From: a virus | Taxonomy: Duplodnaviria > Caudoviricetes | Reading direction: 5' to 3' (one strand) | IMG/VR virus record: IMGVR_UViG_3300023076_000049 | Location: 1 to 33,501 of that record | DNA length: 33,501 nucleotides | Shown: positions 1 to 33,501 of the stretch, piece by piece | Layout: every line of letters begins with the position of its first letter | Numbering within the stretch: position 1 is the first letter of the stretch | Translations under genes and position numbers: made by a program | The notes under the pieces: generated by a model | Database searches by the model: none | The model's input: the letters and a program-made list of their open reading frames with translations, nothing else | What the model was told of the DNA's origin: nothing

Positions 1-16
1 TGATTGCAAACCTTTA

Positions 17-32
17 CTGTATGGATGAACAG
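17..32. promoter_or_regulatory. LexA (SOS) box, probably controlling a minus-strand gene starting just left of the window
   Basis: CTGTATGGATGAACAG fits CTGT-N8-ACAG. On the minus strand it is followed by AAAGG (SD-like) and ...GCAATCA at the window edge. Confidence 0.75.
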
Positions 33-110
33 TTGCTAGACTCCGCTCCGCTTTGTGCACGAAGCGGGAGTCTTGGCTGGATTTGCAGGAAAGGGCTGCG
101 GATTCGGCGT

Positions 111-140
111 TCAGCCTGGATGTTGACGCATCCAGGCTGA
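111..140. repeat. 12-bp perfect inverted repeat (hairpin) downstream of Rz
   Basis: TCAGCCTGGATG-ttgacg-CATCCAGGCTGA. Confidence 0.7.
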
Positions 141-151
141 TCGCTCCTTTT

Positions 152-652
152 TTACTCGGGCTGCCCGAGGCAAACCGTTCTGACATATCTCTGCAACGCA
201 CTCAGTTGCCGGATGGCATCGTCTCCGTCGACACCGGCATGGAGAATTCTTTCTGCAGTCGCTGGGTCAAGTTCGGCTCGACCTTCTTCATCAGGCTGGC
301 CGGGGGAGCTTGTGGTGGCTCGCAGATTGGTAGCGGGACAACTGGCTTTGACGTACACGCGCTGAGTGCCAGTAACGACAGCAGTAAGCATGGGTTTATT
401 TTGTTCATCGGCTTTGGCCTGTTCCTGGATGTGCTGCGTGTCGAGATCGAGTAGCAGCTTCTGAGTTTTCTTTCGTGATTCATTGGCAGCAGTGAGCTGC
501 CCCACCTTCTCCCGCTCACCATCCCGCTCGACCGCCAGGCCATCACGAGCGCCTTTCACACTGTCGAGCCGCAACGCCAGGTAGACGACAGATGCCAAGA
601 GCACCAACAACATCCACGCCCAAACAGGGACCAGCTTGAGGACGGCCGTCAT
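152..652 (-). CDS. Rz: i-spanin (Rz-like)
   Basis: N-terminal TM helix (VPVWAWMLLVLLASVVYLAL), coiled coil, RVYVKASCP motif and C-terminal Cys. ATG at 652 overlaps the endolysin stop (ATGA). Confidence 0.9.
   Translation of the reverse strand: MTAVLKLVPVWAWMLLVLLASVVYLALRLDSVKGARDGLAVERDGEREKVGQLTAANESRKKTQKLLLDLDTQHIQEQAKADEQNKPMLTAVVTGTQRVYVKASCPATNLRATTSSPGQPDEEGRAELDPATAERILHAGVDGDDAIRQLSALQRYVRTVCLGQPE
202..408 (-). CDS. Rz1: o-spanin lipoprotein embedded in Rz in another frame
   Basis: MNKINPCLLLSLLALSAC signal peptide with LSAC lipobox and a Pro-rich mature part; fully nested in Rz. Confidence 0.85.
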   Translation of the reverse strand: MNKINPCLLLSLLALSACTSKPVVPLPICEPPQAPPASLMKKVEPNLTQRLQKEFSMPVSTETMPSGN

Positions 653-1086
653 GGCACAGCCTTGAAAAAAACGTGGTGGCCAAGCTTCAATGTCTGTTTT
701 GCCTTGGCTGCCCAATCCGGCGCTTTCGCCATGGTGGTTGCGTAGTAATGCGTGGCACCTCCGGTGGGGTCTGGCTGCTTGCCGTCAATTACCTGATCAG
801 CAGCGATACGGACCTGGGCGAACTCGCGGAAAGGGATCGGCTTTGCCCCAATGAGGAACGGATAGTTTGGATCGCTCCTGTTCCAGCAACTGAACTGCCA
901 AGCCTTCTGACAGACACCGGCGTAACCTTCTCCCCACCAATCGGGTTTGCCGTCGTTGTTCAGATCCATCTCGACGCGATTGCGGATCGACCAGGCCACT
1001 GCGATCTGTCCTGCCAAACCTTCACCACGGGCCTCGCCCCACAAAGTGCGGGCAAGAATGTCGCGGTCGTTTTCGGTAATGGTCAT
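649..1086 (-). CDS. Endolysin, SleB/Hydrolase_2-type cell wall hydrolase
   Basis: LARTLWGEARGE, QFSCWN, DPTGGATHYY and GHHVFF motifs; located directly upstream of Rz. Confidence 0.9.
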   Translation of the reverse strand: MTITENDRDILARTLWGEARGEGLAGQIAVAWSIRNRVEMDLNNDGKPDWWGEGYAGVCQKAWQFSCWNRSDPNYPFLIGAKPIPFREFAQVRIAADQVIDGKQPDPTGGATHYYATTMAKAPDWAAKAKQTLKLGHHVFFKAVP

Positions 1087-1101
1087 GCTTTTCTCCAGAC
1101 G

Positions 1102-1124
1102 AAAAAAAACCGCCTTGAGGCGGT
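1102..1124 (-). terminator. Terminator-like hairpin plus U-tract just before the endolysin RBS
   Basis: Minus strand ACCGCC-TCAA-GGCGGT-TTTTTTT, then CTGGAGA. Confidence 0.7.
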
Positions 1125-1141
1125 CGTTGATGAAGTGGGGG

Positions 1142-2176
1142 TTATTCGATCTGTACGACTTTCAGCGGCCCTTTCTTTTTCTTGCCCTTGGCGTCAGCCT
1201 TGCCCTTATTCCCGGCGTTGCACTCCACCGTGGTGGTCCACCCAGACTGACTCCACAGTTGCTCAACGGATTCGGCCAGGTATTCCCCATCAGCGCCTTC
1301 TTTGAAGCCCTGCGCGCTGATAGGTGACTCAGCAAATACGTCAGTGCGACCGCTCATTTCCAATCGAACGCCTGCCGTGGAACGATTGAAGCCGGCGAGC
1401 CGGGCCTTGGCGGCTGCTTCTGCCGCAGATTTATTGGCGTGTATGTGACGGTCGGTGTGGACAGGCGGCAATCCAGCGGCGTTATTGTTATCCACGTCTA
1501 CCGTAACCAGCTCACCCTTCTCGTCCTGATAAGCGGCACGCGTGGCTTTTTTGACCGAGTCATCACCGAAGCGAAATTGATAACGGCTGACATCGCTTCT
1601 ACTAATAACCACCAGTGGCAGTGTCTTACCGGTGGCGCTCTTTCCGGCGTCACGCGGCAGCACCAACAGCTTGCCATCCGCCACCTTGGCCGTGCAGTCG
1701 TACTGCTTCGCCAAGCGAGTGATGAAATTCAGATCCGATTCGCCCAGCTGGTCGGCCCGCTCTACGATGGTCTCCACCGGGCACTCCGGAATCCAGCCGT
1801 TTCGCTTGGCAACATCGGCCACGATGCTGGCTAGCGTGACGCCTTCCCAGCTGCCGCTCCGCGTGGTTTTCGCCGCGCTGCGCGTGTCGCTGGACTTGCT
1901 GCGTATCACGATGGTGTCAGGCGGGCCGGACAGTTCCACCTCGTCGACGGTGTACCGACCCAGCAATGTCAGTTTGTCGCTTTCCCAGCCCAGGTACACG
2001 GCGATATTCGCGCCGCGCTTGGGCAGGGCCAGCGCGCTGTCACGGTCATCCAGACGTAGTTCGAAGTCGTCAGCATCCGCGCCGGGCTTATCGATCGTTC
2101 GCGCGGACAAAAGCCGATCGTTAATCAGATGGGTGATGTCCACGCCATCGGCCACGATGCGGTGTACTGGCTTCAC
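1142..2176 (-). CDS. Phage late control D / tail hub protein (P2 gpD-like)
   Basis: DITHLINDRLLS, LDDRD, GRYTVDEVELSGPPD and QLGESDLNFITRLA motifs; follows gpX. Confidence 0.9.
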   Translation of the reverse strand: MKPVHRIVADGVDITHLINDRLLSARTIDKPGADADDFELRLDDRDSALALPKRGANIAVYLGWESDKLTLLGRYTVDEVELSGPPDTIVIRSKSSDTRSAAKTTRSGSWEGVTLASIVADVAKRNGWIPECPVETIVERADQLGESDLNFITRLAKQYDCTAKVADGKLLVLPRDAGKSATGKTLPLVVISRSDVSRYQFRFGDDSVKKATRAAYQDEKGELVTVDVDNNNAAGLPPVHTDRHIHANKSAAEAAAKARLAGFNRSTAGVRLEMSGRTDVFAESPISAQGFKEGADGEYLAESVEQLWSQSGWTTTVECNAGNKGKADAKGKKKKGPLKVVQIE

Positions 2177-2195
2177 AGGGGAGTCTCCAGAAAGG

Positions 2196-2218
2196 AAAAA
2201 CCCCGCTCAGTGGCGGGG
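2196..2218 (-). terminator. Terminator-like hairpin before the gpD RBS
   Basis: Minus strand CCCCGC-CACTGA-GCGGGG-TTTTT, then CTGGAGA. Confidence 0.65.
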
Positions 2219-2250
2219 CTTGGGATATAACGAAGGGGAGTAAGGCGGGG

Positions 2251-2457
2251 TCAGTCCCAGAGCTGGACCGTGGTATCAGCGCTTTCAACGATGTCAGGCA
2301 GCACGATGCGCAGGCCCGAGGCGAAGGGTTGCGGCTGACGCCCCAGCCCCTCGTTGGCCTCCAGCACGGCCTCCACCGTGCCGCGTAAATGCCCGTAGTA
2401 GTTATTACAAATGGTGTCCAACAGGTCGCCGTTAGACGTTCTGCATATCGTCGCCAT
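2251..2457 (-). CDS. Tail protein X (P2 gpX-like)
   Basis: 68 aa, MATICRTSNGDLLDTICNNYYG...VLEANEGL...VQLWD. Confidence 0.88.
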   Translation of the reverse strand: MATICRTSNGDLLDTICNNYYGHLRGTVEAVLEANEGLGRQPQPFASGLRIVLPDIVESADTTVQLWD

Positions 2458-3277
2458 AACGCACGAACTCCAGGCTAAAAGTTTGCTTGCGCGGGATGCC
2501 ACCCTGCAGCAGGCCGCTTTGTTCTTCGGTGACGCTCGCCAGACACCAATGCCCCAGAACCAAGCCATAACCGGTGGTCAGGCTCAGTGGGGCCAGCTGC
2601 TGCCCAATCAGGCGAATGGTGTCCAGCTGCTTCAAGCCACCTTTGAACCCGGTGAAGATCACCCCGCGCAGGGTGATTTTCTCGTCACCCATGCCGACCG
2701 CCTGCTGTGCTGGACGACGGCCTAGACGTTCCTGACTGGCCCACCGATAGACCGTCGAGCGCTGCAGGTTGTCATAAGCCGCCGTATTGAGGTTGAAGTA
2801 GAACGGCTTCCCACTGGTCGACAGGGGCGTCAGGATCATCAGGTGCGGGTATGAACCCACCGCCTCGGGGGCCGGGGTTGTCGCGGGGGCCAGCGCCGCC
2901 GTGGGCACGACCGTTTCCACCTCCGGGCTGACCTTGGGAATCAGCTTGCCTGCCACGGTCTTGGCCCGCTCGTATTGCTCCTTTAGCTTGCCCGCGCTTT
3001 CGTTCAGCGTCTCGTAAGCCCGCGTTGCCCGGTCATAGGTGCCAACGACCTGATTAACCCGGCTCTGCGCATTGCCGATAGCACCCATCACCCGATTGAT
3101 TTTGGCCCCCATCGCAGGCCCCACGAAGGGAATCCCTTCGAGCACGTCAGTAGCGCTGCTGATTTGGCTGACCGCACCATTGATCGGCCCGAGCACGCCC
3201 GCGACGTTGTTTCGCCCGGCCTGCCCCGCCTCAACCATGTATTTTAAGCCCGACTGCAGCCTGTCCAGATATTCCAT
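2432..3277 (-). CDS. P2 gpU-like tail protein with long N-terminal extension
   Basis: C-terminal FNLNTAAYDNLQRSTVYRWASQERLGRRPAQQAVG...FSLEFVRY; located after the tape measure gene. Confidence 0.85.
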   Translation of the reverse strand: MEYLDRLQSGLKYMVEAGQAGRNNVAGVLGPINGAVSQISSATDVLEGIPFVGPAMGAKINRVMGAIGNAQSRVNQVVGTYDRATRAYETLNESAGKLKEQYERAKTVAGKLIPKVSPEVETVVPTAALAPATTPAPEAVGSYPHLMILTPLSTSGKPFYFNLNTAAYDNLQRSTVYRWASQERLGRRPAQQAVGMGDEKITLRGVIFTGFKGGLKQLDTIRLIGQQLAPLSLTTGYGLVLGHWCLASVTEEQSGLLQGGIPRKQTFSLEFVRYGDDMQNV

Positions 3278-3286
3278 ACGCCTCCT

Positions 3287-5896
3287 TTAGCTGTGTGATT
3301 CGTCGGACATGCTGCGCCGTGACGCTTGCCGGGCCATGTCATCGAGCACCCGCTGGATTTCCGGCATCATCTGGTTAACCAGCTGTTGCGGGTCCTTGGC
3401 ATCGCCCTGGACGGTGATTTGAAACACGGGGGCAAAGGTGTTGCTTTGCTCCAAGCGGGTCGGCTCCACCAATGGCGCAGGCTTGGCCGGAGCCAGCAGC
3501 GACATGGCAGGGCTTTGCGCGTCGGGCTTTTTCATCAGTTCGGCCATGACACCGCCGTTACCCGTAACGCCCGGTTGAAACGCCGAAGCGAAACCGCCCA
3601 GACTGGGCACGGCTGGCCCCGGGCGCGGCTGCATCAGCATGGGCGTGACCGGCGCGGCTTTAGCCAGGTCCGAGTCACCAAACAGCGATTTGCCCGCGAA
3701 ACCGCCCAGCGCACCGCCGCCCGTACTGCCCAGGTAAGCCCCGATTGCACCGCCGATGGCCGTCCCAATAACCGGCACCACCGAGCCGATGGCCGCGCCT
3801 GCAGCAGCTCCGGCCAGCGCACCCGCCGCCGTGCCTGCCGCCTCGCCGTAGCCTTCGGCCTTTTCGTCCTTGGTCTTGGCAGTGTCGTACACCTCCTTGA
3901 CCTTGATCGCGGCATTGAACAGTTCGCCGGGCAACGACCCGCGCACCTCCCCGCCCGTGTTGATCCGTCGCACGGCCGGTGCCTTGGGCACCAGGGACAT
4001 GGACGTGCCCGCGCTCGGCGCGCTGGTCGGGGGCTTCCAGCCGCTTAACTTGCCGGGTTGAGCCGGTGCAGCACCGCCACCCGAGTAAACCCGCATACGC
4101 GGCTTGGGGGCCTCAGGCGCAGCACTGACCGGCGCAGGCGTGCGGTCACGACCGCCCCACCACCGACGTCGACCACGGGTACTGCTCTCGCCCGCTTTGC
4201 CGCCCCGTCCTGCAGATCCACCAGGACCACCCGAGCCGCCCCCGATACCTGGGCTGTTGACGACGTGGACCTTTTGCACAAGGTTGGGGTTGCCCATCAG
4301 CGTGCCGCGACCGATGTTCATCACACCCCGCAGCACCTTTACCGTGCTGTACATCGCAGCCAGACCCGCGACCGCACCACCCACCGCCACCACCGCGCCG
4401 ACCACGCGCGGTGACGTGTCAGCCAGCCCGCCGAGGCTGCGCGTTACTGCAGTGATTTGCGTAGCCACCGTGTCGGTAATCGGCTGCAACGCATCGCCAA
4501 TGCTGCGCAACGCGTCATTGCCGCTTTGCCCGGCCTCGATCCATTTCTGTGCCGAGGTTTCGCGGCGCTCGCCCAGGTTCTTGTCCAAGATACCCTTGGC
4601 GCTGGATGAATCCTTTTTTAGCTGCTCGTACAGGGCCTTGTTTTGCATGTAGGCCGTGAGCGCGGCCTTTACCTGCATATCGGCAAACAGATCACCCGTG
4701 CGCAAGGCCTGTTCAAGGGAATTCATCATTTCCTTGGCCTTGGCCGGGTCAGCCTCCTTGCTGATCTTCGCCATCGAGGCGGCCATGACCTTGGCCTTTT
4801 CCGGGTCGGTCGCCTCGACGTATTTCTGTGCCAGGGCAAAGCTGGTTTCCAGCGTGGACTTGCCTTTCTGCAGGCCGGTATTCATCGACTTCTGATAGTC
4901 AATGCCCGCGTCTTTGTAGGCCTTGACCACATCCCCGGAACCGATTTTCTCCATCCAGTTCTTGAGGTTGTTGGCCGCCTCGTCGCTGCTGCCGGCCGTT
5001 TTCATCTGTACCTGTAGCATGGCCCCCAGCTGGGACACCGCATCGTTGCCGGTGATACCTAACTTGCCCATACCTGCCAGCAGTTCAGGGAACCATTTCG
5101 CCATGTCACTGGCTTCAAAGCTGCCCGCCTGCCCTTGGTACGCCACCGCTTCTAAGGCCTGCTGCATCTTGGCCGGGTCGGTGATTTTGGCGTTCTGACC
5201 CAGCGCCATAATCATCTTGGCGGTGTCCACACCGTCAGCGCCCTGACCCACCACGAACTTGGCCGCAACCGGCGCGTATTCCATCGCCTTGGTTAGATCC
5301 ATGCCCGCGCCTACAAGGCCGTTGACCAGATCCGCTACTTGGTTGCGACCCATGCCGGTATCGCGCGATGTTTCAATGATTTTCTGAGAGACCTGCGCCT
5401 CTTGCGGCTGATTGGCAATGCCCGCCTTGATCGCGATGTCACGAATGATCGCGTTGTAATCGGCGCTGATCTTGGCAGGCGCGACCATGGCGGCAGCACC
5501 CACCGCCAGACCTTGCCCGACGTTGCGCAGGCCCTGCCCGCCTTGGCGGATCTGCGCCTGACCCAATGACTTGAGTTCGGCGGCGCGCTGTTCGCGGCCC
5601 AGGCGCTGATAAGCCTTGCCCAGGTTGTTGACCTGAACACCCTGACGGCGCAACACGTCAAGATTGACTTCCAGCTTGCGCCGCAAGCCGTCGGCCGTGG
5701 TCGACCCCTGGGCGTGCGCCTTGCGCCACTCTTCCTGCAGGCGCTTGGTCTCACCAACGACCGACTGCAGCACCTTGGCCTTGGCTCCCGCGTTGTCGAG
5801 GCGCTTTATGCGCCCCTCCACGTCGTTGAATGCCTTGCCGACCGAAGCGCTTACAGCACCGCCGATCACCAGCCCGAGGGCTAAACCGTTCGCCAT
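3287..5896 (-). CDS. Tail tape measure protein
   Basis: 869 aa Ala/Gly-rich helical protein with GSFEASDMAKWFP and EAANNLKN motifs; follows the tail chaperones. Confidence 0.92.
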   Translation of the reverse strand: MANGLALGLVIGGAVSASVGKAFNDVEGRIKRLDNAGAKAKVLQSVVGETKRLQEEWRKAHAQGSTTADGLRRKLEVNLDVLRRQGVQVNNLGKAYQRLGREQRAAELKSLGQAQIRQGGQGLRNVGQGLAVGAAAMVAPAKISADYNAIIRDIAIKAGIANQPQEAQVSQKIIETSRDTGMGRNQVADLVNGLVGAGMDLTKAMEYAPVAAKFVVGQGADGVDTAKMIMALGQNAKITDPAKMQQALEAVAYQGQAGSFEASDMAKWFPELLAGMGKLGITGNDAVSQLGAMLQVQMKTAGSSDEAANNLKNWMEKIGSGDVVKAYKDAGIDYQKSMNTGLQKGKSTLETSFALAQKYVEATDPEKAKVMAASMAKISKEADPAKAKEMMNSLEQALRTGDLFADMQVKAALTAYMQNKALYEQLKKDSSSAKGILDKNLGERRETSAQKWIEAGQSGNDALRSIGDALQPITDTVATQITAVTRSLGGLADTSPRVVGAVVAVGGAVAGLAAMYSTVKVLRGVMNIGRGTLMGNPNLVQKVHVVNSPGIGGGSGGPGGSAGRGGKAGESSTRGRRRWWGGRDRTPAPVSAAPEAPKPRMRVYSGGGAAPAQPGKLSGWKPPTSAPSAGTSMSLVPKAPAVRRINTGGEVRGSLPGELFNAAIKVKEVYDTAKTKDEKAEGYGEAAGTAAGALAGAAAGAAIGSVVPVIGTAIGGAIGAYLGSTGGGALGGFAGKSLFGDSDLAKAAPVTPMLMQPRPGPAVPSLGGFASAFQPGVTGNGGVMAELMKKPDAQSPAMSLLAPAKPAPLVEPTRLEQSNTFAPVFQITVQGDAKDPQQLVNQMMPEIQRVLDDMARQASRRSMSDESHS

Positions 5897-5900
5897 GTCG

Positions 5901-6032
5901 CTACCCCGTTAGCCCCAGGGGCGGCTCGTCATCCTTGAGCCACCACACCAGCTCGTGAAACGGCATCGACTCCAGTTCAGCCAGGGTGAAACCCGTGACT
6001 TTCGCCAGACGTCGTGCCGCTCGTTTCTGCAT
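5901..6032 (-). CDS. Small gpE'/gpGT-like tail chaperone extension
   Basis: GFTLAELESMPFHELVWW motif. The frame stays open upstream across the end of the chaperone gene and is +1 relative to it. Confidence 0.65.
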   Translation of the reverse strand: MQKRAARRLAKVTGFTLAELESMPFHELVWWLKDDEPPLGLTG

Positions 6033-6045
6033 CTCGTAACTGAGG

Positions 6046-6624
6046 TTATTCCTCGTCAGCCAGACGAAAATAACCACGCTGCAAGCGCACATAATCTTTC
6101 ACGGAAAGACCCTCCAGCTCGGCCTGTTCGGCCGAACACAGCCCCGCATACAGCATCATTTCCGAGGCGTTCTGGTCGGTCGGATACTTCGCTGTACAGT
6201 CGCGCGTCTCTTTGATCGTCGGGGAACGCAGGGTCACTTTGTCCGTCTTCATCCCGCAGACGGTACGCGGCTTGCTCAGCGTGATAACCGCGTGCTCGGG
6301 CGTCACCACCAGCCAGTCAGGCGACTCCACCACCGGGTCATCGACCAGCAGCGTGTAAGCGCGCTGCAGGCGGCGAAAGTCTCGGACTTTCAACGCGCTC
6401 AGGTCCGCGTGATGCACACCACACAGGTCGCTGAACAGGTGCAACTCCGCTTCTTCTTCGTTGGAGTATTCCGCGTCATTGTCGCGGTACTCCTTGATCG
6501 TCGGGTCACGCATGGTCAGGGTGCTGGCCTCTGCACCACTGAATGTGCTGGTGACAGAAAGCGTGATAACCGCGCCCAGGGCGGTCAGCTCGATCCACTT
6601 GGGCAAAACTGCTGCTTGTTTCAT
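6046..6624 (-). CDS. Tail assembly chaperone with two tandem domains
   Basis: Internal repeat: W..TLS..LTMRDPTIKE..LKVRDFRRLQRAY and W..TLS..VTLRSPTIKE..LSVKDYVRLQRGY. Lies between tube and tape measure. Confidence 0.88.
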   Translation of the reverse strand: MKQAAVLPKWIELTALGAVITLSVTSTFSGAEASTLTMRDPTIKEYRDNDAEYSNEEEAELHLFSDLCGVHHADLSALKVRDFRRLQRAYTLLVDDPVVESPDWLVVTPEHAVITLSKPRTVCGMKTDKVTLRSPTIKETRDCTAKYPTDQNASEMMLYAGLCSAEQAELEGLSVKDYVRLQRGYFRLADEE

Positions 6625-6636
6625 GGTCTTAAATCC

Positions 6637-7140
6637 TTAAATACCCAGGGCGTCACGCATGGCTTTCAGCTGGTCCACACCGTCAACGATGCGGATGGAG
6701 TTGACCGGATCGAACTCGAACCAGACCTGCCCGTCGACCTCCAGCTTGTAATAGGTGACGTTCAGTTCGTGCTTCCATTCGGCCTTGGTACCGGCCGACC
6801 AGTCGCCCGGATCGACGCCAGTGACCAAGCCGCGAAGCGTGGCAACCACGGCCTTGGTGACGCCGCCTTGGCCCTTGAATGCGCCCCGGAACGAGCCGCT
6901 GAACGAGTTGCCATCGAACAGACCGAACTTGGTCATGGACTCTTTACGCACGCCGGTCGTGGTGAAGGCGGCGTCCATCTTTTCCAGGCCCATGTCCATG
7001 TCGATTTCGGCGTCCATGCCGCCGCCACGGAACGGCTCAACCTTGAGCTTGAACTTGGGCAGGGACAGGCTGGGCACATCGCCCTTGAAGCTCGTACCGG
7101 CAACAAACAGGTTGGTGTTAAACAATACTTCCGGAATCAT
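6637..7140 (-). CDS. Major tail tube protein (P2 FII-like)
   Basis: LSLPK, FRGGGMD, FRGAF, YYKLEVDG and DGVDQL motifs. Confidence 0.93.
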   Translation of the reverse strand: MIPEVLFNTNLFVAGTSFKGDVPSLSLPKFKLKVEPFRGGGMDAEIDMDMGLEKMDAAFTTTGVRKESMTKFGLFDGNSFSGSFRGAFKGQGGVTKAVVATLRGLVTGVDPGDWSAGTKAEWKHELNVTYYKLEVDGQVWFEFDPVNSIRIVDGVDQLKAMRDALGI

Positions 7141-7151
7141 GGAGCGGCCCC

Positions 7152-8339
7152 TTACGAACGAGTGTCGAGAACATCGGTGATCCACTTGTTCGAAACATCA
7201 ACAAGAAAGATCGGGTTTTCAGCAGGCGGCGAGTCGGTGAAGTGGACACCGAAATAAATCTTGCCCTGCTCCAGCTGCGTGGCCGTGTTGCGCTCGGTGT
7301 CCACGTAGACCTCGAAGTTGACCACCGCGCCCGCCGCCTTGAGGTCACGCATAAAGCCGTTCAGGCTTTCCAACACGTCCTTGACCATCCCTTTGGTGAT
7401 CGGGATATCGACGTATGGCTTCATGCCGTAGAGCAGTGCGGCCATGACCATATCCATGGTCCGGACGCGGGTGACGAAGGCCCATTTCGGATCACTGGAC
7501 AACGTGCGGTTGCCCCACAGGCGGTAACCGTCATCGCGGATGATCGTCGCGATATTGGCGTTGTTCATCAGGTTGGCCCGGCACGTCGGGTCGCCGTCGT
7601 TGAACTCCACCGGGCGCTTGGTACCGGTCAAGCCGACAAACTCCTTGTTGGACGGCGACGCCCAGAAACCGTAAGTCGCATCGGTCCAGGCAAACAGGCC
7701 CGCCACCCAGGCCGAGGCTGGGGCGTCCACGTCCGCGTTTGCGGCGGTGTCCCAGAACTTGACGCCCGGATCGACCATAAACAGGCGCTTGCCGCCGAAG
7801 CCTTGGGCGTAGGCCATGGCGGCCTCGTCGGTGGTGTTCGGGCCGTCAAGGATGGCGATTGCGCCGAGCTTTTCGGCCAGCGCATCCATGGCAGTGGCTA
7901 CCGCGACCTTTGAAGAATGCCCCGGGGCAACCAACAGCCGCGGTTGAGCGTTGAACAGGCTTTTACCATCGAGCAGGGCCTGCAGGCCGGTGCGCGTGCC
8001 GTCGGCCTTGACGCCCCCAATCACCGCCGAGGTCATCGCCGCATCATCGGCCAGCGGGTCCAGGCCTACCGCAATAATCACCGCCTTGGCGCGGGTGTAG
8101 ATCGCCTGGGCAGCACGGGTGATAGGCGAAACCTCACCGAAAGCCGCAATGGCCTCACGCTCGGTGGTCAACATCACCGGAACGCCCGGCTTGGCCGCGC
8201 CCGGAGTGGCAAGGGCAGCCCAACCTTCGGCCAGCACCGACACCAGACCGATGATCGAGGACGACGGCGTAGAAATGGTTCGCGCGCCGCCCGTGACCAA
8301 GGAAGTGGTCACACCGTGAAAAAAACTTGTACCAGCCAT
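7152..8339 (-). CDS. Contractile tail sheath protein (P2 FI-like)
   Basis: FFHGVT, RTGLQALLDG, GFWASPSNK, GYRLWGNRT and PPAENP motifs. Confidence 0.95.
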   Translation of the reverse strand: MAGTSFFHGVTTSLVTGGARTISTPSSSIIGLVSVLAEGWAALATPGAAKPGVPVMLTTEREAIAAFGEVSPITRAAQAIYTRAKAVIIAVGLDPLADDAAMTSAVIGGVKADGTRTGLQALLDGKSLFNAQPRLLVAPGHSSKVAVATAMDALAEKLGAIAILDGPNTTDEAAMAYAQGFGGKRLFMVDPGVKFWDTAANADVDAPASAWVAGLFAWTDATYGFWASPSNKEFVGLTGTKRPVEFNDGDPTCRANLMNNANIATIIRDDGYRLWGNRTLSSDPKWAFVTRVRTMDMVMAALLYGMKPYVDIPITKGMVKDVLESLNGFMRDLKAAGAVVNFEVYVDTERNTATQLEQGKIYFGVHFTDSPPAENPIFLVDVSNKWITDVLDTRS

Positions 8340-8360
8340 AAAAGCGCTCTCCAGAAACGG

Positions 8361-8380
8361 AAAAACCCGCACTAGGCGGG
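8361..8380 (-). terminator. Terminator-like hairpin before the sheath RBS
   Basis: Minus strand CCCGC-CTAGT-GCGGG-TTTTT, then CTGGAGA. Confidence 0.65.
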
Positions 8381-8423
8381 CTTCGGATAAAACAGGGTTA
8401 GCGTTACGCGTAACGCGCTAAGG

Positions 8424-8744
8424 TCAGGTCAAGGACTTGCCACGATCTGGCTCAATGTTGTTTTCGCAGTGATCAGGGTCGAACCAGTCCAGCAGCCTGC
8501 AGAGCACGCAGGCCCAGGGTTTGCCCTTGCGCGCGGCCTTGCCCGCCCGGGAACTGATCGTCTCGTCTTCGTGACCGCCAAATGCGGTGTTGGCCAGCTG
8601 GTCGAACGACACAGCCAAGCGCCAGGCGCGGGCACTGTTGAACAGCACAGCCACCAGCATCCAGCCCAGGCCGACCACCGCCACCAGCAAACACAGCAGC
8701 ACCAGCGCAAGGCCCAGGGCCAACCCCTTGATGCGCTCTACCAT
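8424..8744 (-). CDS. Phage membrane protein of unknown function
   Basis: N-terminal hydrophobic helix, then DQLANTAFGGHEDETISSRAG and CxLCxLLDWFDPDHC; overlaps the upstream gene. Confidence 0.75.
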   Translation of the reverse strand: MVERIKGLALGLALVLLCLLVAVVGLGWMLVAVLFNSARAWRLAVSFDQLANTAFGGHEDETISSRAGKAARKGKPWACVLCRLLDWFDPDHCENNIEPDRGKSLT

Positions 8745-9307
8745 ACGACGGCCCCCACATCCGCCAGGGTCTCTGCCTTGTCCAGCAGGTCCTCGGCGGC
8801 CTGACGCTTGCCAATGATTGCGCCCGAGTACGCGGCGTAACCCACGGCCTTTTCCTGCACCCGGGTTGCAAGCTCCGCCACCGGAAGGCCGCGCACTTCT
8901 GCAATGGCCGACAGCAACGGCGTTTCGCCGGGCGGATCTAGCTGCAGAGCCGCCGCTTCCTGCACCTGTTGCGGCCAGCTCTGCAGCTCGCCGGGCGGGT
9001 AAGTGCTGGTCAGGGCATTCAACGCCCGCTCACAGCCTGCGTTGATTTCCTGCAGTTTGACGGCCTTGGCGGCCTTCACCTTGTCGGTGTCAGCCGCCAG
9101 ATAATCCAGCACGCCCAGGTACTGCGTTTCAGCCAGCGAACAGGCGGGGATTTCCTGCGGTTGGCCGGGCAGATCCACCGCCACGAACAGGCCGTTTTCG
9201 CGGTAGTCCGTGGGTACTGCCCAGATACGCACTTTGGCGTCCGCCTGAATCACAGGCAGCACGATGCTCTGACCATTTACGGTCAGGGTTCCATGTTCAA
9301 TATTCAT
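8738..9307 (-). CDS. Tail fibre assembly-like protein
   Basis: YPPGELQSWPQQVQEA...TPLLSAIAEVRG...IIGKRQ...W C-terminus; directly downstream of the fibre gene. Confidence 0.75.
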   Translation of the reverse strand: MNIEHGTLTVNGQSIVLPVIQADAKVRIWAVPTDYRENGLFVAVDLPGQPQEIPACSLAETQYLGVLDYLAADTDKVKAAKAVKLQEINAGCERALNALTSTYPPGELQSWPQQVQEAAALQLDPPGETPLLSAIAEVRGLPVAELATRVQEKAVGYAAYSGAIIGKRQAAEDLLDKAETLADVGAVVW

Positions 9308-9356
9308 TACTGATTTCCCAAAACTGTAAGGGGCCAAATCAGCCCCAACTTAGGGT

Positions 9357-11515
9357 TTAAACTTTCGCTAGCCGAGTGCCGTAATAACCAGCATTGTTTG
9401 ATTCAGCCACAGACTTAACTGCGAACATTCCACAGCCCGCACCCCATTCCCATGACCCGCCATGTGCCAGGACTGAGCTAGGCTCACAACTCCAGATGTC
9501 TCCCAACGTAGAATTAGCGGAAGACCTGTCGACCGTCGCAGCAAGTAACCCCATTGACAAGTCATAGTTAGCACCGCTGTCAGTTGCAGGCTCGACAATA
9601 AATCCTTGAAGACTGCCGTTAAGATTCGTCGTCTGAAATGTCTTGTTCCCTGACTTATCCCATATCAATAACCGGCCATTAGAATCTAGCTTAAGACCAT
9701 CGAAAAGCTGATAAACATTTCCCCACAAACCTTTAATTCCACGCCAAGCGGCCGTTATCACCATCTCATGATTGACCACTGCGATGGGGCCAAGGTAATT
9801 ACCTTGGGCGACTAGGGCTTGAACATCTGCCCCCCCAAGCTCGATCAACATTAGGAGTTGCAAGGCTTGCAGCTGGTAATAGCTCCAGATCGAAAACCCC
9901 GTCACGCCTCCGACGTTACGGGCCGCCGCAAGGGTTTTTAAAGCCGTGAAAGTAAGATTCGTGATCGGCGCATTGTTTTCGTTCAACGAGAACAATTTTC
10001 GATTCGTACCATTAGGCGAGTTTGCCTGGAATGCCCCGACCCAAAATTGCGCTATCGGCGCGCCTGCCTCCATGAACGCAGGATGAAGCGAATACCCTGG
10101 CAATAGCTGATCCGAAATCCACCATGCTCGCTTGCCAATATTAGGCCCCGCCGCAATGGTTCCGGCCTTCACATAAAACGCGGGAATCTTAACCATTGCC
10201 TGACCGTCAATGGTGACTTCCTGAATAGCGCCGTATACCGCATGAGAGCTGAAAAAAGCAGCATCGGTTACTTTGGCCGCGCCGCTCTCATCAACCCTCG
10301 ACCACGTACCCGAGCCGCCGCCAGCGGCCAGCAAGGCAATACCGATTACGTTGGCAAACTGCGCCTTAGTTGTGAACTTGCTTTCGGTCGACCACTCGGA
10401 CCAGCCTTTGGCCGACCCCTCGTGCCGCGCGCGCACGAAATAACCCGACTGACCAGGAAGCAGCTTTCCAGCGGGCGGCACCATCGACAGCTTGTTCACG
10501 GTGTCTCTGCCGCTATCCCAAACCGGCGCAGCGTAGGTGCCATTGGCCGAGCGGATCTGAACCTGGCTCGCCGTATGGGTATCCGTTGCGCCTGCCGTCG
10601 CGGCAAACGCCGAAGTTGCGATGGTCGGCTGTTCCGGAACATCCACCGCGTTGACAGCAGGGCCGGTGATCGTCGGCGGCAGGACGTAGGCAAATGATGC
10701 GGCAGTGGTAAAGCTGGACACCACCGAGTAATCCGACCACAAACCGGCTACGTCACGCACCCGGGCGCGCCAGTAAATCACCGTACCCACCGGCAGAACA
10801 CCGGCCGGAAGTCCGTAAGACAGGCCCGCAGGCAACGCGCCAGAGTCATGCAGGACAGTGGCGAAAGCCGCATCCTTTGACAGCTGAAATTGAACCGCAT
10901 CCTGTGCGTTACCCGACGGAGTGGCGTAGGCCGCAAGGGCCAGCGTTGGGCGCTCCATCACTCCCGTGGCGGCGGCGAGCGGCGATGTGATCAGCGGCGT
11001 GGCCGGGCGCAAGTCCGGGTTAATGAAACCACCCAAGCCAGTGGAGCTGCCCAGCGCCACTACGTGCGCAATGGTCATCGCCTCACCTTCGACGTCCATG
11101 CGCAACCAGCCATCACCACGCATCGGCAGGATGTATTCGTAGTCGGCAAAGCCTGCAGGAATATCACCACCCGTACGGCGCAACGACCAGCCGGTCTCTC
11201 TCCACGTCGGCTGATAGCCGTCACGGTAATAGATGCGCGCCAAACCGGAGTTGAGCGAACGGCGTAACACCACAGCCCCACCAGCCGCGTCAGTGCCAAT
11301 ATTGATCGAGCGGGTCAGGTAAATATCACCCGGCATCGCCGCCGCATTCTGCGCGCCCAGCACCTTGATACTCGAACGCACAACCTGTGCGGACGGACCC
11401 CAGTTGCGCGCCAGATTCGCGGTCAGGCGCACCCGCACACCGGACAGAATCGTCTGGATCTGCACCAGAGCGGAAACCGGCGCAGCCTTGCCGCCTGCAT
11501 CCAACGCGGCCGCCA
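9357..11515 (-). pseudogene. 5'-truncated tail fibre / receptor-binding protein with two FN3/Ig-like repeats and a C-terminal Mtd-like (CLec/FGE-fold) domain
   Basis: The frame is open for ~720 codons but has no native start and begins at the gpV junction. Repeats end WSDYSVVSSFTT and WSEWSTESKFTT. The C-terminus has MVKIPAFY, HPAF, GLWGNVYQ and GGSW...YYGTRLA. Confidence 0.7.
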
Positions 11516-11650
11516 ACGGACCCAAGGGCTGACCCAATCCAACGACTGCACCCGGACCTTACCGGCGGTGAGGTCTACCGCAACGACCTTGCCGGTCTTG
11601 ATCATCGCAGCGATCATGCGGTCATGTTCACCGAGAACCGCGCGGCTCAT
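11423..11650 (-). pseudogene. Truncated baseplate spike protein V
   Basis: The first ~46 aa (EHDRMIAAMIKTGKVVAVDLTAGKVRV...WVSPWVRW) are gpV-like, followed by unrelated sequence and an early stop. Confidence 0.8.
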
Positions 11651-12162
11651 AATTGTTCCGCTAAGGCGTCGATACGCGAATCATCCACGGCAAAAACCAA
11701 CTCAGCCGACGCTTGATCAGGCCAGGGCCATTCCTCCTCGCCGAGTTGTATTGCCTGGGTCCACTCGACGAGCCACACCGTATAACCGTCCAGCTCTGGC
11801 TTGGTCCAGTCAGGAACGGCCTGGACAAATTCTGCCGGACCGACACCGTCGATCTCCCAATATTGCGCGCGGAGCAACACAGCTAGTTGAGCCACCAACT
11901 GTGCTGCCTGGTGACTCGGCTGATGTTGCTCGGAACCAACCACTATGCGGGCTTCAAACTTGCCCACCAGCGCCGTTTGGCCCGTACCATCGTCTTGGCC
12001 AGGTTCGATTTCAGCCAGTTCAAGGAACAATGCAGGTAAACGCGTTACCGTGCGTTCATCAATCTCCGGCCAGGTGGCGACGGTTTCCAGCCCGGTCAAA
12101 CGCTCGCCAATCTGCTTTTCAATGGCAGCAAACAAGCGACCCAACGTGAGCGGCTCATCCAA
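11647..12162 (-). CDS. Tail completion/terminator-like protein
   Basis: LPALFLE, FEARIVV and WLVEWTQ motifs; lies between the Z-like gene and gpV; TTG start. Confidence 0.7.
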   Translation of the reverse strand: MDEPLTLGRLFAAIEKQIGERLTGLETVATWPEIDERTVTRLPALFLELAEIEPGQDDGTGQTALVGKFEARIVVGSEQHQPSHQAAQLVAQLAVLLRAQYWEIDGVGPAEFVQAVPDWTKPELDGYTVWLVEWTQAIQLGEEEWPWPDQASAELVFAVDDSRIDALAEQL

Positions 12163-12820
12163 GTGAGTTACCTCGCAGGTATTTTTGGAGCTCGAAGTTC
12201 AGCTCCTGTTTCAAGATTTCCAGCAGACGTTGCTCTGCGCGACGTGTCCATGCCTCGAACAACGGACGTACCTCGTCAAGCTGCACCATCGCCTTAGCCA
12301 GCGGAAAACGGTCGCCATTTTCAGCGATCCATCCCGAGCTAGGTCCACTGGCAGAGGAGACATCGCTGGCCGGATAGTCACCCGCCGAAAAATGTTTGCT
12401 GGCCGTCCGAATCCAGATATTGGCGTTGCCACCATAAACACGCTTGTAGAACGCACCCTGGTAACGACGCTTACCGACTGACACACCCGATTGGGTCTGA
12501 CGAGCGCGGCCGGTGCGGCTGGCTTCTAATGGGTCGATGCCAAACCAGAGCTTGCCCCGAAGCGTGTTGCCTTTGACGGGGTAAGAACGTAAGCGCTGCC
12601 GCACCGCCCGCATGGCAATACCCTGTTGCTTGCCCACCGCACGAGCGATGTGGGTCCGCAACCAGCCAAGCGTTTTATTGATTGCCCGACGCTGCGCGGC
12701 GGCGGCCGCCTTTGGCACCACCTTGGCGAAGTTAGTGAGCGCCTGTATGTCAGCAGCGGAAGGCTGAATGGTGATCATCCCGCTACTGGACGACGCCTTG
12801 TAGAACGAGCCAATACTCAT
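12155..12820 (-). CDS. Minor tail / neck protein (lambda Z-like)
   Basis: Basic protein with AQRRAINKT and ELNFEL; synteny. Confidence 0.75.
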   Translation of the reverse strand: MSIGSFYKASSSSGMITIQPSAADIQALTNFAKVVPKAAAAAQRRAINKTLGWLRTHIARAVGKQQGIAMRAVRQRLRSYPVKGNTLRGKLWFGIDPLEASRTGRARQTQSGVSVGKRRYQGAFYKRVYGGNANIWIRTASKHFSAGDYPASDVSSASGPSSGWIAENGDRFPLAKAMVQLDEVRPLFEAWTRRAEQRLLEILKQELNFELQKYLRGNSLG

Positions 12821-13131
12821 GCCGTCATCCTCAAGACCAAGGCAACCTGCCCAGCGCCATCTGGCTCCAGGCGTACCACGATGTATTCGCCGCCGCCGTC
12901 CATGGCAGGCAAATCGATGGTGACGCGCTGGGCTTTCTCAACCCCATCCGAATCGCCCACCCGGATGACGAAATGAGGCTCGCGCAATCCTGTGTTCAAG
13001 CGGCCAACCTGTGGTTGCAACCACGGCGCGGAGAACATGCCCAATACTTGACGCCCTCCGATGTAACCGACATCCGCCAGCGTTCCGTAGACCACTGCGT
13101 CGACATCGGCCACCAGGTCGCGAAAGCTCAT
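12817..13131 (-). CDS. Head-tail joining protein
   Basis: 104 aa ending YIVVRLEPDGAGQVALVL; directly after the capsid gene. Confidence 0.75.
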   Translation of the reverse strand: MSFRDLVADVDAVVYGTLADVGYIGGRQVLGMFSAPWLQPQVGRLNTGLREPHFVIRVGDSDGVEKAQRVTIDLPAMDGGGEYIVVRLEPDGAGQVALVLRMTA

Positions 13132-13133
13132 AA

Positions 13134-14129
13134 CTACAGTGTCAGGGTGATCTGCGCACGCGGACGAGTGCACAGGTGCAGTGGATTGGACTGGGCCTCA
13201 CCGGCCATGCCCTTGTTGAAAGGCAGCGGCTCAATCTTGCTGTAGTAAGGAATGCCCTGGGTATTTACCGTCTCCATGTAATCGGCCGGGGCAAACGCCG
13301 AGATGTACAGGTCGGGCACGCCTTCGGGAATCAACAGCGCCTTGTCGTCATGGACGAATGAAACACCGGCGACCTTGCCACGATAGCGCTCCCATACGAT
13401 GCCACCGAATTCAAAGCTTTCACGGGCATCACCGCGCAGGGCAGCGGCCTGCTGGCTGTTGAGGTAGGTCTCTTTGACCGACTTGTGAACAATCAGTTTG
13501 TTCCAGAAGTTCTTGCCGCAGAATGCCCGCGAGCCGCTGCTGGTAACACTGCCCAGCGCCTCTTCCTGCATGTCCAGCGCCTCACCGGCCTTTACGCGCA
13601 GCTCCGTCGCTGGATCGGCCAACCCCATAGACATGGTTTGACGCTCAACACCAAATGCCTTGTAGATGTCGAGCAAGACGGTTGAACCATCCGCATCGAG
13701 GATCTGACCGTTCAGCGCACCCATGCGTTGGAATTCGTGGGTAGCATCCAGCTGACGGCGAGTCTTGGCGAGCCGCGCGTTAACCACATCCTGCACCGCC
13801 TGCAGTTCAGTGCGAGTACCGAAAGCACGGATGCCTTGAATCTCATCAGCTTTGATGGTGAAACGCTCAGGCAGATGCACGGTGTTGAACGGGATCAGAT
13901 GGCGCTTGGACGCTGCCACCACCAGACCGGACGTACCACGCTCACCAGCAGGTACCAGGGCCAAGGTGTCACCGTCCTTTTCAATCTGCACGGTCAGAGT
14001 GGTGATGCCTTCTTCTTGAAACAGTCCGAGGGCACTGATGCGACCCGGCAAGTAAGGTTGCTCGTTGATGGCTGCGGTCAAGGAAGAAACGCTGAACGCT
14101 TCATCGTCGAAAATGGCGATATCGGCCAT
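13134..14129 (-). CDS. Major capsid protein (lambda gpE family)
   Basis: FSVSSLTAAIN, THEFQRMGAL, FAPADY and AQSNPLHLCTRP motifs. Confidence 0.95.
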   Translation of the reverse strand: MADIAIFDDEAFSVSSLTAAINEQPYLPGRISALGLFQEEGITTLTVQIEKDGDTLALVPAGERGTSGLVVAASKRHLIPFNTVHLPERFTIKADEIQGIRAFGTRTELQAVQDVVNARLAKTRRQLDATHEFQRMGALNGQILDADGSTVLLDIYKAFGVERQTMSMGLADPATELRVKAGEALDMQEEALGSVTSSGSRAFCGKNFWNKLIVHKSVKETYLNSQQAAALRGDARESFEFGGIVWERYRGKVAGVSFVHDDKALLIPEGVPDLYISAFAPADYMETVNTQGIPYYSKIEPLPFNKGMAGEAQSNPLHLCTRPRAQITLTL

Positions 14130-14149
14130 TGGGTACTCTCCAGAAATGC

Positions 14150-14172
14150 AAAACCCTGCTCAAGGCAGGGTT
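14150..14172 (-). terminator. Terminator-like hairpin before the capsid RBS
   Basis: Minus strand AACCCTGC-CTTGA-GCAGGGTT-TT, then CTGGAGA. Confidence 0.55.
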
Positions 14173-14213
14173 GGGGATGAGGGTGAAACGAAATACGGCT
14201 GAATCGCTGGATG

Positions 14214-14561
14214 TCAGCGGACGATGATGAATCGCGTCGCCAGCGTCTTCTCGGCGTCCAGGTCAAGCCCGGTCAGATGCACTTCGCTGACCTCGGCCAT
14301 ACGTACAACCGCGCGACCACGACGCACCACGTCCGACTCGCCCAGTGGACCAAAGAGAATTGCCACCGCCGTCTCGCGGCCGTCTTCTGCAGTTGGATCA
14401 TAAGGCGCGAACTCACCGGATGCCGTCACCAGACCCAGAAGTTGGCCCGGGTTCAACGCGCCACTGGCGGCGACATTGATTGATTCACGGGAAATGTTCC
14501 CGGCACCTTCGGAGAGAAGGAATTCGCCGGCATGGATTGGCTCCATTTTGATGCCTGTCAT
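14214..14561 (-). CDS. Head decoration protein (lambda gpD-like)
   Basis: EFLLSE...SRE...GQLLG...YDPTAEDG motifs; between protease and capsid. Confidence 0.88.
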   Translation of the reverse strand: MTGIKMEPIHAGEFLLSEGAGNISRESINVAASGALNPGQLLGLVTASGEFAPYDPTAEDGRETAVAILFGPLGESDVVRRGRAVVRMAEVSEVHLTGLDLDAEKTLATRFIIVR

Positions 14562-15709
14562 TGTCGTGCCCCTGTTGCGGATTGAGATTTACCACCTTGC
14601 GCCGCTCTGCGAGCGGCGTAGATGCCAGGTGGGTCAGGTTGTTTGGCCTGCACTTTCGGCGGTGGATCATTTTCCAGCGGCAGGCTGTTATCAATTTCGA
14701 AGCCTTTACCGCTGCCCACCAGCTTGTCGAACAGACGACCACGAACAGCTTCAGCGTCCAGCCCTGCCGACACATATTCAGCGGTGAACTCTGGCAGACG
14801 CGCTGCAACGCAAAGATCGCGGACAGCCTTGGCACTGGTCAGTGCTGCGTTGACCACGGCTTCACTTTCCAGCTTGGTCGCGTTGATCAGCGGTTCAATC
14901 AGGTTGCTGATGCCTTCCTGCGTACAACGCTGGGTAATCATCAAGGCGAGCTTCGCCGAGTCGTTGACTGGCGGCGGCTCGGGCTTGTCATCTGGCTTGG
15001 GTGGCTCAGGTTCCGGGCCATCATCGAGTTGGGCCAGTAGATCCTGAGGCGCATTCTGATAACGCTGCAACGCAGCACCCTGCCCCAGACAGGCGTTCAC
15101 CTTTACCCCGTCGCCGACTTCATCAGCCAAACCCAGCGCCACGGCTTCACTGGCCGTCAACCAGGTTTCAGCATCGACAAGCCTGCGCAGCTCGACTTCA
15201 TCGATATCAGGTGACTTAGCCTTGTATGCGGCAATGATCGCCTCGGTGGTCTGGTCAAGGACGTCGGCCACCTTGCGCAGGTCGTCCGCGTCCCCAGCCG
15301 TGTACGTCCAGGGGTTGTGGATCATCATGATGGAGTTGGCCGACATGACGACGCGGTGCGCACCGCAGACCGCAACGCTGGCAGCACTGGCGGCCAATGC
15401 ATCAACGCGGCCAGTGCAGCGTTCGCCCAGGCGGGCCAGCGCGTTGTGCATCGCCAGGCCGTCGAACAGGTCACCGCCGACGCTATTAAAAGCTGCGATG
15501 ACCGGCGACACGCCGTCGTCCAAGGCTCGCAGATCCTGCACAAACTGATTGGCGGTCACACCCCAGGTGCCAATTTCGCCATAAACGAAAACTTCAATGG
15601 TGCGCTGCTCGGCCTCGCCACTCGCCAGCACGTGATACCAATGCTTGTCCTGAACAGCGACCTTTTGCCCGGCCCGGTTGTAAATGATCGGAGCGGCTTT
15701 CTTGCTCAT
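14558..15709 (-). CDS. ClpP-type head maturation protease with scaffold domain
   Basis: YGEIG, FNSVGGD, LAASAAS, MMIHNPW and ETWLTASEAVALGLAD motifs. Confidence 0.93.
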   Translation of the reverse strand: MSKKAAPIIYNRAGQKVAVQDKHWYHVLASGEAEQRTIEVFVYGEIGTWGVTANQFVQDLRALDDGVSPVIAAFNSVGGDLFDGLAMHNALARLGERCTGRVDALAASAASVAVCGAHRVVMSANSIMMIHNPWTYTAGDADDLRKVADVLDQTTEAIIAAYKAKSPDIDEVELRRLVDAETWLTASEAVALGLADEVGDGVKVNACLGQGAALQRYQNAPQDLLAQLDDGPEPEPPKPDDKPEPPPVNDSAKLALMITQRCTQEGISNLIEPLINATKLESEAVVNAALTSAKAVRDLCVAARLPEFTAEYVSAGLDAEAVRGRLFDKLVGSGKGFEIDNSLPLENDPPPKVQAKQPDPPGIYAARRAAQGGKSQSATGARQ

Positions 15710-17196
15710 GGCTTTTCCTCGTTTTCGGGAGGCTCGACGGGTTCCATAGGATCGACGAGCGTTTTGTAACTCAGCCCTTTGTCGCGGGCACGGGTCGCGT
15801 CGGCGGCGTTTTCTTCATCGACCGTTTCGGCGTCGTAGCCGGTGCGCAGGACCATTTCGCTGCGCGAAGCGAAGCCAGCGTTGACTTCCATCATTCGCGA
15901 CTGAACATCCTGTACAGGATTGATGTACGCCCATCCCTGCGGCACCCAACGCGTACGCTGGTATTCGCGGCGTCGCAACGCGTAATCCGGTAATGAGAGC
16001 GCACCAGACAATACGGCCATGTCCATCCAGGCAGCACGCACTGGGCGGCACAGCTGGTGAACGTAGACACTGAACTGCAGCTGTTCGAGGCGACGACGAA
16101 ACTCCGTAAGCACGACGCGCAACGCACGGTCATTCACGTCGCGCATATCGCCTGTGAGAATTTCATAGGGCGTACCCGATCCCGCCGCAGCGGCCATCAA
16201 TTGCTGTCGCATAAAATCGGGATAGTTGTTGCCAGCGTCAGGAGGCTTGGAGAATTCAACCTCTTCGCCCGCACCCAGTTCTTGCATCGTGCCGGGCTCC
16301 AGCGCCACCATCGGCGTGAAGCCGTCCCGATCCTGGTCGAGCAACGCGCCGGTAACAGGATCCCGCGGAACTTGCCCCGCATCTGGAGCAGGTCGACTGA
16401 TGAACCCAGCAAACAGGTTGGCGACTTCTTGGCGGAACAACACCGCGTCGTCGTAGTTATCCAGGCTGCGCAGGCGCTTGAGCACCGGGGCAAGACGCGG
16501 CACACCGCGCAGCTGCCCAGGCTCAATCGGTTCGAAGATGTGCAGCACTTGGCTAGCCGGGACTCGCACCAACTGGTTGTAACCGCTGTTGAGCGATGAC
16601 GCATCACGCGGATGTGCGCGATACATGTGATACGCCGCCCGCTTACCAACCGGATTGAATTCAATACCGGCACGGATGATGTTGCCGTTTTTGGTCGCCT
16701 CGAACTTGTCGTGCGGCACAAACTCGGGTGCCAGGACCTGCAACTGCAAGGGCACCGCGTAGCCTTCATCACGACTGCGCGGACGCAACCGGACAAAACA
16801 CTCGCCGGCTGTCTCAACTGTGCGAGCGATCAGCGCCTGCTGGCCGTAAAAGTCCGTCAGTTCATCGGCATCAGCCTCGTCCACCCAGTCGTCCCACAGT
16901 TCCTGCAGGATGTGGCGCAGCTTGTCGTCCTTAGTTTTCGGCCGGGGGTTAATACCGGTGCCGATCAGGTTGCTGACCCGCTTGTCGATAGCATTGAATG
17001 CATAGGGGTCGTTGCGCACCGCTGCCCTGGAGCGCGAACGCAGATTGCGCAGCGCTGGCATCACTATGCTGTTGACGCCGCTGTCCGGCGCATCCCAGCT
17101 GGCAGAACGTCGGCCCTCACCGGCGCCCTCGTAACTGGCCTTGATGCGATCCGGCAAAAGGAAGCCGCTACGGGAAAGCGTCGGATAACGCGCCAT
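15706..17196 (-). CDS. Portal protein, lambda family
   Basis: LRSRSRAAVRND, GECF, PGQLRGVP and YEILTGD motifs. Confidence 0.95.
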   Translation of the reverse strand: MARYPTLSRSGFLLPDRIKASYEGAGEGRRSASWDAPDSGVNSIVMPALRNLRSRSRAAVRNDPYAFNAIDKRVSNLIGTGINPRPKTKDDKLRHILQELWDDWVDEADADELTDFYGQQALIARTVETAGECFVRLRPRSRDEGYAVPLQLQVLAPEFVPHDKFEATKNGNIIRAGIEFNPVGKRAAYHMYRAHPRDASSLNSGYNQLVRVPASQVLHIFEPIEPGQLRGVPRLAPVLKRLRSLDNYDDAVLFRQEVANLFAGFISRPAPDAGQVPRDPVTGALLDQDRDGFTPMVALEPGTMQELGAGEEVEFSKPPDAGNNYPDFMRQQLMAAAAGSGTPYEILTGDMRDVNDRALRVVLTEFRRRLEQLQFSVYVHQLCRPVRAAWMDMAVLSGALSLPDYALRRREYQRTRWVPQGWAYINPVQDVQSRMMEVNAGFASRSEMVLRTGYDAETVDEENAADATRARDKGLSYKTLVDPMEPVEPPENEEKP

Positions 17197-17402
17197 CAGA
17201 TTCCCTTGCCCCCATGTTGAAGACGAAACACCCGGGAGCGCGGCGCCGCCGAATTCGACAACGACGTGCGGATTTCTTCACGGGCCTTCAAGAGCTCATC
17301 GACCGTGCGGTATTCCACGGTACGGTCTGCATAGCGCACGGTTTTCTCACCGCGAGCGATAGCCGCCTCGACTGCTTCAAGGTGCTTGCTGGTAAAGGAC
17401 AT
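17196..17402 (-). CDS. Head completion protein (gpW-like)
   Basis: 68 aa with AIARGEKTVRYADRTVEYR; between terL and portal. Confidence 0.88.
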   Translation of the reverse strand: MSFTSKHLEAVEAAIARGEKTVRYADRTVEYRTVDELLKAREEIRTSLSNSAAPRSRVFRLQHGGKGI

Positions 17403-17403
17403 A

Positions 17404-19419
17404 TCAGCGTCTCTTCAGATAACCGCTCTGTGAACTGCGGCGTTGCTGGGCCGGTGCAGCCGGTCGAGGTTGAGCGACCGGTGCAACGGGTGGCGGCGTG
17501 GGTGGCGGTGTCGGAACGGCCACGGGGATTTCTGCGGCAGGGGCGGCAGGACGCGGTGGAGCGACTGGCTTTTCGTCGAACAGCCCCGCCTGGGCTAGCG
17601 CCTGTCTGATGCGGTCCCAGTCGTGTTCCTTGTAACGGTTGATGCCGAGGTAATGCGCCATCGCCAGGCAATACACCATCAAGTCGAGGGCTTCGTTGCG
17701 CTCCGCCTTGCCCTTCACCCATTCGATGCGCTTGTGACCCCGGATGTAACGGGCAACCTTGCGCTCGGCCACACATTGGGCAAAGAAGTCGTCCGGTAAA
17801 TCGTTGGCAAAGTGCAATGCACCAGGGCCGTCTTCGAAGGGGTAGCGGTTGTATATCCAGTCCTTTGCGGTGTCGGTACCGACAAACCAAAGCTCGGCGC
17901 CGTTGCGCTCTGTCTGGCCCTTCCAGGTCACATCAACCATCGACGGGCGCTGGGCGATCACGGGTTTACCAGGTTTACTCGCGCCTTTGATCGCGAAGAT
18001 ATTGCGCCAACGCCGAACGCGGCAGAACTGATACACCTCGTCTGTGTGGTGACCGCCGGAATCGACGCCAGTTGCCAGAATGGCGAGGCCGACGCCGCAG
18101 GGGTGTCGATACTTCGCCTTGAGCAGCTCATCCAGAACGGCCCAAGTTCGCTCATCAGCAGGGTCGCCCGAGATGACCTTATGGTCGACCACCCAGCGCT
18201 CCATGCCCACGCCCCAGCCCATTACCATCAGCTCAAGGCGATTGGCTTGAACGTCAACCGAGCCTGTAAGCATCAACACACCCGCGGGCATAGACCCGAG
18301 CGAATAGTTTTCCAGTCGCGCCCGCGCCATCAGCACGTCGGCCTTGGTTTGCTCTTGAGCGCTGTCCCAGACCTTTGCCAGTCGAGTGTTGTAAAACACC
18401 TGCATGGGTTCCAGATCGCCCTTGGCCTGTGCCTTTTTTGCCTTCTCGAATTGCTTCGCCAGCGACCGCCAGTCCATCCAGCCCAGCGGTGAATACAACG
18501 CGTTTAGGTTGAAACCAACCGTCTCACCGTCGCCTACAGAGTGAGCTCGCCACTCGCCACGGGCGAGCATGTCGCCTTTGTGGTGCTCCTCGATCAACAC
18601 ATCGCACTCGGGTCCGGCGCACTGATAGTGCACGACGCTGTAATCCGCCGAGTAATGCAGACGCTCCCATTCCAGGACCTGCATGTGTCCGCAAGTCGGG
18701 CACGGCACGTAGTAATAACGCTGGTCGCTGGCTTCGAACAGGTCGGCAATGCGCGAAGCGCCCTTGATCGTCGGGGAGCTGGAGAAATAGAACTTGGCAT
18801 TTCGGCCGAACGTACTGCCCCGCGTTTCAGCCAGTTCGATGGGGTCACCCTCTTCACCCACGTCCACATCCCAGCGGTCGATCTCATCGCCGTAAATGTA
18901 GCGGGCAGACAGTTCGGCGAGGTTGGCCGCCGAACCCGCTGTCGTGACGTACAGTGAACCACCCTCGAACTCTTTAGTGTCCATAGTGTTGCGGGAATCT
19001 CGCGAGCGGTTCGCGGCAACGCGTTCACGCAACACCGGGGTCGCTTTGATGGTCTTGCCTATCCGTGATGACACCCGTTTTGCTAGCCCCAGACTGGGTA
19101 GTAGCGTGAGGATGTTCGAAGGCACCATGTGGATCAGGCCACCAATCCAGTTCAATGCGATCTGGGTTTTCATCAGCTGCGAAGCCACCATGGTGACAAC
19201 GCGTTTGCAAGGGTGGGCCGGTGACAAACAACGCATCGGCTCGCGGGCATAAGGTGTTCGCGAGGTACGATACTGGCCTGGCTCAGCGGCGCCGGTGTCA
19301 CGCGGGATCCGCATGTACTCGTCAGCCCATTCGTCTACCCAAAGATCAGGGTCGGGACGCAGCCCACGGAAATAAGCCTCGCGGTACACCTCTGCACCGT
19401 CAGGGATTTCCGTCTGCAT
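17404..19419 (-). CDS. terL: Terminase large subunit (lambda gpA family)
   Basis: ASQLMKT, YGDEIDRW, SSPT, CPTCG, VDVQ, DSGG and RNEALD motifs. Confidence 0.96.
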   Translation of the reverse strand: MQTEIPDGAEVYREAYFRGLRPDPDLWVDEWADEYMRIPRDTGAAEPGQYRTSRTPYAREPMRCLSPAHPCKRVVTMVASQLMKTQIALNWIGGLIHMVPSNILTLLPSLGLAKRVSSRIGKTIKATPVLRERVAANRSRDSRNTMDTKEFEGGSLYVTTAGSAANLAELSARYIYGDEIDRWDVDVGEEGDPIELAETRGSTFGRNAKFYFSSSPTIKGASRIADLFEASDQRYYYVPCPTCGHMQVLEWERLHYSADYSVVHYQCAGPECDVLIEEHHKGDMLARGEWRAHSVGDGETVGFNLNALYSPLGWMDWRSLAKQFEKAKKAQAKGDLEPMQVFYNTRLAKVWDSAQEQTKADVLMARARLENYSLGSMPAGVLMLTGSVDVQANRLELMVMGWGVGMERWVVDHKVISGDPADERTWAVLDELLKAKYRHPCGVGLAILATGVDSGGHHTDEVYQFCRVRRWRNIFAIKGASKPGKPVIAQRPSMVDVTWKGQTERNGAELWFVGTDTAKDWIYNRYPFEDGPGALHFANDLPDDFFAQCVAERKVARYIRGHKRIEWVKGKAERNEALDLMVYCLAMAHYLGINRYKEHDWDRIRQALAQAGLFDEKPVAPPRPAAPAAEIPVAVPTPPPTPPPVAPVAQPRPAAPAQQRRSSQSGYLKRR

Positions 19420-19423
19420 AGGG

Positions 19424-20032
19424 TCAACTCGTTGTGATTACTGCATGGGCAAGGTCAGCCGAGGACATACGCTCAGCATCATCCAATGAACGGCGAATCG
19501 CTGCCGTCAGGTGCCGTTCGATTTCCCAGGGGTCGGTCATTGAGGCCAGTTCGGGTGCCAATTGCGGCGGCATGCCGAGTAGCTGATCTCGAAGCAAGCG
19601 GCCAGCGTTGTAGGCGGCGGTTTTGACCGAGGCCATTTCGACCTGAGAACCCTGGACCTTGTGGAACTCCGCCTCGGCCAACTGCGCCAGGTAGTACTCG
19701 CGATGCGCGCGAGCCTTCTGAAAGTCGGGCTGGTTACCCACCGGGGCGATTGGTGCCAGAGGGGCAGCCGAAGGCAGAGTTGATTCAGCTGTCGGAGAGA
19801 GTTGATTTAAAACTCCCCGCTGAACCCTGTCCTGTTGGTGCCGGGCAGCCACAGCGGCCTTGCTTGGGTCGGCGGTTTCCGCAATCAGAGCTTCGGTCGC
19901 GAGGACATCGACCTGTTTACCGTCCGGCGTTAACACCAAACGGTTGTTGTCTTTGAGCCAGGTGATGTAACTCGGCGACCGGCCAATCCTCGCCGCGAAG
20001 GCGCTTTTTGACAGGTATAACGACTCTGCCAT
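19424..20032 (-). CDS. terS: Terminase small subunit
   Basis: N-terminal HTH (SKSAFAARIGRSPSYITWL) plus coiled coil; directly upstream of terL. Confidence 0.88.
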   Translation of the reverse strand: MAESLYLSKSAFAARIGRSPSYITWLKDNNRLVLTPDGKQVDVLATEALIAETADPSKAAVAARHQQDRVQRGVLNQLSPTAESTLPSAAPLAPIAPVGNQPDFQKARAHREYYLAQLAEAEFHKVQGSQVEMASVKTAAYNAGRLLRDQLLGMPPQLAPELASMTDPWEIERHLTAAIRRSLDDAERMSSADLAHAVITTS

Positions 20033-20039
20033 AAGTCCT

Positions 20040-20170
20040 CCATTTCAACGGGATTTCAATCAAATCCTTTCAATTTCAATGCATTGAATTTCAGTAAGCT
20101 GGCAACCCTGCGGCTAACAGTTTCCCGCGGGTTTCCTGCCCCGTACCCTCGGAAATCCCCCAGGGTCCCC
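20040..20170 (-). other. Lambda-like cos region; predicted cohesive end GGGCAGGAAACC (20141-20130)
   Basis: Minus strand GGGACCC..GGTACG-GGGCAGGAAACC-CGCGGG parallels lambda GGGTCCT..GTTACG-GGGCGGCGACCT-CGCGGG. Five TGAAA repeats follow before terS. Confidence 0.65.
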
Positions 20171-20201
20171 TCGGATTTTCCGGGCTGGGTTCGGGACCAA
20201 C

Positions 20202-20549
20202 TTACTGACCCGGTTCGCCATTGGCGGGAGGCACCGCCGAAACGCCAAGTCGCTTGGCGGCCCAGCGCTCGTACAACCCGATGGCAACATCGGCACCTGC
20301 CATCGCGGTCAGGCAACCGAAGCCACCCGCCGTCCAGATCGAAACACCCGCAGCGTACAGCAACATCATCGTCGACAACCCGCAGACCACACAGGCACCG
20401 GATCGAAGGGCGAGTCGCCGAACCAGCGACCAGCCGTGCATCCCGTCTTTGTCTGCTCGCCACATCTCGCCCGATACGCCGCCGACCAGGGCTAGGACGA
20501 TCACTAACCAGATCGGCATTTCTGCCAACGCTTGTTGCTCTGTTGTCAT
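20202..20549 (-). CDS. Holin (pyocin PA0614-like)
   Basis: Three hydrophobic segments, GGVSGEMWRADK and basic C-terminus; first gene of the late region. Confidence 0.88.
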   Translation of the reverse strand: MTTEQQALAEMPIWLVIVLALVGGVSGEMWRADKDGMHGWSLVRRLALRSGACVVCGLSTMMLLYAAGVSIWTAGGFGCLTAMAGADVAIGLYERWAAKRLGVSAVPPANGEPGQ

Positions 20550-20568
20550 TGCCCCGCCCCTTAAACGC

Positions 20569-20594
20569 AAAAACCCGGCGCAATGGCCGGGTTT
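20569..20594 (-). terminator. tR'-like terminator before holin
   Basis: Minus strand AAACCCGGC-CATTGC-GCCGGGTTT-TT. Confidence 0.7.
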
Positions 20595-20646
20595 GGTGGT
20601 GTGGTGCCTGCCGCTCTATGCGGTCGCACCTATCGAAGATGACTAC

Positions 20647-20675
20647 TTTTTACAGGTCGATTCCGGTGGCAGCAA
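20647..20675 (-). promoter_or_regulatory. Putative late promoter (pR'-like)
   Basis: Minus strand TTGCTG-17 nt-TAAAAA upstream of the terminator and holin. GTGAATATCT direct repeats lie at 20696 and 20728. Confidence 0.45.
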
Positions 20676-20765
20676 GCCTGTTTTAATGCCACCCGGTGAA
20701 TATCTGGTCAACGTCTAGGCAATGTACGTGAATATCTCAAATTCGGCTTCCAGCGCCTCCGGCGC

Positions 20766-21045
20766 TGTCCGGGCTGTCCTACTTTTCGAATCGAAGTAGG
20801 ACACCTGAGAGCACCTAAATTCGGGGGGTTGCCTTACTGTCCTACCTTTTATTACTTCTTTCTCCCGTAAAGAGGGAAAGCTTAAAACACGCTCACGCGC
20901 ACAAGCGCGTGTACGACTCTCGCTATGCTCACACATGAGCGTTGTGTGCGCGGAAAGTTGGACGGTAGGACAGAGCAATGAAAGCGCGGCCCGTGCTCGT
21001 CCGACTGCGTACTGTTGCAGTGGGACAAGCCGAGCCAGTAGGACA
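20766..21045. repeat. Symmetric iteron array (TGTCCTAC), probable replication origin
   Basis: TGTCCTAC at 20775 and 20838; inverted GTAGGACA at 20796, 20965 and 21038; variants at 20766, 20830, 20957, 20998 and 21020. Non-coding and near the primase gene. Confidence 0.65.
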
Positions 21046-21070
21046 AGGGCAGACCGAGCATGGGCTGGCA

Positions 21071-21430
21071 TCAAGCAGCAGCCCCCATCAACATGCCGAA
21101 GATGCAGAGGTGAGCTTCATGCAGGCGCTGGTAATAGGTGTCGCGCCCACAGTCACAGTGGGCATATCGCAGGCGCATATCCACTTCGTAGGTGCAGTAA
21201 TGCTCACGCACCACCTGCTCCAAGAGAGGTTCAAGGTGCTTGGTCACAATCAGCTCGATGTCCAGTGAACCCTCAAGCGGTGCACGGAAAGCACGTCGCC
21301 CGCGAATTAGCTGGCCGTTGCTCTCCATCATCATCGCGACCATGTTGCCGCCTGCGAGACCTCCACTCGTGAAATTGCTATGCAGCTCTTGAGCCCAGGT
21401 ACGTAGGCGTGCATCGATCTCTCTAATCAA
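21071..21430 (-). CDS. PA0613-like putative late regulator / antiterminator with C-terminal HTH
   Basis: GAGGAG SD plus TTG start; IDARLRTWA...VVREHY...CGRDTYYQRLHEAH; Q-equivalent position. Confidence 0.7.
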   Translation of the reverse strand: MIREIDARLRTWAQELHSNFTSGGLAGGNMVAMMMESNGQLIRGRRAFRAPLEGSLDIELIVTKHLEPLLEQVVREHYCTYEVDMRLRYAHCDCGRDTYYQRLHEAHLCIFGMLMGAAA

Positions 21431-23639
21431 AGCACGGCTCCTCGAACTGCTCCTGCACCAGGTTCGACGACCTCCCCCAATCGGCGGGTTTCTTATAGGC
21501 CCAAGGCCGCTGCCCACTTTTAGGTAGAGCCGCAAGCCGGACCTTACGCCAGCCGAGACGATGCATGATCGCCCCAACACGCATTTGCTCGGGTTTGCCC
21601 CAGTGACCGAGGTCGAGCTTGAGAGGACCAGCAAGAATCTCGCTGCCAGTGGCTGTTTCGCCGATCTGCGAGTTCTCCAGCCAATCCAGGATTGGACCTT
21701 CCCACTCGTCCACCACGAACCGCTCTTCCTGTGCGTCCGCAAACAAGGTCGACTCTTCCCGGTTAACCCACCAGATGTCTCCAGATTGATAGCAGAACAT
21801 CGCTTCAGCCCAGAGCTGGTCGCGAACCTCTCTCAGCTTGTCCAGATCCACCTTGGTACACGCCACCGGCCAGTAACGTCGGTTGCCTGTGGCATCTTTG
21901 AGATATTCGTCTTGGTTGGTCGTACCCACGAAAACACACTGGCGTGGCACGTCCATCGTTCTGCGGCCATAGCTCTCGCGGTATGTGTCGGTCGAGGCTG
22001 AGAAGAACTGCTTGGCCTTCGTCGATTCAGCTTTATTGAAGCTGTCCAGCTCGCCGAGCTCGACGATCCATTTACCACGTATGGCCTGAAACCCATCCTT
22101 GTCGCCCAAGGCAAAGGGAGTGTCCATGAACCACTCGCCCCCCAGCACACTCATCGCCGTAGACTTACCAGCACCTTGCGCGCCCTCAAGAATCATCACC
22201 GAGTCGGCCTTGCAGCCTGGCTTCATGACCCGACCAACCGCTGATACCAACCAGCGCTTGCCCACCTTTGAGCTGTATTCCGTGGGAGCGACACCCATGA
22301 TTTCAGTCAACCAGGCCTCAATGCGTGGCACACGATCCCACTCCAGGGCGTTCAGATAATTGCGCACCGGGTGGAATGCATGATCGTGTGCGACCACGCT
22401 CACAGCCTCGATCACGCTGGTGGCTTTGACCCGCAGGTTGTATTGCTGCGCCAGCCACTTCATGACCAACATGTCATCGATGTCTGCCCAATCGCCCACA
22501 CCGCCGCCATAAGGCGCAGCACGCAGCTTGACGATCTTGGAGCTGAAAGCACTAAAGCCGATGACACCAGCCCAGCGCTCGTCGTTACCGAGGATCAGCT
22601 CAACGTTCTGCATGTGCGCAATCAACATACCGTTCTCGGTACGGGCCAGTTGGTCTTTCCAACCGCCCGCAGCTGGTGGTTTGACCACCGCCAACACCTG
22701 ACGGCGAACAGCCTCTAAGCCCTCAGCGCAATGCAGGTCATTGAAGTCCGTCCACTTGTCCTCACGCTCGACGGCAAAGATAGGAGCGACCACCTGACCA
22801 CCGACGACTGTGGCCGCGTTGTCGGCCTTCTCTTTACCAGGGTTCCAGGCATCGCCATTAGGGCGCTTGGTCTTCCAATCGTCATCCCGGCAAACAATGA
22901 TCGGACGACCAGGGAAGCGTTCGCGCATGGTCTTGGCGACCGACATCAAATTGCCCGCATCAAAAGCAATCGCGACCGTTAATGAAGTCGCCATATGCAG
23001 GCTTGCGCCGGTAGCGAATCCTTCACACACCAACACTGGCTCACCCGGCTCAGGGTGCGGCCCGATCAAATGGAAAGCGCCCTCCTTCGACATCCCGTAA
23101 GGCCAGTAGGATTTATCCCGCCCCGTGCTTTCTTGTTTCTCAGGGTAGATCACCTGCAGACCGACGATCTGGTCACGCGCATCACACATCGGAACCAAAA
23201 CCGCGCCGGAGCGCGGAGCATAACGAACACCAAAACCGACGATCTGCTTTCGATCCAGATAAACGCTACGCCCCTTATCAGGCATCCGTTTGAACATTCC
23301 AGCGGCACGGTTAGCAGCGCGCCTCGCCGCGTTGGCCGCAACCTCAGCAGCCCTTCGCTTGGCCTCTTCCTGCCGAGCGCGCATGACCTCACGTTCTTCG
23401 GCGCTCATCTTGCCCGCCTTGACCTTGATCTTATGCGTCTCGCCCGAACGCCAGTCGCCAAAGCTGCCAAAAATCAGCGCATCGCCCTTCTCGGTACGAT
23501 GCTCATGCACTACATACCATCCGTTCTTTTCAGTCCCCTTATCCTGAGAAGTCTTGCAGCGGGTCAGCTTGGCAAAAACCAAGGGCTGCTGGGGCTCCAA
23601 GCCGTAGTCCGCGAACTGGTTCAGCACCTCATCGAGCAT
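21423..23639 (-). CDS. Toprim primase fused to VapE-type helicase
   Basis: CEGFATG, DDD and TDFNDL (Toprim); Walker A GAQGAGKST; FVGTTN and DATGNRRYWP. Confidence 0.93.
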   Translation of the reverse strand: MLDEVLNQFADYGLEPQQPLVFAKLTRCKTSQDKGTEKNGWYVVHEHRTEKGDALIFGSFGDWRSGETHKIKVKAGKMSAEEREVMRARQEEAKRRAAEVAANAARRAANRAAGMFKRMPDKGRSVYLDRKQIVGFGVRYAPRSGAVLVPMCDARDQIVGLQVIYPEKQESTGRDKSYWPYGMSKEGAFHLIGPHPEPGEPVLVCEGFATGASLHMATSLTVAIAFDAGNLMSVAKTMRERFPGRPIIVCRDDDWKTKRPNGDAWNPGKEKADNAATVVGGQVVAPIFAVEREDKWTDFNDLHCAEGLEAVRRQVLAVVKPPAAGGWKDQLARTENGMLIAHMQNVELILGNDERWAGVIGFSAFSSKIVKLRAAPYGGGVGDWADIDDMLVMKWLAQQYNLRVKATSVIEAVSVVAHDHAFHPVRNYLNALEWDRVPRIEAWLTEIMGVAPTEYSSKVGKRWLVSAVGRVMKPGCKADSVMILEGAQGAGKSTAMSVLGGEWFMDTPFALGDKDGFQAIRGKWIVELGELDSFNKAESTKAKQFFSASTDTYRESYGRRTMDVPRQCVFVGTTNQDEYLKDATGNRRYWPVACTKVDLDKLREVRDQLWAEAMFCYQSGDIWWVNREESTLFADAQEERFVVDEWEGPILDWLENSQIGETATGSEILAGPLKLDLGHWGKPEQMRVGAIMHRLGWRKVRLAALPKSGQRPWAYKKPADWGRSSNLVQEQFEEPCFD

Positions 23640-23856
23640 GGCGAGCCCCAACAACCTCATCGATGGACTGGCAGGTCACACACTGAGTGCAGCCGGGCAC
23701 AGCCAAACGGCGAGCCGATGGAATCGGGTCATCACAGCTTTCGCAGAAAAGGAAGGAGTGAGCCGCTACAACAGACTTGGCAAGGGTACGCGCGGCCAGC
23801 GCCTGATCGAGCCGCTCCTGCACGAGGTCATTGGCGAAATCAGCAATATCAGCCAC
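23629..23856 (-). CDS. TraR/DksA C4 zinc-finger protein (PtrB-like)
   Basis: GTG start, N-terminal ADIADFA (DxxD), CESC...IPSARRLAVPGCTQCVTCQ. Confidence 0.9.
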   Translation of the reverse strand: MADIADFANDLVQERLDQALAARTLAKSVVAAHSFLFCESCDDPIPSARRLAVPGCTQCVTCQSIDEVVGARHAR

Positions 23857-24367
23857 GAGCCACCCCCTTAGTCGTTTGGTTGACGTAAGAGGCGCGGTTG
23901 TACATCCCCAACAGCCCTTGGATACCTCGGAAAACCTGCTGACGGATTTCCGCAAGCTCACCATCCTCGACCCGGCCATCGCCAATGTGCTTGGCCCAGG
24001 TCTCGGACAAATCAGCGACTTGACGGAAGAATGACGCGATGCCTGACGTAAGGGTTTCAGGCATGTCACCGGTGTAGGTTTCAGCAAGATCCTGCCAGAT
24101 GGTATCGCCGACCAAGGCATGGACGGCATCCAGGATCCGGCGATCCTTAGTCAGCTCCAGAATTTCAGCAAACTCTTGGATGTTGACAGTGTGGCTCGGG
24201 TGGGTGGGAGAGAGCTTGTGCTGCAAGGTGGTCGCATTGCGGCCGGTGGTGGCAGCAATAGCAGCGGCACCACCAGGATAATCCCGGGCAGCGTGGTAAA
24301 GCGCGAGATCGAGCGGCAGAATTTCCCGCTTTGCACGATCAACGCTATTGAGAGCAATTCGGCTCAT
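23849..24367 (-). CDS. Phage regulatory CII-family protein
   Basis: YPGGAAAIA...TLQHKLSP HTH and DGRVEDGE; downstream of cro. Confidence 0.8.
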   Translation of the reverse strand: MSRIALNSVDRAKREILPLDLALYHAARDYPGGAAAIAATTGRNATTLQHKLSPTHPSHTVNIQEFAEILELTKDRRILDAVHALVGDTIWQDLAETYTGDMPETLTSGIASFFRQVADLSETWAKHIGDGRVEDGELAEIRQQVFRGIQGLLGMYNRASYVNQTTKGVARG

Positions 24368-24389
24368 GGCATTAATCCTTAAAAGTTGC

Positions 24390-24692
24390 CAGTGCCGCGC
24401 GACATGTAGTGGTGATACATTTGCCGCGTGGCTGAGAGGCCCAAACGCCGATAAGGTCCGCAAGACCGAAACCGGCACCGTGCCGAGGCAAACGATCCGT
24501 CGTTCACCTCTGGCGCATTAGCTGCCCGCTCTGTGGTGGAAGAGGCAGCAACACCAAGGCATCCGTGCCTCGGAAAGCGCAATGATGGTCGACGGTTTGC
24601 ATGTGGTGTGCCCGTCTATCTTCATTACGACCCGACAGCGCTGTGGTGGTGCGTGCCGGGAGGAACTGGGCGGCCCATGGGTCGCCTTTTTT
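24390..24692. ncRNA. Candidate structured RNA in the cro-cII intergenic region
   Basis: Almost continuous stem-loops, four with GTGGTG/CACCAC loops; plus-strand terminator at the right end. Confidence 0.5.
24669..24692 (+). terminator. Intrinsic terminator on the strand antisense to cro/cII
   Basis: GGCGGCC-CATG-GGTCGCC-TTTTTT. Confidence 0.65.
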
Positions 24693-24696
24693 CTAG

Positions 24697-24930
24697 CTAT
24701 GCGGTTTGTCGAGACGGAGGTGTTTCAGTGACTCCAAAATGCTCAAGGACCTCGAGGATCGATACCCGCCCCCCGCTTTCGCGTGCCAAGGCTTTGATCA
24801 GCGATACGCTTGGGTCCTTGCTTGCGTATTTTACGTGCAGACGTAGATAGCTAGACGAAATCCCACAGCGTGCTGCGTACCTTGTTACGCCGTCCTGATC
24901 TAATGATGTGATGTATTCAGGTAATGTCAT
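24697..24930 (-). CDS. cro: Cro-like HTH regulator
   Basis: 77 aa HTH (YAARCGISSSYL...PS), GGAGG SD, divergent from the repressor. Confidence 0.85.
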   Translation of the reverse strand: MTLPEYITSLDQDGVTRYAARCGISSSYLRLHVKYASKDPSVSLIKALARESGGRVSILEVLEHFGVTETPPSRQTA

Positions 24931-24951
24931 TGATGTACCTCCCGAACGAAA

Positions 24952-25010
24952 GTTAACCCTTAAGGTTAACCATTGCAACACCTATGTGGACATTCACCTC
25001 AAAGGTTAAT
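24952..25010. promoter_or_regulatory. OR: two repressor operators, TTAACC-N5-GGTTAA
   Basis: TTAACCcttaaGGTTAA (24953-24969) and TTCACCtcaaaGGTTAA (24993-25009). Confidence 0.85.
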
Positions 25011-25027
25011 CCCGCCAAAATCCGATG

Positions 25028-25675
25028 ATGAAAATCTCAGATACTCGATTGCAAAATTTCCGGCGAATTATGGTGGAACGAAACCTTCGCCTGACTGACA
25101 TAGCTGACCTTTTGGGCAAGGCTCCTGCTCAGGTGAGCGCTTTTGGGGGCAAGAATCCTACGAAAGGAATCGGCGACCAGATAGCTCGTGAGATTGAGAA
25201 AGCTCTTGATCTTCACAATGGCTATCTAGATATGCCTTTCGGGTTAGGTGAGTTCAACAACGCGACGGTGCTGAGCCGCACAGGACGAAAATTACCAGTG
25301 ATGGGATCCATAGCAGCTGGAGCTTGGTGCGAACCGGCATTAAATTTTGATCCTGAAGATGCAGAAGAATGGATTGATGCTCCTGGCCCCGTTGGGCCAA
25401 GAGCATTCATATTAAGGATCGAGGGTGTCAGCATGGAACCCAAATTTGTTGAAGGCGATAAAATCGTCATCGATCCCGACCTCGAGGCTCTGCCTGGCCA
25501 TTATGTCGCAGCTAAACGGACAAGGGATCAAGCTGCAACGCTCAAGCAATTAAAGCAGGAAGGCAATGAGCAGTACCTCTACGCATTGAATCCAGACTGG
25601 CCAGAGCGAATCATCCACATGACAGAAGAGTGGAGTATTTGCGGTCGCGCCCGCTGGAAAATTTCAGACCTTTAA
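25028..25675 (+). CDS. cI: CI/PrtR-like repressor (HTH plus S24 autopeptidase)
   Basis: N-terminal HTH, IAAG cleavage site, GVSMEP serine and ATLKQL lysine. The start is at 25025 or 25028. Confidence 0.93.
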   Translation: MKISDTRLQNFRRIMVERNLRLTDIADLLGKAPAQVSAFGGKNPTKGIGDQIAREIEKALDLHNGYLDMPFGLGEFNNATVLSRTGRKLPVMGSIAAGAWCEPALNFDPEDAEEWIDAPGPVGPRAFILRIEGVSMEPKFVEGDKIVIDPDLEALPGHYVAAKRTRDQAATLKQLKQEGNEQYLYALNPDWPERIIHMTEEWSICGRARWKISDL

Positions 25676-25708
25676 ACACTTAGCTCTGCTTCAAGAAAAG
25701 GATAGCAA

Positions 25709-27061
25709 ATGAAGTACAAGACAAGCGATGTATTTGGTGTCAGAAGCCAATTGATAGAGTCATATATAGAAAGAACGAGTGTCGATGAATTATTCAGCGC
25801 AGCCCTAGAAGAAAAAAACCAAGTAATAGTATACGGCTCCTCTAAACAAGGAAAAACCTCACTAACACTGAAGCACTTAAAGTTAGATGAGTACGTCAAG
25901 ATTGAGTGTTCACCACAGACGCAGACCATTGATATCTACCGATCAATTCTAAGACAATCTAATATAACTTACTTTGAAAGCAATACCCAAGGATTGAGCT
26001 TTGAAGCGTCTTCCAATGTAAACGCGGGAGTCAAAGTCAAGGTTCCATTCCTCGGCGAAGCATCATTAGGTGCCGGTATAGCGGATAAAAGCACAAAAAC
26101 AAGCTCTAACAAAGAACTCTACATAGAATACAACTTAGCGCTTGCTCAAGACGTCTCGGAACTGCTCAAGAAAAAAGAAATTGACAAATTTATAGTGCTT
26201 GAAAACTTCCACTACCTTTCTCTGGAGGTCCAAGAAAGCCTGGCCTATGATCTGCGTGTATTTCAAGACTTAGGCGTGATTTTCATCGTGCTAGGAATCT
26301 GGCGAGAAGCTAACCGCTTGGTACAGTTTAACGGCGATCTTCTGGATCGCGTCACAGAAGTACCTGTAGAGCCATGGCTTGATGAGGACTTCATCAAGGT
26401 AATCCTTAAAGGTTCAAAGCTTCTGAATGTTGACTTCTCTACCGTCCAAGACAGGCTCATTAAATCATCATTTGATAGCGTTGGTGTAGTTCAGGAGTTA
26501 TGCAAACAATGTTGCATATCAGCCGGTGTTACTGAGACTTCATCTGATACTGTAGTCATCACCGATGTGGACCTTGACAGCGCATTAGCTACAAAAGCTG
26601 GAGAGTACGGTGGGCGACATATTCGAAACTTCGAATCCTTTGTTGATATTACACGCAAAACCAGCAATCAAAGTGGTAAACCATCTCTAGCATTCCCTTA
26701 CTATTTTATAAACTTATTGTTGAAAGCTGACCTTGAGAATATTGAGCAGGGCTTATCTCGCTCGAGCCTACTTGAGGGAATCAGAAAAGCGCATCACAGA
26801 GCTGACGATGTACGCTCAGGCGACCTCGGTGCTTTCCTCCATAACATCACCCAACACCAAATCAATAAACGAATTCAGCCCCCTTTCGTAGATTACGATC
26901 GTGGAAGCAAGATTTTGAAAATCATCGATTCTTCACTTTACTTTTTTTTAAGACATTGCGACCGCGACGCCATCCTCGCAGATATCCCGCACCCAATAAT
27001 TGATTACTCCGAAGATTTGCTGTCGGGTCTAGAAGACCCAGAGCATGCACCGAAACCATAG
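25709..27061 (+). CDS. P-loop NTPase (AAA+/STAND-like) cargo gene; candidate anti-phage protein
   Basis: Walker A GSSKQGKTS and Walker B FIVLENF; visibly AT-richer than its neighbours; lies between cI and OL. Confidence 0.8.
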   Translation: MKYKTSDVFGVRSQLIESYIERTSVDELFSAALEEKNQVIVYGSSKQGKTSLTLKHLKLDEYVKIECSPQTQTIDIYRSILRQSNITYFESNTQGLSFEASSNVNAGVKVKVPFLGEASLGAGIADKSTKTSSNKELYIEYNLALAQDVSELLKKKEIDKFIVLENFHYLSLEVQESLAYDLRVFQDLGVIFIVLGIWREANRLVQFNGDLLDRVTEVPVEPWLDEDFIKVILKGSKLLNVDFSTVQDRLIKSSFDSVGVVQELCKQCCISAGVTETSSDTVVITDVDLDSALATKAGEYGGRHIRNFESFVDITRKTSNQSGKPSLAFPYYFINLLLKADLENIEQGLSRSSLLEGIRKAHHRADDVRSGDLGAFLHNITQHQINKRIQPPFVDYDRGSKILKIIDSSLYFFLRHCDRDAILADIPHPIIDYSEDLLSGLEDPEHAPKP

Positions 27062-27081
27062 GCCGAAACACGAAACAAACA

Positions 27082-27132
27082 ATCACCCCAAAGGTTAACT
27101 TCTTGACCGAGTTAACCTTTGGGGTTAATAAT
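27082..27132 (+). promoter_or_regulatory. OL operators overlapping a pL-like promoter
   Basis: ATCACCccaaaGGTTAA (27082-27098) and TTAACCtttggGGTTAA (27112-27128) flank -35 TTGACC (27103-27108); a -10-like TAATAAT lies at 27126-27132. Confidence 0.85.
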
Positions 27133-27167
27133 TGCCTCACTCTTCCACCACAGAGCGAGGCAACACC

Positions 27168-27344
27168 ATGCACACCACTGCCACCCTGCACGTCCATCCG
27201 GCCGCTGCTGACCCGTTCCGCATCTTCGAAGTTCGCCGCCTAGCGCGTGAATCAGGCTGCGCATACGTCGCCACCAAAACCAAACCAAAAAGCCGTTACG
27301 CGCCCGTACCGTTCGACCCTAACGACGGAGGCAGGGCAGCATGA
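27168..27344 (+). CDS. Small phage early protein, first gene of the pL operon
   Basis: GAGG SD; 58 aa MHTTATLHVHP...GGRAA; overlaps the next start. Confidence 0.75.
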   Translation: MHTTATLHVHPAAADPFRIFEVRRLARESGCAYVATKTKPKSRYAPVPFDPNDGGRAA

Positions 27345-27922
27345 GCAAGTTCAAGGTCGATAACCGCACCCTTATGCTGCTCAAGGCCCAGGCCAACATG
27401 AGCGAAACCTTCAACCACACATTGCGTTCAGCCCCAATGCGGGAAGCGCTGTCATTTCGTCTCAAGGTCGAACGCAACCAGGCGGATACTTTGTTCACCG
27501 TGGAACTGGGGAGCGAACGTCACACCCTGACCCTCGACAACAACCCGAAAGCACACCTCAAGCTGGCCGATTTTATCGAAGAGATAGTCAACGGACCTTA
27601 CGATCCGAGCACTGCAACCCATCTTCAGCATGCGAGCCGTGAATACGCGGCCTTCAATGCTGAGCATCGCCGGAAGGTATTCGATCTTGTCCGCACTGGC
27701 GGCGCGCTGATCCTGGACATGGGCTTTGAACTGCCCATCCATTTGGCGATTGATCGCTCTCAGAGACGCCAAGGCATCACTACCATCGTGAGCATTGGTG
27801 TGAAACGTCCACGCACTAAATGCTTCACCGCATCCGGCAGTGATGTCGAGATGTTTGAGATGGTTGCGGAGTCCATCAATCACTTGGCAGCGGTGGCAAC
27901 ACCTGCAGCTCATGCGGCTTGA
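27341..27922 (+). CDS. Hypothetical phage protein
   Basis: 193-aa ORF with ATGA translational coupling. Confidence 0.8.
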   Translation: MSKFKVDNRTLMLLKAQANMSETFNHTLRSAPMREALSFRLKVERNQADTLFTVELGSERHTLTLDNNPKAHLKLADFIEEIVNGPYDPSTATHLQHASREYAAFNAEHRRKVFDLVRTGGALILDMGFELPIHLAIDRSQRRQGITTIVSIGVKRPRTKCFTASGSDVEMFEMVAESINHLAAVATPAAHAA

Positions 27923-27932
27923 GGGGACAAAC

Positions 27933-28214
27933 ATGGAACGCGACCTAGAAAAAACCGCTAAGTACTTCGGCCTTACCCGCCCAAAACTGATGCAACTGAT
28001 GCGTGCAAAGGACCTGCTTAAAGGGAACCTGCCCGCCTACCCAGTCCGCGACCGAGCGTACCTGCGGATTAAAGACAGTAGTTGGTATCACGACACCCTG
28101 GGCATGCAGTACAGCCAGTCGACCAGGGTTCGCCAAGCCGGTATCCCCTGGCTTGCGGAGCAACTTGGCCTCGACCTTCCTGCCATTCCGGCAGACAACC
28201 GTGACGTGGCCTAG
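27933..28214 (+). CDS. Antirepressor KilAC-like domain protein
   Basis: GAGGGG SD; AKYFGLTRPKLMQLMR...STRVRQAGIPWL. Confidence 0.7.
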   Translation: MERDLEKTAKYFGLTRPKLMQLMRAKDLLKGNLPAYPVRDRAYLRIKDSSWYHDTLGMQYSQSTRVRQAGIPWLAEQLGLDLPAIPADNRDVA

Positions 28215-28365
28215 GGAATACGCCCGCCAGATCGTCGCGTTACGCACACGTGAGGAGCGCAATGCAGCGCTCCTTGAGGTGCCTGAGCATCTGCGCGAGC
28301 TCACCAAACGCCATTGCTTGAACAGCTGGAATCACTCAAACAGGAAAAAAACCAATGAATCATGA
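28201..28365 (+). CDS. Small hypothetical phage protein
   Basis: GTG start; WPREYARQIVALRTREERNAALLEVPEHLR; fills the gap and overlaps both neighbours. Confidence 0.6.
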   Translation: MTWPREYARQIVALRTREERNAALLEVPEHLRELTKRHCLNSWNHSNRKKTNES

Positions 28366-28756
28366 GCTACTAGATTACGTGCTGAAAACCTTTCTTCATT
28401 TACCTCGCTCTGATCGCACTCCTAAAAAAATCAAAAGCGTTCTGGAACTTATCACCGAGATTGCAGGGACCAAAATCGGGACCGATATTTTGAAGCAAGG
28501 CCATGCGTCAAGAGTGTCTACTGACCCAAGCTGCATCCTCATTCGGATTAACGAAGTGTCAAGTATTGTCGGACTCGCCCGCTCGACTATTTACAAACTA
28601 CTCAGTAATCCTCAAAGCAAGTTTCCACGTCCTGTAAAGCTGACAGATGCCACCGGCAAGGGTGCCCCAGTTGCCTGGGTGCTCTCAGAGGTAGAACAGT
28701 GGGCACGCTCACGCAGCCAGGATCTCGTCGAGCATATAGGTCAATTACAGGAGTAA
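28355..28756 (+). CDS. AlpA-family (MerR/Xis-like HTH) regulator
   Basis: LIRINEVSSIVGLARSTIYKL...FPRPVKL...VAWVLSEVEQW. Confidence 0.88.
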   Translation: MNHELLDYVLKTFLHLPRSDRTPKKIKSVLELITEIAGTKIGTDILKQGHASRVSTDPSCILIRINEVSSIVGLARSTIYKLLSNPQSKFPRPVKLTDATGKGAPVAWVLSEVEQWARSRSQDLVEHIGQLQE

Positions 28757-28759
28757 AAC

Positions 28760-29083
28760 ATGACCACTAGCCAGAACCAACTGCGCCTTATGCAAGCACC
28801 GGAAGTGGCAACAATCGAGTTGCTCTACCGGACGTTCGGTGACGTGCTGATCCCACTGGAAAAGCTGCGCGAGCACTACTTTCGCAACCTCAATGAACAG
28901 ACCTTCGCCATCGAGATTACGAACGGTCGTATTCAGCTACCGGTGACCACCCTGCATGCGAGCCGCAAGGCTCCCAAGTATGTGCACATTCGTCACGCAG
29001 CAGCCTTGATCGACATTCAGGCCTATCGGGCAGACGAGCAATACGCAAAGACTAAAGAACCGCCGAACGACGACCACCAATAA
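28760..29083 (+). CDS. Pyocin activator PrtN-family protein
   Basis: TIELLYRTFGDVLIPLEKL...YF...SRKAPKYVHIRHAAALID. Confidence 0.8.
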   Translation: MTTSQNQLRLMQAPEVATIELLYRTFGDVLIPLEKLREHYFRNLNEQTFAIEITNGRIQLPVTTLHASRKAPKYVHIRHAAALIDIQAYRADEQYAKTKEPPNDDHQ

Positions 29084-29132
29084 CCGAAATGGCTGTCACC
29101 ACCAGCCGAAAACACCACCAGGAGCACACCAC

Positions 29133-29552
29133 ATGACAACAGCACAGATTTACGCACTGATTGGAATCATCATCCCAGTCGGCCTTCTTTTTTGGTTTGG
29201 CTACATGATGGGAAGGAGCGAAGGCGTAACTCTCGGCCTTAAAAAACGCGAGGACGTCCCACGCGAACAAGACCTGGCCAACATCAAAAAACTTGAAGCC
29301 TCGCTTCAATTCCTGCGCGATGACCACCAACGCCTAGCCAAGCATTGCAAAAGCCTTAAGCAAAGTTTGTCCTTGGGCTTGAAAGAAAAAGAAGCACTGC
29401 TCGACATCGCGGAAAAGCTTCGGATTGCTGCGGAGACGTTCAGCGCGTTCCGCACCGGCAAAAAACTTCACCAGGATTGCCTGAGCCTGCGAAAGCAAGC
29501 TCTGGAGATGGCCGCACTTCTGCAGGCAACAGAGCAGGAGCAAGCAGCATGA
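29133..29552 (+). CDS. Membrane-anchored coiled-coil phage protein
   Basis: N-terminal TM helix; AGGAG SD. Confidence 0.75.
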   Translation: MTTAQIYALIGIIIPVGLLFWFGYMMGRSEGVTLGLKKREDVPREQDLANIKKLEASLQFLRDDHQRLAKHCKSLKQSLSLGLKEKEALLDIAEKLRIAAETFSAFRTGKKLHQDCLSLRKQALEMAALLQATEQEQAA

Positions 29553-29770
29553 GAAAGCCCATATCTGTGATCCGCCTCAGCCCAGAGGCGGCCGGTGATC
29601 TAAATCAAAAATACCTGAAGGCTGACTCCGCGTTGAAGACGCTTAGCCGTTATCAACGTGAATTCGACAAGCAACTAAAGGTACTGATCGGGCAAGAAGC
29701 GCTGCGCACACTGCAAAAAGCCACCGAAAACGCGCTGTTGCTGGCCGATCTGGTTAAGGAGGCTGCGTGA
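29549..29770 (+). CDS. Hypothetical phage protein
   Basis: ATGA overlap and AGGAG SD; 73 aa. Confidence 0.7.
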   Translation: MRKPISVIRLSPEAAGDLNQKYLKADSALKTLSRYQREFDKQLKVLIGQEALRTLQKATENALLLADLVKEAA

Positions 29771-30312
29771 TGAGCCAGATATTAACAATGACCGGCCAAT
29801 CGTTTGACTTGTACGCGCCGCAAGCCGATCAGATCGACCCACGGGATATCTCACACGCCCTGGCCCACTTGTGTCGATTCAACGGTCACTGCCGAGACTT
29901 TTACAGCGTGGCCCAACACAGCTGTATCGTCGCGGACTTAGTGCCAGAGGAGCATAAATTGGCCGCCCTGCTTCACGACGCCACCGAAGCTTACGTGGGT
30001 GACATGGTGCGCCCGCTCAAGGAGTTGATGCATGCCTACCAGGACGTCGAGAAATCGATATGGGAACGGATATGCACTCGTTTCGGCCTCGAAGCAGACC
30101 TACCAGATGAAGTGCACCACGCGGACCTCGTTGCACTCGCCACAGAACGACGCGACCTCATGCCACCCGATACGGCCATATGGCAATGGCTGATAGGCAT
30201 CGACCCATCGGACGACATCATCCGGCCTTGGTCACCACTTGAAGCGCGGCTCACCTATCACCAGCGGTTGATGGATCAGCTCGCCATCGAACACCGGAGG
30301 AAAGCGGCATGA
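29770..30312 (+). CDS. HD-domain phosphohydrolase (YfbR-like)
   Basis: CRFNGH, YSVAQHS, LLHDATEAYVGD and ADLVALATE motifs. Confidence 0.88.
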   Translation: MSQILTMTGQSFDLYAPQADQIDPRDISHALAHLCRFNGHCRDFYSVAQHSCIVADLVPEEHKLAALLHDATEAYVGDMVRPLKELMHAYQDVEKSIWERICTRFGLEADLPDEVHHADLVALATERRDLMPPDTAIWQWLIGIDPSDDIIRPWSPLEARLTYHQRLMDQLAIEHRRKAA

Positions 30313-30566
30313 CTCAAACACTGACACGCCACCAGAATCAAACCGCTTTGCTCCGCATCACCTGCAGCATCACCGCGCAAAAAATAAACAGTCTCTGCTG
30401 CGCAGCAGCAGGCATTACTGCTCTTTGCCGCAGCACCACCGAGGTGCTTTTACCCCTCGAAAAGCTGCGCGGGGCAGCCACAACCGACACAACGCTGATA
30501 GCTCAGGTTCGCTCGCTCGCGCAGCCTGCTCAGGGGTGTATCCACTTTGCGCTGGAGGGTCAGTAA
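30309..30566 (+). CDS. Hypothetical protein, possibly a remnant or overlying a structured leader
   Basis: 85-aa ORF with GGAGG SD and ATGA overlap; no recognisable domain. Confidence 0.45.
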   Translation: MTQTLTRHQNQTALLRITCSITAQKINSLCCAAAGITALCRSTTEVLLPLEKLRGAATTDTTLIAQVRSLAQPAQGCIHFALEGQ

Positions 30567-30803
30567 ATGTCCCTTCAAGCCGAGATCCTGTCTGAAGAAG
30601 AGATAGCCGCCATTACTGGATACATGACTGCCTCACGACAGATCAAATGGCTGAGTAACAACAGCTGGCATTACGTGCTGACTGCAGCTCGACGACCTGT
30701 GGTTGGAAGGGTGTATGCACGTCTGAAACTGTCCGGCGTTAAGCCGACATCGGCTGCTGCTGTTGCTGATACCTGGACACTCGACCTGGCCAAGGTTAGC
30801 TAG
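30567..30803 (+). CDS. DUF4224 excisionase-like protein
   Basis: LSEEEIAAITGY...QIKWL...RPVVGR; immediately upstream of the integrase. Confidence 0.85.
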   Translation: MSLQAEILSEEEIAAITGYMTASRQIKWLSNNSWHYVLTAARRPVVGRVYARLKLSGVKPTSAAAVADTWTLDLAKVS

Positions 30804-30806
30804 CCC

Positions 30807-31877
30807 ATGCGACCGAGAAAACCCGAAAACAGAGACCTACCACCGCTGATGATCAGGCGTACACGCAAAAGAAAAAACGGGAGCGTGTACGTCTTCTACT
30901 TCTACTGGGGAAAAAAAGAAGATGGGAAATCAGTTGAGATACCGCTCGGCACCGACTTCGACGTCGCCAAAATCGAGTGGGCAAGACTCGATCAAAAAGC
31001 TGTACCTCGAACAGTAAAAACTTTGGACCAGGTATTTGATCGATACGACAGGGATGTCATCCCGACCAAAAAAAGCAGCACTCAAAGGGAGAACCGACTT
31101 GCTCTTAAACAATTGCGAGCCGCATTTGGCTCTGCACCGGTAGACGCGATCACACCCCACGTGATCGCGCAATATCGAGACGCTCGGACTGCCAAGGTGC
31201 GGGCCAACAGAGAGATATCGCTCCTATCCCACATCTACAACGTCGCTAGGGAGTGGGGTCTGATTACGGTCGATAACCCTGTTACCGGTGTACGCAAAAA
31301 TAAAGAGAAGCCTCGGGACTTCTACGCGACCGATGAGATCTGGAGCGCTGTCTACGCACAAGCAACATCAGAGCTTCGTGATGCCATGGATCTGGCCTAT
31401 CTGACCGGACAGCGGCCATCAGATGTACTTTCTATGCGTGCATCCGACGTTATTGGAGATTATCTCCATGTTGCCCAAGGTAAGACGGCGAAGAAACTTC
31501 GCATCCAGTTACTCAACAGCGAGGCTGGCAGTAACGGCCTCGGCGTTCTGATATTGCGTCTGCTGGAACAGCGTAAAGCTCGGGCGGTACGCAATCCTTA
31601 TCTGATAGTGACGGAGAATGGCAGGAACGTGACCAAGGCGATGCTGCGGCTTAGGTTCGATGACGCGAGAAAACTGGCAGCGGCACAGGCGATCAAGGAT
31701 CTCGACCAAGTGCTCAGCATGGGAATAAAGGCGTTTCAGTTTCGAGACATCCGTCCGAAGGCTGCAAGTGAAATCGCCGACCTAGGCAACGCGAGCAAGC
31801 TCCTTGGACACACCGACAAGCGCATTACTCAAACAGTTTACAGACGAGTTGGCGAGATCGTTGCCCCCACAAAATAG
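30807..31877 (+). CDS. int: Tyrosine integrase
   Basis: LTGQRPSD, QGKT, FRDIRPKAAS, LLGH and VYRR motifs. Confidence 0.95.
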   Translation: MRPRKPENRDLPPLMIRRTRKRKNGSVYVFYFYWGKKEDGKSVEIPLGTDFDVAKIEWARLDQKAVPRTVKTLDQVFDRYDRDVIPTKKSSTQRENRLALKQLRAAFGSAPVDAITPHVIAQYRDARTAKVRANREISLLSHIYNVAREWGLITVDNPVTGVRKNKEKPRDFYATDEIWSAVYAQATSELRDAMDLAYLTGQRPSDVLSMRASDVIGDYLHVAQGKTAKKLRIQLLNSEAGSNGLGVLILRLLEQRKARAVRNPYLIVTENGRNVTKAMLRLRFDDARKLAAAQAIKDLDQVLSMGIKAFQFRDIRPKAASEIADLGNASKLLGHTDKRITQTVYRRVGEIVAPTK

Positions 31878-31994
31878 TCGACATTTCATGTTGACTCTGG
31901 GACTTAGACGTCCAAGACTCGCCAAGTCTATGCCTTGGCGACTTAGGTCGAGTTTGCCGCTGACTGTGAGTGGCGTAATGCAAAATATATAGGC

Positions 31995-32024
31995 AAAAAA
32001 AAGGCTGCTTTTAGCAGCCCTTTT
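31995..32024. terminator. Bidirectional intrinsic terminator
   Basis: A8-GGCTGCT-TTT-AGCAGCC-CTTTT between convergent genes. Confidence 0.8.
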
Positions 32025-32034
32025 CACCATAGAT

Positions 32035-32349
32035 TCAAGCCATCGCCCTATACTCAGACAATTGATGAAATCTATCGTTAATCACGAACTTAATTATCGA
32101 TTTCACTTCGTCAGAGCAGTTTCTGAAAGAAATTTTCGAAACCACGCTCCGCCCGCGGCGCAGCACCAGATCGCCTACCAGCTCATCGACAAACGATTGC
32201 GTGGCGTCTCTGTTCGAAAAATCAATGACAACGGTGCTTCCGCCATCCAACTGTTTTTCGATTTGCTTTCGAAATGGAGTCGCAGAAGCCCTCATACCCA
32301 GCGTGCGAACGGTCTCTGACCCTGCCGCCAAACTAATTAGGGTTTGCAT
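32035..32349 (-). CDS. STAS-like domain protein (DUF4325-like)
   Basis: VVIDFSNRDATQSFVDELVG; GAGGA SD before ATG 32349. Confidence 0.82.
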   Translation of the reverse strand: MQTLISLAAGSETVRTLGMRASATPFRKQIEKQLDGGSTVVIDFSNRDATQSFVDELVGDLVLRRGRSVVSKISFRNCSDEVKSIIKFVINDRFHQLSEYRAMA

Positions 32350-32439
32350 GACACTTTTCCTCAGTGATGTTGCGCATACACATGTATCGGTGTGACGTGC
32401 CAATGATTTAGCTGAGACAGCAATTAAATCGATTCGGCA

Positions 32440-33501
32440 TCAATCATCGAAATTTATTTCCTCGTCCAAGGTACCTTCAACCGCTGGCAGCAAGGATGGA
32501 ATATCAATTTTTGGCAGGAGGTCTCTGTTGCACTCAAATGCTATGGCAACACCCTTCCAAGGGCAATCGTCAATCTGCCCCTCGCCTTTGTCTCCGGTTC
32601 GCATCCACGCCTTCCCGCTGCCAATCACAAGAAACCCATCCGCAGCAGCAGCAATCTTAGCAGTCGTAGTGAGTCCAACGCCTTGATTTTGGCTATCGCT
32701 GTCATAGGAGATAAGTGCTCCTCGATTGCAGCTGACCCTCTCAATGAGAGCAATCTGGATCGCCCTAAGATCAGTCCTTTCGTTGAGCATAGCGTGATCC
32801 TTGAGAGTCGCTAAGAATCCACAGCCGTTATCAACGATAGCTAACCTGACAGAACCATGAGTTTTGAAATGCTGGCAAGCTACCCATACGGAAGCGTTTA
32901 AATTACCGTCTTTTTTTGCATGGGACAATGCATTCTCAAGAAGCTCCTTGAGAGCATACTCAAGAGGGCGACGGTAAGGCTCCATTTCTTCTGCGGTATC
33001 GGGGTTGTCTTTTATGCCTGTCATGGCATGAACCAACCTGGAGGCGACAACCTCAGACTGCTCCGCATTTGTTACTTCAGTCAGTTCGACGCAATTATCG
33101 GGTTCACCCTGGGGGTTCCGCCCGACTTCTGGATCAAACCCGTCCACATCCAAGCCAACGAAGAAATCCATCCGGATCAGATACGCAAGCATGTCATTAG
33201 ACATGAAGCGACAGTACATCTCATGATCATCAGGACGAGCGTCGAGAGTCGCCCTCAGTGTCGCCAGTCCGATTGGATCGATGAATTGAAATTCAGACGC
33301 ATCCAGTACAACGACACCATCACAATTTTTGATTTTATTGCAAAAATCGAAAATCGCAGCCGGGTCTGAGGCGCTCAGCGTCTTTGGAAACCAAATCGCA
33401 TCTTCCGTAGAAAGGTAACCCTGGTCGATCACAGCTTCTTCCCTGAAAAAAATCGGTGCGCGACTATATCTGTCTGGCATCGTGACATCAATGAAATTCA
33501 A
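32440..33501 (-). CDS. STAS-like plus HATPase_c (GHKL) kinase-like protein; start uncertain at the window edge
   Basis: VVLDASEFQFIDPIG; N box ELLENALSHA, G1 IVDNGCG and G2 QGVGL. Confidence 0.82.
   Translation of the reverse strand: MNFIDVTMPDRYSRAPIFFREEAVIDQGYLSTEDAIWFPKTLSASDPAAIFDFCNKIKNCDGVVVLDASEFQFIDPIGLATLRATLDARPDDHEMYCRFMSNDMLAYLIRMDFFVGLDVDGFDPEVGRNPQGEPDNCVELTEVTNAEQSEVVASRLVHAMTGIKDNPDTAEEMEPYRRPLEYALKELLENALSHAKKDGNLNASVWVACQHFKTHGSVRLAIVDNGCGFLATLKDHAMLNERTDLRAIQIALIERVSCNRGALISYDSDSQNQGVGLTTTAKIAAAADGFLVIGSGKAWMRTGDKGEGQIDDCPWKGVAIAFECNRDLLPKIDIPSLLPAVEGTLDEEINFDD

Follow-up and report, generated by a model that had tools for sequence, protein, structure and literature searches.

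Gene content of the locus

The window (the whole 33,501-nt stretch of DNA that was analyzed) is a phage record whose relatives are Pseudomonas prophages. A cII-like and a cro-like gene on the minus strand, separated by a noncoding gap, are followed by a divergent cI-like repressor gene (Table 1). On the pR side, a DksA-like gene and a primase lie beyond cII. The pL side contains a gene for a 58-amino-acid (aa) protein (the 58-aa gene), KilAC-, AlpA-, and PrtN-like genes, a gene for a 139-aa protein (the 139-aa gene), and an integrase gene; phage H4907 also has an annotated KilAC gene within its pL operon. GGTTAAC-type palindromes, repeated at 24950 to 25010 (pR/pRM) and 27092 to 27126 (pL), are likely repressor operators. 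A low-GC gene for a 450-aa ATPase-like protein, with weak matches to AAA_22 and nSTAND6, lies between cI and pL (25709 to 27061) and may be a moron-like gene, possibly one for defense. Past the integrase are a STAS-like gene and a gene for an ATP-binding protein (32035 to 33501, minus strand). The order of repressor, DksA-like, small, and holin genes (20202 to 25675), together with the PrtN gene on the other side (28760 to 29083), is reminiscent of the R/F pyocin regulatory locus. PF11112 was present in 48 of 151 family genomes.

The 58-aa product of the first pL gene is a small, basic protein with a predicted beta-alpha-beta core (pLDDT 75), an HP motif, and a C-terminal GGxAA, which looks like a degradation tag. 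It belongs to a family conserved from Pseudomonas to Halomonadaceae but had no match in Pfam, NCBIfam, PDB, or BFVD, N-family proteins included, and the gene was found in 2 of the 400 genomes scored in a class-wide search.

Of 217 loci with cII that were compared, 200 also contained the small gene; of these, 195 could be used, including 183 distinct ones. Phages with other loop words were added by using a Halomonas copy of the small gene as a query. Leader and protein features sorted the 183 loci into groups A (117 loci), B (37), C (9), and D (13), six Halomonadaceae loci, and one other. The arrangement described below also occurs in the cultured phages Haddon, LPPA36, vB_Pae_U5, Meadow, and H4907.

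Table 1. Positions of genes, RNA elements, and candidate target sites in the window
Feature	Position	Strand	Evidence or remarks
Possible late-leader target	20595-20607	-	Just before terminator-like hairpin ahead of holin gene
cII-like gene	23849-24367	-	PF06892 Phage_CP76 (E 2.1e-22), phrog_101
Inverted repeat TGGCA-N15-TGCCA over cII ribosome-binding site	24367-24391		Half-sites near -59 and -39
Hairpin H4 in cII leader	24394-24432	-	Overlaps promoter; loop outside predicted antisense RNA
Extended -10-like box TGATACATT of pE-like promoter	24413-24421	+	Sequence
Predicted antisense RNA, about 265 nt	24428-24692	+	Start placed from -10 position; end at U-tract
Hairpin G2	24481-24515	ACGGAU loop on -	Double change in 4/17 pairs
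Hairpin H3' (loop a')	24521-24549	+	UGUGGUG at 24532-24538; 17-18 nt complementary to pL leader hairpin
Hairpin G1	24554-24573	CGGA loop on -, UCCG on +	Double change in 8/8 pairs
Hairpin H2' (loop b')	24578-24629	+	24600-24611 complementary to Shine-Dalgarno-to-AUG spacer plus AUG; compensatory pairs
Hairpin H1' (third loop)	24631-24660	+	UGUGGUG at 24642-24648; double change in 3/10 pairs
Intrinsic terminator ending predicted antisense RNA, before cro	24668-24692	+	Sequence fold; G-U pairs
cro-like gene	24697-24948	-	phrog_35 (E 5.5e-6)
cI-like repressor gene	25025-25675	+	phrog_4
Target a1, hairpin at predicted pL transcript start	27134-27161	+	3' arm contains Shine-Dalgarno of first gene
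58-aa first pL gene	27168-27344	+	phrog_35204, phrog_13491; function unassigned
Target b1, first codons of 58-aa gene	27170-27178	+	99/117 group A loci
KilAC/antirepressor-like gene, third of pL operon	27936-28214	+	PF03374 (E 2.3e-4; 21.9 bits, under Pfam cutoff of 25.3)
Target a2, small hairpin upstream of 139-aa gene	29091-29107	+	102/108 long group A loci
Target b2, spacer plus AUG of 139-aa gene	29124-29135	+	88/108 long group A loci
139-aa gene, predicted membrane-anchored	29133-29552	+	phrog_28176

Structure and conservation of the cro-cII gap

The first-pass annotation had described four hairpins with CACCAC loops in the gap, a -10-like box, and a plus-strand terminator, and each of these was found on the sequence where it had been placed. 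We refer to the hairpins as H1 to H4 on the minus strand, the sense strand of the pR transcript, and mark their plus-strand counterparts with a prime. The gap had also been said to fold almost throughout. The minus strand of 24380 to 24700 gave a folding z-score of -3.48, with 0 of 100 shuffles as good; for the plus strand the z-score was -1.70, with 7 of 100 shuffles as good. Across 38 gaps the z-scores were mostly negative for both strands and offered no choice between them.

Stem conservation was examined in an alignment (A1) derived from 139 loci with a usable gap, which were reduced to 33 representatives at 93% identity. The final version had 35 rows after L138 was removed and the window, L136, and L132 were added, and its structure was edited by hand. 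Changes on both sides were seen in 32 of the 90 pairs, a number reached by 0 of 500 shuffles and compared with 6 to 14 double-change pairs when the structure was slid out of register; both kinds of control leave the relatedness among rows in place. Rfam gave no gathering-level match in the window or in six homologous loci (two chance matches had E values of 0.96 and 6.4). The cro-cII gap is a real, conserved RNA element that is not cataloged in Rfam.

The initial description stood as to the position of the hairpins but not as to two of its details. A long-range helix (24483/24566), proposed to close a multibranch, was not conserved: 69.6% of its cells were paired, and double changes occurred in one of eight pairs, which is no better than in shuffles. 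One of its arms instead pairs locally to form G1, with a CGGA loop and double changes in every pair. Nor is a single loop motif common to all four hairpins. Among 124 distinct gaps, with six divergent loci left out, CACCACA was present in H1 of 124, H2 of 120, H3 of 124, and H4 of none; H4 keeps CACCAC in 121 of the 124. This rules out one RNA with four equal loops. The loop of H4 also lies upstream of the predicted antisense start, and it is possible that H4 is an extra target of the antisense RNA.

The YGGA loop of G1 is kept in about 120 of 127 gaps. On the sense strand, ANGGA is fitted by G2 in about 120 of the 127 gaps and by G1 in 87, and these are the only two GGA loops. Both hairpins occur in group A and in Haddon; the short gaps of group B and Halomonadaceae that were displayed have neither. 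We take their YGGA loops on the pR strand to resemble RsmA/RsmE sites; the opposite strand reads UCCG in each. A 14-nt exact copy of part of G1 was noticed post hoc at 13825 to 13838 (plus strand) in the window, in a stem on the noncoding strand of a late gene; 0.03 copies of that pattern would be expected by chance. In a Pseudomonas guariconensis locus (L131, 6400 to 7000), the hairpin train is apparently duplicated in tandem, giving seven loop hairpins.

G-U pairs had further been said to leave the strand undecided. Taken together this is correct, but the individual hairpins are not neutral. In A1, G-U pairs favored the minus strand in H1, G1, G2, and H4 and the plus strand in the terminator (23 of 35 rows), while H2 and H3 were about even. 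Counts of G-U versus A-C pairs for the sense strand were 24:8 in H1, 9:5 in G1, and 111:5 in G2, the last coming mostly from a few near-invariant pairs; H4 had 46 G-U pairs on the minus strand against 5. Mismatches flanking the loop-target matches described below showed no G-U bias (54:53). Folded alone, the 265-nt antisense RNA of the window had a z-score of -1.27 (22 of 200 shuffles as good). Opening a loop would cost 1.8 to 2.3 kcal/mol in the antisense RNA and about 0 in the sense RNA. The sense strand, which would be transcribed from pR, probably has a role as well.

A predicted CII-activated promoter and antisense RNA

The inverted repeat over the cII ribosome-binding site, in which four of five pairs are invariant in A1, is likely a CII binding site. 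In 107 of 117 group A loci it lies exactly 24 nt before the best -10 box. The spacing is identical in 36 of 37 group B loci, although their inverted repeat is not the one of group A. The same spacing was found in five of nine group C loci and a spacing of 24 to 25 nt in 9 of 13 group D loci, while the Halomonadaceae calls were scattered. The CII protein of phage 186 occupies an inverted repeat at -38/-58 of pE, a promoter that faces pR (PMC6593788). Because the half-sites in the window, at about -39/-59 from a start near 24428, match those of 186, we infer that a CII-activated promoter with the geometry of 186 pE faces back through the gap. As in 186, a CP76-family CII is encoded next to it, the two halves of the repeat are two helical turns apart, and the promoter is convergent on pR. 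The transcripts of 186 pE and lambda pRE serve to make CI, whereas the transcript predicted here has loops that fit other mRNAs and would, in group A, be stopped by a terminator before cro and cI.

This terminator was found in 110 of 117 group A loci, compared with 5 of 37 in group B, 0 of 9 in C, 2 of 13 in D, and 1 of 6 in Halomonadaceae, all by a loose scan. Among the group A loci that were folded, the predicted antisense RNA had a median length of 265 nt, and its consensus fold presents three identical UGUGGUG loops (conservation index, 0.74 against 0.66).

Matches between gap loops and distant sites

The gap sequences recur in the pL region of the window. An 18-nt stretch of H3 is identical to part of the leader hairpin of the predicted pL transcript (27140 to 27157), and a 12-nt stretch of H2 is repeated after the Shine-Dalgarno sequence of the 139-aa gene, up to and including its ATG. 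In a pairing scan of both window strands that included opening costs and scored 14 of 339 candidates, the top two partners of the antisense RNA were 27141 to 27157 (-25.4 kcal/mol) and 29124 to 29135 (-15.4 kcal/mol). These two sites lie on the pL mRNA strand, and the sense RNA paired best with their noncoding strands. The a1 hairpin is preceded by a promoter-like site (27103 to 27132), and its loop motif is present in 115 of 117 group A loci. The earlier sequence-only reading had missed the target sites at 27140 to 27178, 29091 to 29135, and 20595 to 20607, as well as the inverted repeat that resembles a CII site.

The possible late-leader target has CACCAC in 83 of 97 group A loci. It was outside the top 18 of the pairing scan in the window, and it tracks the H1 variant weakly, with an own-phage match of 9.93 versus 9.60 when permuted (0 of 300 permutations). 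In other phage groups the targets are the small first gene, genes for membrane-anchored proteins, and a phrog_204/DUF2303 pair. Two Halomonadaceae loci have a b word between the Shine-Dalgarno sequence and ATG of an additional gene on the pR side, about 4,655 nt (L141) and 5,004 nt (L142) downstream of the cII start; L142 has the matched variant.

When sequences are compared across phage groups, loop and target letters change together. The longest match of a gap to its own leader was about 9 to 13 nt, and matches across groups were mostly 6 to 8 nt; the exceptions were a b word common to group A and Halomonadaceae and another common to groups B, C, and D. When own a1 pairs were compared with 2,000 permutations within groups, none of the permutations did as well in B, C, or D; the effect was weak in A (51) and not significant in Halomonadaceae. 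For b1, the counts among 2,000 permutations were 14 in A and a marginal 83 in Halomonadaceae, and there was no significance within B, C, or D. In 34 of 37 group B loci, the variable letter of the a loop agrees with the pL loop; in 5 of 13 group D loci, the last loop letter is mismatched.

The two words also vary separately. Three loci have AACCAAA in H2; in all three, both b targets are changed alike and the a sites retain CACCAC, whereas 0 of 109 loci with CACCACA in H2 show this change in their b targets. The three loci may share one origin, yet one of them (L107) has an unrelated cII. H4907, from another host family, shows the same b change, its AACCAA form giving matches of 13, 13, and 14 nt. 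The isolated phage Haddon has matches of 15, 10, 12, and 11 nt, and Meadow has b matches; Ralstonia phage Dina, with a distant CII, had no such loop-target matches when examined.

In 156 loci, which are not independent and from which 27 others had been dropped for want of a called b word, the b word of the gap occurred 180 times on the pL mRNA strand, 147 of these directly between a Shine-Dalgarno sequence and ATG; the corresponding numbers for the opposite strand were 5 and 0. The loop-target matches extend into stem letters and over the AUG, the b targets are not hairpins, and loop size varies. Within group A, 111 loci fell into eight cro clusters with identical loops.

Two interpretations had been offered for the element, an antisense RNA of about 265 nt presenting GUGGUG loops or a multivalent nut/put-like site in the pR transcript. 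The conserved promoter and terminator and the covarying targets favor the antisense RNA, albeit with three loops rather than four, and leave the nut/put-like site the weaker option.

Comparison with known phage regulators

The first-pass annotation had compared the element with P1 C4 and P4 CI RNA. The likeness appears to hold for the predicted way of working and failed in tests of model, size, and position. Loops of the c4 RNA of P1/P7, which is 77 nt long (PMC12197685), pair near the ribosome-binding site of ant (PMC12197685, PMC8201110) and lower antirepressor output (PMC12197685). As with c4, the small first gene has two target boxes and precedes a KilAC-like gene (whose match here is below the Pfam cutoff), and the pairing letters differ among phage groups. 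Compared with c4 (RF01695) and c4-2, at about 77 to 90 nt, the RNA predicted here is much longer and has three loops. The C4 covariance model gave no match up to E 10 in 24000 to 25100 and no gathering-level match in the window or the six homologous loci. Whereas c4 lies upstream of its targets in the immI operon, the RNA here would come from the opposite strand of the cro-cII gap, 2.5 to 4.5 kb from its targets; it is also likely CII driven and would target later genes as well.

P4 CI, of the seqA/seqC immunity system, is likewise a lysogeny-favoring antisense RNA that has multiple target sites, as is predicted here. In P4, CI is processed from the transcript that it controls, with sites on either side, and acts on termination (PMC4825925); here the RNA and its targets are on separate transcripts (pL and late). 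The lysis-lysogeny circuits of lambda and P22 contain the antisense RNAs OOP and aQ (lambda) and sar (P22), of which OOP and aQ are described as cis acting in PMC12197685. Each of the three has one target gene, unlike the RNA predicted here with its several loops and several distant targets. As with lambda N and its nutL and nutR sites, and with HK022 put, hairpins in the two early transcripts match each other, the loops are phage specific, and the first pL gene is small. The element differs in having two independently varying words and linear targets over start codons, and no N-like protein match was found. Some a sites start with CTCT, which we take to be boxA-like; this CTCT forms part of a stem, and other sites lack it. 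In lambda, aQ is made from a CII-activated promoter.

We found no description of the element in the literature, most subscription papers being outside the reach of the search. Passages of the Weinberg surveys (PMC2864571, PMC5737381) name c4, c4-a1b1, and c4-2, and no motif in them could be tied to the gap element. Six supplement files of PMC10690425 had no match to motif terms; the element may still be an unnamed one among the candidate RNAs of that paper. A term search of the H4907 paper (PMC10580944) and PMC11131426 returned no antisense, noncoding, or small RNA terms. The uncataloged gap element most likely belongs with the phage antisense regulators, a known kind.

Proposed mechanism and alternatives

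We suggest, with a probability of about 0.7, that the gap encodes an antisense RNA that is driven by CII and represses early-left genes much as c4 would, while falling outside the C4 family. CII would bind the inverted repeat and fire the pE-like promoter, yielding the 265-nt RNA in group A; in loci without the terminator, the antisense RNA would be the 5' leader of a transcript running on towards cI. Loop a' would pair with the pL leader loop. Loop b' would base pair over the AUG or the initial codons, both of the 58-aa gene and of one to three genes farther on, and thereby prevent initiation. By analogy to c4 and CI, leaving the small first gene untranslated would lower expression of the KilAC-like and excisionase-like genes behind it and so favor lysogeny. 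The pR transcript, being the full complement of the antisense RNA, could take part in mutual neutralization.

Alternatively, a phage protein, with the 58-aa product the most plausible one, might bind the loops on the sense strand, acting as in an N/nut system or as a translational repressor with a multisite decoy. We consider this improbable, though less so than the two alternatives that follow. Such a protein would account for hairpins of the same sense at the pL start and after cro, as with nutL and nutR, and for the site just ahead of the late terminator. The first pL gene also encodes a small, basic protein ending in AA, and the G-U bias of H1, G2, and H4 is on the sense strand. The small-protein tree follows the motif groups where a break had been expected, but the test is partly circular, as the leader adjoins the gene and protein features helped to name the groups. 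Pairing is favored over a protein reader because the a and b words vary separately, each with its own targets, so that one change per loop suffices. Linear b targets that include the AUG, and a variable loop length and register, also argue against a protein, as do the occurrence of two divergent protein subtypes with one motif within group A and a 58-aa fold that matches no RNA-binding protein in PDB or BFVD.

It is less likely again that the antisense RNA pairs as proposed but chiefly opens the pL leader hairpin, freeing the Shine-Dalgarno sequence, or steers termination in the late leader and pL operon. The a1 stem does hold the Shine-Dalgarno sequence, its upper part would be unzipped by the a' duplex, and the late-leader site adjoins a terminator; Gifsy-1 IsrK activates translation by such opening, and termination is the step controlled by P4 CI (PMC4825925). 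A b' duplex over spacer and AUG, at the 147 sites counted, would hardly be activating, however, and increased lytic gene expression from an RNA under CII control would run counter to the known role of CII. Least probable, in our view, is a host-factor role for the sense structure, with RsmA/RsmE acting at the GGA loops or Rho at the C-rich ones, the matches elsewhere being products of duplication or gene conversion. The conserved YGGA loops of G1 and G2 on the sense strand would fit, and lambda has Rho sites in its cro-cII gap. A host factor, however, would have no need of the phage-specific words that distant sites share in each of at least five motif groups. The A of ANGGA is missing from roughly one G1 loop in four, and the short group B and Halomonadaceae gaps displayed have no GGA hairpins.

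Implications

If the antisense repressor reading is correct, the gap would contribute an undescribed RNA layer to the lysis-or-dormancy decision. In the textbook lambda-type switch, the CII-driven transcript exists to make repressor. A widespread group of temperate Pseudomonas and Halomonas phages would reuse such a transcript as a multitarget regulatory RNA with a loop code. A bolder and quite tentative proposal is that CII promotes dormancy mainly via this multiloop RNA rather than via new repressor, with the establishment transcript, which in group A would end before cI, silencing several early-left genes at once and the RNA defining immunity groups. Since phages with different cro genes share loops, the RNA of a prophage could act on incoming relatives, and immunity groups defined by RNA would then extend across Pseudomonadaceae and Halomonadaceae. 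The natural matched loop-target variants are well suited to allele-specific tests. If repression by pairing is the function of the element, its targets would also flag a handful of unannotated small genes as those that the phage most needs kept off.
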